Positions 1 to 64,000 of a DNA stretch of 64,000 nucleotides are shown here, in pieces. The notes below the pieces were generated by a model. That model was not told the origin of the DNA. It searched no databases and was given only the letters and a program-made list of their open reading frames with translations. The stretch is from an archaeon (lineage in GTDB: Archaea > Nanobdellota > Nanobdellia > Pacearchaeales > GW2011-AR1). The position numbers were made by a program, and so were the translations under genes. How positions within the stretch are numbered: the first letter of the stretch is position 1; each line of letters starts with the position of its first letter. Location of the stretch: NCBI GenBank assembly GCA_018653485.1, contig JABHZE010000003.1, positions 2,539 through 66,538 on the forward strand, given 5' to 3'.

Positions 1-122
1 TACTTTATCTGGGAATTATATTGGTGATTAATTTAAACTAAGTTCAAATTTTAATTAAATTAATAATTTTTATTCTAAGTTTTCTCAAAAACATTTATAT
101 AGTAAATTGTTTTATATGGTTT

Positions 123-1919
123 ATGAAAAGAGGTAAGGTGAAGGCGCAATCGCAGATTATTGTAACAGTCTTGATTATATTATTAATTCTTGCATTAATT
201 GTAATTGTTTGGGTTATTGTTCAAAATATGATTCAAGGAAATGCTGATGATATTGATGTAGACCCTTTTGGATTAGATGCTGAATTGAATTATTATTTAG
301 AAAATAATAAAAGTGGAGTTTTTAGTGTTAAACGAGGAGCAGGTGGAGGAAATATAAGTGAGGTGAGATTAATTTTTACATTAAGTAATGGAAGCACTAT
401 AAGTTATTTGAATGATAGTTTGGTTCCGGGAGAATTAGAAACTACAACTTATTATATTAAAAGTATGGATTTAGGTTTGATTAATTTTTTAGATGTTGAG
501 TCTGTTGCTGTTCATTATGGTTATGGTGAAGATGGAGTTACTGGGGAATTAGATAGTGCTACAGAAGGTTCTAAACCAGATCCTGATGCAGAGTGTGTTC
601 CATTAGTTTGTGGGACTGATTTTGGTTGTGGAGATAATTTAGATGGTTGTGGAAGTGTTTTGGAATGTGGAGATTGTAGTAGTGGTGTTTGTAGTCTTTT
701 AGGAAGATGTTATACTCCTTCAGATGATGATGGGGATGGAGATCCTGATTGTACTCCTAATTGTGGTGGAAAAGAATGTGGTAGAGATGGGTGTGGTGGA
801 AGTTGTGGTAGTTGTGCTGGTGATGAAATATGTGCAGATGGAGATTGTATAGATAGGCCTATTGTTGTTCATAGTGATTGTTTTGGAGATAGAGGTGATG
901 GGGTTTATGAGATATGTACTTGTGATGATTTGCAGAGGATTGATGAGGTAGCTAATTTAGATAAAGATTATATTTTAATGAATGATATTGAATGTTCTGA
1001 AATTACTAATTTTAATCCTATTGGAGATAATGATAATAAGTTTGAAGGAAATTTTGATGGGGATAATTTTGTGATTTCAGATTTAACTATTAATATGGAT
1101 TCAGAGAATTTTGTAGGATTATTTGGTTATATTAATCTTGGTGCAAATATCCATAATGTTGGTTTAACAAATGTAGATATTACTGGAAAGGGTTATGTTG
1201 GAGGATTGGTTGGAAATTTAGGTGGAGGAGAGATTAGGGATTGTTCTTCAACAGGAGATGTTTCTGGTTCTAATTATGTTGGAGGATTGGTTGGATATTG
1301 TTATGGAGGTGATATTTATAATTCTTTTTCAACAGTAGATATTAGTGGAAGTAGTAGTTCTATTGGGGGATTGGTTGGTAGTGTGGGTAATGGAAATATT
1401 TATAATTCTTATGCGACAGGAGATGTTTCTGGTTCTAATTATGTTGGAGGATTGGTTGGATATTATTATAAGAACACCATTTATAATTCTTATGCGACAG
1501 GAGATGTTTCTGGTTCTAATTATGTTGGAGGATTGGTTGGTAGAACTTATAGAAATATTTATAATTCTTATGCGACAGGAAATATTAGTGCAAACAATAA
1601 TTATGTTGGGGGATTAATAGGAGAAAGTAGTGGAGAGATTAATAATTCTTATGCGATAGGAGATGTTTCTGGTTCTAATTATGCTGGAGGATTGGTTGGT
1701 AAACATAATAATGGTGAAAAAATCATTAATTCTTATTATTATAATAGTGATAATAATCCTGCTTATTGTTCTGGTTCTGATCTAATAGGTAGTCCAGAGT
1801 GTAGCCATATTGGTAATTTAGATTATTTTTACTCTTTATCAAATCCTCCAATGGATTCATGGACTCCAGGAGAATGGGTTGAAGTTAGTGATAGTTATCC
1901 TGTTTTATCTTGGCAATAG
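123..1919 (+). CDS. Class III signal peptide (pilin-like) surface adhesin with Cys-rich linker and GLUG-repeat domain
   Basis: KVKAQ/SQIIVTVLIILL prepilin-type N-terminus; CTPNCGGKECGRDGCGGSCGSC motif; repeated VGGLVG...IYNSYATGDVSG GLUG units. Confidence 0.8.
   Translation: MKRGKVKAQSQIIVTVLIILLILALIVIVWVIVQNMIQGNADDIDVDPFGLDAELNYYLENNKSGVFSVKRGAGGGNISEVRLIFTLSNGSTISYLNDSLVPGELETTTYYIKSMDLGLINFLDVESVAVHYGYGEDGVTGELDSATEGSKPDPDAECVPLVCGTDFGCGDNLDGCGSVLECGDCSSGVCSLLGRCYTPSDDDGDGDPDCTPNCGGKECGRDGCGGSCGSCAGDEICADGDCIDRPIVVHSDCFGDRGDGVYEICTCDDLQRIDEVANLDKDYILMNDIECSEITNFNPIGDNDNKFEGNFDGDNFVISDLTINMDSENFVGLFGYINLGANIHNVGLTNVDITGKGYVGGLVGNLGGGEIRDCSSTGDVSGSNYVGGLVGYCYGGDIYNSFSTVDISGSSSSIGGLVGSVGNGNIYNSYATGDVSGSNYVGGLVGYYYKNTIYNSYATGDVSGSNYVGGLVGRTYRNIYNSYATGNISANNNYVGGLIGESSGEINNSYAIGDVSGSNYAGGLVGKHNNGEKIINSYYYNSDNNPAYCSGSDLIGSPECSHIGNLDYFYSLSNPPMDSWTPGEWVEVSDSYPVLSWQ
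1249..1700 (+). repeat. In-frame near-identical ~60-bp GLUG repeat cores with variable linkers
   Basis: ACAGGAGATGTTTCTGGTTCTAATTATGTTGGAGGATTGGTTGG recurs 4 times (one copy with 2 mismatches), mostly preceded by TATAATTCTTATGCG. Confidence 0.9.
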
Positions 1920-1979
1920 TTTTTTGATTTAATTTATTCTATCCTGAAGATTTAAATATAAATGTGAGTTCTATATTTT

Positions 1980-3050
1980 ATGAAAAAAAGTAAGGTAAAG
2001 GGTCAATCGCAAGTAATAATTGCAATTTTGATTATTGTGATAGTTCTTGTATTAATTGTTATTGTTTGGGGAGTTGTTCAGAATATTATTCAAGGGAATC
2101 TTGAGAGTGCAAATACTCAGCCATTTGAATTAGAGGCAGATTTAGTTTATAGTTATGGGAATCCTGGTGTCTTTAGGGTTACTCGGGATGGGACTGGGGG
2201 TGGAGAAATAAATGAAGTTAGATTAATTTTTTCTTTGAAAAATGGAAAAAGTGCAGTATATAAGAATGACACTACTTTTCCAGAAGAGTTAGAGAGTGTT
2301 ACATATTATGTTAAGACCTCTGATATTGGAATTGGTGGTTTTGATGAAGTTGAATTTGTTTCAGTGCATTATGGTTATGGTAATGGTAAAGTTACTCCTG
2401 AGTTAGATAAAGGGACAGAAAGTTTTACTCCTCTCTCCCCTAGTGGACCTGTTGTTGTTCCCCCAAGTTGTGTTCCTGATAAAACTTGTGTTGATTATAT
2501 CGGGCAATGTGGAATTGGATTAGATAATGGATGTGAGAATATTTTAGATTGTAGTGGTAATTGTGGTGTTGGAGAGGTTTGTGAGATTGATAATTGTGTT
2601 TTAGATTCTGTTTGGGTGGTTTCAAATAATAATGTTTGTGAAGGAGAATTGTTTTTGGGTGGGCATGAATGTATAAATGCTAATGATGGTGATGTAAATA
2701 CTCCTTGGACTACTAAAAAACTTGTTGGAGAAGTTATTGATTCAAATATAATAAATGATTTTGGAGAATTGAAATGTGTTTCAGGAGTAAAGGTTTATTC
2801 TTTCCTTGGTATTTTGGGTCTTCAAACTGCAAATATTAAAGTATCTGAAAATAATATTGATTGGGTAGAGGTTCAAAACTCTTGGGGGCTTGATACAGAA
2901 CATTGGAATGAAATTGAATTTAATGAGGTTAAGGCAAGATATGTTAGGTTGAGTTTTACTGATTGCCCTCATGAGTTAGATATTGGGGGAATTAATCATC
3001 ATCTTTGTCAAATTTCTGAATATAAGTTGAAAGTTAGGGATAATTGTTAG
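1980..3050 (+). CDS. Class III signal peptide pilin-like protein, paralog of 123..1919, with C-terminal discoidin/F5-8-like domain
   Basis: KVKGQ/SQVIIAIL; N-terminal ~145 aa align with previous ORF (GGGEINEVRLIF, VHYGYG); C-terminal KARYVRL...ISE motif. Confidence 0.72.
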   Translation: MKKSKVKGQSQVIIAILIIVIVLVLIVIVWGVVQNIIQGNLESANTQPFELEADLVYSYGNPGVFRVTRDGTGGGEINEVRLIFSLKNGKSAVYKNDTTFPEELESVTYYVKTSDIGIGGFDEVEFVSVHYGYGNGKVTPELDKGTESFTPLSPSGPVVVPPSCVPDKTCVDYIGQCGIGLDNGCENILDCSGNCGVGEVCEIDNCVLDSVWVVSNNNVCEGELFLGGHECINANDGDVNTPWTTKKLVGEVIDSNIINDFGELKCVSGVKVYSFLGILGLQTANIKVSENNIDWVEVQNSWGLDTEHWNEIEFNEVKARYVRLSFTDCPHELDIGGINHHLCQISEYKLKVRDNC

Positions 3051-3191
3051 ATATTTTTATTACTACTATGTTGAAATTGTGTAAATTTATTATGCTGTGT
3101 TGATGATATTGCAAGAGTTGTTTGGTGATATGAGTTGAGTTAGTTTTATTAAGTTGTGTAAGTATTATTAATTATTCATAGGTGAAAATAG

Positions 3192-3965
3192 ATGGGAAAA
3201 ATAATATTAGGGCCTGCAGGATTAGGGCCTGTGAAGGATGCTATTGGGAATTTAGAAGAATATCATAAACTGGGTTTTAGGGCTTGTGAGATTGCATTTA
3301 CTTATAGTATTTATATCCATAAGGAAGAAGATATGAAAAGGATTGGTGAGAAAGCTGAGGATTTAGGGATTAGATTGAGTATTCATGCACCTTATTGGAT
3401 TAATTTGAATAGTAAGGAAAAGCAGAAGATTGAAGATAGTAAGAAAAGGATTCTTAGTTGTTGTGAGGTTGGGGAGAAAATGGGGGCTAAAAGAGTTGTT
3501 TTTCATCCTGGTTTTTATTCTGGGATGGATGAAGAAGAGACTTATGGGAATATAAAAGATGCTGTATTAGATATGCAAAAAGAGATAAAAGGTAATGGAT
3601 GGGAGATTGAGCTTGCTCCTGAAGTAATGGGTAAGATAAATGTTTTTGGAAGTCCAGAGCAGATTGCTAGATTAGTGAAAGATACTGGATGTAAATTTTG
3701 TATTGATTTTGCACATGTTCTGGCTAGAGAGAAGAAAGTGGATTATGTTAAGATTAAGAAATTATTTGCTAATGAAAATAGTTGGCATTGCCATTTTTCA
3801 GGCATTGAATATGGTGAAAAAGGTGAGAAAAGGCATGTAAAAACTCCCATTGAGAGATGGAGAGAATTATTAAAAAATTTACCTAAAGATAAAAATATTG
3901 TGATTATAAATGAGAGTCCTGATATGGTAAATGATTGTGTTGAAGGGTTGAGGATTTTGGGGTGA
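3192..3965 (+). CDS. nfo: Endonuclease IV (AP endonuclease family 2 TIM barrel)
   Basis: SIHAPYWINL, VVFHPG, E-MGK...FGS, CIDFAH, HCHFSGIEYG..GE..H motifs. Confidence 0.88.
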   Translation: MGKIILGPAGLGPVKDAIGNLEEYHKLGFRACEIAFTYSIYIHKEEDMKRIGEKAEDLGIRLSIHAPYWINLNSKEKQKIEDSKKRILSCCEVGEKMGAKRVVFHPGFYSGMDEEETYGNIKDAVLDMQKEIKGNGWEIELAPEVMGKINVFGSPEQIARLVKDTGCKFCIDFAHVLAREKKVDYVKIKKLFANENSWHCHFSGIEYGEKGEKRHVKTPIERWRELLKNLPKDKNIVIINESPDMVNDCVEGLRILG

Positions 3966-4066
3966 GGGAGATTTGGGAGTTAAGAGAGGGGGTGAATGGG
4001 TTTTTGGATGGGTGAGTTTGAGAGATAGAAAATTTTAAATATAATGGGTTTATCTAGATTATTAGA

Positions 4067-4261
4067 ATGGAAACACAAATGAATGATTTGATTAATGAAA
4101 TAAAACAACTTAGAATGGATGTTAATATTATTAAAGAAAAACTTGAGGATGGAGAATTAACAGATTGGGCTAAGGAAGAGTTAAAAAAGGCAAGAAACCA
4201 ACCAGAAGAAAATTATATTGATTTAGAGGATTTAAGAAAAGAGATTGAAAATGAGATCTAA
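4067..4261 (+). CDS. Putative antitoxin upstream of RelE
   Basis: Small acidic protein overlapping the downstream relE-like gene. Confidence 0.7.
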   Translation: METQMNDLINEIKQLRMDVNIIKEKLEDGELTDWAKEELKKARNQPEENYIDLEDLRKEIENEI

Positions 4262-4499
4262 GGTTAAATTTAGTCCTCAAGCAAAAAAGTTTATCAAAAA
4301 ATTAGATAAGAATGAATCCTTGAGAATTTTAGATAAATTAAATGATGTAAGAGAAGATCCTTTTAGATATCTTGAGCATTTTGAAGGAGAGGGACATAAA
4401 CTAAGAATTGGGGATTATAGGGCATTAATTGATGTAAATTTTAATACAAAGATTTTGATTGTTAGAGTTTTAGATAAGAGGGGAAGAATTTATAAGTAA
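4251..4499 (+). CDS. relE: RelE/ParE family toxin
   Basis: FSPQAKKFIKKLD, KLRIGDYRAL, RGRIYK C-terminus. Confidence 0.85.
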   Translation: MRSKVKFSPQAKKFIKKLDKNESLRILDKLNDVREDPFRYLEHFEGEGHKLRIGDYRALIDVNFNTKILIVRVLDKRGRIYK

Positions 4500-4597
4500 A
4501 TTAGGATTAAGAATATTGATATATGCTCAGTATGGTTTTTTAGGCAATGCTGAGCCATTAAATATTAAAAACCACCAAAGTATACTAAGGTATACTT

Positions 4598-4924
4598 TTA
4601 TTCATTATCTGAATCATACTCTTTTCTTGCATGTGTTCTTTTGTCAATTCCTGATAGAATTTTCTGAGATTTTTCAGGGTCTTTTCTGCAGTGATTTAAG
4701 ATATATAGCATCTTTTTTAAGACTTCATCATAGGTCTCTTTTGGATGTTCTTTAAACCTTTCTAGTCTTTCTTTTGTTTCTTTAGAAAGCTTAATGGTTG
4801 TTATAGTATTTTCAGAACGATTTGTTTTTTTAGAATTATTATTAGGTTTTTCTTTATTTTTATCCTCGCTGTTTCTTGATTTTCTTTGTTTTCTTTCTTG
4901 AGGGTTTTGTTGTTTTTCTTTCAT
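4598..4924 (-). CDS. Small ribbon-helix-helix-like DNA-binding protein
   Basis: TTIKLSKETKERL...ETYDEVL pattern (beta strand plus two helices); basic disordered N-terminus. Confidence 0.6.
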   Translation of the reverse strand: MKEKQQNPQERKQRKSRNSEDKNKEKPNNNSKKTNRSENTITTIKLSKETKERLERFKEHPKETYDEVLKKMLYILNHCRKDPEKSQKILSGIDKRTHARKEYDSDNE

Positions 4925-5066
4925 TTTCTTAGGTATACTGATCTATACCTGGGGATACTATATAAGTGTTTCGCATATTGTAATTATTCTTGAGTTACTA
5001 CACTACCGAAATGTTTATAAACAGATTTTATGTCCTATGTTTAACTAAATTTTACGAAAACCTAAC

Positions 5067-6326
5067 ATGAAAAACAAAGCAATTTTGGTTTCTTTTATAG
5101 CATTATTCGCTATAGTTTTAACTTTAAGTGCAGTTAGCGCAACTTTGACTAGCTCTGATGTTATCGTTAAAGTTAACGATGTAACAGTAAGTGATAGTTC
5201 AACTGTTGTTGTAGGAAAAGTATCTGATACTGTTCCTGTACAAGTTAAGTTTACACCATCAGCAGACTTAGATGTTGACGAAGTAGAAATAGAAGTATAC
5301 ACTGTGGGTTACAGAGATGATATCTCTGAAACAAGCATTGTAACAACTGGTTTAGAATCAGGAGTTACTTATGTTGAAAGATTCACTGTTGAACTTCCAT
5401 CTGCTTTAGATTTGGATAAGGATGCTGAAACTGAAGAGCTTTCTCTTTTTGTTAAGATTAGTTCAAAGAACAATGAAATCTTTGAAGAATCTTATACTAT
5501 AAGTATGCAAAAGAATAGTGAAAGTTTAACTCTTTTATCTGTTGAAACAGTTGATGAAGCTGTTGCAGGTAATAGAATCTCAGTTGATGTGGTTGTTCAG
5601 AACGATGGTTCTGACAGACTTGACGATGTTTATGTTATTGCTTCAATCCCTGAATTAGGGATTAGAGAAAGAGTATATGCTGGAGACATTGAATCTGATC
5701 AAGACCAAGATTATGACAACATCAGAGACACTGTTAACAAGAAAGTATACTTGACTATACCTACAAACGCCATTCCAGGTGTTTATGATATAGAAGTTGA
5801 AGCTTCTAACAGAGACGCAAGCGTAACTGCAAAGGAATCAATTGTTATTAGCGATGTTCAATCTGGAGTTCACTCTAGTACATCTGTTAAGACAATTGAA
5901 TTAGGTTCTGAAGCAACATTTGATGTTATTTTGGTTAATCCAAATGATAGAACTGTTGTTTATCAATTAGTACCAAGCGAAAGCACTGGTTTAATTGTTG
6001 AATCTGATACTCCGGTAGTTGCAATTTCTGCTGATTCTAGCAGAGTTGTGAAAGTTAATGTTAAAGCTACAGACAGTGCAGAAGAAGGTACACACCTTAT
6101 CGGTGTAAATGTTGTTAACGCAGACACAGGCGAGATAGTTAAGCAAGTTAGTTTCAATGTTAATGTTGAAGGAAAATCTTCTTCTACATCTACAGAAACA
6201 GACTTTGTATTAATTCTTACTGTTGTTTTAGTTATCATATTTGTAGTACTTTTGATCGTACTTATTGTGCTATTGACTAAAAGACCTGAAGAACCTGAAG
6301 AATTCGGAGAAACAAGTTATTACTAG
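5067..6326 (+). CDS. Putative S-layer / major surface protein (Ig-like domains, C-terminal TM anchor)
   Basis: Signal peptide; acidic Val/Ser/Thr-rich beta domains; C-terminal TM plus short tail; more C-ending codons than neighbours; T-rich terminator. Confidence 0.7.
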   Translation: MKNKAILVSFIALFAIVLTLSAVSATLTSSDVIVKVNDVTVSDSSTVVVGKVSDTVPVQVKFTPSADLDVDEVEIEVYTVGYRDDISETSIVTTGLESGVTYVERFTVELPSALDLDKDAETEELSLFVKISSKNNEIFEESYTISMQKNSESLTLLSVETVDEAVAGNRISVDVVVQNDGSDRLDDVYVIASIPELGIRERVYAGDIESDQDQDYDNIRDTVNKKVYLTIPTNAIPGVYDIEVEASNRDASVTAKESIVISDVQSGVHSSTSVKTIELGSEATFDVILVNPNDRTVVYQLVPSESTGLIVESDTPVVAISADSSRVVKVNVKATDSAEEGTHLIGVNVVNADTGEIVKQVSFNVNVEGKSSSTSTETDFVLILTVVLVIIFVVLLIVLIVLLTKRPEEPEEFGETSYY

Positions 6327-6484
6327 ACTTATTTTCTTTTTTTTTATTTTTTTTATAACTTTTTTTATTGATGAATTCTTTTTTTTCTTTTTTTGAAAAA
6401 GAGAGGGTGATTAAATGAGGGGATTAATTTAGAGGAATTTGGAGGGTGTGATGAGATTTTTTAAGAAATTATTGATAATGTAAA

Positions 6485-7108
6485 TTATACATATACTTCT
6501 CTTTTAGGAAATTCAGGATAATTTAGAACTAATAAATCATTTTCGAGATGAGCGTAAGCTCTTTTGTAATAACTCTTGTTCTCAAAATCTGCTCTTGTGT
6601 AATAGAAATTTATTTTGCCATATTTTGCATCATAGTATCCATGTTCTACAACTTCATCATTAATAACATGGCTAAATAAAAAACCATCTCTAAAATATAA
6701 TACGTTTTCTTCATTGTTACAAATATCATTAGGTGCAAAATCAATATTTGTTGAGACTAAATGCCTGGGCCTATTTTTTATCTGCATTGTGCTTGTTACA
6801 GGAGTTTTTATTGTTGGTGCCTTAATAGTTATTTCTTGAGTAGTTGAATCAGATGGTGTAGATGAAGGTGTTGATGAAGGAGTTTGTGTTCCTGATGGGC
6901 CTGATGTTGCGCCGGTTCTAGAATCTATTGAAGGCACTTCTTGTGGTTCTGTAGGGGATAAAGAAGTGGCAGTGCCTGCTAAGTCTTCATCTGCAAGAGT
7001 TTCTTGTTGAGATATTTTTGTTGTGATGTTTATTGCTAATAATGAGGCTATAACTAGAATGAATAATACTGTTATGGATATTAGTGTTATTTTTGTTGTT
7101 TTTCTCAT
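6485..7108 (-). CDS. Membrane-anchored hypothetical protein with Ser/Thr/Pro linker
   Basis: N-terminal TM, TPSS repeats, globular C-terminus. Confidence 0.6.
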   Translation of the reverse strand: MRKTTKITLISITVLFILVIASLLAINITTKISQQETLADEDLAGTATSLSPTEPQEVPSIDSRTGATSGPSGTQTPSSTPSSTPSDSTTQEITIKAPTIKTPVTSTMQIKNRPRHLVSTNIDFAPNDICNNEENVLYFRDGFLFSHVINDEVVEHGYYDAKYGKINFYYTRADFENKSYYKRAYAHLENDLLVLNYPEFPKREVYV

Positions 7109-7156
7109 TTTGTTTTTGTTTTTTATTTAGTTGGGTTTTGATTTATTTAAGGTTGA

Positions 7157-9352
7157 TTATTGTTGCCGGGTATTATATCTTTCTGGGTTTTGTAAAATAT
7201 TATTTATTCCTGATTGGATTTCTTCAGCAGTATTTACAGGTGGTTGGCTAAGGGGATTATAGCCTTGTGATTTATGATAATAAATAACCTCTCCATCCTT
7301 AGTTAAAAGATAATTTACTTGAGGTAATGCTCCTCCTCCATAAGTTTCTTTGTAAAGTCTTCCAATCTCTGAAGTTAAATCTAATCTCCCGCCAGGTAAT
7401 TCGGGGATAAGATGATCTATTATTGTTACTTTTAGATTATTTCTATTATTATTGGTTATTGTTGTAAAAACCTGTGCTTGTTTCATTGCTCTGCACGGTC
7501 CGCAAGATGAAGAGGTAAATCTAGTAATTGTTAGATGGTAGTTAGGTTCTGGTTCTGGTTCTACGGGAGGTTCTACTGGAGGTTGTGTAGGTGGTTGTGT
7601 AGGAGGTTCGGGATATGTAGAATCTTCACAAGAAGGGGCAGGCTCAGGTGGAGGGGAGGATAGTGGAGGAATTGGAGTAACTATATCAGGTGATGGTAGG
7701 ATAGGATCATCGCCACAAGTACAAGCATTACATCCTCTCTGAACTGCTTCTATGTCATCCTTATAAGATTTGCCTAGTTGAGATTTGACGTATTCTACCC
7801 ATTCTTTTTCGAAATCTGAAGTGTCTTCTAGGCCAAAGTATTCTTCTAATGCACCATCCCAATCATCTTCTAAACTAGCCTTTTTTGTCATTTCTAAAAT
7901 ATCTCGTTTTGCTCCGCAAGGATCTTTTCCTTGTTTTTTTAGTTCTTCACTTCTTATTTTATATAGATATTCAACCATGCTTGAACATTGAGCATAAAAT
8001 GTTTCAACATTTTCAGGGTAATCGCTCATCTCAAGAATCTCATCAAAAGGGACATGCTCTTGAACAAATAAATCTTTTATAAGCTTTTTAAATCTCCTAC
8101 ATTTTGTTTCTTGATTTTGATTCAAGGTTGATACACCTTCTTCCATACAAGATCCTGCCATCCCAGGGAGCGCTTCCATTTGTTCTCCAAATAAATATGC
8201 AGAAATTATATGTTGAGTTTCATGAGCGATTGTAGACTCTAAAATATCTGAAGGAGTTCCAATTAAATTTCCAGTAGTAGGAGTAACCCCTGTTCTAGAA
8301 ACCTCTCCTCCTGCATGAATTGCATCTATCTCTTTAACTTGAAATTTTACTCTTGGGGATAAAAATCCTGCCATTTGATCTTTACTAGTTATCATCCCAT
8401 ATTGAACTGCATTTACACATAAACTCCATTCCAATGTTAATGCATACTGACAAGCACTAACTGTAGGTTCAGTTGGAGGATTATCTTCATCTATTGTTAC
8501 ATCTACCTGAAAATTAGCAGATCCAAAATAAGTTCCTTGAGCATAGGCCTGACTGCAAGTTGTTTCTATATCTTTGTTTAAATCTTCTTTACTTCCGCAA
8601 ATCTTATCTGTTTTATCTTCGCAAGGATTAGGGGAATCAGGGCATTTACAATCTTCTTTCTCTTTTTTCTTGCATTTCCCATAACCATCACAAAGCCCAT
8701 AGCCCTTGTTACACCCATAACCCTCTTTAGCCTTATCTGCTTGGCAGATTCCGGTGTTCCCAGGCCCAACTTTAAAGTGGAAGGTGTAGGTTTCTGTATC
8801 TGTTCTTAAAACCTCCAAAGGATTATTTTTTACATATTGTATTGTTACCACCATTGTCTGGGTTTTATCATTATTTATTGTCCCTTTAATTGGAATTTCA
8901 ATTTGAGTTACTGGATGATTAACATCAATTGCATCAGAGCCCCCATAAATGAAAGTTATGAAATCATATTCAAAAACCCCCTTAACAAATGGTTCAACAT
9001 CTAGGATTAGAGTAGTGTCTATTAATTGTCCTGCCCCAATGTTTAATGAAAAAGTATTATCGTCTTGAGGAATTAATACTCCCTCTTTAACACACTTCAA
9101 ACAATCCTTACAATTTCCATAACCATAGCCACATTTTTCTCCTATTTCATTCCCTTCTTCTTGAAAAACTGCTTGTTGTATGGAAAACTTAAAAATATCT
9201 AAAAATCTTTCAAAAAGTCCAATAGATGCTAATTCTCCATCTTCTTCTACTTCTTTAACTGATAAAGATGAGATAATAAATAGGAATACTATAACGATTA
9301 ATACTAATATAGTTAGAAATACAACTCTCTTTTTAACATCCCCTTTTCTCAT
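7157..9352 (-). CDS. Membrane-anchored protein: Cys-rich region, zincin (peptidase MA-like) domain, Pro-rich linker, thioredoxin-like domain
   Basis: AHETQH (HExxH) plus downstream EEG; PPTQPP linker; FTSSSCGPCRAM CxxC. Confidence 0.72.
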   Translation of the reverse strand: MRKGDVKKRVVFLTILVLIVIVFLFIISSLSVKEVEEDGELASIGLFERFLDIFKFSIQQAVFQEEGNEIGEKCGYGYGNCKDCLKCVKEGVLIPQDDNTFSLNIGAGQLIDTTLILDVEPFVKGVFEYDFITFIYGGSDAIDVNHPVTQIEIPIKGTINNDKTQTMVVTIQYVKNNPLEVLRTDTETYTFHFKVGPGNTGICQADKAKEGYGCNKGYGLCDGYGKCKKKEKEDCKCPDSPNPCEDKTDKICGSKEDLNKDIETTCSQAYAQGTYFGSANFQVDVTIDEDNPPTEPTVSACQYALTLEWSLCVNAVQYGMITSKDQMAGFLSPRVKFQVKEIDAIHAGGEVSRTGVTPTTGNLIGTPSDILESTIAHETQHIISAYLFGEQMEALPGMAGSCMEEGVSTLNQNQETKCRRFKKLIKDLFVQEHVPFDEILEMSDYPENVETFYAQCSSMVEYLYKIRSEELKKQGKDPCGAKRDILEMTKKASLEDDWDGALEEYFGLEDTSDFEKEWVEYVKSQLGKSYKDDIEAVQRGCNACTCGDDPILPSPDIVTPIPPLSSPPPEPAPSCEDSTYPEPPTQPPTQPPVEPPVEPEPEPNYHLTITRFTSSSCGPCRAMKQAQVFTTITNNNRNNLKVTIIDHLIPELPGGRLDLTSEIGRLYKETYGGGALPQVNYLLTKDGEVIYYHKSQGYNPLSQPPVNTAEEIQSGINNILQNPERYNTRQQ

Positions 9353-9444
9353 TGTTATTGAAGGTTAAATGCGTTTATAAGTATTTTGTGAGACTATACT
9401 TCAATACTCAGAACCTTTTCGAAAAAGCTTCACCAAAACCTGGA

Positions 9445-12309
9445 CTATACCTCGATGCTTAACACCTTAGAGATTCCTTCTTGCATTGATACACCATAAA
9501 TAACATTAGAAGATTCACTAATGATTGAATCATTGTGTGTGATTATTAGATATTGTCCTTTTTTCATGTGCTTTTTTAAAAGATATCCTAGTTTTTCTGA
9601 ATTTCTTTTATCTAATGCTGCATCTATCTCATCAAAGATATAAAAATAATATGGACGATATTCTTGAATTGCGAAAATTAATGATAATGCTACAAGGGTT
9701 TGTTCTCCACCTGATAGTGAAGTTACATCAAACTTTTTTCCTCCTCCAACATTAACTAAGATATCTAATCCTGCATTAAAAATTTCTTTTTTGTCTTGAG
9801 GTTGAATTGAGACAATTCCTTTAGTTGAAAGTTGTGAGAAGTTTCTTGAGAATTGTTCATTAACTGCATCTAATGTCTGAATAAATGCTTTTTTCTTTTT
9901 CTTGTCTATTTGAATAATTATCCTTAAGATTTCATCTTTTTCTTTTTCAAGCATTTCTACTTTATCTTTTATTTTATCATATTCTGCTTTTATTCCTTCA
10001 TAAACCTCTAATGCCCTCATATTTACACTTCCAATTCTTATTAGTGTTGTTTCAGAATTATGTAATTTTTCTTTAAGTTTTTCTATTGGGAGTGAAAGAA
10101 ATTCAACTCCCTTAAATTCAAATAATTCTTCTGTAAGTGTATCTTTTTTTGCAGAAATTTGTGCTTTAGTTATTTTAAAATTATTAGTATCTCCTTCTAA
10201 AACTCTTTTTTCATTTTGATCTCTAAGTAGGCTTGATTCTAATCTTCTAACCCTATCCTGCAATAAATTTTTCTCTTCAAACATTTTTTGATATTTCTTT
10301 TTAAGAACTTCTGCTTGTTCTTCTTTTTTTTCTGTAATTGATTCTTTTTCTTCTAATGAAGCGTTGATAAATTCTAAATTATCAGTGATATCCTCCTTAT
10401 CTCTTGAATTTTGTTTTATTGCAAGTTGAGTTCTATCTAATTCTCTTTGTTTTTGAGTTAATTCAAACCCTAAATCCCGTTCTTCTGTTCTTTGAAGTTC
10501 ATTAACCTCTAATTGAAGTGATTCAAATTGTTCTTCACTTAATTTTGTTTTAGAAATATTATTTTCATAAGTTTTCTTTTTTGCTTCTAAATCTTTAAAT
10601 TCTTTTTCTAAAATAACTAATTGCTCATTATTTCTTTTTAATTGTTCTTTTTTCTCAAATATATTTTGTATTTTAACTAAATCTATATTTCTTATATTTA
10701 TTTCAATAGCTTGTCTTGATATAGCTTCTTTTGTTTTTTCAATATTTTCTCTTGTTTCATCAATTTTTTTATTTGAATTGATTATCATTTCGTTTGCTTT
10801 TTTTATTTTAGAATCTGAATCATCCATTACATGGCCAATATGTTCCTTGGTTATTTGTGTTTGACATAACGGGCAAGTATCTAATTTAGATACATCTGAT
10901 TTAATCTTTTCAGCTTCTATTATTTTTTGTTTTTCAATTGCTTTTATTTTTTCTTTTTCAAGTAGAAGACCTTCAAATGAAGAAACTTTTTCTTTATTGT
11001 CTTCCATTGATTGTTTAAGATTAACTAATGCTTCTCTGTGTTGGTCAAGAGTTTCTTTAATTTTTATTTCTTTTTCAATTTGTTCTAATTGGTTTAATAT
11101 AAAATTAGATTCATTTTTAATTCTCTGGAGTTGTCTTTTTTTATCCTCTAATTGAGTTGTAGTTGAAGAAAGATTTGATTTTATTAGATAATGCTTTCTT
11201 TTTAATTCATTTAATTCATCTAATTTTGCTTTTTTTTCTTCTAGTTCTTTTTTCCTATTATTCCCTTTTTCTTTAGACATTTCTTGAATTTCTTTTTGAT
11301 AATTTTTTGTTGTTTCTTCTAAAGAATGTTTTCTTCTATCTAATTCTACTAAATTATTTTCAAAGTTTTCCTTTCTTGCAATTAAACCTGCTATTTCTTG
11401 TTTAAATTCAGAGATTTCTCTATTTAATGTATCTTGTTCTAAACCAGAAGATTTTTGAATTGTTTCAGAAATTGTGTTTATTTTTTCTTCTAATAATTTT
11501 ATTTCATTAGTTAGTCTAGTTAAATTTAATTCTATTTTAGAAATATCTTTTATTTTAGATTCTATCCTTTGATTATTTTCTTTTAGTTCTTTTTCTCTTG
11601 TTTGTATATTTCTTTGAATAATTGATGCCTTACATCTTTTAACAATAATTTCAAGTTTTTTGAATCTTAATGCTTGTTCTCTTTCATTTTCTAGATTTCT
11701 TAAATAATTTGTTCTTTCTCTTAAAACAGCATTAATTTGTTTTAATTTTTCTTCTGTTCTATCTAATTCTTTTAATGATTTTGTTTTTCTCATTTCATAA
11801 ACTGAGATTCCTGCAACTTCTTCTATTACTTTCCTTCTATCATCTGGAGGATTTTTAACAAACTTTTCAATTTCTCCTTGTAAAACAATATTAAATCCAT
11901 GAGGGTCTATTCCTGCTTGACTTAAAAGTTCTAAAACTTCTTGTCTTGTTCTTGTTTCATCATTTATTTTATATGTACTTTGTCCATTCTTTTTTACTGT
12001 TCTTCTTAATTTTATTTCTTTATTATCTAAAGCAAATGTTTTTTCTTCATTATCTAAAACTATTTCAACATATCCTTGACTTGCTCCTTTGAATTCTTTA
12101 TTTCCTGAAAAAATTAAATGAGAAGCCTTTGCTGCTCTGATACTTTTTATAGATAGTCTTCCTAAAACAAAACATAAGGCATCTGTGATATTAGATTTTC
12201 CAGAACCATTTGGGCCCACAACACAAACTACATTTTTATCAAATGGGACATTTGTTTCTCTTGCAAAACTTTTGAATCCTTTCATTACCAGCTTTTTTAT
12301 GTATGTCAT
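9445..12309 (-). CDS. smc: SMC-family chromosome segregation ATPase (atypical: CPLC zinc-hook motif in place of hinge)
   Basis: GFKSF, GPNGSGKSNITDA Walker A, VLQG Q-loop, LSGGEQ signature, FDEIDAALD Walker B/D-loop, ITH switch; long coiled coils. Confidence 0.9.
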   Translation of the reverse strand: MTYIKKLVMKGFKSFARETNVPFDKNVVCVVGPNGSGKSNITDALCFVLGRLSIKSIRAAKASHLIFSGNKEFKGASQGYVEIVLDNEEKTFALDNKEIKLRRTVKKNGQSTYKINDETRTRQEVLELLSQAGIDPHGFNIVLQGEIEKFVKNPPDDRRKVIEEVAGISVYEMRKTKSLKELDRTEEKLKQINAVLRERTNYLRNLENEREQALRFKKLEIIVKRCKASIIQRNIQTREKELKENNQRIESKIKDISKIELNLTRLTNEIKLLEEKINTISETIQKSSGLEQDTLNREISEFKQEIAGLIARKENFENNLVELDRRKHSLEETTKNYQKEIQEMSKEKGNNRKKELEEKKAKLDELNELKRKHYLIKSNLSSTTTQLEDKKRQLQRIKNESNFILNQLEQIEKEIKIKETLDQHREALVNLKQSMEDNKEKVSSFEGLLLEKEKIKAIEKQKIIEAEKIKSDVSKLDTCPLCQTQITKEHIGHVMDDSDSKIKKANEMIINSNKKIDETRENIEKTKEAISRQAIEINIRNIDLVKIQNIFEKKEQLKRNNEQLVILEKEFKDLEAKKKTYENNISKTKLSEEQFESLQLEVNELQRTEERDLGFELTQKQRELDRTQLAIKQNSRDKEDITDNLEFINASLEEKESITEKKEEQAEVLKKKYQKMFEEKNLLQDRVRRLESSLLRDQNEKRVLEGDTNNFKITKAQISAKKDTLTEELFEFKGVEFLSLPIEKLKEKLHNSETTLIRIGSVNMRALEVYEGIKAEYDKIKDKVEMLEKEKDEILRIIIQIDKKKKKAFIQTLDAVNEQFSRNFSQLSTKGIVSIQPQDKKEIFNAGLDILVNVGGGKKFDVTSLSGGEQTLVALSLIFAIQEYRPYYFYIFDEIDAALDKRNSEKLGYLLKKHMKKGQYLIITHNDSIISESSNVIYGVSMQEGISKVLSIEV

Positions 12310-12455
12310 ATTTGTATTTCTTCTTTTTTAATTAATGATTCTAAGGAAAAGAGGTTTTTAAGTTTTTATTGAGAAGGAAGTAACTTATGATTCTGGGTTT
12401 TAGATATATTCTGATTATAGTTATCTTTTTATATCCTATTTTATATTATTTTTTT

Positions 12456-12881
12456 ATGATTAATAAAGAACTTGAAGAAGCACTTTGTAAAGATGCTAGT
12501 GAAAGAACTGGAATTGATATTAAAGTTGTTAGAAGAATGAGGCAGATAGGTATTGGAGAGGCAATTCAAAGATTTCTTCCAGATGATGTTAAGGTTAGAT
12601 TATTAGAAAAAAGAGATTATGTTTTAAATCCTGAGACTAATAATGATCGTATGATAAATATGGGTTTTGGTCTTTCTAGGATTGGAAATTATAGGTGTGA
12701 TTTTTATGAGAGTAAAGAAGGTATGGAATGGTATGAATCTAGGTGTAAGACTCATAATAGTATGGCGATTATTGCCTTGCATATTGATGCTGATTGTAAG
12801 AGGGAATATGATAAAAGGCAGAAAGGTGAGGCTAGAACTCGGGCTAGATTAAGGCGTCATGGTGCTAGATGGAGTGGGTAG
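12456..12881 (+). CDS. Hypothetical protein
   Basis: ORF with typical codon usage; start placed at MINKE after the AT-rich promoter region. Confidence 0.5.
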   Translation: MINKELEEALCKDASERTGIDIKVVRRMRQIGIGEAIQRFLPDDVKVRLLEKRDYVLNPETNNDRMINMGFGLSRIGNYRCDFYESKEGMEWYESRCKTHNSMAIIALHIDADCKREYDKRQKGEARTRARLRRHGARWSG

Positions 12882-12882
12882 A

Positions 12883-13527
12883 TTACAATAATGTTTGTTG
12901 ATTTGCTTTTTCTTGTTCAGCTATTTTTTTGTATGTAGCCCATGTTTTTCTGAATATTTCTGGATGTTTGTTCCAGTTGTCTTTTATGAATGCTTTTGTG
13001 TTAGGGTCTGCAGGATATCCTGAACCTGTGTTCCCATATTTTTCTTTGAGTTTATCTACTTGGTTTTCTCTTTCTACTTTTGCTAATATTGATGCTGCTG
13101 AACAAACAGGATATATTGCATCTGCTTTGTGTTCTACTATTAGTTTGATTTCCTTGTTGTTAAGGAGATTTCTTAGATATTCTTCAAATTTTGGGGGGTT
13201 TGTGCTTGGGCAGTCTATTATTGCTACATCTGGATTTAATGCATTGATTATTTCTGCTTGTTTATGTGCTTCAAGCCAGTTAAGGTTTAAGTCTGTTGAG
13301 TTTAATGCTGAATCTATTTCTTGAGGTGAGGTTATTATTACTTTGTGTTCAAAGTTTTCTCTTAAGTGTTGGTCTAATTTTAGTCTTTTTGGATGTGGGA
13401 TGAGTTTAGAATCTTTAACTTCTCCTAACATTTCTTCTTTTCCTTCTTCAATCATTACTCCTGCCATAACTAATGGGCCTATTACAGGGCCTCTTCCTGC
13501 TTCATCAATTCCTAGAACTTTTGTCAT
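12883..13527 (-). CDS. rnhB: Ribonuclease HII
   Basis: GIDEAGRGPVIGP, VKDSK, HKAD, SAASILAK, GSGYPADP. Confidence 0.97.
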   Translation of the reverse strand: MTKVLGIDEAGRGPVIGPLVMAGVMIEEGKEEMLGEVKDSKLIPHPKRLKLDQHLRENFEHKVIITSPQEIDSALNSTDLNLNWLEAHKQAEIINALNPDVAIIDCPSTNPPKFEEYLRNLLNNKEIKLIVEHKADAIYPVCSAASILAKVERENQVDKLKEKYGNTGSGYPADPNTKAFIKDNWNKHPEIFRKTWATYKKIAEQEKANQQTLL

Positions 13528-13634
13528 TGTACTTGATTAAATTTAGTTTTGTTTTTATAGTTTATTGTTGTTTTGTGTTGAATATAGTGTTTAATCTTGA
13601 TAATCTTTTTAAAACTAGGGAATTATGTTTAGAT

Positions 13635-13991
13635 ATGAGTTTTTTGGATTTAGAAAGATTGAGTAGAGAAGAGATGGATGAAGAAATAGGTTCTTGTAGA
13701 GAGGTTTTGGAGGGATGTTTAGAGAGTAGTGATTTAATTTGTCTGAATACTAAAAATTGTCGTAGTTATATTGATGATGTTGTTGCTAGTCATTTGGAAA
13801 AAGTGGGAAAAGAAAAATGGTTGGTTAATAATGGTAGTTGGTATCAAACAGGAGGGGTTTCAGAATTAGTTTTAATTAGGTTTGTTCGTGAGGAGAAGGT
13901 TTTTGATAATCCTCATGTTGGGAAATATAAGATTGAGGAAACTTATCTTGAGCATAGTGTTAGAGCGTTTACAGCTCATGGTGTTGAGTGA
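13635..13991 (+). CDS. Hypothetical protein
   Basis: ORF divergent from rnhB; start at MSFLD avoids overlap and follows TTTTTAAA. Confidence 0.5.
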   Translation: MSFLDLERLSREEMDEEIGSCREVLEGCLESSDLICLNTKNCRSYIDDVVASHLEKVGKEKWLVNNGSWYQTGGVSELVLIRFVREEKVFDNPHVGKYKIEETYLEHSVRAFTAHGVE

Positions 13992-14034
13992 TTTTTTTAG
14001 AAAGGGTTTTAAAGCTATAACTCCTTAGGGTTTT

Positions 14035-14187
14035 ATGAAAAAGAGAGTATTTTGGATTATTGGAATATCACTATTAATAATAGCCGGGGCATATAAATTT
14101 TTAGATTTCCCTTATTTTAATATCCTTGGAGGAATTATTGGAGTTATTATCGCTCTATTAGTAATTTATTCTACATTAAAAAAATAA
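14035..14187 (+). CDS. Small two-TM membrane protein (50 aa)
   Basis: MKKRVFWIIGISLLIIAG...ILGGIIGVIIALLVIYSTLKK; TTTTAAA box ~25 nt upstream; below the ORF-track size cutoff. Confidence 0.55.
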   Translation: MKKRVFWIIGISLLIIAGAYKFLDFPYFNILGGIIGVIIALLVIYSTLKK

Positions 14188-14262
14188 AAGATTTTTTTAA
14201 TTTTCTAAACAATCGTATGATTGTTTATTTTAAAAATAGTCTGAGAAATACTTAAAGTATTA

Positions 14263-14338
14263 TAGCGGGGGCGGGATTTGAACCACGCGACCTTCGGGTT
14301 ATGGGCCCGACGAGAACTCCAGACTTCTCCACCCCGCT
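14263..14338 (-). tRNA. tRNA-iMet (CAU), initiator
   Basis: AGCGGGG/CCCCGCT acceptor stem with A1:U72; anticodon arm TCGGG-CCCATAA-CCCGA with three G-C pairs; TTCAAAT T-loop; no encoded CCA. Confidence 0.93.
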
Positions 14339-14501
14339 ATACTATCTATTCTTAGAGCATAATATTATATCATTATAACTGCTTTTAAAACTTGCTATTT
14401 AGTTAAAGTGGTTTGATTATTATGGTAAGAGGTGTTTTTTTATAACGATAAAGCTTTTAAGTGGAGGGAGTTATAAAATATAAGAATCTGGATGTGGAAG
14501 G

Positions 14502-15974
14502 ATGAAAAGAATAACAAAAGACAGTAATATTGCATTAGTTGAATTGCCTCCAACAGAAACTGGAGGATTATCTTTAAACGGGCGACAAGATCATAAAATT
14601 AGTCATAATGTTTATAGTGGATTTAGATTGCCTGCAAGGGGTTTGCATTTGTTACATGCGATTTTAGATAGGGAGGGTTATAAAAATATTAAATTAGTTA
14701 TTCCTCATCTTTATGGTAAAGGAAGTCCTAATGAAAGAGATGTGGCTATCTTGCGTGAGAGTGATATTGTAATGGCTTCTTCTATAACTGCAACTTCTCC
14801 TCAAACAAGGCAATTAGTTGATTTACTTTATGAAGATGATCCTGAAAAATTATTTTTATTTGGGGGATTTGATCCCACATTTAGGCCGGATTTTTATCTT
14901 AATGGAAGGCATAATGGTTTAATTGTTCGTGGAGAAGGAGAAAAAACCCTGGTTGAAACTCTTGGAAGATTTTGTAATGGGGCTCAAGAAGTTGGAGATA
15001 TTCCTGGATTAATGTTTAGAGATGGAGATGAGATAGTTACAACTGATGCTAGAAAATATTTAACAGCTGATGAACTTAATGATTTACCTTATCCTATTTA
15101 TCCTGAAGAAATTGCTAGGATGATAAGGATTGGAGCTATTGAAACCTCTAGAGGTTGTCCTAATAGTTGTGAGTTTTGTGGGATTATGCAATTTTATGGT
15201 GAAAGAAAATATCGGGCTAAATCTGTTGAACATATTATGGGAGAATTAGAATCTATGAAAGATATTGGTAAGGCTACTTTTTATTCTGCAGATAATCTTC
15301 TTGCAATGCCAAAGCAAGTAGAAATTTTAAGAAGAATTGCTGAATCTGGTCTTCAAAAACCAGGTATTGCTCAACTTACTGCAGTAAGTTCAAAAACTCC
15401 TGGGATTATTCAAGCACTTAGGGATGCTAATATAGAGGTTTTGTGTATGGGTGTTGAATCATTTAATAATGAGAGTTTGGCATTTTTAGGAAAGCCTTAT
15501 AGTGCAGAGCAGAATAAAGAAGGGTTGGGTGCTTATATGAAAGGGGGATTAAATAATCATTTAATGATGATGCCTGGAGAAGATGGAGATACTCCTGATT
15601 CATTAAGATATGAAGTTGAACAAGCTAAGAAATATGGGACTACAGCACAATTTTTTCCACCAGGGCCGTTACCTGGAACCCCTTTAAGAGAGAGGATTGA
15701 ATCTTCAGGAAGATTATTAAGGCCTACTGAGAATGAAAGATGGGAATTGTATAATGGGCATTTTGTACTTTCAAGACCTAAAAATTTTTCACCTTTAGGA
15801 TTGCAAGAGGCAATCAATCAAATGCATATGGATTTTTATCATGAAGGTAAGGATTTAAGTGGAATGAGTAAAAGTCAACAATTAATTTATAGAAATGTAA
15901 AAAAAGGTGTTTTAAAAGTTTTAGAAAGTAATCAAATGAAAAATCATTTAGAATTTTTGAAGAGTGTTAGTTAG
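14502..15974 (+). CDS. B12-binding domain radical SAM protein
   Basis: ETSRGCPNSCEFC CxxxCxxC; N-terminal GG..PTF and VRGEGE B12-domain motifs; GVES. Confidence 0.88.
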   Translation: MKRITKDSNIALVELPPTETGGLSLNGRQDHKISHNVYSGFRLPARGLHLLHAILDREGYKNIKLVIPHLYGKGSPNERDVAILRESDIVMASSITATSPQTRQLVDLLYEDDPEKLFLFGGFDPTFRPDFYLNGRHNGLIVRGEGEKTLVETLGRFCNGAQEVGDIPGLMFRDGDEIVTTDARKYLTADELNDLPYPIYPEEIARMIRIGAIETSRGCPNSCEFCGIMQFYGERKYRAKSVEHIMGELESMKDIGKATFYSADNLLAMPKQVEILRRIAESGLQKPGIAQLTAVSSKTPGIIQALRDANIEVLCMGVESFNNESLAFLGKPYSAEQNKEGLGAYMKGGLNNHLMMMPGEDGDTPDSLRYEVEQAKKYGTTAQFFPPGPLPGTPLRERIESSGRLLRPTENERWELYNGHFVLSRPKNFSPLGLQEAINQMHMDFYHEGKDLSGMSKSQQLIYRNVKKGVLKVLESNQMKNHLEFLKSVS

Positions 15975-16047
15975 TAGATTATAAAACTATCTTTCTATTA
16001 TGTATAATCTACCACACTTTTAAAAAGTGTGATTACTTATTTTTTTT

Positions 16048-17199
16048 ATGGTTCATAATAAATTACATTTCCCTGAAACATTACATAATTATTTTAAAGA
16101 TAAAGAGATGAATGAGATTTATATTTCTGTTTTCTTAAAAACATTTGCAGAATCTTTTATTACATTATTTATTCCAATTTATTTAATTGTTTTAGGTTAT
16201 CAATTATTTGATGTTGCATTATATTATTTAGTTTATTTTATTGTGGTAGGATTTGTTATACCCTTAGGTATGGTTCTTAATTCTAAAATTGGGATTAAAA
16301 AAACATTAGGGCTTGGAACTTTTTTGATTATACTTTATTACTATATTTTAGGGTTTATGGAATCAGGATTATCTTATGTTATTGTTGCATTATTTTATGG
16401 TTTAAGTACTGGAATATATTTTTCTGCATTTCATATAGAATTTGCTAAATCTTTTTCTAGGAAAAGGGGTGGGAAGGAATTATCAGTTATAAGAATTATT
16501 GCAATAATCTCTGGAATTATTGGGCCTTTAGTAGGTTCTTTATTTATTTCAAATGTTTCATTTGTGTTCTTATTTAGAATTGTTGCAGTTATTTTATTTC
16601 TTTCAATAATTCCTTTATTTTTTACAAAAGATTTTGTTGTACCATTTAAAAGAAAACCTTTAAGAGAGATTTTAAGAATGGATACTAAAAGAAAAGCCTT
16701 AGCTTATCAAGCAAGTGGTATAATCGCGCTTTCTTCTGTTGTATTTTGGCCATTATTTATTTATTTTACATTAGGAGATATTGTTTCATTAGGAATTATT
16801 ATTTCATTAAGTTCATTATTTACGATTCTTGTGATTGCAAAAATTGGGAGGCTTGCAGATATTAATCGAAAAAAAGTGTTTAAAGTAGGGGTTTTAACTC
16901 ATGCTCCTTCATGGATACTTAGATTATTTTTCTTATCTCCAATTGGAATATTTTTTAGTAATTTGTATAGTTATATTACTATTGCAGCCATAGATATCTC
17001 ATTTAATAAAAAAATATATAGGCAAGCAAAAGAAGCAAAGGATATTTGTAATTATTTCTTATTTAGAGAAATACATTTACAACTTGGAAGAATAATAATT
17101 TTATGTATTGTAATGTTAACTAATAGTTTAATTTTAATGTTTGTATTATCATTTTTTATAACTTTTGGATATTTGTTTATGTTAAATGGAAAGAAGTGA
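16048..17199 (+). CDS. MFS transporter
   Basis: About 12 hydrophobic segments; IGRLAD.NRK MFS motif A-like. Confidence 0.8.
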   Translation: MVHNKLHFPETLHNYFKDKEMNEIYISVFLKTFAESFITLFIPIYLIVLGYQLFDVALYYLVYFIVVGFVIPLGMVLNSKIGIKKTLGLGTFLIILYYYILGFMESGLSYVIVALFYGLSTGIYFSAFHIEFAKSFSRKRGGKELSVIRIIAIISGIIGPLVGSLFISNVSFVFLFRIVAVILFLSIIPLFFTKDFVVPFKRKPLREILRMDTKRKALAYQASGIIALSSVVFWPLFIYFTLGDIVSLGIIISLSSLFTILVIAKIGRLADINRKKVFKVGVLTHAPSWILRLFFLSPIGIFFSNLYSYITIAAIDISFNKKIYRQAKEAKDICNYFLFREIHLQLGRIIILCIVMLTNSLILMFVLSFFITFGYLFMLNGKK

Positions 17200-17288
17200 A
17201 ATTTACTTAGAAAATTTTAAATACTTCGATATCCTTAATTAATTAACTCCCCGGTATGGTCTTTGACAATGCCGGGCTTACTTATTTT

Positions 17289-17825
17289 ATGGTAAAAAGA
17301 GAGGCGATTATTTTTATAGATGGAAGTAATTTTTATCATAATTCTAAACAAATAATTGATAAATTAAAAAAGATTGATTTTAATCTTTTAGGAGAATTAA
17401 TTTGTGGCAAATTTGATTTGGAATTAAAAGAAATAAGATATTATAATGCTGTCCCAGACATATCTGACAATAAGGAAATTTATTATAAACATATTGGGTT
17501 TTTAGATAAATTGAAAAAAGATAAAATTACTGTTAAAACAAGGAAACTAAGATATATTAAAAAGTTAAAAATAAAAATTGAGAAAGGAGTAGATGTATTA
17601 ATTGCGCCAGATATGATTAATAAGTCATTAATAGAAAAAGAATGCAAGGTTTGTGTACTAATCTCAGGGGATGCAGATTTTATACCTTCAATGCAAATTA
17701 TTAAAAATGCAGGTCATGAAGTAATAACTTGTTCTCCAAAATATGGATTTTCAAATGAATTAAGACAAGGAAAGTTTAGATATTTTATTTTAAAGAAAGA
17801 AGATTTGGATAAATGTTTGAAGTAA
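17289..17825 (+). CDS. NYN domain (LabA/DUF88, PIN-like) nuclease
   Basis: FIDGSN, YY, EKGVD, LISGDADF. Confidence 0.9.
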   Translation: MVKREAIIFIDGSNFYHNSKQIIDKLKKIDFNLLGELICGKFDLELKEIRYYNAVPDISDNKEIYYKHIGFLDKLKKDKITVKTRKLRYIKKLKIKIEKGVDVLIAPDMINKSLIEKECKVCVLISGDADFIPSMQIIKNAGHEVITCSPKYGFSNELRQGKFRYFILKKEDLDKCLK

Positions 17826-17859
17826 AAAATTTACTAATTTGATAATTCCTAGGAATAAT

Positions 17860-19200
17860 TTAAGGTAATCTGAATAATGCTCTTGCCCTATGTACGATTT
17901 GTTTTATTGCTGAAGTATCTCTGAATTCTTCATAATCTGTTGTATATGTTCCTTGTTTGTTAAACCAAATTCTATTAAATAAAGTGTTAATTTTTTGGAT
18001 TATTTCTGTTTTGGAATCTGCAATTAATTTTACATCTGACTGTGAATTATAATTAATAGTATCATAATTAACTAAGTGAGAGCCACCTAAAAAAATAATA
18101 GATTGATTATCTTGTTTATTGAAGATTGTTGTTTTAATATGGAATTGTTCTCCATGTGTTTTATACCATCTTATTTGAATATTTCCTTTGCTTTTTTTGT
18201 TTAATATTTCTGCAACAGGTTTGTTAGGCATTCCATTCTTTTTTTTGCCAAACGCATCTATACTTTGATCTAAAATTATTCTTATGTTTACTCCTCTTTC
18301 TGATGCTTGAATTAATTTATCTATTATCTTATCATATGACAGATAAAACATCATTATATCTATAGATTCTCCTTTTTGAGTATTTTCGATTTCTTTTTCA
18401 ATAGAAGATACAAGTGCATTATCTGCTAAAAATTGTATTGAAATATTTCCTTCTTGAGATTCTGAAAGATTATTAAAAAATTTATTAAATTGGTTGTTGG
18501 AGAGTTTATTTTCTTTTTTTTCAAAATCATAAATATCTTTCCATATTTTTTCTTTAATATAAAATGCTACATTAGAATGAGCACTGCTTTCATCATGAGG
18601 ATTTGCAGAAGTAATTAAAGAGACAATCTTATCTTGATTATCTGCAATTATTAATTTTCTGTGATTTAATCTTTTTCTGTTTGCTTTTAGGAAATAATTT
18701 AAAGGGGTTTCTTTATCAAAATCTTTTATTTTATGGGGTGCAGAATAAATTATGATTATTCCTTGTTCTTTTAATTTTTTAAGATTTTGATTATTATGAT
18801 TTATGTTATTAATGTAGTCTGTTATAAGATAAATAGGAATATCAGGATTTTTATTTTTTTTATTAATTAAATGCTCTGTTGTTTCATTTGCAAGGTTCCT
18901 ATATACTTGTTTTTCTGATTCTTTGAATAAAAACATATCTAAAATAATGAAATTTTCTGCATTATCAATTATTTCAAAAATTTTATCAAATATTTCTTGT
19001 TCATGAATAATGTTTCCTTGATTATCTTCATAGGTTAAGTCATAAAGAAATTCAATAGATGACTCTGGAATTTGATGAATTTCCCCTTTGTAAATATTCC
19101 CTTTGGAGTAGGATAATGTTATAGCTATGTAAATTGTTATAAGAATTATTATTAATATTAAAAATAAGTTGAATTTAGTTCTCCTCTTTTGTTTTTTCAT
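17860..19200 (-). CDS. Membrane-anchored phospholipase D family protein
   Basis: N-terminal TM; NHRKLIIAD and TSANPH; second degenerate motif FHIKTTIFN. Confidence 0.82.
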   Translation of the reverse strand: MKKQKRRTKFNLFLILIIILITIYIAITLSYSKGNIYKGEIHQIPESSIEFLYDLTYEDNQGNIIHEQEIFDKIFEIIDNAENFIILDMFLFKESEKQVYRNLANETTEHLINKKNKNPDIPIYLITDYINNINHNNQNLKKLKEQGIIIIYSAPHKIKDFDKETPLNYFLKANRKRLNHRKLIIADNQDKIVSLITSANPHDESSAHSNVAFYIKEKIWKDIYDFEKKENKLSNNQFNKFFNNLSESQEGNISIQFLADNALVSSIEKEIENTQKGESIDIMMFYLSYDKIIDKLIQASERGVNIRIILDQSIDAFGKKKNGMPNKPVAEILNKKSKGNIQIRWYKTHGEQFHIKTTIFNKQDNQSIIFLGGSHLVNYDTINYNSQSDVKLIADSKTEIIQKINTLFNRIWFNKQGTYTTDYEEFRDTSAIKQIVHRARALFRLP

Positions 19201-19201
19201 G

Positions 19202-19726
19202 TTATTTTAAACTTCCAGCAATTGTTGCACTTAATGATGCAGGCAATGTTACTATAACTGTTCTTTTAAATGCTAGAATAAAATCATTTATCCAATCAGC
19301 TTTTTGAATTATGCTTAATAAAACTGCAACAATTACAAAAGAGATTATATATGTTAAAAATATTCTTTTTACTAAATCATCCCATTCAAAATTAGGAATT
19401 GTTCTGCTAAGTTTTCTATATGCAAAAAGTGTAATAAAAAATAATGATGCAAGTAAAATAAGCATTACATTCCATAATGGAAGCATTTCACCAAGTTTCC
19501 AAGTTTCTTCTGTAAATCCTATTGGGATTGCTAAAACTATTGCTCCTATTATTGCTTGTAAAATATTTCGTAAACCAAATTTTGCCCTTGGTGGTTCCAT
19601 TAAACCTTTGAAGGTTGTTTCGTCTTGTTTTTTTGGTGTTGGTTTTTTGGTGGTTGGTTTTTTAGAAGCAGTTTTTTTTATAATTGATTTTTTGGATTGC
19701 AAAGTAGTAGTGGTTTGTTTTTTCAT
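19202..19726 (-). CDS. DUF2391-like membrane protein
   Basis: QAIIGA...P...TEETWKLG and PASLSA motifs; 4 TMs. Confidence 0.7.
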   Translation of the reverse strand: MKKQTTTTLQSKKSIIKKTASKKPTTKKPTPKKQDETTFKGLMEPPRAKFGLRNILQAIIGAIVLAIPIGFTEETWKLGEMLPLWNVMLILLASLFFITLFAYRKLSRTIPNFEWDDLVKRIFLTYIISFVIVAVLLSIIQKADWINDFILAFKRTVIVTLPASLSATIAGSLK

Positions 19727-19767
19727 AATATATATTAGAGAATATGTTATATAAAAGTTGTTAGAGG

Positions 19768-19917
19768 TTATTTTTTAGATAAATTATTTTGTATTAAAGG
19801 ACGTATATTATATCCTAGCCCAAATCCTATAAATAACATTCCAATAAATTTATTGCTAGTTAAAAGTGCAATTCCTACTACAACCAAACCTGCCCCTAAT
19901 GTATCTTGAATTTTCAT
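19768..19917 (-). CDS. Small membrane protein (49 aa)
   Basis: MKIQDTLGAGLVVVGIALL...IGFGLG; start overlaps the upstream stop (ATGA). Confidence 0.55.
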   Translation of the reverse strand: MKIQDTLGAGLVVVGIALLTSNKFIGMLFIGFGLGYNIRPLIQNNLSKK

Positions 19918-20096
19918 TTTTCAAAAAACCCCTTTCCAATAAATATTCCTGCAGTTACTCCAATTATTAAAACAACCAGTGCTCCTGCGTTTCCTTTGGC
20001 GATTATTACTCCTGCGAGGGGCATAAGGCATACTATAGGTATAAATGCTTTTTTTGGAATGATTATGTGTTCTTGTTTTGATTTTTGTTTTTTCAT
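19914..20096 (-). CDS. Small membrane protein (60 aa)
   Basis: Two Gly-rich hydrophobic segments. Confidence 0.55.
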   Translation of the reverse strand: MKKQKSKQEHIIIPKKAFIPIVCLMPLAGVIIAKGNAGALVVLIIGVTAGIFIGKGFFEK

Positions 20097-20121
20097 TTTA
20101 TGATATCAGGTTGAACTATAA

Positions 20122-20292
20122 TTACTTCATATATGCTTTGATTATTCCGAAAAGAATAAAGCCGACACCAAGTCCAATCATTGTTCCTACTGCAGTGTTG
20201 TTATAGAACATTCCTAATCCTATCCCAGTCATTAGTGAACCTACAAAAATAAGTCCCCCTGCAGTATCTGATTTAGATTCTTTTTTTGCCAT
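20122..20292 (-). CDS. Small membrane protein (56 aa)
   Basis: MAKKESKSDTAGGLIFVGSLMTGIGLG...IGLGVGF; TTTATAAA box upstream. Confidence 0.6.
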   Translation of the reverse strand: MAKKESKSDTAGGLIFVGSLMTGIGLGMFYNNTAVGTMIGLGVGFILFGIIKAYMK

Positions 20293-20409
20293 AATAGATA
20301 ATGGAATATATATTTTATAAATGTTGTGAGGGATTTGAAAAGGATAAGGAAATAGAAAGCTTTAAAATCTTAAAATTGATAGTAATAGTAATTTATTTGG
20401 GAGGAAAAA

Positions 20410-20595
20410 ATGAAAGGAAAAGTTAAATTTTTTAACAGAGAGAAAAAATTTGGATTTATAGCTGGAGAAGACAACAAAGAATATTTTGTTCATGAGTCTG
20501 GGATAAAGCAAGGACCTATAGATGAAGATGACGAAGTTAATTTTGATGTTGAAGAAGGAGATAAAGGTCCAAAAGCAGTTAATGTAAAAAAGTAG
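20410..20595 (+). CDS. csp: Cold shock protein
   Basis: GKVKFFN..K.FGFI (RNP1), YFVH (RNP2), KGPKAVNV; GGAGG RBS. Confidence 0.95.
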   Translation: MKGKVKFFNREKKFGFIAGEDNKEYFVHESGIKQGPIDEDDEVNFDVEEGDKGPKAVNVKK

Positions 20596-20656
20596 ATTAA
20601 ATTTTTTTTATTTTTTTATTTAAAATTTAGAGGGATAATTTATTTAGGAGGAAAAA

Positions 20657-20746
20657 ATGCCAAGAAATAGAGTTACAAGGAAAGTTAAAGCAAGAAGTAA
20701 ACAAGCTCAACGTAGAAAATCTAAGCAACAAAAAGCAAAGAAGTAG
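20657..20746 (+). CDS. Very small basic peptide (29 aa)
   Basis: MPRNRVTRKVKARSKQAQRRKSKQQKAKK preceded by AGGAGG. Confidence 0.55.
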   Translation: MPRNRVTRKVKARSKQAQRRKSKQQKAKK

Positions 20747-20801
20747 TTTGGGTTTTGATAAGTTGCTAAATCTTTAAATATTATTAATTTTTGTAATTGA
20801 T

Positions 20802-21077
20802 ATGGCAACATATGGATATTATCATGATTTTTCTCATGAAGTTCCTAGGAAGCATAGTTCTAGAAAAAGGAAATTCATTATTGGTGTAGAAGTTCTTTTA
20901 TGTCATGATGGTTATAAATACAGAGCTAATGAGGTTGCAACTCAGGGTGAACCAGAACTTGTGGCTCTTAGAGATTGTCCAATGAGAAGAGATAAGTCTG
21001 GAGCACCTAAACCTATGATTAGAACATTAGAAAGAGAAATTAGAGAAGTGCTTGATAATAGGGAGCCTGGTTATTAG
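20802..21077 (+). CDS. Hypothetical protein
   Basis: ORF with TTTAAATA box upstream. Confidence 0.5.
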   Translation: MATYGYYHDFSHEVPRKHSSRKRKFIIGVEVLLCHDGYKYRANEVATQGEPELVALRDCPMRRDKSGAPKPMIRTLEREIREVLDNREPGY

Positions 21078-21256
21078 AGGGTTTAAAATATAAACACAAA
21101 GCTTTAAAATATCTAAATTTCTGTTAAATTTATATAAGCCATCATCGCATCTAGAGAATTTTAATTCTCTAGCTCATTCAAAAACCATAAAAGTTTTTGA
21201 AGATAAACTTATGCGATGAACTTATTAAGGTTTATTTGCTTCGCAAATAAGGATAA

Positions 21257-21337
21257 GCCATCATCGCATAATGGTATTGCACCGGCTTGCTAAGCCGGAC
21301 CCTTCGGGGTGCCCCGGTTCGATTCCGGGTGGTGGCG
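21257..21337 (+). tRNA. tRNA-Ser (GCU)
   Basis: GCCATCA/TGGTGGC acceptor, G discriminator, CCGGC-TTGCTAA-GCCGG anticodon arm, ACCC-TTCG-GGGT variable arm, CCCGG-TTCGATT-CCGGG T arm. Confidence 0.93.
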
Positions 21338-21463
21338 TTTATTTTTAATTCTTGGGAGGAATTGAAACGGGTTCCCGGTTCGGTGGAACAATTACATTTT
21401 TAATCTAGAAATACAATTATTTTCGAAAATGTGATTGTGAGTAGGGTGGTGGCGTTTTTTATT

Positions 21464-24400
21464 TTATTTTTTAAACTTGTTTCTAAAATCTTGAAGATAT
21501 TCTATCGTTGTTTTGTTGTTTAAAGGGTAATTATTCTTTTGATTTTTGTTTTGATTGTTATTCGCTCCCTTAGTTATAGGATTTGTATTTGATTTTATTT
21601 CCTTTAACCGATGTTCAATTCCTTGATCAATTATAAAAATACGTTTGATTTCTTTTACATATTTATGTTTGATTTTTATATCTTTTTTTAGATTATATTT
21701 TTTATCTGGTTTGATTATCCATGAATGTATCTTGGTTTTTGAAAGAATTGCTTTTCTTATTGTTCCAATTAAATTTCCTGATTCTGTATAAACTTTCTTT
21801 TTTGATAATGAAGTTATATTTATTGTTGATTTGAATTTCTCTTGTTTATTGATTTGATTTGGTGTTAATATCTGTGATTGATATATTGGGAGGTTATTTG
21901 TTTTATTTTGTTTTTGAAGTTCTTTTACTTCTTGTTTTTCTATTTCTAATTCTTTTATATTTTCTTCATCTTGGAGATCATCAAAAGAAATTTCTAAGGA
22001 TGGTTCTTTTATTTTATGTTTGAGATAAATTAGTCCTGCGATAATCGGAATCCTTGTTCTTTTTATTAATAATAACATTGTTATTAGAATTAATAAGAAG
22101 ATTATTAACCATAAATAAAAAGTGTTTGATGGTTTTATTACTTGAAGTTCTGTATCTATTTTTTCTTCTATTCTTGTTTCTTCTGGAACCCTAATATTTA
22201 TTTTTCTAAATGATTGTGCCTTATAATTTTCATAACCTGATTCAACATATAAATCATAATTTCCATCTTCTGTTTCATAAGGTAAATTAAGGGTTGTTGT
22301 TTTTGTTTTTTCCTCAAAACTTGCTAAATAAATTGTATCTTGTCCTAATTCTATTTTTTTATTGTTTTTTTCTATCCAGAATTTAATAATTACATCGCTA
22401 TTAATTTCTGCCATTCCCTTTACTAAATAAGTTAATTCAAAATTAAGATGTTCAATTAATGGATTGATAGATTTTATCTCTACATCAAATAATTTTACGC
22501 ATTCTTTATTATAACAACTATAATCTTCTTGACAATCAGAATCTTTTTCACATTTAGTTATATTTGTCTTTTTTGAACTGCTTCCTCCTCCCCCTCCGGT
22601 TGTTGTGGTTGTTGATGAAGAGGTTGTAGTTTCTCTTGATGAATAAACTGAAAATCCTGTAACATTAAAGATAAGGGTTCCGTTTACATAACTCTCTTGA
22701 GTGCAATCACTACATACTGATCCATCTTTAAGAATTTGAGGAGTTGTGAAAGTTAAATTATATAATTTTAATCTTGCAGGTTGATTTAAGGAAGGCAGTA
22801 AAGTAGAATCGATTTCAATTCTATTAAATGAAATATTTACATAAGAATTAATATCTGCTCCTGAACTTAAATCAACAGTATTTGTGAAATTAATTAATCC
22901 TTGATTTGGATTATCAATTATTAAATTAGTAATATTTGTTGTATCTATTTCAGATAAATTTGTTGTTTGCCCTGGAAATTCATTTCTCTGTATAATACTA
23001 AAAAAGTTTGTTGTACTTGCTTGTTGATTATTATAAGAATCTGTACAATTAATACTCCAATTGTAATTTGAAATTGGTAAATTATTTATTGTAAAGTTTT
23101 GAGTTATATCTTTTGTTATTGAGGTATTGGTTTGATTAATGATTCCATTAAAAATTAATGAGCAGTTATTAATATCATTTAGATCTGTTGTATTAAATTT
23201 AAATATTATGTTAGGATTTTGTCCTGAATTATTTATTGGAGATATCAAATTAATTGTTGGTGCGGTGTTGTCTATTGCCTCACTATATGTTCCATTTGAA
23301 AGTATTGTAACATTCCATTTCTCAGTTATGTCACTTATTGTTTGATCTGCAGTTTGATTTACATAAATAAAGAATTCGTGAGTTGTATTTACATTTCCTG
23401 TTGCATTCACCCACCAACTTATTGTTGCAGTTCCATCTTGATTTAGGGTTAGGTTATAAGGATTTGTTGTATTTGTATAAAAAGGAGTTGTTCCTGGAGT
23501 TGTTGAAACAGTTCCTCCTGATTTTGTTGCTGAAATTTGCCAGTTAACAACTTGAGATTTTTCATCATCACTCATTCCAGATATATGAGTATCATTATTA
23601 AAATTTTCAGAAATAACATTTGCCTCTGCTTCTGATTGAGCCCTAGTATCCCATTGAGTAAAAAAATGCATTAATATTTTTGTATCTCCTGCAGGAACAC
23701 AAACATTTTCCCATATCCAACTATTTGCCCCTCCTGAAGCAGTGGTAGGTGAAACAGTGTCAACTGGTTCTGAAGTTCCATCTTCTTGATAAATAAATGT
23801 AGCTGCATCATCTCCAGTTGTTGGACTTGTATCATCCCACATCATCCAATAATCATCTGTATTCCAGGTTGTATCTCCACTGGAAGTATTTAGATAATCT
23901 GATCCATCTGAACCCATATTTTGTGAAATTTTATAATCTACGCAAACTATTCCTGCAGTTGGATTATGTAAAATTTCTAAGTATCTTGCCCAGTTTTCAT
24001 TTGCAGGTACATAAACCTTTCTAGTTATATTTAAGGAGGATTTTGTTTGAGGATCGCAAACTGCTTCTCTTCCAGAATCTTCTGTTGTAGACCTTGTTCC
24101 AGTATATTCTGAATTATTTATATAAGGTCTTAATCCTCCATCAAAAACATCTGCCTCCCCATCAGATAAATCACATCCATCCTGAATATCATAATCAAAA
24201 TCTTTAACATCATAAAGAGTTATTGCGCTTTGAGTTATAAATCTATCAAAACTATCTTTAATATTACTTTGCGAATCATCTATTGGCTCTGGATCTAGGG
24301 TTACATTTAATGCTCCGCAATCATTATTTGAACAAGTTACTCTTGCTTGAACTTCAAAGAATTCATTTTGAGTTACATTAATATGGGTTGTTGGAGATAA

Positions 24401-27400
24401 TAATGTTAAACTAATTAAGGGTATTGAACTTGTGAAGGTTATTGAATCTGAATTTATATTATTTGAAGAATCATTACAATAAACCCTCCATGTATGAGTT
24501 CCTCCTCCACTGTTTAAGTCAGTCCAATTTGTTCCTGTTGAAACTGGTGTTGAGTTTGTTGCTCCTGAATCTGTTGAATACCAACAATAACCTGTGTTTG
24601 TTTCTGAGTAAGTATAAGTTAGATTTTCTACAGTGGTATTATAAGTTGTATTTGTTGGATAAATAATATTTATTGTTGGTTGAGTGATATCTTTTATAGT
24701 GATATTTAATTTTGAAGTTATATTTGAATTAGTTAAATCAGAAGTTTTATTTGCATAAATAAAAAACTCATGAGCATTATCTATACTTCCTGTTGCATTT
24801 ACCCACCAAGTTATAATTTGAGATTCATCTTGATTTAAAGTTAGATTATAGGGGTTTGTTATGTTTGTGTAGAAAGGGGTTGCAGTAGAGTTTGTTGAGA
24901 CTGTTCCACTTTTAGCTCCGCCTGAATAAGTTATTATCACATAACCTTGTCCTGTATTTATTCCAGCAGTATTATTTTGTTCAGTTCCATTATTATAAGA
25001 ACCTCCACCCCCACCTGCAGCTCCGTTACTCCATTCTCCTCCTCCGCCTCCTGAATATCCTCCTCCGCCTCCACTTCCAGCATAACAACCTCCTCCGCCT
25101 CCAAATCCTCCATCTGCTCCTCCACTATAAAGTGCTCCCCCTACTCCTCCGCTTGTAAAATTTTTTGGAATTGTTGCAGAACTATAACATGTCTGTCCAT
25201 CTGATTTCCATCCAGCACCTCCGCCCCCATAATTTATTCTAGTTCCTGCACTACCATTAGTCCCTCCTGCACCTCCGCTACTTGCAACAGTAGTTTGCAT
25301 TCCATCTCCTCCATCTGTTCCATTTTGTCCATGCACTGCTGCAACAATTGCATATTCGCCTGTTCCACCTCCTCCGCCGGCTATTAAAAGAGGAGTTGAA
25401 TTAGTATAATTACTTCCTGTTGCTATGAAACTTCCTCCGCCTCCGCCGCCTCCACGACTAGCAGTTGTAGAATTATCTCCTCTTTGTCCAACTAGAATAT
25501 AAAGTTTATCTCCTGCAGTTAAAGAAAATGTTCCAACTATTTTTGCACCTAATCCTCCGCCCTGATAAGTTGGTGCTGCTTCATCACTACTATGACCTCC
25601 TCGAGCCCCCCCTGCTTCAAAAGTATAAGTTCCAGTTGAAGGCACTATCCATTCTTGAATACCATTTAATATTGTAACCTCTCCATCTAATGATGTGCCT
25701 GAATAAGAAGAATTACAATTTGCTTGCGAGGGTCCATCTTTTCCAGAAGTATTACAATTAGTAAAATTATATTGAGTACCTACAGAGGGATCTAAAGTTA
25801 CATTAATTTCCCCACAATCATTATTTGAACAACTTACATTAACAGAGATATTAAAAAATTGATTTTCTGAGACATTAATATTTAATGTAGGATAGATCCA
25901 TTCTAATCCAATTACTGGAATTGTGCTTGTGAAAATAACTGAATCTGAATTTATATTATTTGAAGAATCATTACAATAAACTATCCAAGTATTACTTCCT
26001 CCAGAACTTGTAAAATTAGTAAAATTAGTTCCAGGTGAAACAGGTGTTGAATTTGTTGCCCCTGAATTTATTGAATACCAACAATAACCTGTGTTTGTTT
26101 CTGAGTGAGTATAATTTAATTCAGTAAGAGCTGTTGCATAAGTAGTACTTAGAGGATAAGTTATGTTAATAACTGGAGAGGTAGTATCAATAGTAAAAGA
26201 AACAGATTTACTAAATACACTTCCATTTGTATCATTACAATAAACACTCCAATTATTGCTTCCCTCATTACTTGTTATTCCTGAAAACAAATAAGTTTCA
26301 GGATTTACTGAACTAGAATTCCAATTACCAGAACTATTTGACCACCAACATTTATCAAATAAAGAATCATTACTTAATGAATAATTAATTAAATTAATTT
26401 GAGAATTATAGATTTGATTGTTAGTTGGAGAGATTATTGTTACAATCTTCCCACATTCACGTGCTGCAGAAATATTATCACTTGTATATTTTCTTCCTGT
26501 TTGGTTTGTAGAAGTGTCTGTTATAGTTGAATAAAATATTTTTAAACTCCCTCCATTTGTGGTTGATAAACTATCTTGTAATCTTCCCTGATTATCAAAA
26601 TTTCCAGATAATGTAACTGTACACCCAAAAACCCCTATTCCTCCTCCTGAACCTCCACCACCAAATCCAGAATATTCTGAAGTGTCTGTATTTTGAACAC
26701 CCTTACCTCCTCCTGCACCTTGAGAACTAATATTCCCAGTTATTGTAATTGTCGTTGCATTTAAAATAACTATTCCTCCTCCTGCTCCACCACCTCCGCC
26801 TCCTGCTGCACCATTATTACTCGTACTTCCTCCACCACCTCCTCCAGAACCCATTAATAAAGAAACATCTAATGAGGTGTCATTATTAATTGCAAATCCA
26901 CTATAACCTGCATTAGTTGCATTATTCATTGTAGGAGTAGTTGTTCCAGCTCCGCCTGTTCCTTTATAAATTCCTGCACCATTTCCCCCTGTCCTATTTG
27001 AAGCATTTTGTCCACCAGAACCACCTCCTCCTGCTCCTGCCCCTCCTGCAGTACATCCTGCTCCACCTCCTCCTCCTCCACCAAATCCTGTTCCTCCATC
27101 TGCCCCTGTTCCTCTACAAGAATTTCCACCTCTTCCACCTAAAGTAAATGTTCCATTACTACTTCCAGTAATACCTCCTATACCTCCTGGACTTCCCCCA
27201 CCCCCTCCACCAAAAGAAGCACTTGGACTGCAACTACTCCACTTTCCATCTGCCCCATTTCCACCATTTCCACTAACCCCTCCAAGACCACTAACACAAC
27301 TTAAACTCCCTTGAATATTAGAGCCTGCTCCACCACCCCCAAAACCTCTTCCAGAAGCTTCTAATTTTCCAGAAATATTAATAACACTTGCAGAAATAGT

Positions 27401-27649
27401 TACATTTCCTCCATTACTTGTTTTTTGATATCCATCTATATAGACTATAACTCCTTCTGGAATTGTGAATGTCCCAATATTAAAATGATTTCCAGAAATA
27501 TTTGTTCCATTTACAGGAATCCAATCTTCTTCTGAATGATCTCCTCCTGAAGAATTATCCCATGCATAAATAGAATTAATTGATAATGAAAATAATATTA
27601 TTGTAAAAAATATTATAAAATTCTTTTTGTATTTTTTTATTTTATCCAT
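21464..27649 (-). CDS. Giant modular surface protein: Gly-rich domains, Ig-like repeats, TM, cytoplasmic PRC-barrel-like tail
   Basis: Signal peptide; two GGGGG-rich domains; repeated DxTxP.I.I..P Ig-like units with many NxS/T sequons; TM near aa 1850; KKVYTESGNLIG PRC-like motif. Confidence 0.8.
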   Translation of the reverse strand: MDKIKKYKKNFIIFFTIILFSLSINSIYAWDNSSGGDHSEEDWIPVNGTNISGNHFNIGTFTIPEGVIVYIDGYQKTSNGGNVTISASVINISGKLEASGRGFGGGGAGSNIQGSLSCVSGLGGVSGNGGNGADGKWSSCSPSASFGGGGGGSPGGIGGITGSSNGTFTLGGRGGNSCRGTGADGGTGFGGGGGGGAGCTAGGAGAGGGGSGGQNASNRTGGNGAGIYKGTGGAGTTTPTMNNATNAGYSGFAINNDTSLDVSLLMGSGGGGGGSTSNNGAAGGGGGGAGGGIVILNATTITITGNISSQGAGGGKGVQNTDTSEYSGFGGGGSGGGIGVFGCTVTLSGNFDNQGRLQDSLSTTNGGSLKIFYSTITDTSTNQTGRKYTSDNISAARECGKIVTIISPTNNQIYNSQINLINYSLSNDSLFDKCWWSNSSGNWNSSSVNPETYLFSGITSNEGSNNWSVYCNDTNGSVFSKSVSFTIDTTSPVINITYPLSTTYATALTELNYTHSETNTGYCWYSINSGATNSTPVSPGTNFTNFTSSGGSNTWIVYCNDSSNNINSDSVIFTSTIPVIGLEWIYPTLNINVSENQFFNISVNVSCSNNDCGEINVTLDPSVGTQYNFTNCNTSGKDGPSQANCNSSYSGTSLDGEVTILNGIQEWIVPSTGTYTFEAGGARGGHSSDEAAPTYQGGGLGAKIVGTFSLTAGDKLYILVGQRGDNSTTASRGGGGGGGSFIATGSNYTNSTPLLIAGGGGGTGEYAIVAAVHGQNGTDGGDGMQTTVASSGGAGGTNGSAGTRINYGGGGAGWKSDGQTCYSSATIPKNFTSGGVGGALYSGGADGGFGGGGGCYAGSGGGGGYSGGGGGEWSNGAAGGGGGSYNNGTEQNNTAGINTGQGYVIITYSGGAKSGTVSTNSTATPFYTNITNPYNLTLNQDESQIITWWVNATGSIDNAHEFFIYANKTSDLTNSNITSKLNITIKDITQPTINIIYPTNTTYNTTVENLTYTYSETNTGYCWYSTDSGATNSTPVSTGTNWTDLNSGGGTHTWRVYCNDSSNNINSDSITFTSSIPLISLTLLSPTTHINVTQNEFFEVQARVTCSNNDCGALNVTLDPEPIDDSQSNIKDSFDRFITQSAITLYDVKDFDYDIQDGCDLSDGEADVFDGGLRPYINNSEYTGTRSTTEDSGREAVCDPQTKSSLNITRKVYVPANENWARYLEILHNPTAGIVCVDYKISQNMGSDGSDYLNTSSGDTTWNTDDYWMMWDDTSPTTGDDAATFIYQEDGTSEPVDTVSPTTASGGANSWIWENVCVPAGDTKILMHFFTQWDTRAQSEAEANVISENFNNDTHISGMSDDEKSQVVNWQISATKSGGTVSTTPGTTPFYTNTTNPYNLTLNQDGTATISWWVNATGNVNTTHEFFIYVNQTADQTISDITEKWNVTILSNGTYSEAIDNTAPTINLISPINNSGQNPNIIFKFNTTDLNDINNCSLIFNGIINQTNTSITKDITQNFTINNLPISNYNWSINCTDSYNNQQASTTNFFSIIQRNEFPGQTTNLSEIDTTNITNLIIDNPNQGLINFTNTVDLSSGADINSYVNISFNRIEIDSTLLPSLNQPARLKLYNLTFTTPQILKDGSVCSDCTQESYVNGTLIFNVTGFSVYSSRETTTSSSTTTTTGGGGGSSSKKTNITKCEKDSDCQEDYSCYNKECVKLFDVEIKSINPLIEHLNFELTYLVKGMAEINSDVIIKFWIEKNNKKIELGQDTIYLASFEEKTKTTTLNLPYETEDGNYDLYVESGYENYKAQSFRKINIRVPEETRIEEKIDTELQVIKPSNTFYLWLIIFLLILITMLLLIKRTRIPIIAGLIYLKHKIKEPSLEISFDDLQDEENIKELEIEKQEVKELQKQNKTNNLPIYQSQILTPNQINKQEKFKSTINITSLSKKKVYTESGNLIGTIRKAILSKTKIHSWIIKPDKKYNLKKDIKIKHKYVKEIKRIFIIDQGIEHRLKEIKSNTNPITKGANNNQNKNQKNNYPLNNKTTIEYLQDFRNKFKK

Positions 27650-27830
27650 CTTTTATTTTTAACTCCTTTTTTAATTTCAAAACTTCTTCAGCATCTTTGA
27701 TCTTGTTTAATGCATTTTTATAAAAACTAGAAACAGCTGGTTGAGAAATTTTAAGTTTTTTTGAGATTTCTATCTGTGTTAAACCTTTTAATTTTAATTT
27801 TAAGACCTCTATTTCTTTTTGAGTTAACAT
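27642..27830 (-). CDS. Small HTH regulator (Tfx/sigma region 4-like)
   Basis: MLTQKEIEVLKL..KGLTQIEISKKLKISQPAVS; overlaps the start of the giant protein gene. Confidence 0.8.
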   Translation of the reverse strand: MLTQKEIEVLKLKLKGLTQIEISKKLKISQPAVSSFYKNALNKIKDAEEVLKLKKELKIKDG

Positions 27831-27879
27831 AATAAATATTAGTTATATAAGTTAATTAGGTTATATAAAGGTTTTGTTA

Positions 27880-29253
27880 TCAAAACTCATAATCCTTCAA
27901 AGGATTAATTGTTTTTACATAACATTTGGGGCAGAGAAGTTTGTTATTCTTTTTTTTGAAATGGGTTTTGTCTGAGGTTTTGTGACATTTTTGACAAGTT
28001 GTGCTACAATTTAGACAAATAGGTTTGTTTGTAAGATAATCTTTTGTTATATGTTCTTGACAAAAAATATTTTTACATTTATTGCATTGGGTTTTGCAAT
28101 TATTGCATATTTGCCTATTACATGACGTACATTTGTTTTTATCACATTTTTTACAAGTATGAGTTCCGCAGTTAAGACAATCTTTTGAGCATGATTTACA
28201 GATTAAATGATTTGAAGAGCATAATTCTATTGTTCTGATTTCTTTTTCACAAGCCTCACATAAAAGATTTGATATTTTCTTTGTTAAAGGGTTGAGTTGT
28301 AAGGAGATTTGTCTTACTTGTTTAGGAGATTTTAAGAAAACTCTTAACTGGTAAATAGGATAATAAATTATTGTTTTGTTTAATAGTGTTGAAGAAATGC
28401 TTAAGGTATGTTTATGTTTCTCATCATTAAGATGAAATTCTTTTTCTTTTTCTACTTCTGCAGGGTCTAATTTATCTTTTAATCTTTGAATTGTTTCTTC
28501 TACTCTTTGAATCTTTCTTTTGATTGTTTCAGGATCTGAGATTGAATCTTTTTTTAGGGTTTCTATTTTAGTATTATTAGTTTTTAGATGTTGATTAGTT
28601 TCTTTAACACGCTCTTCATAATGTGAATTAATTCTTTCTATTCCTTGCTTAAGTGAATCCCCTAATTTATATGAAAGTGTTGCTATTCTTGGTTTTAATA
28701 ATTCATTTATTACTGATTTAGCTATTTTAATTTCTGGTTTTAAATCCTTAATCTTTAAATCTTTTTTATTTCCTTGAATTGTATTGTAATCTTCAATTTT
28801 GAAATTATCAATAACCTCATTATCATGAATATAAATATTATTGATTATTTTTTCATTTTCATTAAGATATTGCAAGGTTGTTTCAAAAGATAATTTAAAA
28901 ATATAATCAAAATTAATTTTTTTATCTATTTTCACAATTTTAAAATCCTCTAAACCTATATTTTTGATTAGTTCATCTTTTATCTCTTCATTAAAATCTA
29001 ATTGAAGAATTGTTGTGTTTGCTTTATTTTTTAGATATTCTGAAATTATTTTTAATAAATGGCTTGAGGAAGTTATTAATTCAGTATTATTATCTTCTAA
29101 ATTTTCATCAAATGTGAATCTATAAGGGGCATTTTTTCCATATAATTTTTCGAATTTCTCTGGAACATTAGTTATATCAATTATTTCATTACCTGAAACA
29201 TTGCATTTTAACTTTAAAAAAAAGTTTTTTATTAAATTATTTAAATCACTCAT
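27880..29253 (-). CDS. YqhG-like protein with C-terminal multi-CxxC zinc-binding region
   Basis: Coupled to SNF2 helicase; RINSHYEE coiled coil; more than 10 CxxC/CxxH pairs. Confidence 0.6.
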   Translation of the reverse strand: MSDLNNLIKNFFLKLKCNVSGNEIIDITNVPEKFEKLYGKNAPYRFTFDENLEDNNTELITSSSHLLKIISEYLKNKANTTILQLDFNEEIKDELIKNIGLEDFKIVKIDKKINFDYIFKLSFETTLQYLNENEKIINNIYIHDNEVIDNFKIEDYNTIQGNKKDLKIKDLKPEIKIAKSVINELLKPRIATLSYKLGDSLKQGIERINSHYEERVKETNQHLKTNNTKIETLKKDSISDPETIKRKIQRVEETIQRLKDKLDPAEVEKEKEFHLNDEKHKHTLSISSTLLNKTIIYYPIYQLRVFLKSPKQVRQISLQLNPLTKKISNLLCEACEKEIRTIELCSSNHLICKSCSKDCLNCGTHTCKKCDKNKCTSCNRQICNNCKTQCNKCKNIFCQEHITKDYLTNKPICLNCSTTCQKCHKTSDKTHFKKKNNKLLCPKCYVKTINPLKDYEF

Positions 29254-31034
29254 TTTTTATCTAGCAATTCTGATGTTGTTTTTTTAGAATCTAAATGTGA
29301 ATCAATTCCTCCTTGAATAACTTTTTCAATTTCTTTAATTCCTTTTGAAAATACTTTTAGATTGTTTTTAGAATCAATAAATTGATTCATAATCATTTCT
29401 TCTATTTTATTTGAACCAAATTCTCCTTTACCATCTAATCCTAAATTAAATAAAATAACTGGAAGTTCTCCGATGACTAAGCCTACACAACACATCTTAT
29501 TAATAATTAAATCAATAACATGTTCCTCTATAGTGTCTTTTGTAGCTAAACTAAATATGTTCATATCTCTTGTTTGTCCAATTCTATCTATTCTTCCTAT
29601 TCTCTGCTCAACAGCCATTGGATTCCAGGGTAAATCATAATTAATTAAATTATTACAAAATTGAAAATTTAATCCTTCGCAACCTGTTTCAGTTGAAATC
29701 ATGATATCTGAATTTTCTTTAAATTCTTTTATTATTTCAGATTTTTCTTCTCTAGAACTAGCCCCTGTAAATTCTACAATCTTTAGATTTAATGGTTTTA
29801 ATTTTTCAACAATGTATTTTAATGTTGTTGGATGTTTAGTATAAATTAAAACTTTTTGATTTCTATCTTCATCATAAATATCTTTTATTAATTCTGCAAG
29901 TTTTTCTATTTTTGAATCTTTTTTTAAATTTGAATATTCATCTAAAATCTTTTGGGCGTGTTCTCTTGTACATTCATGATATCTTTCTGGATTGTCAACA
30001 ATTTTTTGTAAAGACTCTATGGCTGATTTTGAAGAACTAGTTATTTTTGGTAAAATTGCATAGATAGCTAATTTTCCATTAATTTGCATTCCTGAAGATA
30101 AAAAATAATTAGATTTTATTAATTTGTGAATTTCATCATAAATTATTTTTTCTTGATCAGATAATTCTATTGAAATTGTTCTTGGGATTCTGTTTGTGTA
30201 GGAAACTGTTGTTTCATTTCTTCTTCTTCTAACCATTACTTCTTTTAATTTTCTTTTAAGTTCTTCTGGTTGAACTGGTTTTCTTTTGTTTCCTTTTTCT
30301 AGAAAATTTTTTCTAAATGATTGAATTGTTCCTAAATGTCCTTTTTTTAAGAGATTAAGTAGGTTATATAATTCTATTAAATCGTTTTGAAATGGTGTTG
30401 CTGTTAAAATTAAGAATCTCTTTTTTTGGATTTTATCTACAAATCTTGTTCTTATACTCCTTCTATCTTTTAATTTATGAGCTTCATCTACTATTAACAA
30501 ATCCCAGGGGATTTCATGAGCTGCCTTATGCCTAAAATCTCCTGTTTCTCTATTAAAAATTTTAACTCTGTCAATTGAAGCTATAGCATAATCAGTATCT
30601 TCCCAATCCTTTTCACTTTCAATAATTTTAAATTTAATTTCAAATTTTTCATCCAACTCTGCTACCCATTGATCAACTAATGAAGGCGGTGTTAAAATCA
30701 ATATTTTTTTAACCATCCCTCTTTCAATAGACTCCTTTATAACTATGCCTGTTGTGATTGTTTTTCCTAAACCTACTTCGTCTGCTAATAATGTATTGCA
30801 ATTAAAATCTCTTAGAATTTTTAATGCTCCATCTGTTTGATGAGGTAAATTATAGGTTAAATTTTTCTTAATTTTAGGATAAGAAATTAATTCATTAATC
30901 TCATTATCTGAAACTAGTTCATTTGCCTTAATTTTTAATTCTGCAATTTCTCTGGAATTAAATTCATCTTTATCTACAATTATTTCTTCTTCGATATCTT
31001 CGAATGACTCTTGGATTATAATTTCATTTGACAT
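29250..31034 (-). CDS. SNF2-family helicase (YqhH/RapA-like)
   Basis: LLADEVGLGKT, DEAH, LTATPFQN, STE...EGLNFQFC, YDLPWNP..EQRIGRIDRIGQ. Confidence 0.92.
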   Translation of the reverse strand: MSNEIIIQESFEDIEEEIIVDKDEFNSREIAELKIKANELVSDNEINELISYPKIKKNLTYNLPHQTDGALKILRDFNCNTLLADEVGLGKTITTGIVIKESIERGMVKKILILTPPSLVDQWVAELDEKFEIKFKIIESEKDWEDTDYAIASIDRVKIFNRETGDFRHKAAHEIPWDLLIVDEAHKLKDRRSIRTRFVDKIQKKRFLILTATPFQNDLIELYNLLNLLKKGHLGTIQSFRKNFLEKGNKRKPVQPEELKRKLKEVMVRRRRNETTVSYTNRIPRTISIELSDQEKIIYDEIHKLIKSNYFLSSGMQINGKLAIYAILPKITSSSKSAIESLQKIVDNPERYHECTREHAQKILDEYSNLKKDSKIEKLAELIKDIYDEDRNQKVLIYTKHPTTLKYIVEKLKPLNLKIVEFTGASSREEKSEIIKEFKENSDIMISTETGCEGLNFQFCNNLINYDLPWNPMAVEQRIGRIDRIGQTRDMNIFSLATKDTIEEHVIDLIINKMCCVGLVIGELPVILFNLGLDGKGEFGSNKIEEMIMNQFIDSKNNLKVFSKGIKEIEKVIQGGIDSHLDSKKTTSELLDKK

Positions 31035-31127
31035 TTTATCACCTTTTAGTAAAAAAAGTTAGAATGTATATACTTAAGAATCATTATTTTTAAGTTTGAT
31101 TGTTTTGAAGAAGGTGGTTTTTATTTA

Positions 31128-31319
31128 TTATTTATGTTTGAAGAATTCAATTTGTCTAAATCTTTTAAGAACCTTAGTATAACTTCCTTCTACTAAAAGT
31201 TTTTTCTTGTCTTTTGTTAAAAGCCTAAAATCGTATTTTGTTGTTGAAAGCTCTAATTTATCTTTTCCAGGATATTTTTTCCATCTTTTTTCTGTTTTAA
31301 GTTTGTATTGCATTACCAT
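31128..31319 (-). CDS. Small basic hypothetical protein
   Basis: 63-aa Lys-rich ORF co-oriented with neighbours. Confidence 0.55.
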   Translation of the reverse strand: MVMQYKLKTEKRWKKYPGKDKLELSTTKYDFRLLTKDKKKLLVEGSYTKVLKRFRQIEFFKHK

Positions 31320-31341
31320 GTTAATTTCTAATTAGAAGGCT

Positions 31342-31845
31342 CTAAAAATGCTTTTTTTCTAATTTAAGAGTTTTATGTATCTCTTGCCCTTCTTTCTTAT
31401 GATGTGGCATTTTAAAAGTAAACAATGAATTTACTGTGAAACTAAATATTCCTTCAATTCCTGCTACAATAATTCTTGCTAAGATATATTGAACAATTAA
31501 TACATCAATAAAAACCCACATTAAAAACATTGTTAAAGTTATTCCAAAAATTCCAAATGTTAAAAATAATAAATAACCTTTTAATGCATGAGTAATGGTT
31601 CCTTTAAAACTCCATTTCCTATTAATAAAATAACTTAATGAAGTTGATATTGTAAATGATATTCCTGCACCTAAAACAGGATCAATAAATAAATATTGAA
31701 CTAATGTAACTAACAAAAGGATATCTACTATTAGAGTAAATGCGTTAGAAGTTGCAAATCTTAGGAACCTTGTACTTCCAGAAGATAAATATCCTCCAAA
31801 AGAAGTAGCATAATCTAATCCTTTAACTAGTTCTTTAAACACCAT
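31342..31845 (-). CDS. GtrA family protein
   Basis: FLRF...VD; SYFINRKWSF; 4 TMs. Confidence 0.85.
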   Translation of the reverse strand: MVFKELVKGLDYATSFGGYLSSGSTRFLRFATSNAFTLIVDILLLVTLVQYLFIDPVLGAGISFTISTSLSYFINRKWSFKGTITHALKGYLLFLTFGIFGITLTMFLMWVFIDVLIVQYILARIIVAGIEGIFSFTVNSLFTFKMPHHKKEGQEIHKTLKLEKKHF

Positions 31846-32291
31846 CTTTAATATTTTAATGAAAATATTATTAATAAGTGTTTCGAAAATAGGGTTTTTA
31901 GATGTGATAAATTATCTGATGGATGATTTTGATTTATTCTCCCTCATCAATTCAGAGAAAAATAAAATCTCAGCTAATTTAGGTTTAATTAAAGGGAATT
32001 TTAATGATGATAAAGGTTGTATTAGATAAAGGTAATTTATTTAAGCCCTAATTATTTGTTAATTTGAGAGTATTCTCCTTTGCCCATAGTATATAGTGAA
32101 TAGCAAGAAAATTCTGCTTCGCAGAATATTTCAGGGTTGTAAAAAAGTTTTATACTTTTTATACAATGAAAAAGCATATAAAGAGCCTTCTTTTCTTAAA
32201 AGAAAAGAACCCTCGGGAAGAAAAGAATAAAAGTGTATTAAAAGAGAAAATAGTGTATTGTGTGGATTTATTAAAAAGAATAGGATAAAAA

Positions 32292-33122
32292 ATGAAAATA
32301 CATACTAAAAAAGATATAGCAATTGTATATATTGTTGCAGGAATGTCTAGTAGATTTGCTGGAGAGATTAAGCAATTTGCTGAAGTTGGTGTTAATGGAG
32401 AGAGTTTAATTGAATGTTCATTAAAACAAGCACTTTCTGCGGGATTTAGTAAAATTATTTTTGTTGTGGGTGAAAAAACTGAAAAGGGATTTAAAGAAAA
32501 ATTTGGTTCTGAATATAATGGAATTCCTATTCATTATGCTTTTCAACATTATGATAAATCTTTACGTGATAAACCTTGGGGAACTTTAGATGCATTGTGT
32601 TCAGCTAGAGAGATTATAGATTGTCCTTTTGTTGTATGTAATGGAGATGATTTATATGGTAAAAGAGCTTTTGAAATTCTTGTTAATCATTTAAGAGAAG
32701 AAGAACATGGTGCGAGTATTGGTTATAAATTAATTGATAATCTCCCTGAAGAGGGTTGTGCTAATAGGGCTATTATTAATTGTGATGGAGAAGATAATAT
32801 CTGTGATATAAAGGAATTTTTAGGAATAAGTAAAAATAGGTTGAGTGAAAAGGGATTGAATGAGGATCATTTGTGTAGTATGAATATTTTTGCATTTCCT
32901 CACTTTATTCTGGAGCATTTGAATAATGCTATTGATGAATTTAAACTTCTTAATCAAGGAGATAGAATTGCTGAGTGTTTATTGCCAAATGAAATTTCAA
33001 AGCTTATTTCTAATGGTATTTTGAAACTAAAGGGGTATCCTGTTTCTGAAAAAACAATTGGTATAACGTTTCCAGAAGATAAGGAAAAAGTTAGGAAAAT
33101 GATTCTTGAAAGAGGATTGTGA
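32292..33122 (+). CDS. Sugar-phosphate nucleotidyltransferase family protein
   Basis: AGMSSRF...KQ, KPWGT, VCNGDDLYG. Confidence 0.85.
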   Translation: MKIHTKKDIAIVYIVAGMSSRFAGEIKQFAEVGVNGESLIECSLKQALSAGFSKIIFVVGEKTEKGFKEKFGSEYNGIPIHYAFQHYDKSLRDKPWGTLDALCSAREIIDCPFVVCNGDDLYGKRAFEILVNHLREEEHGASIGYKLIDNLPEEGCANRAIINCDGEDNICDIKEFLGISKNRLSEKGLNEDHLCSMNIFAFPHFILEHLNNAIDEFKLLNQGDRIAECLLPNEISKLISNGILKLKGYPVSEKTIGITFPEDKEKVRKMILERGL

Positions 33123-33373
33123 TAATTGTGCCTATGAAAAATTAAGAAGCTAAAGCTAACCTAATTTTTCCCTAATTCTAAAATTGTGTAAAATTTAATT
33201 ATAATATTTGAGGCATAGCAAGAGTTGATGAGTAGCAAGAGTTAATTATTATAATTGTTCTAAAGTGAATATTCTTTTAATTAAATTGATAAGTTTATAT
33301 ATGTGATATTCTTATTATTTTTGTATAAATTAGATTATTTGGCATATGAATTTGAAAAGAGGTTTAAAAAAGA

Positions 33374-35281
33374 ATGAATCGTGTAACTAACATAAGTTTG
33401 ACTATATTTGTTGTTCTAACAATTATTAGTATGATTTCTGTTTTTTTAAAGGCTAAAGAATCTATGTTATTAGTTCTTTTATTGGTATTACTATTTAATT
33501 CAAGTTTAGGTTTGTTAGTCATATTGATTGTTAATAAAATAGTTAAAATTTCTAAGAAAGGTTACCCGTTGTTTTTTGCTTATTTGATTTTATCTTGCAT
33601 TATTTTTTGGTATATTGCAAGCACATTTTTACATTTTTATTATAATTCTTATTTAAGTTTTGGAGGAATTTATTATCTTATTGCTACAAGGACGCTCTTT
33701 ATGGCATTTTTAGTTTATATTATTGCAGGATTCTGTGTATTAGCTTTAACATTTTTTTTATATTATATTTCAAGAAAAACAATTTTTGAGGAAAATCCTC
33801 CAGAGAAAATTATGAATAAAAAAATTAAAATCCTTTTAATTTTTGCTCCGATTTTAGTGCTTATTTTGGTTGTTCTAGTTGTGCCAAGAAGCTATGTTCC
33901 TGAATCATCTCCATTAATTGATAATATTTTTTATTTTCTTAAAGTTAGTGAGCCTAAATTTGATGTTGCAAATATGAGTCAATTTGATGATTTAAATCAA
34001 GATAAAGTTTTAGATATTAAATTAAATATTGAAAAACCAAATGTGATTTTCATTATGCTTGAGTCTATTTCTGCAGAGCATATGCCTGTCCATGGTTATA
34101 AAAGAAATATCACTCCTAATATTGATAAGTTTGCTGAAAAATCAATTATATTTGATAAAGCTTATGGAAGTTCTGCACATTCTGATTATGCACAAACCTC
34201 ATTTTTATCTTCAAGATATATGCTTGTAAATCCGCTTAGAAATACTTTTGAAGAATATCCTCGGAGTTTTATTTGGGATATTTTAAAAAATGAGAACTAT
34301 ACTACTGCCTATCTCTCCTCACAAAATGATAATTGGGCAAGCATGAGAGATTATTATAATCTTGAAACATTAGATGTTTATGAGGATTCTACATTTGATG
34401 ATAGGTATGATTATGGGAGTGGAAATGCTAGAAAAGATTATGATGAATTTACTATCCAAAGAAGTGTTGAATTTGTAAATGAAACAAATAATAGTTTCTT
34501 TTTGTATGTAAATTTACAAGCAAGTCATTATCCTTATGTTTATCCTGAAAATAATAGTGTATTTGAACCTTCAGAACCTTCTGCTGGAACAAGTTATTTT
34601 ACTATTCCTGAAAGTGATTATAATGCTAGTGTAAATGATTATGATAATTCTATTTATTATGTTGATAAGCAAGTGGGTATTTTATTAGATTATTTGGAAG
34701 ATGCAGGATTATTTGAAAATAGTATTATTGTTATTAGTGCAGATCATGGGGAAATCTTAGAAAGAAGGCATAAAAATCTTAGGCATGGATATGGTGTTTA
34801 TGATGAGGAAGTTAATGTTCCATTAATGGTTTATATTCCTGGTGAGGAACCTCATGTAATTACTGAGAGGGTTAGGGAACTAGATGTTGTTCCAACTGTT
34901 TTAGATATTCTGGATTTACCTTTATCTGAGGAATTTCAAGGAAAGCCAATGCAGTATAATCAAGATATTTTCTTAATGACTCAGAATCAGAATTTTAGGG
35001 TTGGTTTGATAAAGAATGATGTTAAATATGTTATTAATGGGCATAGTTTTGAAACAGAAATTTATAATTTAAGTGAAGATGAGTTTGAGCAAAATAATTT
35101 AATTAAATATTTGAATGAATCTAGTTTCTATAGTGTGAAATCTACAGAGGATGAAAAGTTTTATGAATTAGCTGATGAAGACTTTCAAGTTTATGGATAT
35201 CTTTTATATAAATGGTATAATTGTCAAATGGAGTATTATGAAGAGGAGAAATGGTTGGATGAGGAAGTTATTGATTGTTGA
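33374..35281 (+). CDS. Membrane-bound sulfatase-like / LtaS-type phosphotransferase
   Basis: 5 N-terminal TMs; KPNVIFIMLES, SHYPY, YDNSIYYVD, SADHGE. Confidence 0.85.
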   Translation: MNRVTNISLTIFVVLTIISMISVFLKAKESMLLVLLLVLLFNSSLGLLVILIVNKIVKISKKGYPLFFAYLILSCIIFWYIASTFLHFYYNSYLSFGGIYYLIATRTLFMAFLVYIIAGFCVLALTFFLYYISRKTIFEENPPEKIMNKKIKILLIFAPILVLILVVLVVPRSYVPESSPLIDNIFYFLKVSEPKFDVANMSQFDDLNQDKVLDIKLNIEKPNVIFIMLESISAEHMPVHGYKRNITPNIDKFAEKSIIFDKAYGSSAHSDYAQTSFLSSRYMLVNPLRNTFEEYPRSFIWDILKNENYTTAYLSSQNDNWASMRDYYNLETLDVYEDSTFDDRYDYGSGNARKDYDEFTIQRSVEFVNETNNSFFLYVNLQASHYPYVYPENNSVFEPSEPSAGTSYFTIPESDYNASVNDYDNSIYYVDKQVGILLDYLEDAGLFENSIIVISADHGEILERRHKNLRHGYGVYDEEVNVPLMVYIPGEEPHVITERVRELDVVPTVLDILDLPLSEEFQGKPMQYNQDIFLMTQNQNFRVGLIKNDVKYVINGHSFETEIYNLSEDEFEQNNLIKYLNESSFYSVKSTEDEKFYELADEDFQVYGYLLYKWYNCQMEYYEEEKWLDEEVIDC

Positions 35282-35321
35282 AAAAAGGAAATTTTATAAA
35301 CTATAGAGTACCTATAGTCTT

Positions 35322-35567
35322 ATGGTTACTACAATTCAGATTAATGAAAATATTAAATCAGAATTAGATAAATTAAAATCCAAAAAAGAGAGTTATGAGG
35401 AAATAATTATTAATTTATTAAAAATTGCTCAAGAATCTAAAAGAAAACAAGAAGAATTATTGATTGAAGGGTGTAAGGAAATGGCTGAAGAAAATCTGAA
35501 AATAACCCGGGAATTTGAGGCTATTGAAGATTTTAAAGGGTGGGAATGGGATGAGGATGGAAATTAA
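35322..35567 (+). CDS. Putative antitoxin (RHH-like)
   Basis: TTIQI...ESYEEII; overlaps mazF-like gene. Confidence 0.7.
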   Translation: MVTTIQINENIKSELDKLKSKKESYEEIIINLLKIAQESKRKQEELLIEGCKEMAEENLKITREFEAIEDFKGWEWDEDGN

Positions 35568-35904
35568 GAGAGGAGGTATTTTATTAGCAAATCTTGAACC
35601 AATACAAGGAAGTGAACAAGGAGGAATTCGTCCGGTTTTAGTAATCCAAAATAATCTTTCAAATAAATATTCTCCTGTTATCATAATTGCTGCTATCACT
35701 TCAAGAATATTTAATAAAGAGTTTCCTACAAATGTCTTAATCACTAAAGGTGAATCTGGACTTAAGACAGATTCTACAATTATGTTAAATCAAATGAGAA
35801 CTATTGATAAAAATAGAGTTATTAAAAAATTAGGTTTTCTTGATAATTTTATTATGCATAAAGTTGATTTAGCAATAAAAATCAGTTTGGATTTAAAGTT
35901 TTGA
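35557..35904 (+). CDS. mazF: PemK/MazF family endoribonuclease toxin
   Basis: GSEQGGIRPVLVIQN, AAITS, QMRTIDK.R. Confidence 0.93.
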   Translation: MEIKRGGILLANLEPIQGSEQGGIRPVLVIQNNLSNKYSPVIIIAAITSRIFNKEFPTNVLITKGESGLKTDSTIMLNQMRTIDKNRVIKKLGFLDNFIMHKVDLAIKISLDLKF

Positions 35905-35998
35905 TTGTTGATAATATTTATATAGGATGTATTCTTTTAGTTTGTATAAACCTTAGAGGTTTGAGGTGATTAGTTCAAGAAAAAAAAGAGGTGATAAA

Positions 35999-36583
35999 AT
36001 GGTTGAATTAGAAGTTGAAACAAAAGTTAAATTAAGTAATAAAGAAGCTGTTGAGTTGCGTAAGAAAATAAAAAAGATTGCTAATTTTAAGAAAAAAGAG
36101 TCTAGGACTGATGATTATTTTGCTATTAAAAGAAAGGGTTATCCTAAAAAGGCATTTAGAATTAGAAAAGCTGGTGGAGAGTATGTTGTTAATTTTAAGA
36201 AATGGTTGACTGCTCATTGGGATAGACAGATTGTTGTTAAAGAAGAGTATGAGTTTAAGACACAACATCCTGATAAGTTTCTTGTTTTAATGGATGATTT
36301 AGGTTTTAAGCAATGGTTAAAGAAGTTTAAGACTACTGAGAAATATACTTATAAAAAAGATAAGAGAGTTATTATTGAGATTAATTTTGTAAAGCATTTG
36401 GGCTATTTTATGGAGATGGAATATATTGCAAAGCCTAGTGAGATGATGAAAGGGAAGAATAAGTTAAGGGGTGTTTTGAAAGAGTTGGGGATAAAGCAGA
36501 GTCAGGTTACAAATAAAGGTTATACTAAAATGCTTTGGGATATTGGTAAGAGGGGTAGAAAGTATTTTATTGATATTGATTAG
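35999..36583 (+). CDS. CYTH domain protein (class IV adenylate cyclase / triphosphatase-like)
   Basis: ExExK (EVETK), DDYF, RIR, LGYFMEME; GAGGTGA RBS. Confidence 0.85.
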   Translation: MVELEVETKVKLSNKEAVELRKKIKKIANFKKKESRTDDYFAIKRKGYPKKAFRIRKAGGEYVVNFKKWLTAHWDRQIVVKEEYEFKTQHPDKFLVLMDDLGFKQWLKKFKTTEKYTYKKDKRVIIEINFVKHLGYFMEMEYIAKPSEMMKGKNKLRGVLKELGIKQSQVTNKGYTKMLWDIGKRGRKYFIDID

Positions 36584-37364
36584 GATCTATTACAATTATT
36601 CTTCCTGTATCTTCTGTTCTTGATAAATCTAGGATATCTGTTTCTAAATCTGTGAATATGTTGTTTGTCATTCTTGTTAACCCTTTATCTCTTGTATAAG
36701 CAAGTAATCTTATTCCATCTTTGGTAGTTGGAATTGGTAATCCGTTTTCATCTGTGTCATAATTAGGAAGGCTTGTTGGGAGTCCTGTTTTAAAATCTAT
36801 TTCATCAGGGGAAAATGTTCCGCCTTGATTTAGAACAGGGTTTCTTATTGGTTCTGCGTTTTCTTTTAATTTAAATAAAATTCTTTTTGATTTTTTTTCT
36901 AATTCTAAATCTGTTAAGTTAATCATTAAAGGATAGTGAGGTAATAGTTTGGTTCTTGTTTTAATTTGTTCTGCTAAATATTTTGCAGGATATTTATTAG
37001 GTTCATCAGTGCTTCTTAGAATTAATGCTGCATCATTGTAAAATCCTCTTAAATCACTTGGGTCATGAAATAAAATTCTCTCTAAATCAGCTTGTGTTGC
37101 TACTCTTAATCCTTTTTCTTCTACAATTTGATTTATTAAAATAGCTGAATAAGAATTTGAGCCTTTGATTGTTTGGGTTTCTGGATTATAGGTTAATCCT
37201 TTTAATTCTGGATTTTCTGAGAAATCTTTTGCAACCCTTCTTACATATTCTTTGAAGACTTCTTCTGCTAATTGTCCTTGAAGTAAGTTTGCACTAGGTT
37301 CGTAGAGTTGAATTTTGTATGCTTGTGTTCTTGCTAAACTTGTTGGTGTTTTTGATGTTAACAT
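36567..37364 (-). CDS. Hypothetical protein
   Basis: 265-aa ORF, no recognised motif. Confidence 0.55.
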   Translation of the reverse strand: MLTSKTPTSLARTQAYKIQLYEPSANLLQGQLAEEVFKEYVRRVAKDFSENPELKGLTYNPETQTIKGSNSYSAILINQIVEEKGLRVATQADLERILFHDPSDLRGFYNDAALILRSTDEPNKYPAKYLAEQIKTRTKLLPHYPLMINLTDLELEKKSKRILFKLKENAEPIRNPVLNQGGTFSPDEIDFKTGLPTSLPNYDTDENGLPIPTTKDGIRLLAYTRDKGLTRMTNNIFTDLETDILDLSRTEDTGRIIVIDPNQYQ

Positions 37365-37413
37365 TTTGATTGAGTTTAAACTAAGGTGTTAAACTTAATT
37401 TAAATTGTTTGAA

Positions 37414-37728
37414 TTAGTTAAGAACTAAATCTACACTATGAAATTGAGGTGCTCTGTCTCCAAAAGCTCTATCATGAGTTATTACTCTTCCACTTAATTT
37501 CGTTCTTTCTTCTTTTGATTCAGGGTCTTGAACAGAATCTAATCTAAATCCTACAATTCCTGCGTCGTATCTATCTGGGTTTTCAAGTTTTACTTTTAGA
37601 TGTCTGTCTATCCCTGGATGTTCTGTAAATTCATCATAAGCCACGCTGTGATCACTTAATGTTGTTTGTAAACATTCTGGTTGTTCTGGTTTGAACATTT
37701 TTCCTATGTATCTGAATATTTGTTTCAT
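37414..37728 (-). CDS. Hypothetical protein
   Basis: 104-aa ORF. Confidence 0.5.
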   Translation of the reverse strand: MKQIFRYIGKMFKPEQPECLQTTLSDHSVAYDEFTEHPGIDRHLKVKLENPDRYDAGIVGFRLDSVQDPESKEERTKLSGRVITHDRAFGDRAPQFHSVDLVLN

Positions 37729-37874
37729 TTTAATTTTTGTTTCCCCCTTTGAATTTGGAAATTATAAACTTAATTAATAAATCACATCTAATTTGTGTTT
37801 TTCTGTTTTTCCTTGTCTAAATTGTCCGTATCTATCTTTATGGTCTGTATTATGTCTTGTAAAAACATCTCCTT

Positions 37875-38165
37875 TTATTTGAAGTCCTTCTCCAACCTTC
37901 TTTTTCCTTTAGGTAATTTTTCAAAATAATCTGCATAAGGGCATTTTTCTGAAGGTTCCTTTTGACTTAGGCATTCTTTATGTAATCCTCTTGTTTCGCT
38001 TCTATTAGAGCATCCTGATGAAGGATTAACCATAAAATCTGAACAAGTAATTGCTATTTGTGGAGAATTTGGAAACATATCTAAAAGATCTGCTCTATTA
38101 AGATTATATGTTGCGATTCTTATTCTTTCTCGTTGTTCTTCAACTAAGTCTATTTTATCATTCAT
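37875..38165 (-). CDS. Hypothetical protein with four Cys
   Basis: 96-aa ORF. Confidence 0.5.
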   Translation of the reverse strand: MNDKIDLVEEQRERIRIATYNLNRADLLDMFPNSPQIAITCSDFMVNPSSGCSNRSETRGLHKECLSQKEPSEKCPYADYFEKLPKGKRRLEKDFK

Positions 38166-38533
38166 TTTATTTATTTTTATTGATTTAATTAGTAATAAGA
38201 AAAAAAGAGGGTTTATAAAGTTTTCCCCTGTTATTGTTATAAAGTGGTGACAAATAGGGGTTTTTGGATGTTTTGAAGTTAAAGTGATTGAAGAATGGGG
38301 TTGCTGAAAATTAGGGAAAGTTCCTTAACCCTAATTTTCTAATGTCTTGTAATCATGTAAATTTTAATTTAAGTTGTTAATTAGATTTCTAAGTTGTTGA
38401 GGGGATTAGATTTGTTAGAGTGGTTTGCTTTTTATTTAGATATTTTAATTTAAAATTTATTTTCAAATAAGTTTATATATAAAGATTGATTTGTTTTATT
38501 ATCTAATTTAATGTTGGATTTAAAGAGGTGAAA

Positions 38534-40537
38534 ATGGTGAAATATGTTGTTAAAAAGGGTGATAAGTATTGGCCTTCGGCTGAGATGAAAAAGATTGCTT
38601 GGGTTTCTGATGAAAAGATTTATGCTAAAGCTTTGAAAAATCCTGTTAAGTTTTGGGAAGGTTTGGCTGATGAGGGAATTGATTGGGATAAGAAATGGGA
38701 TGTGGGTTATGAGGAGAAGTTGCCTTATTTTAAATGGTTTAAGGGAGGGAAGTTAAATTTTTCTTATAATTGTCTTGATAGGCATCTGGATGAGAGAGGT
38801 GATAAGATTGCATTGACTTTTGTTCCAGAACCGGTTGGTGAGAAGGTTGTTAAATTGACTTATAAGGAATTGCATGAAAAGGTTTGTAAGTTTGCAAATG
38901 TTCTTCAAGGGTTGGGAGTTAAAAAAGGAGATGTTGTTTCTATTTATTTGCCAATGGTTCCTGAAGCTGTGATAGCTATGTTGGCTTGTACTAGGATTGG
39001 AGCTATTCATTCTGTTGTGTTTAGTGCATTTGCTGTTGATGCTTTGAAGAAAAGAATTGAAGATGGGAAAGCTAAGGTTTTGATAACTGCTGATGGATAT
39101 TATCGTAGAGGAAAAAAAGTTGTTTTAATTGATAAAGCTATTGAAGGGAGTAAAGGAACTACTATTAAGAAAATCTTGGTGGTTAATAGGATTGGTAAAA
39201 AAGTTTCTGGTAGAAAGTTTTTAGATTTTAATAAAGAGCTTGAGAAAGCTGATGCTGAATGTAAGGCAGTTAGTATGAAATCTGAGGACCCTATGTTTAT
39301 TTTGTATACTTCTGGGACAACTGGAAAACCTAAGGGGGTTATTCATGATACTGGTGGTTATGCTGTGCAAGCTTATTGGACTGCAAAATGGGATTTTAAT
39401 TTACATGATGATGATGTAATGTGGTGCACTGCTGATGTTGGTTGGATTACAGGACATACTTATGTTTTTTATGGGCCTTTGTTAAATGGAAGTAGTACTT
39501 TAATTTATGAGGGTAGTCCTGATTTTCCTGATACTAGTAGATGGTGGAAAATTATTGAGAAAAATAAAGTGACTGCATTTTATACTGCTCCAACTGCAAT
39601 TAGAATGTTTATGAGAAATCCTGAGAAAATGATTAAGGGTTGTGATCTTTCTAGTCTAAGAGTTTTAGGAAGTGTTGGAGAACCTATTGATAATGATGCA
39701 TGGAATTGGTATTTTGAAAAAGTTGGAGGAGGAAGATGTCCGATTATTGATACTTGGTGGCAGACTGAAACTGGTGGGACTTTGATTACTGCTCTTCCTG
39801 GAATTGGGCCATTTATTCCTACTGTTGCTGGAAAAAGTTTCCCTGGTGTGGATCATATTATTGTAGATCATAAAGGGAAGGAGAAGAAAAAAGGTGAATT
39901 AGGTTTCTTGGTTCAGAAAAGTCCTTTTGCTCCTGGTATGTTGCATGGTGTTTATAAAAATCATAAAAAATATGTTGAAACTTATTGGAGGTTTAAAAAA
40001 TATTATGATACTAGTGATGGTGCTATTTTGAATAAAGAGGGTTTTATTAGAATTACTGGAAGGACTGATGATGTTATGAAAGTTGCTGGGCATAGATTGG
40101 CTACTGCTGAGTTAGAGGATTCTATTAATGGACATAAAAAAGTTAATGAGTGTGCTGTTGTTCCTATTCCTCATGAGGTTAAAGGGCAAGTTCCTGTTGC
40201 TTTTGTTGTTTTGTCTTCTGGTTCTGGGAATGATGGAGGAGAAGCTTTAAAAAAAGATATAATAATGCATGTGGATAAAACATTAGGGCCTACTGCTCGT
40301 CCTGCAATGATATATTATGTTAAGGATTTACCTAAGACTCGAAGTGGGAAGATTATGAGAAGAATTTTGAAAAGTTTATTAGCTAAAGAAGAGCCTAAAG
40401 GTTTAATGACTTTGGTTAATCCTTCCTCGGTGGAGGAGATTAAAGGGATTGTTGAGAGTAGTGTTGGTAAGGAGAAGGGGAATGTGAAGAAGAAAGTTGT
40501 TAAGGATAAGAAAAAAGTTGTTGAGAGTAAGAAGTAG
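38534..40537 (+). CDS. acs: Acetyl-CoA synthetase (AMP-forming)
   Basis: YTSGTTGKPKG, WCTADVGWITGH, DTWWQTETG, LPKTRSGKIMRR. Confidence 0.96.
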   Translation: MVKYVVKKGDKYWPSAEMKKIAWVSDEKIYAKALKNPVKFWEGLADEGIDWDKKWDVGYEEKLPYFKWFKGGKLNFSYNCLDRHLDERGDKIALTFVPEPVGEKVVKLTYKELHEKVCKFANVLQGLGVKKGDVVSIYLPMVPEAVIAMLACTRIGAIHSVVFSAFAVDALKKRIEDGKAKVLITADGYYRRGKKVVLIDKAIEGSKGTTIKKILVVNRIGKKVSGRKFLDFNKELEKADAECKAVSMKSEDPMFILYTSGTTGKPKGVIHDTGGYAVQAYWTAKWDFNLHDDDVMWCTADVGWITGHTYVFYGPLLNGSSTLIYEGSPDFPDTSRWWKIIEKNKVTAFYTAPTAIRMFMRNPEKMIKGCDLSSLRVLGSVGEPIDNDAWNWYFEKVGGGRCPIIDTWWQTETGGTLITALPGIGPFIPTVAGKSFPGVDHIIVDHKGKEKKKGELGFLVQKSPFAPGMLHGVYKNHKKYVETYWRFKKYYDTSDGAILNKEGFIRITGRTDDVMKVAGHRLATAELEDSINGHKKVNECAVVPIPHEVKGQVPVAFVVLSSGSGNDGGEALKKDIIMHVDKTLGPTARPAMIYYVKDLPKTRSGKIMRRILKSLLAKEEPKGLMTLVNPSSVEEIKGIVESSVGKEKGNVKKKVVKDKKKVVESKK

Positions 40538-40644
40538 TTATTTGTTTTTCATAAGGTTTAAATATGAAGGGTATATTTTAATGTTAAGAGTGTATCTTTA
40601 ATTACATTAAATGAAGATAATCGTATTAAAATGGTGAAAATTAT

Positions 40645-42198
40645 ATGAGAATAAATATTTTAATTGGTGGAAAAGCAGGACAAGGTATTAATAAGGTATC
40701 TGAAATTGTTTCGCGGGTTTTAACTTCCCTTGGATATTTTACATTTAATTATAGAGATTATCCTTCACTTATTAGAGGTGGACATAATTTTAATGTGCTT
40801 TCTGTTTCAGATGATAAGATTGGAAGTGTTGAAAGTAAATTAGATATTGTTGTTGCAATGGATGAGAAAACAAAGGAATTGCATAAAATGGAAATGAAAA
40901 AGGATGGGGTTGTTATTGGATTTGAAGAATTTAAGGAATTAGGTAGGAATTTGAATATTGCTCAATCAGGTGCTTTGATTAAAATTTTAGGAATTGATAA
41001 ACAAGTTTTAATTGATGAGATTAAATCTCAATTTAAAGAAAGTGATGAAGCTGTTGCTGCTGCTGAAAAAGGTTTTGAATCGCAGGAAGGAAAGTTTGAA
41101 TTTAAGAAATTAGATAGAGATGTTGAAATTATGCATGGAAGTAGGGCTGTGGCAATAGGTGCTGTTAATTCTAATTTAGATTTATATATTGCTTATCCAA
41201 TGACTCCTGCAACAGGAGTTATGCATGAATTAGCTGGTAGGATGGGGAAGGGTCATATGGTGTTTCAACCTGAAACAGAAATTGCGGTAGTAAATAGTGC
41301 AATGGGTGCTTCGTTTGCAGGTGCTAAGACTATGATTGGAAGTAGTGGAGGCGGTTATGATTTAATGACAGAGGGACTTAGTATGCAAGGAATGGCTGAA
41401 ATTCCTTTAGTTGTTTATTTAGCTTCTCGTCCAGGACCGGGGACAGGAGTTCCAACTTATTCTTTACAAAATGATTTAGATGTTGCTTTACGTGGAGGGC
41501 ATGGAGAATTTCCAAGAGTGGTAATTGCTCCGGGTGATCCAATTGAATGTATTGAAAAAACAAATGAGGCTCTTTATTTATCTGAAAAATTTGGTTGTGT
41601 TACAATTTTACTTTCTGATAAACATTTGGCTGAAAGTGAGTTTAGTTCTGATAGAAAAGCGAATAAAGTTTTGAAAGTAGATGTTAAAAGAGAAGTTGCT
41701 GGTGAAGGGATTGTTAAGAGAAGTAGTTATGAACATGATAAAGATTGGAATACAACTGAAAGTGCTGAGATTACAAAAAAGTTTGCTGATGAAAGAATTA
41801 AAAGATATGGTAGGATAAAGAAGGAATGTGAGAAATTTCAAATGACAAAATTATTTGGGAATCCTAATGCTAAAAATTTAGTAATTGGTTGGGGTTCAAC
41901 TAAAACAGTTATTTTAGATGCACTTGATGCTATTGATGGTTCTATAAAAAATGGGAAGGGAGATTATAAATTTTTACAAGTTTTATATATGAAGCCTTTG
42001 TCTTCTAAGATTAAAGAGGAGATTGAAAAGGTTAGTAATGCTGGAGGAAAAGTTATTTTGGTTGAGCAGAATTTAACAGGACAGTTAGGGCGTCTTATTC
42101 GAGAGAAGACTGGATTAAAGATTGAGAATAGGATTTTGAAATATGATTCACGTCCTTTTTATTGTGATGAATTAAAGGAGGAGATTTTAGGGGTTTAA
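40645..42198 (+). CDS. korA: 2-oxoacid:ferredoxin oxidoreductase subunit alpha
   Basis: GGKAGQG, YPSLIRGGH, AYPMTPA, RPGPGTG.PT, GHGEFPR. Confidence 0.92.
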   Translation: MRINILIGGKAGQGINKVSEIVSRVLTSLGYFTFNYRDYPSLIRGGHNFNVLSVSDDKIGSVESKLDIVVAMDEKTKELHKMEMKKDGVVIGFEEFKELGRNLNIAQSGALIKILGIDKQVLIDEIKSQFKESDEAVAAAEKGFESQEGKFEFKKLDRDVEIMHGSRAVAIGAVNSNLDLYIAYPMTPATGVMHELAGRMGKGHMVFQPETEIAVVNSAMGASFAGAKTMIGSSGGGYDLMTEGLSMQGMAEIPLVVYLASRPGPGTGVPTYSLQNDLDVALRGGHGEFPRVVIAPGDPIECIEKTNEALYLSEKFGCVTILLSDKHLAESEFSSDRKANKVLKVDVKREVAGEGIVKRSSYEHDKDWNTTESAEITKKFADERIKRYGRIKKECEKFQMTKLFGNPNAKNLVIGWGSTKTVILDALDAIDGSIKNGKGDYKFLQVLYMKPLSSKIKEEIEKVSNAGGKVILVEQNLTGQLGRLIREKTGLKIENRILKYDSRPFYCDELKEEILGV

Positions 42199-42199
42199 G

Positions 42200-43051
42200 A
42201 TGGATGATATAAATGAAATAAAAAAGAATTTAGGAACAAAAGAAGTTAATACTTGGTGTCCTGGATGTCCAAACTTTTTGATTTTGGAGAGTGTTAAAAC
42301 TGCATTGGCTGGATTAATTAGTAAGGGAGTATATAGGCAAGAAGATTTTGCAATGACAACTGATATTGGTTGTTCAAGTAAGATTTATGATTATCTAAAT
42401 ATAAGTGGAATTTATGGATTGCATGGTAGAAGTTTGGCTACTGGATTGGGTGTAACTTTAGGTAATCCTAATTTGAAAGTTTTGAGTTTTATGGGTGATG
42501 GTGGATGTTTTGATGAAGGTATTGCACATTTTATGCATGCTGGAAGATATAATGCTGATATGACTTTGATTGTTCATGATAATCAAAGTTTTTCATTAAC
42601 AACTGGACAACCTACTGCAACTTCTCAAGAAGGGTATATTAGTAAAGCTTCACCTTTAGGGGATGCTGATTTTCCTTTGAATCCTATTAAAGTTGCTCTT
42701 GCTGCAGGTATTGGATTTATAGCAAGATGTAATGCAAGAGATTTTAAACATACTGCTGAAATTTTAGAAAAAGCAATTCAACACAAAGGGTTTTCATATG
42801 TGGAGATTATTCAAGATTGTTTGATTTTTAATAAAAATGTTAATAATAAAGATGATAGAATGTATAAGATTGAAAATAATTCTGATAAAAAGAAAGCTGA
42901 GAAGATTGCAGGAGAATATGATTATAATAATGGGCATGGAAAAGGTAAAATTGCATTAGGTGTAATTTATTCTGAAGATAAACCTGCTTTGTATGAAAAA
43001 TGGGAGCAGTTGAAGGCTCTTAAAGAAAAGGGTGTTGGTTGGAAAGGTTAA
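42200..43051 (+). CDS. korB: 2-oxoacid:ferredoxin oxidoreductase subunit beta
   Basis: TWCPGC, IGCS, LHGR, GDG..TPP motif..N. Confidence 0.92.
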   Translation: MDDINEIKKNLGTKEVNTWCPGCPNFLILESVKTALAGLISKGVYRQEDFAMTTDIGCSSKIYDYLNISGIYGLHGRSLATGLGVTLGNPNLKVLSFMGDGGCFDEGIAHFMHAGRYNADMTLIVHDNQSFSLTTGQPTATSQEGYISKASPLGDADFPLNPIKVALAAGIGFIARCNARDFKHTAEILEKAIQHKGFSYVEIIQDCLIFNKNVNNKDDRMYKIENNSDKKKAEKIAGEYDYNNGHGKGKIALGVIYSEDKPALYEKWEQLKALKEKGVGWKG

Positions 43052-43053
43052 TT

Positions 43054-43425
43054 TTATTTTCTAGATTTTAATTTTTGTTTGATTAAGTAACCTAAAATGG
43101 AAATTATTATTACTGCAAGCACAATAAACCCTGTGAAAGACCCTCCGAATGCTAGAATAAATGCTAAAGTGTAAGCAAAAAATCCAATACCTGCAAAAAC
43201 TATTATTAATATTAAATTTATAATCTTTGATTTTGTTGTTGATTCCTTATCAAAAAAATATATTATTCCAATAAGTATAAACCCAAAAATAATTGGAAAA
43301 ATAAATATTGTTATAATACTTTCACCGATAATCGGTTCTACATAATGCTCTACAAACCAATAAAGAAATATTGCTATTAAAGGGCCTAATAAGAATCCCA
43401 TCATTGAAGCTGTTCTCTTTTTCAT
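43054..43425 (-). CDS. Hypothetical membrane protein
   Basis: About 4 TMs. Confidence 0.55.
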   Translation of the reverse strand: MKKRTASMMGFLLGPLIAIFLYWFVEHYVEPIIGESIITIFIFPIIFGFILIGIIYFFDKESTTKSKIINLILIIVFAGIGFFAYTLAFILAFGGSFTGFIVLAVIIISILGYLIKQKLKSRK

Positions 43426-43427
43426 TT

Positions 43428-43703
43428 TTAAACACTCAACCTAGTTGTTAAAGAAATAATTATATGAATTATTATTGCTAAAATACTCATGAATACAATG
43501 GGTTTGTGATATTTGCAAAGTGAGATTGCTTCACATTTTTCTTTATTTTTATCTTTGCACTTTTCTTTATCTTCTTCTTTGCATTCGGGGTGATTATCAC
43601 AAGCATGAATTTTTTTAGTTGCCCAAGGCATTGCTAGGCAAGTTGCAAAATTAAAAAATAGTAATATTGCTGCTATCCATCCAGTGATTATTGTTACAGT
43701 CAT
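43428..43703 (-). CDS. Two-TM protein with Cys/His-rich loop
   Basis: TCLAMPW...C..HPEC...C...C...LCKYHKP...HI. Confidence 0.55.
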   Translation of the reverse strand: MTVTIITGWIAAILLFFNFATCLAMPWATKKIHACDNHPECKEEDKEKCKDKNKEKCEAISLCKYHKPIVFMSILAIIIHIIISLTTRLSV

Positions 43704-44086
43704 TTTTTGATTGTAGGTTCTGTTTCTTCTTTTTTAGTTACTTCTTTTGGTTTTTTAGAAATTGGTTCTTCTATTTTATTTTGAATCCAAAGAACATAAC
43801 CAATACTAAAATCAGGTATTGCTAAAAGAATATCTGAAATTCCTCCTCCTGGAACATACATAATATGCATAATAACTCCTACTATGAAAAATACAGAGTT
43901 AAGTGCAAATCCATAGAAAATAGATTTGTTGAATAGGTACATAAGAGTTATTGCAATTATATCAAACCAAAGAATATAGGTTAAGAATGTTAAATCTGGA
44001 TGAAGTTTTAAATGAAGCATTAATCCTGCTATTGGAAGGGCTATGAATGCGATAAGTAATATGATGTTTGTTGTGTTTAATTTCAT
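43700..44086 (-). CDS. Hypothetical membrane protein
   Basis: 4 TMs with LHLKLHP and IMH histidines. Confidence 0.55.
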   Translation of the reverse strand: MKLNTTNIILLIAFIALPIAGLMLHLKLHPDLTFLTYILWFDIIAITLMYLFNKSIFYGFALNSVFFIVGVIMHIMYVPGGGISDILLAIPDFSIGYVLWIQNKIEEPISKKPKEVTKKEETEPTIKK

Positions 44087-44245
44087 TTGCTATTATTCCT
44101 CTATTTCTTTTTATTGAAAGTTAATTGAAATTTATAAATGTTTGTGGAAGAGACATTTAGGAAATATTTATATACTAATTTTATCTTTTAAATAATAGGT
44201 GATTAATAATTATGTTTTATAATTATCAAAAGGAGGTAAAGACAA

Positions 44246-44671
44246 ATGGATAAAAAAGCACAAGCTGCAATGGAATTTATGATGACTTATGGTTGGGCGA
44301 TTCTAGCTGCAGTTATTGCGATAGGTGTTCTTGGTTATATGGGAGTTTTCACTCCTGGAACTACAGATACTGCAATTGTTAGTTCTCCGTTTTATGTTAA
44401 TGCACATAATGCGCAAGCAGGTGGAGTTAACCTTGAATTAAAAAATAATGGTGGAGAAACCTATAATATTACTAGTGTTGTTGTAAGTGGTTGTGGAACT
44501 AATGCTACTGCTACAAGTATTGCAACTCAAGCTATGGAAGTTATAAATGTTAACTGTACTTTAACTGCAGGAGATACTCTTAGAGGAGATATAACTATTA
44601 CATACAATAAAGTAGGAAGTGGGGTTTCAGAAACATCTACTGGAAGTATTGCCTCAAAGGTTACTGCTTAA
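44246..44671 (+). CDS. Archaeal type IV pilin (probable major pilin)
   Basis: KKAQ/AAMEFMMTYGWAIL class III signal peptide; AGGAGGT RBS; own T-rich terminator. Confidence 0.88.
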   Translation: MDKKAQAAMEFMMTYGWAILAAVIAIGVLGYMGVFTPGTTDTAIVSSPFYVNAHNAQAGGVNLELKNNGGETYNITSVVVSGCGTNATATSIATQAMEVINVNCTLTAGDTLRGDITITYNKVGSGVSETSTGSIASKVTA

Positions 44672-44959
44672 ATTTTTATTTTTATTTTTTTTAAATTTTT
44701 ATTTTTTGGGTGGGAAGAGATATTAGGAAGAGAGTGAGATATGTTTGTTGAAGGAAGAGTTAGATATTTAGTGAAGAGGATTTATTTTATGGAAAATTAG
44801 GAAGATTAATCTAACCTAATTTTCAAATATTTTTTTATAATTGGTAAATCTTTTGAGTCGAGAATAAGACAGGCAAGAGAGTTTGGTGAGAAGTTTTTTG
44901 ATTAATAGAAGTGTTTTTATAGTTATTTGATTTTTAATATCTATTATAGGAAAGAAAAG

Positions 44960-45814
44960 ATGGTGAAGAAAAAGAAAAAAAAGGTGATGGAAGAGAATTC
45001 TAAGAGTTCTAAAGATGCTCCTAAGATTATTGATGAAAAAAAATCTTTTATTGATAATGAAAAGGGTAACTTATTTGGAAAGGAAGATACTTCTAAAAAA
45101 ACATCTAAAAAGATTGAAAGAGAGGGTAGTGGGATTCATAATTTTGATAAATTAATTGAAGGAGGATTTAAGAAAAATTCTACTAACCTTGTGATGGGTG
45201 GAACTGGAACTGGAAAAAGTATTTTTGGGATTCAATTTTTGATTGAAGGTATAAGAAAAAAAGAGAAGTGCATCTTTATAACTTTTGAAGAAACTAAGAG
45301 AGAATTTTATTCAAATATGAGAAATCTTGGTTTTGATTTAGAAGAATTAGAAAAAAAGGGGATGTTCTTTTTCTTAGAATATACTCCTGAAAAAGTTAAG
45401 AAGATGTTAGAAGAAGGTGGAGGTATAATTGAAAGTATTATTATAAGGGAAAAGATACAGAGAATTGTTATTGATAGTATTACTTCATTTGGTTTACTTT
45501 TTGAAAGAGATTTAGATAAAAGAAGTTCTTCATTAGCTTTATTTAGAATGTTAAGAAAGTGGGAGTGTACTACTCTTTTAACATTTCAAGGAGAAGCATC
45601 TAGGGATTATGATTTAGCATCTAGAATTTTAGAGTTTGAATCTGATGGAATCATTTTACTTTATTTTGTGAGAAATAAAAGAGAAAGAGAAAGATATTTA
45701 GAAATTTTAAAAATGAGAGGAACAAATCATTCTACTAAAGTGCATAATTTTAAAATTGATAAAAAAGGAATTGGATTAGGAAATAAAAGTCTTCCATCTG
45801 GAATTGAGTTGTAA
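44960..45814 (+). CDS. KaiC/RAD55-like RecA-superfamily ATPase
   Basis: SGIHNFDKLIEGG, GGTGTGKS, ITFEE, RIVIDS, ILKMRGT. Confidence 0.9.
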   Translation: MVKKKKKKVMEENSKSSKDAPKIIDEKKSFIDNEKGNLFGKEDTSKKTSKKIEREGSGIHNFDKLIEGGFKKNSTNLVMGGTGTGKSIFGIQFLIEGIRKKEKCIFITFEETKREFYSNMRNLGFDLEELEKKGMFFFLEYTPEKVKKMLEEGGGIIESIIIREKIQRIVIDSITSFGLLFERDLDKRSSSLALFRMLRKWECTTLLTFQGEASRDYDLASRILEFESDGIILLYFVRNKRERERYLEILKMRGTNHSTKVHNFKIDKKGIGLGNKSLPSGIEL

Positions 45815-45883
45815 TTATTAGCCTGTTTAAATGTTATTTTATAATATAGTTATCTTTAAAAATAAAACAATCTAATCAAAACA

Positions 45884-46369
45884 ATGCCAAAAAAGACTTA
45901 TGAATGTTTAGTGGGAGGAGAAGGTTATGATTCTAAAGATTTAGTTGTTAGACTTCCAGAGTTTTTTCAAAGAATTCCAATGAAAATTACGCATGGTTTA
46001 AATTCTATTAATGCCTCTTATCCTGATAATCTTCTTAGAGATAGGGCTGGAAATCTTAGACCTGAGGGAGAAATAAGAAGTTTTGCTGAAAAACTTGCAA
46101 GATCAAGAATTGAAGCAATGGCTTTAGAAGTTGCAACACATCATCAAGTATGGTTTGCTAAGAAAAATGATGCAGGAAAGTTAGAGAAACCATTATCTGC
46201 TCATTTTGAAAAATATCTTGGTGGAAATGACCATAGTATTTTATCTCAAAGAATAGGATATAAACCTGAAGATTCTTTTTTTTATTGTGTAAAATTAACA
46301 ACTGACGGAGTATTACCTGATGGAGAAGTTAGAATAATTTCAAAGGGAAGTGAAAAAGAGGGGGGGTAG
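45884..46369 (+). CDS. Hypothetical protein
   Basis: 161-aa ORF. Confidence 0.5.
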   Translation: MPKKTYECLVGGEGYDSKDLVVRLPEFFQRIPMKITHGLNSINASYPDNLLRDRAGNLRPEGEIRSFAEKLARSRIEAMALEVATHHQVWFAKKNDAGKLEKPLSAHFEKYLGGNDHSILSQRIGYKPEDSFFYCVKLTTDGVLPDGEVRIISKGSEKEGG

Positions 46370-46498
46370 AAGGCAAAGTTTTGATATAGATAATAATTTA
46401 GGGAATGGATTAATACAGCTTGTAATGCCTGCAGAAGTAATTGACCCTATAGTTGAAAGAATTCGAGCTAGATATGATTAATTTTGAGATTTTAATTT

Positions 46499-47395
46499 CT
46501 ATAATATTCCTGTTAAAAATCTTTCTATGAATATTTGAGCAATAAAGAAAATTGTTATGCTTAAAACAAGAATTATAGGTAAGAACCTTAATCCTTCTTT
46601 TTCTTCTCCTTTACTTACTAATCCTAATATTAGTGATGCAAAAACATCTATAACTATCATAAAAATTAATGAAAAATATTTTATGAAATTTACAGAAACA
46701 CTTACTTTTGATAATGAAAATGGAAGACTTGCAGTTGATTCTATTTCTGGGAGTCCTGAAAGAATACTTGTTAAAACTTTCACTAATATTACTGAAAGTG
46801 AAAATAATGCTGGAGCAAAAATAGATACTGCTAAGAAAATAAAAATAACATACATTAAAACATTTGAAGCTGCCTTTTTTTCAACAAAGCCTCTTTCCCT
46901 CATGCTAACTGCTGTTTCTTCTAGAAGAATAGCTATATCTCCTCCTGCTTTAATTCCTGAAATTATTAATAAAATAGTTTTATTTATTTTTGGAGAATTA
47001 ATCCTTTTAGACATTGCCATTAATGAGGAACCGATATCTTTTCCTGTTGCAATATCTTTTCCTGTTTGAATAATTTCTGCATCTAATGGTGCAAATTCTG
47101 GACGAGAACTTAACAACATTGCCCTATCAATAGTCATTCCAGCTCTTAAATTACTAGACATTAATTGAAGAAAATCAGGGAAAATCCCTTCAATTTTTTT
47201 AATTCTCTCTGTTTTTTTAAGTATATCTTTTATATAAAAATAAATAAAAAATAATATTGGGATTGCTATTAATGCTATTCCAAAAGAAATCAAGTTAGAA
47301 TAAATAAAATAAATTATTGTGCTTAAAAAAATAGTTATTATAAATGCTATTGAAATTCTTTTCTTGTTTAAAGGTTTTCTTTTTTTTCTTATCAT
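46499..47395 (-). CDS. T2SSF/TadC-like pilus platform protein
   Basis: FPDFLQLMSSNLRAGM, AGGD...LLE; multiple TMs. Confidence 0.88.
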   Translation of the reverse strand: MIRKKRKPLNKKRISIAFIITIFLSTIIYFIYSNLISFGIALIAIPILFFIYFYIKDILKKTERIKKIEGIFPDFLQLMSSNLRAGMTIDRAMLLSSRPEFAPLDAEIIQTGKDIATGKDIGSSLMAMSKRINSPKINKTILLIISGIKAGGDIAILLEETAVSMRERGFVEKKAASNVLMYVIFIFLAVSIFAPALFSLSVILVKVLTSILSGLPEIESTASLPFSLSKVSVSVNFIKYFSLIFMIVIDVFASLILGLVSKGEEKEGLRFLPIILVLSITIFFIAQIFIERFLTGIL

Positions 47396-47396
47396 T

Positions 47397-48278
47397 TTAT
47401 AATAAACTTGGCCTCCTTGATTTTATTAATCCTAAAAACATTATTTGTGCAAATATTACAAATATCCCTAATGAAATAAATAATAGTGTTGCAGAATTTT
47501 TTTCTATATCTATCATAGAAGTTATTATTGTTAAAAAGGTTATTGATAGTGTTGGGATAATCACTGTTATAAGCATATACATAACAATTAATGGATTAAG
47601 TCTATTTCCATAATTCTGAATTTGAATAAGTTGTTCTTCATTTAATGCTTTTATACTATCCTTGATAACAATGGACATGTCACTTCCTGCCATCATACCA
47701 TTACTAATTTGCCATAATACTCTTCTAAAATAAAGTGAAGGATTCTTTTTTCCAAGATTGTTTAAAACTTCTGCCTCTGGTTCTCCAGCATTAATTCTCT
47801 TAACTGCTTTTTTGAATTCTAAACTTAGCACTCCGTAATCTGAATAAGATATATTAGTCATAATACTAAACAAAGGGATTCCAGAATTTAATTGAATTAA
47901 AATATCTTCTAATGCCGGAAGTAAATCTTTTTCTATCTTTTTTTGTTTTCTTGAAACATAAATTTTTGGGTAGACTCTTTGACTAAAAAATATAAACAAT
48001 GAAAAAATTGAGGATAATCCTAAACTGATTAGATAAAATTTATTTAATTCTAGCATCATAGAAATTGTTGTAGAAATTACAAGGAGAAAAAAGAAATTAA
48101 TAAACAAAGATCTAAAACATATCCCAAGAAATTCTTCCCTTGTTAGTTGAATATCGCAAGCATTTAAGGTTTCTTCTAATTTTGATTTTTTTTTATGTTT
48201 AAATCTTGAGGAAAAAAATTTAGCTCTTTTTTTTAATTTTTCTAATCTTGAGAATGTGAAGGGTATTTTAAATCTCAT
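47397..48278 (-). CDS. T2SSF/TadB/C-like pilus platform protein
   Basis: L.PALEDILIQLNSGIPL, YGVLSLEF; C-terminal TMs. Confidence 0.88.
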   Translation of the reverse strand: MRFKIPFTFSRLEKLKKRAKFFSSRFKHKKKSKLEETLNACDIQLTREEFLGICFRSLFINFFFLLVISTTISMMLELNKFYLISLGLSSIFSLFIFFSQRVYPKIYVSRKQKKIEKDLLPALEDILIQLNSGIPLFSIMTNISYSDYGVLSLEFKKAVKRINAGEPEAEVLNNLGKKNPSLYFRRVLWQISNGMMAGSDMSIVIKDSIKALNEEQLIQIQNYGNRLNPLIVMYMLITVIIPTLSITFLTIITSMIDIEKNSATLLFISLGIFVIFAQIMFLGLIKSRRPSLL

Positions 48279-48281
48279 TAG

Positions 48282-50036
48282 TTACTCCTTCAAAATTTTT
48301 CTAATAGATTTGGTTGAAATATGTCTTAATAATTCTTCTTTATCTATATAATAAAGATTCATAACTTTTCCAAAATCTTTTAAACTTCTAATTTTATTTT
48401 TTATTAAATAACTCATTATTCTCTTTTTTTCTTCTATATTTTGTGCAATTTCATTTTGAGACATTCCAGTATTTCTAGTTATATCTTCAAAAAATCTTGA
48501 ATTTTCACTATGTTTAATTATTCTATCTTCTTCTGGAATCCATCTATATAATATATTTGCATAAGCTTTTTCATCTCCTGCTTCAAATTCTGCTACTTGT
48601 AATACTCTTCTTATTCCTCTTCTTCTATCTCTAAAAACTACTAAATTAAGATTTACTGCATTAAGTAAATTTGGAGGAACACTTAAGGGCGGATTTGTTA
48701 ATCTAGAAACTGTTTCTGCTGCAGAATCTGCATGAACTGTCGCATATACACTATGGCCTGTATGCATTGCTTCAAATAAAACCATTGCTTCTTCTTTTCT
48801 TCTCATTTCACCCAAAACAATTCTGTCTGGCCTCATTCTTAATGAGTTAATTAATAAATCAAGCATGCTTACTTCTCCTTTTCCTTCAGGATTTGGAGAA
48901 CGTGTTACTAATGGACACCAATAAAGAAAATCAGGAAGCATTAATTCTCTTGTATCTTCTACACTAATTATTCTATGATTTGGAGGAATAAACGGCATGC
49001 AGGCGTTTAGTAAAGAAGTTTTTCCTGATGCTGTTCCACCAGAGATAAGAACATTCATTTCATATTCTATTGCTAACCATAATAATGATGCAACCTCTAT
49101 GTCTAGGGTTTTATTATTGATTAAATCTATTATTGTGTATGGGTCTCTTGCAAACTTTCGGATAGTTATTGTATTTCCTTTAGTAGATATTGGATAAAGT
49201 ATTGAATTAATTCTGTCTCCAGTTATTAAGTGTGCATCTAATAATGGTGCAAGAACATTTATTTGTCTTCCAACTCTTCTTGCAATTATATTTGAATAAT
49301 TAACTATTTTATCTTCTCTATCAATTTTTAAATTAGATTTTAACCAACCGTATTTTTTATGATAAACTCTAATTGATTCTTTTGCAGAAGTTATAACTAC
49401 TTCTTCTAAATTAACATCATTTACTAAAAATTCTATTTCTCCTAATCCTAACATATCTTGCATAAGTTTTCCTACTAAGAATTCTTTCATATTTTTTTCA
49501 ATATTTGGTAATTTTTCTTTTAAAATCTTTTCGGCTTGAATCATAAATCTTTTTTTAATTTTTAAAAAGGCATTAGGGTCTGTTATCTCATTCATTCCTA
49601 CTGTTGTAGCGGTTACTAGCTCATTTCTTACTTCATCTAATAAAGAGGCTGTAGCAATATTTATTTGAGGAACTTCTAAATTATAAACTGGGCCTGAAGT
49701 TGATTTTTGAATTCTTACAACTACCTTTACATTATCTAATAAGATATCATAACTTTCTAAGGTGCTTCCTTTTTTTTCAATTGGTTTTTCTTTTTGAGGG
49801 TGTTTATGATTTGAATTATGTTTTTGTTTATGATTTATATGATTGTTTTTTTGATGGTGTTTATGATTTGAATTATGTTTTTGTTTATGATTTATATGAT
49901 TGTTTTTTTGATGATTGTTTTTCTTATTTTGAATCTGTTTGTTCTTCTCATTATTTTGTTTAGAATCCTCTTTAGGATTTTTATCTTCTTTTTTATTTCT
50001 AAATCTAAAAAATCTTTTCTTTTTTTTGTTTGCCAT
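48282..50036 (-). CDS. Type IV pilus assembly ATPase (VirB11/CpaF/FlaI family)
   Basis: GGTASGKT, VEDTREL, LRMRPDRIVLGEMR, MHTGH. Confidence 0.93.
   Translation of the reverse strand: MANKKKKRFFRFRNKKEDKNPKEDSKQNNEKNKQIQNKKNNHQKNNHINHKQKHNSNHKHHQKNNHINHKQKHNSNHKHPQKEKPIEKKGSTLESYDILLDNVKVVVRIQKSTSGPVYNLEVPQINIATASLLDEVRNELVTATTVGMNEITDPNAFLKIKKRFMIQAEKILKEKLPNIEKNMKEFLVGKLMQDMLGLGEIEFLVNDVNLEEVVITSAKESIRVYHKKYGWLKSNLKIDREDKIVNYSNIIARRVGRQINVLAPLLDAHLITGDRINSILYPISTKGNTITIRKFARDPYTIIDLINNKTLDIEVASLLWLAIEYEMNVLISGGTASGKTSLLNACMPFIPPNHRIISVEDTRELMLPDFLYWCPLVTRSPNPEGKGEVSMLDLLINSLRMRPDRIVLGEMRRKEEAMVLFEAMHTGHSVYATVHADSAAETVSRLTNPPLSVPPNLLNAVNLNLVVFRDRRRGIRRVLQVAEFEAGDEKAYANILYRWIPEEDRIIKHSENSRFFEDITRNTGMSQNEIAQNIEEKKRIMSYLIKNKIRSLKDFGKVMNLYYIDKEELLRHISTKSIRKILKE
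49801..49914 (-). repeat. 57-bp tandem duplication encoding HQKNNHINHKQKHNSNHKH x2
   Basis: Two near-identical adjacent copies in the ATPase N-terminal extension. Confidence 0.9.
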
Positions 50037-50045
50037 ATTACTTTA

Positions 50046-50903
50046 TTATTTTTTCCTCTTTTTCTTAGTTCTCTTTTTATTAGAGTTTTCCTTCATTGTT
50101 TTTTTAACAATTTTATCTGCTTTTTTCTCAATCTTTCTATTTTCCCTTGTTTTTTTCTTTTTCTCTTTTGTTCTTATTTTTTCTTGTTTTTTGTTTTCTC
50201 TAGTTTGTTTTTTTGTTTGTTTTTTGTTTTGTTTTTCTTTCTTCTTTGGCAAGGGGCTTTGCCCCTTCCGTAACCCCTTCATAAGATTCCTTTCTTTTCT
50301 AGATGGTTTTTTTAGAGATTTGCTTGTTTCTTCTTTATCTCCCTCTAATTTATTTTTTAGTTGTTTTTTATTAATTATTTTTTCTCCTTTATTTACTATC
50401 TTAGATTTTTTTTCAACTAATTTTAAGATTGGTTTTCTCATAATCGGGTAATCAATAATTGCTAGATTTGCTGATTCTAGTATCTTACACCATTCCATTG
50501 CAGCTTCCTCATCTACCTTAAAGGCTTTAGATATTGTAGATATTTTTATTATTTTTGTTTTTTGTAATATTTCATAAAGAATATCTAAATCAGTTTTTTC
50601 CTTATTTGAAGAGTGTTTAATATTAAATGAATGAATTTCTTTTGCTTCTTTTGTTACTTTTCTATCAAGCATAGCAACTCTTACTAAAAGAAATATTAAG
50701 ATTATCCAAGGAATTACTAAAAATATTTTTGAAAAACCACTCATAGAGGTATAAATTTCTCTAGCATCATCTACTACTGAAAATCCTGTTAGTCCTCCAT
50801 GAAAGCTTTCATTACTATAAAATAATGCGCTAGCATTGGCTAGAAATAATATTGTTATTACTCCAAGTACTCTGAAAAATAATAATTTCTCCCCTTTTAC
50901 CAT
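50046..50903 (-). CDS. Two-TM protein with winged-helix-like domain and Lys-rich tail, first gene of the pilus ATPase operon
   Basis: LTGFSV; TDLDILYEILQ...ISTISKAFKV...EWCKILE. Confidence 0.6.
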   Translation of the reverse strand: MVKGEKLLFFRVLGVITILFLANASALFYSNESFHGGLTGFSVVDDAREIYTSMSGFSKIFLVIPWIILIFLLVRVAMLDRKVTKEAKEIHSFNIKHSSNKEKTDLDILYEILQKTKIIKISTISKAFKVDEEAAMEWCKILESANLAIIDYPIMRKPILKLVEKKSKIVNKGEKIINKKQLKNKLEGDKEETSKSLKKPSRKERNLMKGLRKGQSPLPKKKEKQNKKQTKKQTRENKKQEKIRTKEKKKKTRENRKIEKKADKIVKKTMKENSNKKRTKKKRKK

Positions 50904-51011
50904 GTTATTATTATATGAGTTTTATAAATTTTATAAAGGTATTGATTGGTATGAAATAAAATAAATTTTCAGTGGAGATAGTTTTATTAAGATAACATTA
51001 TATCTTAGTTA

Positions 51012-51425
51012 ATGAAAGGAAGAAGAGGTCAAATTAGCTTTGAGTATCTTGTAATTATGGGCTTTGTTATGTTTGTAATAATTAGTATTTTGGGTGTTGC
51101 ATTTATCTATAGTGGAAGTATAAAAGATAGAATCAAAGTAACTCAGGTAAATAATTGTGCTAACAAAGTTATTTCAAGTGCTGAATCAATTTTTTATACT
51201 GGTTTTCCTTCTAGAACAGTTATTGATTGTTATCTTCCTGAAAATCTTTTAGATATTGAAATTTTGGAAAATCGTTTGTTTGTTTCTGTTCAAACAAGTA
51301 CTGGAATTGTAAAGACAGGTTTTTCAAGTGATGTTCCAATTACCGGGGATATTACTTCTGGTTCAGGCATTAAAAGAATAAGAGTGATTGCTCAGGAAAA
51401 TAATGTTTTGTTGAGTGATTATTAG
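51012..51425 (+). CDS. Minor pilin (class III signal peptide)
   Basis: RRGQ/ISFEYLVIMG. Confidence 0.82.
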   Translation: MKGRRGQISFEYLVIMGFVMFVIISILGVAFIYSGSIKDRIKVTQVNNCANKVISSAESIFYTGFPSRTVIDCYLPENLLDIEILENRLFVSVQTSTGIVKTGFSSDVPITGDITSGSGIKRIRVIAQENNVLLSDY

Positions 51426-51496
51426 GTAGAGGCATTGTTAATAGTGAAATATGGTGGGGGATATTAAAAGTGTTTGAAAATTGAATAAATTAAAAA

Positions 51497-51889
51497 ATGG
51501 AGAATAAAAAAGCTCAATCAGGTATAGAATTTTTAGTCTTAGTAGGTGTTGTGTTTTTTTTATTTATAGGTTACTTGGCTTTTATTCAAGAAGGTATGTC
51601 TGATAAAATTGATAGAAATGTTGATGCTAAAGTAAAGGAAACTGCTCTTACTGTTCAGAATGAGATTAACTTAGCTGTAGAGTCTAGTGAAGGTTATTAT
51701 CGAGAGTTTATTATTCCCTCAGATATTAATGGGCTTATTTATTCTGCTTCAATAAATGATAGTCTTATTTATGTAAGAACTGATGATGGAAGGCACGCAA
51801 TTGCTCTTCCTGTTAAAAATATTACTGGAGATGTGATTATTGGAGGTAATGTGATAAGAAAGGAAGATGGCATTGTTAAGCTTAATTGA
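51497..51889 (+). CDS. Minor pilin (class III signal peptide)
   Basis: KKAQ/SGIEFLVLVG. Confidence 0.82.
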   Translation: MENKKAQSGIEFLVLVGVVFFLFIGYLAFIQEGMSDKIDRNVDAKVKETALTVQNEINLAVESSEGYYREFIIPSDINGLIYSASINDSLIYVRTDDGRHAIALPVKNITGDVIIGGNVIRKEDGIVKLN

Positions 51890-52487
51890 AGGTATTTTTT
51901 TAACGAAGTTAAAAAAGGAGAGAAATGGGGGGAATGCGAAAAAAAATTTCGTTACTGATAAATCTGGGAAGGTATCTTTTAGCTCCGCTAAAAAGGGGCA
52001 GGCATGGAGTGTGGATTTAATTGTAGCGTTAGGTTTATTTTCAATTGGAATTGTTGTTTTTCTTATTTATTCAATTGATTTTACAGACCATAATAGAGAT
52101 GTTTATGAAAATCTGTTTTATGATGCTGAATTTATGAGTAATATATTATTATCTGAAGGTTATCCTGTGGATTGGGATCAAGGAAATGTTGTGCAGTTAG
52201 GAATTTTAAGTGAAGGTAAAATTAATGGGAGTAAATTAGATGAATTTCATAATATTATAGGAAATGGAGATTATGAAAGCACAAAAATTCTTTTTAATAC
52301 AAAATATAATTATTATTTTTTCTTTAGTGAAGAAATGGTGCTTCATGAAGGTGGTGTTCCTGTTGATGGTTTAGGTCAACCTGGATTTGACATTAATAAT
52401 ATAACTGAGGATAATCTTATAAAAATAACTAGGTTTAGTATCTATAATGATAAACCTGTGAGTGTTTATTTATATGTGTTTGATTGA
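51867..52487 (+). CDS. Minor pilin-like protein (start uncertain)
   Basis: KKGQ/AWSVDLIVA; LLSEGYP.DW...LG motif. Confidence 0.75.
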   Translation: MALLSLIEGIFLTKLKKERNGGNAKKNFVTDKSGKVSFSSAKKGQAWSVDLIVALGLFSIGIVVFLIYSIDFTDHNRDVYENLFYDAEFMSNILLSEGYPVDWDQGNVVQLGILSEGKINGSKLDEFHNIIGNGDYESTKILFNTKYNYYFFFSEEMVLHEGGVPVDGLGQPGFDINNITEDNLIKITRFSIYNDKPVSVYLYVFD

Positions 52488-52497
52488 ATGGTGAAAA

Positions 52498-52833
52498 TTA
52501 ATACTTAAAAGTCCTTTCATAAGCTTTATGGTCCATCCAATCTAGAATAATTGATACCACTAATATTTCTTGATTTTCAATAGAATATAATAATCTCCAA
52601 GCATTTGGTAAATTATATTTCCAAAGATTGTTTATTTGATATTTATGTAAATAAGATTTTGGAATTAATCTCTTTGGTATTTGGATTCCACAAAAGGCAT
52701 TTTCTTCAATATCTTGAAATGCACGAATTAACCAATCATGTATCTTTTTTTGATTTTTGTGAGAGTTTATTAATTCTTCAAATGCTTTTTGAATCTTTTT
52801 ATCAGCAAATCTAACTTTGGAGGGTAATTTCAT
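52498..52833 (-). CDS. RelE-like toxin
   Basis: G..IPKRLIP..Y, NLWKYNLP.AWRLLYSI, HK.YE. Confidence 0.7.
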   Translation of the reverse strand: MKLPSKVRFADKKIQKAFEELINSHKNQKKIHDWLIRAFQDIEENAFCGIQIPKRLIPKSYLHKYQINNLWKYNLPNAWRLLYSIENQEILVVSIILDWMDHKAYERTFKY

Positions 52834-53111
52834 TTTTTTGATTTTGACCAGAATAATTCTTTATTCTTAATATTATCATCCCTATTTTCTGGATAATAAA
52901 TCCATCCAATTTTTCCTTCAGAATCAATTGAGATTTTTCTAGAATATAATAAATAATCAATTGTAACACAGAATGTTTGATACATCATTTTTTTTGGAAG
53001 ATTTTCCCATAAGGCTCTTTTTTTAAATTCTCCATCAAATTTTTGGATAGCTTTTTCTACCATTAAAACAGTATCTAGTCTCGGATATCTTCGAATTTGT
53101 TTTATTTCCAT
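52830..53111 (-). CDS. Putative antitoxin / winged-helix protein paired with RelE-like gene
   Basis: PRLDTVLMVE...LPKKMMYQT; ATGA overlap with toxin; palindrome at its start. Confidence 0.6.
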   Translation of the reverse strand: MEIKQIRRYPRLDTVLMVEKAIQKFDGEFKKRALWENLPKKMMYQTFCVTIDYLLYSRKISIDSEGKIGWIYYPENRDDNIKNKELFWSKSKK

Positions 53112-53228
53112 GTTATATCAATGGATATAACAATATTTAAATGTTTTTGTGTCTCAATAACCTAATTTTAAAAAGTATGGTTTCTTCTTTATCTCTAGAG
53201 AATTGGGATATTTTAATTGAGGTGAAAA

Positions 53229-55769
53229 ATGATATGTAAAAAAGGAGTGTTTTTTAGTACAGATGCGTTAATAGCTCTGATTATAATATTCTTAAGTATC
53301 TTAGTTCTTGTTCCATTTGTTAAATATGCTCATAGAGATAGTTTTATTCAATCAGATGTTAAAGATGTTTTGACTTCTCTTAAAATTGGGGAGATTGATA
53401 ATGTTTATGTGCAAGAATTAATTGCTCAAGGTAGAATTAGTGATTTAAATAAATCTGTTTTAGAACAGATTGGAGAATTTTATATAACTGATTTAGATGT
53501 TGCTAAAAATTTGGGAGATGAAGTCTTAGATAGTCTTGAAAGTAATGAAAATATTGGGATTTGGTATGAAAATACTTTAATTGTTGCTAAAAATACTAGT
53601 CCTATTGAAGATGCACAAAATATAGAAGTTGATAGTCAGATAATTAGTGGTATTCAAGAAGGGGAGAGTGTTACTGGATTTTCAGGAAGAGCTTTTCTCT
53701 TAAATAGTGTTCCTAAAAAATATTTTTATTTTGGTGGTTATGTTGGTGATGGTAATATTTCTATTAATATAAATGGTAGTGGGGAGGTGGAGGGTTTGGA
53801 TTTAGAAGTGGCGATTAATAAGGATTTTGATATTTATCTTAATGATATTTTTTCAGGGCATTATGAAAATGCTTCTTCTAATTTTGTTCCTGCTAATTAT
53901 GATTTAAGTGCTTATGTTGGTAATATGAATCCTGGTGAAAATACAATTGAATTTAGAGGGGATAATTTACATATTGCAGGAGGTTATGTTAAAGTAACTT
54001 ATAGTAATTCTAGTTTAACAAATGGGAATGGAAAATATCATTTTCCAGGTATTGAAGGATTGATTAATATTTATGATGGGCTTTATGTTCCTGGAAATCT
54101 AACTGATATGGAAATATTTTTACATTTTAATAATAATTTAACTACTTTTTTAAATATTGGAAATGTTACTGTTTTTAATGGTTCTACCTCTGGAGAAGAG
54201 AGTTTTACTATAAATAATTCTTATTTGTCTTCGCGGTTAGATTACGATTCTTTATCTGAAACAACTATTCCTTTAAGATTAGGATTAGAAGGTGCGAATT
54301 ATACTGTTAGTGGAGAGAAAGATGCTGATGTTTTTTCTGTAACTGATATTTCTGGGAGTATGGGTGGTGCTTGTTCTGGATATTCTCCTTGGTATTGTTG
54401 TTGGTGGGGGGCTGATTGTGGAACTCAATCTGGTTGTGAGGATACTTGTGGTGGAACTTATGATGGAGGGCCTTTAGAAGATGCTAAAGAAGCTAACAAA
54501 GTTTTTATTAATGCTATTTTAAATAATTCAAATAATCGTGTTGGTTTAGTTGCTTACCAGACAGATGCTTATGCTGATGATTTTCATGAATTATCAAATG
54601 ATAATGAATCATTGATTGATGAGGTAGAAGAATGGGAATCTGGAGGTGGAACTTGTATTTGTTGTGGTATAAATGAGGCTGTTGAAGATTTAGTTGATAA
54701 TTCTGATCCTAGTAAATTTAGATCTATTGTTGTTATGAGTGATGGAGAGGCGACTAGAGAATGTAATGAGCAAGGAAATACTCCTGATTTAAATGGTAAT
54801 GGGCAGGCAGATGATGCAGGAGATGATGCTATTCAGGCTGCTTGTGATGCTTATAATGATCATGATATGCGTATTTATGCTGTTGGTTTTGGGGGTGGTG
54901 CTGATGAAGATACCCTCGAGGGGATTGCTAATTGTGGTAATGGGACTTATCATTATGGGGATGTAGATAGTTTGATAGATATTTATAAATTAATTGCAGA
55001 AGAAATTATTGATGTGGCTTTTTCTGAGCAGACCACTATAGTTTCTTCAAATTTGTTTAGTAAATTATATCCTGATTCTTATATTAGTTTTGATTATGAA
55101 GCTCCTGATAATGAGTATGGTTTAATTACAATTAATGAGGAAGGATTTTCAGATAGTTATGAAGGTTATTTTGAAGTTCCTGATAATTCAAGTGTTTCTG
55201 AGGCAAGAGTTATTTCTTATTCTGGTTCAAGATGGACAGATAATGTTGATTTAAATGGTAATTCTATTTATGATTTGTCTAATTATGGGAGTGATTATGT
55301 TCAGTTTGGTGATCCTTATGCAATTAATTTGCCGTCGGGTTTAGTTGAAAGTAATAATACTGTGAGAGTTACTACTGGTTTGTCTCCTGATAATTCTAGT
55401 GAAGGTTCTATACATAATAAAATAATTTATAATTTAGTTAGAAATTTTGTTGCTTATTCAAGTATTTCATCTTTTTCAGAGGGGTGTTCATGGTATTTAG
55501 AATTTGAGGATGATAGTAATCTTACTGTTAGTATTCCTTTAAATTATTCTGGAAGTAATTCTTGCGAGTATAGTGAAAGTGTAAGGGCGTATGATGTGAA
55601 TGATGCCATACAATCAGCTGTTTATAACTTGTTAGAATTATTAGATTTTTATAATGATGGTAAATTAGATGTTAAATTTACAGAACAAGATTTTGCAATA
55701 AGTTCTTCTCAAATAATTGGGATTCCTTATGGATGGAGTAGTGAAATTCAAATTAGGAGGTGGTATTGA
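53229..55769 (+). CDS. Large pilin-like protein with von Willebrand factor A domain (candidate tip adhesin)
   Basis: KKG/VFFSTDALIA; DISGSM MIDAS; GGTC; VVMSDG; YAVGFG. Confidence 0.85.
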   Translation: MICKKGVFFSTDALIALIIIFLSILVLVPFVKYAHRDSFIQSDVKDVLTSLKIGEIDNVYVQELIAQGRISDLNKSVLEQIGEFYITDLDVAKNLGDEVLDSLESNENIGIWYENTLIVAKNTSPIEDAQNIEVDSQIISGIQEGESVTGFSGRAFLLNSVPKKYFYFGGYVGDGNISININGSGEVEGLDLEVAINKDFDIYLNDIFSGHYENASSNFVPANYDLSAYVGNMNPGENTIEFRGDNLHIAGGYVKVTYSNSSLTNGNGKYHFPGIEGLINIYDGLYVPGNLTDMEIFLHFNNNLTTFLNIGNVTVFNGSTSGEESFTINNSYLSSRLDYDSLSETTIPLRLGLEGANYTVSGEKDADVFSVTDISGSMGGACSGYSPWYCCWWGADCGTQSGCEDTCGGTYDGGPLEDAKEANKVFINAILNNSNNRVGLVAYQTDAYADDFHELSNDNESLIDEVEEWESGGGTCICCGINEAVEDLVDNSDPSKFRSIVVMSDGEATRECNEQGNTPDLNGNGQADDAGDDAIQAACDAYNDHDMRIYAVGFGGGADEDTLEGIANCGNGTYHYGDVDSLIDIYKLIAEEIIDVAFSEQTTIVSSNLFSKLYPDSYISFDYEAPDNEYGLITINEEGFSDSYEGYFEVPDNSSVSEARVISYSGSRWTDNVDLNGNSIYDLSNYGSDYVQFGDPYAINLPSGLVESNNTVRVTTGLSPDNSSEGSIHNKIIYNLVRNFVAYSSISSFSEGCSWYLEFEDDSNLTVSIPLNYSGSNSCEYSESVRAYDVNDAIQSAVYNLLELLDFYNDGKLDVKFTEQDFAISSSQIIGIPYGWSSEIQIRRWY

Positions 55770-55771
55770 GA

Positions 55772-56674
55772 ATGAATAAAAAAGGTATGTTTTTTACTGC
55801 TTTAGCAATTAGTATCTTATCTGTTTTTGTTTTAGGTTATGGAATTTATTTAATTAATGATGAAAGAGTTTCTATAAATAAAAGAGTTGATACAATGAAT
55901 AATTTTGTTTCTATGATTGAAGATGATTTGCCTAGAAAATTATATATTTCTGGATTTAGAAGTGTTTTTTTATTTGAAAAAAGAATTGTAGAGAGTGGAA
56001 GTTATATTGATGATGTTGAAAATAGGTTTAATGAATTATTTTTTAATGGAACTTTATATGGTTCTGATGAAGGGCTAATGAATGGAATTATTTTTTCTGA
56101 TATAGAGAGTAATTATAATGATGCTGGAAACAGGATAAATGTTGATGTTAATTTTTCAAATCCTGTTGTGAATATTAGTCAAGAAGATTCTTGGAGAATT
56201 AAAATTAGTATTGTTATGGATGTTTTGATTAATGATAAAAGTGGTTTAGCCTTATGGAATAGGACTTACACTGGGGAAAATTATGTTTCTGTTCAAGGTT
56301 TTGAGGATCCTCTTTATTTAATTAAGAGTAATGGATTAATTGTGCATCCTATAAATAAAACAGTGTATACTACATTTGTAACTGGAGGGAATGCTAGTAA
56401 TTTGTTGAGTCATACTCGAAATGGTTATTATAAAAATTCAACTAGTGCCCCTAGTTTTTTGCAGAGATTAGAAGGTGATTTAAGTGCTAATGAAAATGGA
56501 ATTGAGTCATTAGTTTATCTTCCTGATTTGTCTACTCAAGGAATTAGTACAAAAGAAAAATCAGTTGTTGATTATATTTATTTTTCTACTGATAATCCTG
56601 CTTTTAGTAGTGTTGCTGGAATGCCTTCTTGGTTTAGATTAGATAATGAGCATTTAGATGATTATGGGTTGTGA
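55772..56674 (+). CDS. Pilin-like pilus-associated protein
   Basis: KKG/MFFTALAI; GFEDPLY; APSFLQRLEG, GIESLV motifs. Confidence 0.72.
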   Translation: MNKKGMFFTALAISILSVFVLGYGIYLINDERVSINKRVDTMNNFVSMIEDDLPRKLYISGFRSVFLFEKRIVESGSYIDDVENRFNELFFNGTLYGSDEGLMNGIIFSDIESNYNDAGNRINVDVNFSNPVVNISQEDSWRIKISIVMDVLINDKSGLALWNRTYTGENYVSVQGFEDPLYLIKSNGLIVHPINKTVYTTFVTGGNASNLLSHTRNGYYKNSTSAPSFLQRLEGDLSANENGIESLVYLPDLSTQGISTKEKSVVDYIYFSTDNPAFSSVAGMPSWFRLDNEHLDDYGL

Positions 56675-56717
56675 AATTTTTCAATAAGTTTTTATAGTTT
56701 TATTCTCTAGTTGAATT

Positions 56718-57101
56718 ATGGAAAGAGGGATATTGATTTTTTTTATTGCATTAGTGATAGGAGTAGGTTTGGGTATGTTTTTTTATTCTAATGAAATTGA
56801 TAATTTTTTTGAGAGTGATGGAGGCTCTTCAAATAGAGAGGGGTTAGATGATCCAAGTGATTTAAGTGATGGTTCTGGTTTAGACGGAGATTCTAGTTTA
56901 GGAGGTGGTTTAGGTATTGATTCTGAAGGGGGTTCTGATAGTGGTGGAGGTATTGGAAGTAATCTTCCAGATGGATTGGATTTAAGTATGATTGAAGAAA
57001 GTTCGTGTGGGTTTTATTTTGATGAATATGATATTTGCGGAGGGGTTTGTGAAGAAGGTGAATGTGTTAGTGAAGGTAGGAGTTGTTATTGCAAAAAGTG
57101 A
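56718..57101 (+). CDS. Membrane-anchored protein with Gly/Ser/Asp linker and small Cys-rich C-terminal domain
   Basis: N-terminal TM; six-Cys C-terminus (CG.YF...CGG.C..G.C....SCYC). Confidence 0.6.
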   Translation: MERGILIFFIALVIGVGLGMFFYSNEIDNFFESDGGSSNREGLDDPSDLSDGSGLDGDSSLGGGLGIDSEGGSDSGGGIGSNLPDGLDLSMIEESSCGFYFDEYDICGGVCEEGECVSEGRSCYCKK

Positions 57102-57167
57102 TTTTTTCTAAGATTTATTCTTTTTTTTTGGGAAAGGTATATAAAGGAGTGATGGTTAATAATTATT

Positions 57168-57388
57168 AGATCGGTAATCCGGTTGCTCTGAAAAGAGTGT
57201 GTGATGACAGCCTCTATTAAGGTTCAATAATTAATTTAAAGAACGGGCGAAATCTTTAAATGAAATATATCCTTGTTAAGCTATGTTACTATACGAAAAA
57301 AAACTTTAAAACAAAATTGGAAAATTAGTTTTGAATCAATTAGTTTAAGTTATTTTTCAACTGTGCCCAATTACTGATTACCGATCTA
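57168..57388 (+). ncRNA. Candidate ~220-nt structured non-coding RNA of unknown family
   Basis: TATATAAA at 57138-57145 with purine-rich BRE; 13-bp terminal helix TAGATCGGTAATC/GATTACCGATCTA; internal hairpins; T8 run immediately after. Confidence 0.55.
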
Positions 57389-57608
57389 CTTTTTTTATTA
57401 ATTGATTGATGATTAGTGGGGAGATATATTTGAGAGAGATGGATGAGAGTGAGTGGGAGATATATTTAAGATGAATTGTTGAGAGGATTTTGGTTAGTGG
57501 AGATTATTTATATTGATGTTGAAAGAGTTTTATTGAGGGGGATTTGTAAATATTTATTAAGTCTTAATTATTAGTATTTAATAATTAGATTATGAAATAT
57601 AGGTGAAA

Positions 57609-58493
57609 ATGGAAAAAAATAATATTGGAAAGATTAGTGAAGATTTGAAAAATGGGGTTAAAATGATTGCTATGATTGCTCCTAGTTTTGTTGTTGATTT
57701 TAGTTATCCTTCTATATTGAATAGGTTGGATGATTTGGGATTTGATAAATCTGTTGAATTAACTTTTGGTGCTAAGATGATTAATAGAGAGTATCATAAG
57801 AAACTTAAGAAGGCTAAGGGATTGGTTATTTCAAGTCCTTGTCCGGGGATTGTTAGTACTATTAAAACTAGATATCCTCAATATGTTAAGAATTTGATTT
57901 TGGTTGATAGTCCTTTGGTTGCTACTGCTAAGATTTGTAAGAAAACTTATCCAACACATAAGACTTGTTTTATTAGTCCTTGTGATTTTAAGAAGATTGA
58001 ATGTGAGGCTTGTAAGTATGTAGATTATGTAATTGATTATGAGCAACTTAAGGAAATGTTTAGGAAGAGAAAAATAGGGAAAGATAATAAGTGTGTTTTA
58101 TTTGATAGGTTTTATAATGATTATACCAAGGTTTATCCTCTTTCAGGTGGGTTGGCTAAGACTGCCCATATTAAAGGTTTGATTAAAGAAGATGAGTTTT
58201 TAGATATTGATGGGATTAAGAATGTTATGAAATTTTTAGATAATCCTGATCCTAAAATAAAGTTTTTAGATGTTTTATTTTGTAATGGTGGATGTATTGG
58301 AGGGCCTCATACAAATCAGAAGTTGAGTATTAAACAAAAGAGAGAGAAGGTTATGAAGTATTTAGAGAAGTCAAAAGATGAAGATATTCCTGAAGATAGG
58401 AAGGGGTTGATTGTAAAGGCTAAAGGGTTGAAGTTTAGTGGGGATGTTTGGTGGGTGAAGAAAGGTAGTAAGGGTTTGATTGAGAAGAAATAA
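57609..58493 (+). CDS. Minimal [FeFe]-hydrogenase-like protein (H-cluster domain only)
   Basis: APSF, SSPCP (L1), ISPCDFKKIE (L2), YPLSGG, DVLFCNGGCIGGP (L3); no ferredoxin domain. Confidence 0.82.
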   Translation: MEKNNIGKISEDLKNGVKMIAMIAPSFVVDFSYPSILNRLDDLGFDKSVELTFGAKMINREYHKKLKKAKGLVISSPCPGIVSTIKTRYPQYVKNLILVDSPLVATAKICKKTYPTHKTCFISPCDFKKIECEACKYVDYVIDYEQLKEMFRKRKIGKDNKCVLFDRFYNDYTKVYPLSGGLAKTAHIKGLIKEDEFLDIDGIKNVMKFLDNPDPKIKFLDVLFCNGGCIGGPHTNQKLSIKQKREKVMKYLEKSKDEDIPEDRKGLIVKAKGLKFSGDVWWVKKGSKGLIEKK

Positions 58494-58505
58494 ATTTTAT
58501 TTAGA

Positions 58506-59381
58506 TTAATAAACAATAACCAAAATAGCACCTGCAGTCATTATTGCTGTGGCAATTGCTTTTGTGATTAAATTATGTTCTTTGAATAATCTTCCTCCGA
58601 TTATTACTGCGAAGAAGACTGAGATTCTTTTAATTGAAAGAACTAGTGCTACTGGGGCTATTTTAACTGCATGTATTTGAGTGTATCTATAGATTATTGT
58701 TAAGATTGAGATTGTTAAGATTATTTTCCAAGAATGTTTTATTGAATGTTTTAGGTCTTTGGTTTTTCTTGTTGAGAGAAGGAATGTTATAAAAATTATT
58801 GCTAGGAAAAGGTGTTGGAATGCCATGAATCCATTTACTGGAACTTTGAAATTTTTAAGAAGTGCTTTGTCTAGAATAGATGTTGTTGTGAAAAGTATTA
58901 ATGCTATTATGATGTAATAATATCCTTTTGATTTGAATAGACTCTTTATTGGGTCAATGAATTTTTGATTTTGTTTTAATTGTAAGACATAGGTTCCTGC
59001 TAATAAAAGAAACATTCCTAAAATTTCAAATTGTGTTAGAGATTCTTGTAAAAATATTAATGCCCCTAGTGCAACTAATCCTGGAGTTAGGACTAATAGG
59101 GGGAGGGCGTTGCTTAGTTCTAGGTTTTTAATTCCTAACATTACACAAAGAAATGCTAATGCTCCTAAGAATGATTTAATGAAAAGAACTAGGAGTCCTG
59201 AAGTTGTTAGTGTTGAGAAATCTGTGAAAAAGAAAAAAGGGATTGCTAAGATAAGATTAAATATTGCAAAGAGTGTTGAGAAGGATAGTGCGTTTTCTTT
59301 GAATAATGCTTTTTTTTCAAAGATTGCTGCTGTTGCTGAAAATAATGCTGATGTTAATGCTAGGAAATACCATTGAATCAT
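58506..59381 (-). CDS. EamA/DMT family transporter
   Basis: 10 TMs in two repeats; IFLQESL, LFKE motifs. Confidence 0.88.
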   Translation of the reverse strand: MIQWYFLALTSALFSATAAIFEKKALFKENALSFSTLFAIFNLILAIPFFFFTDFSTLTTSGLLVLFIKSFLGALAFLCVMLGIKNLELSNALPLLVLTPGLVALGALIFLQESLTQFEILGMFLLLAGTYVLQLKQNQKFIDPIKSLFKSKGYYYIIIALILFTTTSILDKALLKNFKVPVNGFMAFQHLFLAIIFITFLLSTRKTKDLKHSIKHSWKIILTISILTIIYRYTQIHAVKIAPVALVLSIKRISVFFAVIIGGRLFKEHNLITKAIATAIMTAGAILVIVY

Positions 59382-60199
59382 TTTTCAATATTTGTTGTCC
59401 TCTTATATGTTAATCCTAAATCTTCTATGGTATTTATTACTTGTTGTCTTTGTTCTGATTTTCCACATCCTTTCCAATCAATAAGAACTTCTTTTATTTG
59501 TTCCTTGGTTTTTTCTTCTGCTTGTTGTAGCATTGATGGGGTGATTGGTAAGGCGTGCTGAGGAATTATATGTGAGATTGCATAGTTAGAGTTGAGTTGG
59601 ATTTTGTTAAATACTGGTGCATAATGAGGGCCTCCGATTCCTATTGCTGTAATGGTATTTACAAAATTTTTTTTGTCAAAATTTTGCAAGGAGAGAATAG
59701 TTTTAGCTACAATTTTTGCTGCATTTTCATCTAACCATTCTGGTTCTTGACTTCCTAATTCAATAAATATGCAAGGGATTTCTGTTAAAGGTCCGTGATG
59801 AGTTACTTCTAATGTAATGTTATATTCTTTTGTTAGTGTTTTTTTGTCTTTTTCATAATTTTTGTTTAATTGTTGGAAAAGATATTTAAGAACATATGCA
59901 GAGGTTGGGCAGATTTTTCCTGGTTGCCCTCCTAAATCTGCTGAACGCCAATTTCCAGGAGCATGGAGGCAGAGTGAGGGATTTCCTTTTTCTGATTTAT
60001 GAGTTGATGCAAAAACTAAGAGGTCTATGTTTTTGAATTCAGGAAATGTTTTTGAATTAAGATTTTCTGAGAAGATTGTTTCTTTTTTTAATTTTATAAT
60101 TGGGGTTTGAGGTGTGAATGCTAGTTTTTGAAATTGTTGAACTATGTTATTTCCTGCTTGGTTTTTTTCATGATACGCTATTGCAAATCTTATTGGCAT
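59378..60199 (-). CDS. dtdA: D-aminoacyl-tRNA deacylase (archaeal DtdA/GEK1)
   Basis: STHKS, HAPGN, EVTHHGP, FIELGS, GGPHY. Confidence 0.92.
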   Translation of the reverse strand: MPIRFAIAYHEKNQAGNNIVQQFQKLAFTPQTPIIKLKKETIFSENLNSKTFPEFKNIDLLVFASTHKSEKGNPSLCLHAPGNWRSADLGGQPGKICPTSAYVLKYLFQQLNKNYEKDKKTLTKEYNITLEVTHHGPLTEIPCIFIELGSQEPEWLDENAAKIVAKTILSLQNFDKKNFVNTITAIGIGGPHYAPVFNKIQLNSNYAISHIIPQHALPITPSMLQQAEEKTKEQIKEVLIDWKGCGKSEQRQQVINTIEDLGLTYKRTTNIEK

Positions 60200-60200
60200 T

Positions 60201-60620
60201 TTATCTTTTGATTATTTTATTGTTTATTATATCTTTAGTTGTTAAGACTTTAACTTTATTTTGTTTTTGAAAGTGTTTATCATCAGACCAAATAGGACAA
60301 TTAAAAGTTAGTGCAGTTGCTATAAAAATTACATCATTAGGATCTATTTTTTCAATAATCTTTTTTGCTTCTTCTCTATTTTCAATTATTCTTTTAGTTC
60401 TTATAATCTTAACTTTTTTTAATAATCTTAATAAAAGTATATTAAATTCATAATCTGTTAATTTGGATTTTCTTAATATTTCTTTTTTATGATTAAATAT
60501 CTCTTCAAACTCAAATTCTGGGAATAATAAATTATATTTAAAATTAAAAATTAATTCTCTTGTGAGATTATCTCTGATTAATGCAGATATGAAAATATTT
60601 GTATCAATTACTATATCCAT
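60201..60620 (-). CDS. vapC: PIN domain (VapC) toxin
   Basis: VIDTNIFISAL, DPND..FIATAL, IWSDDKHF. Confidence 0.9.
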   Translation of the reverse strand: MDIVIDTNIFISALIRDNLTRELIFNFKYNLLFPEFEFEEIFNHKKEILRKSKLTDYEFNILLLRLLKKVKIIRTKRIIENREEAKKIIEKIDPNDVIFIATALTFNCPIWSDDKHFQKQNKVKVLTTKDIINNKIIKR

Positions 60621-60834
60621 TAAATCTTAAACCTGCTCTAGTTTTTATTTTTTTGCTTATTTCATCTACATCTTTTTGTGTTAATTTGCTTTTAGAAGCA
60701 ATCCGATTCATTTCTTCTAGATCATTTATTCTTTGTTCTATTGCTCTTCTTGCAATTTCGCTCCACCTAATTTCAGTTATTTGTTTCATTTTTTTATGAA
60801 GTTCTTCAGGAATTGAAAGTGTTATGTTTGGCAT
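60604..60834 (-). CDS. RHH antitoxin (VapB-like)
   Basis: MPNITLSIPEELHKKM...WSEIARRAI; overlaps vapC. Confidence 0.8.
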   Translation of the reverse strand: MPNITLSIPEELHKKMKQITEIRWSEIARRAIEQRINDLEEMNRIASKSKLTQKDVDEISKKIKTRAGLRFNGYSN

Positions 60835-60891
60835 TTTGTTTGTTTTTATTTTACACATATATATGTGATTACACATATATAAGGTTTTTGG

Positions 60892-61446
60892 TTATCTCCT
60901 AACCTCCTTACCCTCAATAATTAATGTTGAAGGTTTTCCTGTTAATGGGCCTTGGTTTATGATTATGTCTACTTGTTTTTCTATTTTTTTAGGGATTTCA
61001 TTTATGTTTATTATTGGGGGTTGTCCTGCTAGATTTACTGAAGTAGTGATGAATGGTTTTTCTGATTTTTGGATTTGTTTTGTTAGAGGGTTTTTTGGGA
61101 TTCTTATTCCTATTGTTTCTGTTTTTGAAATATGTGTTAAGAATTTGGGATTTTGTTTTTTTAGGATTAATGTGTAAGGGCCTGGGAGATATTTGTTTAA
61201 CTTCATAGTTGAGGGAATTTGGCAGTTTTCTTTTATCCATTTAATTGATGGAGCAATTATTGAAATAGGTTTATCTTTATCTCTTGATTTTATTGATTTT
61301 ATTTTGCTTACTGCTTTTTTGTTTTCTGCATCACAACCTAATCCATAAATTGTATCTGTTGGATAGATAAATATTTTTCCTTGTTGGATTTTTTGGATTA
61401 ATGTTTTGGTAGGTATTTTTGATATGGTTTTTTCTTGTTTTTCCAT
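60892..61446 (-). CDS. sua5: L-threonylcarbamoyladenylate synthase (TsaC/Sua5 YrdC domain)
   Basis: YPTDTIYGLGC, K.R...KP, PGPYT, GIRIP, TTSVN, PST. Confidence 0.93.
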   Translation of the reverse strand: MEKQEKTISKIPTKTLIQKIQQGKIFIYPTDTIYGLGCDAENKKAVSKIKSIKSRDKDKPISIIAPSIKWIKENCQIPSTMKLNKYLPGPYTLILKKQNPKFLTHISKTETIGIRIPKNPLTKQIQKSEKPFITTSVNLAGQPPIININEIPKKIEKQVDIIINQGPLTGKPSTLIIEGKEVRR

Positions 61447-61479
61447 AGGTTTTAAAAGTTAGATTTGTTTAATAAGTTT

Positions 61480-61731
61480 ATGATGGAAGGAGTAATTAAA
61501 TGGGTATTATATTTGTTAGTATTTGCTACAAGTTATCCAGTTGGAATTTGGTTGAAAAAAGTTTGTAGTGATGAAGTTAAAAGTTGGGAGAGTAGATTGA
61601 AAGGCATGATTGTTATTAGTATTGTTTTAATTGGAGTTATTTTGTTTTTAGATTTTGCTTATAAAGTTGAAGTTGTTTTGAGTTTATTGTATGTTATTCT
61701 TGTTAATCTAGTTGTTTTAAGGAAGAAATAA
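61480..61731 (+). CDS. Small membrane protein
   Basis: 3 hydrophobic segments. Confidence 0.55.
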   Translation: MMEGVIKWVLYLLVFATSYPVGIWLKKVCSDEVKSWESRLKGMIVISIVLIGVILFLDFAYKVEVVLSLLYVILVNLVVLRKK

Positions 61732-61770
61732 AACCTAAACATATTTATATGAAAAAAGATAATTAATTCT

Positions 61771-61926
61771 ATGTATAATATTGATTTTTTACCTCAAATT
61801 GAAGCATTTAGAAGAGATCTTGAGAGTGGAAATAAAAGTTATTCATTACCTGAGGTTTTAGAATGTCATGAGGATGTAAATGGTGAATATGTTCCGAATC
61901 CTGTTGAATCTGGTTCTAATAAATAA
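61771..61926 (+). CDS. Small acidic hypothetical protein (51 aa)
   Basis: ATG ~25 nt after TTTATAT box; open frame with typical codon usage. Confidence 0.35.
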   Translation: MYNIDFLPQIEAFRRDLESGNKSYSLPEVLECHEDVNGEYVPNPVESGSNK

Positions 61927-61999
61927 TTTTAGAAACAATTTGTTTTTATATAAATTTCAATTACTCTCTCAACGATTTTAATTTGTTCTCTCTTATAAA

Positions 62000-62300
62000 T
62001 AGGGGGAGAAAAATAAAAATCACTTTAAGTTTCTTCAAAGACAATTTATTAAAATCCATTTTAGAAACTCTTAAACTTAGAGAAATCCCCTTTCTTTAGA
62101 AAGGGGTTGGAAGGGAATTTCTCTAGCATCAAAAACCGAAACAAGCCCCTGCATTAGAGAATTAAAATTCTCTAATTCTTCAACTCTCTTTTTGATAACG
62201 AGTTGAAGCCTTTAGGCAGGGGTAATAAACCGAAGGTTTTTGACAAGTGCATTTTTATTGTATGTTTTATCAAAAAAACAATGTGCTACGCACTTGTTTT
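62000..62300. repeat. Cluster of nested palindromes (REP/BIME-like)
   Basis: CCCCTTTC/GAAAGGGG, TAGAGAATTAAAATTCTCTA, CTTCAACTC/GAGTTGAAG, CCCCTGC/GCAGGGG, TCAAAAACC/GGTTTTTGA, CAAGTGC/GCACTTG. Confidence 0.75.
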
Positions 62301-62370
62301 TAGGATGTTCAAAGATAGGAATTAAATTATCTAGCCACACTTTTTTAAAGTGTGGTTTCCTATCTTTGAC

Positions 62371-63090
62371 ATGTTATATATAATAGGATTAGGATTAAAT
62401 GAGAAAGGAATTTCCCTTGAAGGTTGTGAGGCTCTTAAGAGATGTAAAAAGGTTTACTTAGAAGGATATACCGTGAATTTTCCTTATTCTGTTAAGGAAT
62501 TACAAAGAATTGTAGGTGAAAATAGGAAGATCTCTGTTTTAGGTAGGGATGGTGTTGAGGATAGTAAGTTGGTTAAGGAAGGGAAGAAAGATGATATATG
62601 TTTACTAGTTTATGGAAGTCCTTTATTTGCTACAACTCATATGACTTTGATTTCTGATTGTAAAAAGGCGAAAGTTAAGGTGAAGATTGTTTATGGTGCT
62701 AGTATTTTTGATGCACTTGGTTCTACTGGTTTGCAATTATATAAATTTGGAAAGATTTCATCAATGCCTAAATGGCAAAAGAGTTTTACTCCTGATAGTT
62801 TTTTAGATTTTGTTATTGAAAATAAAAAGATTGAAGCTCATAGTTTGATTTTAGTTGATATTGGATTAGAGTTTAAAGATGCTTTAGAAGAGTTAAAGGT
62901 TGCTGGGAAAAATAAAAAGGTGAAATTAGGGAAGATAGTTGTTTGTTCGAGTTTAGGAAGTGATAAAGGTAAAATTTATTATGGTGAAATTGAGGATTTA
63001 ATAAAGAAGAAAGTTAAGATGCCTTATTGTTTTATAATTCCTGGAAAGATGCACTTTTTTGAGGAAGATGTTTTGAAGGGGTTTGAATAA
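62371..63090 (+). CDS. dph5: Diphthine synthase
   Basis: MLYIIGLGL, YLEGYT, G.PLFATTH, GLQLYKFGK, HSLILVD. Confidence 0.93.
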   Translation: MLYIIGLGLNEKGISLEGCEALKRCKKVYLEGYTVNFPYSVKELQRIVGENRKISVLGRDGVEDSKLVKEGKKDDICLLVYGSPLFATTHMTLISDCKKAKVKVKIVYGASIFDALGSTGLQLYKFGKISSMPKWQKSFTPDSFLDFVIENKKIEAHSLILVDIGLEFKDALEELKVAGKNKKVKLGKIVVCSSLGSDKGKIYYGEIEDLIKKKVKMPYCFIIPGKMHFFEEDVLKGFE

Positions 63091-63121
63091 GTTTAAAAAA
63101 GATAAAATAGAATAAAGTAAT

Positions 63122-64000
63122 ATGAAAACTTTAATTAAAAATACTACTGCATATGTTGGAAAAGATTTTGATCGATATGATGATATTGATATCTTGATTG
63201 AGGGTGATAAAATAATTGATATTAGTGAAGGAATAAATGAAAAAAATGCTGAAATTATTGATGGAAGTGATTTTTTTGTAACTCCGGGTTTTATTAATGC
63301 TCATTTTCATCCAAGCCAACAATTAAATCGTGCATTAGGAATTGGTTTAAGTCATGATGAGCAAATGGATTTATTGCATGCAACAGATAATATTAAGAAA
63401 AAAGAGGATAAATATTGGATGTCGTTTATTGCAATTTTAGAGAGTTTAAAATCTGGAACAACTTGTTTCCAAAGTGTTGGAAGTGAAATTGATTCTCAAG
63501 TTCCAGTATTTGATAAAATGGGTGTTCGAGCTGTTTGTGTCTTAGTTCCAAAAGATATTCTTGCTGAAAGTAAAAAAGAAAAAATAAGGGCAAAGGTCTG
63601 GGATACTGAAGAAAGAATAGAAAAGGCAGAAGAGAGTTATAAAAAATATAATTCTGATTTATTAAAAGTTCACTTTGGTGTTGTTAATGTAAGGTATGCT
63701 TCAGATAATTTGATTAAAGGGATGTTAGGGTTAGCTGAAAAATATAATACTGGATTTCATATGCATGCTAGTGAAGGAAATATTTATGTAAATAAAGTAA
63801 AAGAAAGAACAGGTAATCGGCCTATTGAACATTTACATAAAAAGGGATTTTTGAATAATAGGTTTTCTTTAGCACACATGACTAAATTAAACAAAAAAGA
63901 GATAGATTATTTGAGTAAAGCTGGAGCCAGTGTTGTTCATTGTCCAAGGGCAAACTCTTATGTGGCAGTGGGTGTATGCCCTGTTAAAGAATTACTTGAT
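63122..64000 (+). CDS. Amidohydrolase family protein (MTA/SAH deaminase-like), truncated by window end
   Basis: My translation: MKTLIKN...PGFINAHFH...KSGTT...HMHASE...LAH...VVHCP; absent from the ORF track because there is no stop. Confidence 0.88.
   Translation, partial: MKTLIKNTTAYVGKDFDRYDDIDILIEGDKIIDISEGINEKNAEIIDGSDFFVTPGFINAHFHPSQQLNRALGIGLSHDEQMDLLHATDNIKKKEDKYWMSFIAILESLKSGTTCFQSVGSEIDSQVPVFDKMGVRAVCVLVPKDILAESKKEKIRAKVWDTEERIEKAEESYKKYNSDLLKVHFGVVNVRYASDNLIKGMLGLAEKYNTGFHMHASEGNIYVNKVKERTGNRPIEHLHKKGFLNNRFSLAHMTKLNKKEIDYLSKAGASVVHCPRANSYVAVGVCPVKELLD

Follow-up and report, generated by a model that had tools for sequence, protein, structure and literature searches.

The smc gene described here quite probably encodes the Smc subunit of an Smc–ScpAB condensin, a protein that, judging from its sequence, would dimerise through a zinc hook standing in place of the hinge. 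Within the window, the 64,000-nucleotide stretch of DNA that we analysed, the gene is an uninterrupted ORF on the minus strand at 9445..12309, encoding 954 aa plus a stop codon (protein P0001), and the plus strand of the same interval is riddled with stop codons. We propose that an ancestor of this DPANN order swapped the ~180-aa hinge for a ~25-aa Rad50-type zinc hook, and that the gene product would be the only Smc of the organism, supplying the ATPase of an Smc–ScpA–ScpB condensin. Homologues of P0001 bear source names that point to Pacearchaeota. Two Smc chains would be held permanently at their arm tips by one Zn2+ on C479 and C482 of each, with the adjoining coiled coils packed next to each other in a rod. 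Both heads would be bridged by ScpA, to which ScpB would bind, and the heads would bind and hydrolyse ATP to power DNA entrapment or loop extrusion, as other Smc–ScpAB complexes do.

Domain architecture of P0001

The protein comprises two ATPase head halves and an intervening coiled-coil hairpin, all encoded on the minus strand. The N-terminal head half (aa 1-167; 11809..12309) and the C-terminal head half (aa 826-954 plus the stop codon; 9445..9834) were delimited by motifs, Pfam, PDB matches and an AF2 model. Together they make up a split ABC ATPase, with Walker A (GPNGSGKS, aa 32-39; 12193-12216) in the first half and the signature LSGGE (aa 865-869; 9703-9717) and Walker B plus D-loop (FYIFDEIDAALD, aa 889-900; 9610-9645) in the second. 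The canonical Smc head motifs named in the initial annotation are all present, with GFKSF at aa 11-15, GPNGSGKSNITDALCFVLG at aa 32-50, LSGGEQTLVALSLIFAIQ at aa 865-882 and FDEIDAALD at aa 892-900.

Between the heads, AF2 modelled a long intramolecular antiparallel coiled-coil arm whose helices extend across aa 168-473 and 488-825. The ascending strand (aa 168-473; 10891..11808) consists of helices 168-344, 353-414 and 421-473, and its breaks at aa 345-352 and 415-420 pair with breaks at aa 588-591 and 608-613 of the descending strand (aa 488-825; 9835..10848), which was delimited by alignment and AF2 and carries the near-invariant H490. The model places the turn of the chain at aa 474-487, with helix 421-473 before it and helix 488-587 after it; block pLDDT values are 85-93 for the flanking helices and 74-75 for the loop. 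This apex loop (aa 474-487; 10849..10890), delineated by conservation, AF2, hhalign and dimer prediction, bears the zinc-hook motif: DTCPLCQTQI occupies aa 477-486 and CPLC aa 479-482 (10864-10875), exactly where the motif had first been reported.

When aligned to canonical Smc, P0001 residue 466 corresponds to residue 485 and residue 491 to residue 665, so that ~180 aa were exchanged for ~25 aa and the arms were otherwise retained. The initial annotation had described a chimeric, minimal chromosome organiser; the combination of Smc heads with a hook stands, but "minimal" is an overstatement, because the arms are just ~20-35 aa per strand shorter than canonical ones.

Loss of the hinge across the order

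No match to SMC_hinge (PF06470) was found in P0001 by Pfam at E ≤ 1 or in a scan of all six frames of the 930-kb genome (85.55% complete), and our own hinge HMM, built from 10 canonical relatives, had no match in P0001 either; the hinge first reported as missing is thus undetectable in protein and genome alike. SMC_hinge was likewise found in 0 of the order's 201 genomes, including its 76 high-quality ones. Across a sample of the phylum it was present in 359 of 401 genomes, with 0 of 29 for the order's own families therein and roughly 12 genomes from outside the order also lacking a match. At the level of these genome sequences, the hinge has been lost throughout the order.

The assembly is a metagenome-style one of six contigs and 85.55% completeness, for which faulty gene calling or an assembly error, such as collapse or chimerism of the contig around the apex, might be considered, but it is almost inconceivable that the hinge-less form arose in this way: the ORF is uninterrupted, no hinge was found in the order's 201 genomes, and the same architecture recurs among 97 full-length proteins of diverse origin (median length, 954 aa) and in 41 of 41 relatives searched. 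Because well over 100 independently assembled proteins share the architecture, we rejected misassembly at the apex, a concern raised with the original description.

Conservation of the CPxC motif

A single CP[LV]C was found at the equivalent site in all 92 sequences of a homologue set (the query and 91 homologues) that had been collected with the apex as query and is hence biased toward the motif. Among the best 150 representatives from a whole-protein search, 34 had CPxC but lacked a hinge, 100 were hinged without CPxC in mid-arm, and the other 16 had neither, six of these last being fragments of less than 540 aa. Every hinge-less homologue of ~950 aa examined has one CPxC at the arm midpoint, which settles in favour of conservation the question of whether orthologs keep CPLC. 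All 131 apex fragments (127 unique) retain C, P and C without exception. In a 28-sequence alignment (A1), hardly any arm columns are invariant, C479, P480 and C482 being three of them. On the evidence of these alignments, occurrence of the motif is far beyond chance.

We also identified Smc proteins of ~780-800 aa with neither hook nor hinge inside the clade (families f5-f7; P0114, P0116, P0117 and P0119). Since some sublineages have such forms, the zinc hook is not indispensable in the clade.

Smc ancestry of the heads

Comparison with profile libraries placed P0001 with Smc. It matched Pfam SMC_N at 187 bits (4e-55) and, in NCBIfam, SMC_prok_B at 494.5 bits, SMC_prok_A at 488.7 bits, ASRP at 103.2 bits and Rad50 at 87.8 bits or less. 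Both Smc scores are under the respective equivalog cut-offs (567.35 for TIGR02168 and 729.4 for TIGR02169), and each of these matches consists of two stretches, with the hinge skipped. The best PDB sequence match was to archaeal Smc heads (5xei, 5e-100), Rad50 heads following at 4.5e-13, and condensin and Smc entries ranked highest in a Foldseek search of the AF2 model. Foldseek with the whole elongated model gave nothing past the sequence matches.

A careful IQ-TREE analysis of the heads (68 rows, 394 columns), with which a quick tree was concordant, revealed 20 hook forms and 7 short forms as a single clade (100/100) among hinge-bearing Smc of the same class, the position of this clade among hinge Smc being supported at just 29-61%. 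Smc and Rad50 were split at 100/100, the branch between them measuring 10 changes per column. The heads are therefore of Smc ancestry by HMM scores, PDB matches and phylogeny alike, and the grouping with Rad50 that had been raised as a possibility was not recovered.

Candidate partner genes and repair genes

ScpA (406 aa, 53.9 bits) and ScpB (113.8 bits) are both encoded on contig 3 of the genome, each over its cut-off, and a separate mre11-rad50 operon lies on contig 5, its 682-aa Rad50 carrying a CPTC hook of its own. Both the rad50-mre11 pair and the scpA that the initial annotation had proposed to look for were thus found. Of the order's 61 genomes of at least 85% completeness, 59 have ScpA and 60 have ScpB. 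As had been stated, no scpA, scpB or mre11 adjoins smc in the window, where its neighbours are RNase HII and ORFs without a family match; all three genes are encoded elsewhere in the genome. P0001 is the genome's only Smc-class gene, the remaining SMC_N matches being Rad50 and ABC transporters.

The presence of ScpA, ScpB and a separate mre11-rad50 operon argues that P0001 is the cell's condensin Smc, and not a stand-alone organiser or a substitute for Rad50. The operon covers the repair role, and we rejected P0001 as the genome's Rad50 for this reason. Because scpA and scpB are unlinked to smc, the putative Smc–ScpA–ScpB partnership is read from co-occurrence only. Membership of P0001 in the ASRP family was also rejected, with NF045487 scoring 103.2 bits against a cut-off of 300.

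These genes also bear on a different role for P0001, that of an SMC-like repair or tethering factor (Rad50, ClsN or another ASRP) for which the Smc-like heads would be mere ancestry. Every natural hook bearer known in the superfamily is an SMC-related protein and not Smc proper, be it Rad50/SbcC or the ASRPs ClsN and Sph (PMC9389158), and the scores under the Smc equivalog cut-offs point the same way. We nevertheless regard such a role as very improbable: the genome has no other Smc-class gene, the order has near-universal ScpA and ScpB but no hinge Smc for them to serve, the mre11-rad50 operon is separate, the ASRP score is low, and the head tree nests P0001 in Smc.

Similarity of the apex to Rad50 hooks

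Rad50_zn_hook (PF04423) was the top Pfam match for seven of eight apex fragments, two of which passed the 24.3-bit cut-off. The window's own hook scored 17.9 bits, under that cut-off, and one of the eight fragments just 10.1 bits; the P0001 apex is the best Rad50_zn_hook match in the entire genome. Profile-profile comparison of 131 Smc apexes with the order's five Rad50 apexes by hhalign gave a probability of 99.2% (E 2.4e-19, 80 columns), compared with at most 2.4% (E ≥ 0.019) for eight shifted arms used as controls. A phmmer search of the 104-aa apex against PDB sequences returned two chance-level matches and no Rad50 hook. The flanks are also alike: relative to the motif, the Smc apexes have D at -2 (92%), T at +8 (90%), E at +10 (79%) and H at +11 (94%), and the order's Rad50 hooks have D/N at -2 (4/5), S/T at +8 (4/5), E at +10 (5/5) and H/Y at +11 (5/5). 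By these profile and flank comparisons, the apex resembles Rad50 hooks.

The dimer prediction proposed in the initial annotation was carried out with two copies of aa 425-535 and Zn, and yielded a symmetric pair joined via the Cys pairs, with a median ipSAE of 0.67 over three runs, the best control scoring 0.00. At least 97% of contacts agreed between runs, with a partner pLDDT of at least 88. The predicted interface comprises residues 479-487 and 450-462, with contacts C479-C479, C482-C479 and C482-C482. Of 30 proteins solved as pairs, 20 attained the mark for this score, as did 1 of 23 solved as single chains; the calibration was made without the riding ligand or custom alignment that were both used for P0001, and the score may reflect the predictor's memory of solved Rad50 hooks.

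Instead of bridging two chains, CPxC and the His at +11 could form an intramolecular zinc site that would just cap and stiffen the hairpin tip, with any dimerisation arising from arm-arm, head or ScpA contacts. H490 (94%) and a second His at +14 (32% of the 127 unique apexes) do spell out a C-x2-C-x7-H(-x2-H) pattern, and the hook-less short forms show that members of the clade can do without a zinc bridge between the tips. However, the order's genuine Rad50 hooks also have H or Y at +11, so this residue belongs to the Rad50 hook signature and does not define new ligands; the His at +14 is unconserved, distant family members have neither His, and the dimer model sets C479 and C482 against those of the partner chain with low expected error. 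We therefore consider the intramolecular site quite unlikely and favour the intermolecular hook.

Possible origin and recurrence of the hook

The hook sequence probably derives from a rad50 gene. A bolder version, in which the lineage's own rad50 donated the hook and near-identical hooks would allow mixed zinc-bridged Smc–Rad50 pairs that couple condensin to double-strand-break repair, is in our estimation decidedly improbable.

We also identified a second, very divergent hook-Smc lineage, consisting of L024 (P0243) and P0244, the latter labelled Diapherotrites by its source. Joining the divergent paralogue L024 to the hook clade gave a p-AU of 0.023 and a log-likelihood difference of 23 in an AU test for which the group was named post hoc, with the tree already seen, and in which the L024 branch is long (1.39). 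L024 may be mis-binned in genome G039, as it lies on a 5.5-kb contig and its sole relative is labelled Diapherotrites. That the hinge-to-hook swap happened more than once in DPANN archaea is only suggested by these data.

Comparison with known systems

P0001 resembles prokaryotic Smc (Pyrococcus, B. subtilis; TIGR02168, TIGR02169) in both head halves, the antiparallel coil with paired breaks, the genomic ScpA and ScpB and its place in the tree, but differs in having no hinge, the ~180 aa being reduced to a ~25-aa CPxC loop, and in its length of 954 aa versus a median of 1154.5. With Rad50/SbcC it shares CPxC at the coiled-coil apex, similar flanks, the profile-profile similarity to the order's Rad50 hooks and the predicted symmetric Cys-pair dimer, whereas its heads score 87.8 bits against a Rad50 cut-off of 700 and stand apart in the tree at 100/100, no mre11 lies beside it, and its arms are ~2x those of the genome's own Rad50. 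The ASRPs (ClsN/coalescin, Sph1/2; Yoshinaga et al. 2022, PMC9389158) are likewise archaeal members of the SMC superfamily with a zinc hook where the hinge would be; unlike P0001, which scores ~490 bits with Smc models, they are described by a profile of 593 positions, against the 954 aa of P0001.

The best reading is that the hook-bearing Smc is a natural counterpart of engineered B. subtilis Smc(Zh), whose Smc heads and arms meet at the tip in a Rad50-type hook and with which, according to PMC5344682 (2017), cells grew normally on rich medium and arm-arm association was close to normal. Smc(Zh) is a bacterial laboratory chimera, whereas P0001 is natural, archaeal and fixed across an order, with arms that would have co-evolved with the hook. 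Rad50 chimeras with an SMC hinge (Tatebe et al. 2020; PMC6969161) show hook and hinge to be interchangeable dimerisation modules; they represent the opposite swap, of hinge into Rad50, and were engineered in yeast. Full-text searches across the main texts of freely accessible papers returned no description of a natural Smc with a zinc hook.

The role of the hinge has long been debated: it may be a dimerisation clasp alone, or loading and loop extrusion may also need it to bind DNA or to act as a DNA gate. From laboratory chimeras it had seemed that any fold would serve as the dimerisation domain (PMC5344682, PMC6969161), and evolution appears to have made the same hinge-to-hook substitution in a whole archaeal order while retaining ScpA and ScpB. 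Such an order-wide replacement implies that hinge-specific activities would not be essential for Smc–ScpAB, at least in tiny genomes. The clade, with its compact natural Smc (954 aa) and hook-less, hinge-less relatives of ~790 aa, is suited to structural and single-molecule work, and can serve to test how modules pass between Smc and Rad50.

Sequence surroundings of smc

A sigma-70 promoter and terminator scan gave 24 sites versus a shuffle mean of 21, the sigma-70 model not being applicable to an archaeon. The neighbouring ORFs of 731, 207, 164 and 172 aa had no NCBIfam or Pfam match; the 731-aa ORF lies directly downstream of smc on the same strand.

Smc heads without a hinge

The open reading frame at window positions 9445–12309 is real and encodes 954 aa (P0001), as the initial annotation had it, with the strand amended to minus. 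Translation recovered all the head motifs quoted for it, and together with the alignment placed the CPLC motif at aa 479–482 (nt 10864–10875, minus strand), just where it had been described. The database copy, P0002, is 946 aa long, its start being called 8 aa shorter; the start giving 954 aa is common to most homologues. Pfam matched SMC_N in two stretches (187 bits) and found no SMC_hinge in P0001 at E ≤ 1. Against NCBIfam, P0001 scored 494.5 bits with SMC_prok_B and 488.7 bits with SMC_prok_A; neither score reaches the equivalog cut-off of its model, and both matches break into two stretches on either side of the profile's hinge section. It scored 103.2 bits with the model for archaea-specific SMC-related proteins (ASRPs) and 87.8 bits with the best of the Rad50 models. 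The closest solved structures were archaeal Smc heads (5xei, 5e-100; 4i99, 1e-77), with Rad50 heads reaching 4.5e-13 at best, and a Foldseek search with the AF2 model agreed in finding Smc-head relatives. The hinge is a defining Smc feature, and for want of it we regard P0001 as a derivative of Smc, a hinge-less variant, rather than a standard member.

The missing hinge noted at the outset extends across the order, which we take to be GTDB Pacearchaeales: none was found anywhere in the window's own genome (930 kb, 85.55% complete), or in any of 201 sampled genomes of the order, 76 of them high-quality. In a phylum sample, all of the same class, 359 of 401 genomes contained a hinge (353/395 without six genomes flagged unpublished, all six hinge-bearing), compared with 0 of 29 from the order's own families, and sister groups encode hinge-bearing ORFs of ~1165 aa. 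All 41 relatives searched with P0001 have a homologue, and an artefact in the window's copy is exceedingly improbable. Source-given names of homologues are Candidatus Pacearchaeota, Nanoarchaeota and Nanoarchaeia. In a MAFFT alignment, P0001 residues 466 and 491 fall on canonical residues 485 and 665, and thus ~180 aa of hinge are swapped for ~25 aa; the arms are otherwise retained, each strand being only some 20–35 aa below canonical. Full-length proteins had median lengths of 954 aa with a hook (n = 97), 1154.5 aa with a hinge (n = 56) and 793 aa with neither (n = 12). Some relatives of ~800–870 aa keep the hinge (local HMM, 106–210 bits; P0183, P0187, P0192, P0196, P0202, P0216, P0218, P0223, P0227 and P0231), and their arms must therefore be much shorter than in the usual ~1150-aa Smc.

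The apex resembles a Rad50 hook

CP[LV]C was present in the query and all 91 matches of an apex-query search, a result biased by the apex itself being the query. The full-length P0001 search, free of this bias, revealed a clean split between hook and hinge: among the 150 best representatives, 34 carry CPxC without a hinge (x = L, F, T, V, M, I or K), 100 have a hinge and no CPxC in mid-arm, and the other 16 have neither. The three motif residues (C, P, C) are invariant across 131 Smc apexes, 127 of them unique, and flanking positions are conserved at −3 (L, 81%), −2 (D, 92%), +8 (T, 90%), +10 (E, 79%) and +11 (H, 94%). The order's own Rad50 proteins, of which five were compared, show similar flanks around CPxC (D/N at −2 and S/T at +8, 4/5 each; E at +10 and H/Y at +11, 5/5 each).

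Rad50_zn_hook was the top Pfam family for seven of eight apex fragments (104 aa each). The window's copy scored 17.9 bits, below the 24.3-bit cut-off, and three other loci 10.1 (L027), 24.4 (L025) and 25.5 (L028), the latter two passing it; the P0001 apex is the best Rad50_zn_hook match of the whole genome. A phmmer search of this apex against PDB sequences did not find any Rad50 hook. In motif-anchored, gapless hhalign comparisons, the Smc apex profile matched the order's Rad50 apex profile over 80 columns (probability 99.2%, E 2.4e-19), compared with a probability of at most 2.4% and E of at least 0.019 in eight controls, in which one partner was offset along the arm by 90 or 120 residues. 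Judged by sequence, the apex of the hook forms resembles a Rad50-type hook. It could have arisen by convergence on a short motif; because the profile similarity spans 80 columns, its origin is most likely a rad50 gene.

Head phylogeny and divergent homologues

A tree was built from the columns of P0001 residues 1–200 and 760–954 (394 columns) and 68 rows, hand-picked across the identity range: 21 hook forms (from about 130), 7 short forms, 35 hinge forms (from 110) and, as outgroup, five Rad50 sequences from the order; fragments and proteins with inteins were excluded. A careful IQ-TREE analysis split all Smc from Rad50 at 100/100, with 10 changes per column on the separating branch, and united 20 hook forms and the 7 short forms in one clade (100/100), whose placement among hinge-bearing Smc had 29–61% support. 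A quick tree gave the same picture. The NCBIfam scores, the 5xei match and the head tree all favour Smc over Rad50, and heads, absent hinge and conserved CPxC together support the proposed chimera of Smc heads and a hook.

Short homologues (~780–805 aa) without hinge or CxxC (L018–L022 in G028, G035, G040, G030 and G029, families f5–f7; P0114, P0116, P0117 and P0119) are scattered within the hook clade; given the starred branches, the 'short' label must change four times. P0116 has 126 aa where its relative P0111 has a 303-aa distal arm plus hook, and AF2 models the tip as all-helical (helices 358–388 and 392–424, mean pLDDT 79.9). A second, very divergent hook-bearing Smc comprises L024 (P0243, a 993-aa ORF on G039:C20) and P0244; it is 28% identical to P0001, lacks a hinge, has CPVC or CPIC at aa 486 and scores 496 bits with SMC_prok_A. 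L024 has a single relative in a 5.8-billion-protein set (source name Candidatus Diapherotrites); its contig is 5.5 kb long, and it may have been wrongly binned into G039. A post hoc AU test, in which L024 is a long branch, gives weak evidence against grouping it with the main hook clade (p 0.023), and its lineage may represent an independent hinge-to-hook swap. Some hook-Smc genes (1474–1528 aa; P0011, P0026, P0035, P0054, P0062, P0064, P0067, P0086, P0099 and P0103) contain an intein with a LAGLIDADG homing endonuclease (PF14528 and PF14890, precomputed Pfam), inserted near residue 37–38 in the Walker A region; several ~1700-aa hinge-bearing relatives look likewise intein-bearing.

Predicted structure

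AF2 with a 28-sequence alignment (A1) modelled P0001 with mean pLDDT 73.5 and pTM 0.32, a low value as expected for a rod. Helices 168–344, 353–414 and 421–473 lead to the tip and 488–587, 592–607 and 614–730 away from it, with breaks at 345–352 and 415–420 opposite those at 608–613 and 588–591; loop 474–487, which contains CPLC, has pLDDT 74–75 and the tip-adjacent blocks 85–93. Two copies of aa 425–535 with Zn gave a median ipSAE of 0.67 over three runs, compared with 0.00 for the highest-scoring of three controls. In the calibration set, 20 of the 30 proteins with solved pair structures reached this mark, as did 1 of the 23 with solved single-chain structures, although the alignment and ligand used here lie outside this calibration and the score may reflect likeness to solved Rad50 hooks. 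Runs agreed on at least 97% of contacts, with partner pLDDT of at least 88. The predicted interface (residues 479–487, 450–462, 469 and 490–497) has cysteine contacts across chains (C479–C479, C482–C479 and C482–C482) and pairs the N-terminal helices at 458, so that the modelled apex dimer is a side-by-side rod. An intramolecular zinc cap, which would use the same motif within one chain, appears quite unlikely.

Putative partners and meaning

The genome encodes ScpA (contig 3, L032:2572–3792, plus strand; 406 aa, PF02616 53.9 bits) and ScpB (contig 3; 224 aa, PF04079 113.8 bits), as well as a separate operon on contig 5 with overlapping mre11 (394 aa) and rad50 (P0093, 682 aa, CPTC at 350); the remaining SMC_N matches are ABC transporters. 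Since its ScpA domain is confined to aa 87–306 and ScpA ORFs of relatives span 238–433 aa, the 406-aa homologue carries extra N- and C-terminal sequence. Among order genomes at least 85% complete, 59 of 61 have ScpA and 60 of 61 ScpB (41/42 each in high-quality genomes). Alongside this co-occurrence, a non-condensin SMC-like role is very unlikely. The analysis establishes the architecture, ancestry and distribution of P0001 and its co-occurrence with ScpA and ScpB. On this footing we are fairly confident that P0001 acts as the Smc of a Smc–ScpAB condensin: it would bind ScpAB and dimerise with the arm tips of two chains clasped by one zinc ion and four cysteines, and all other steps would proceed as in canonical Smc.

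In the consulted portions of the sources, engineered Bacillus subtilis Smc(Zh), with a Rad50-type hook, supports normal growth on rich medium (PMC5344682) and the reverse Rad50-hinge chimeras function in fission yeast (PMC6969161), so the swap design is known to be viable. The natural zinc hooks described in the consulted part of PMC9389158 are those of Rad50/SbcC and of ASRPs such as ClsN and Sph, and the portion seen of a Crenarchaea review treats typical SMC as hinge-bearing and names Nanoarchaeota only in a phylum list. The main texts of openly available papers searched did not describe any natural Smc proper that carries a hook, although the ASRP paper's sequence lists could contain such proteins unremarked. 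The hook Smc would be nature's parallel, found throughout the order, to a well-known engineering experiment, and it has a direct bearing on the purpose of the SMC hinge.

Around smc, RNase HII (12883–13527, minus) is a neighbour, and a 731-aa ORF (7157–9352, minus) starts 93 nt downstream on the same strand; this ORF and those of 207 aa (6485–7108, minus), 164 aa (12387–12881, plus) and 172 aa (13473–13991, plus) have no Pfam or NCBIfam match. A B12-binding radical-SAM enzyme and an MFS transporter are encoded farther away in the window.
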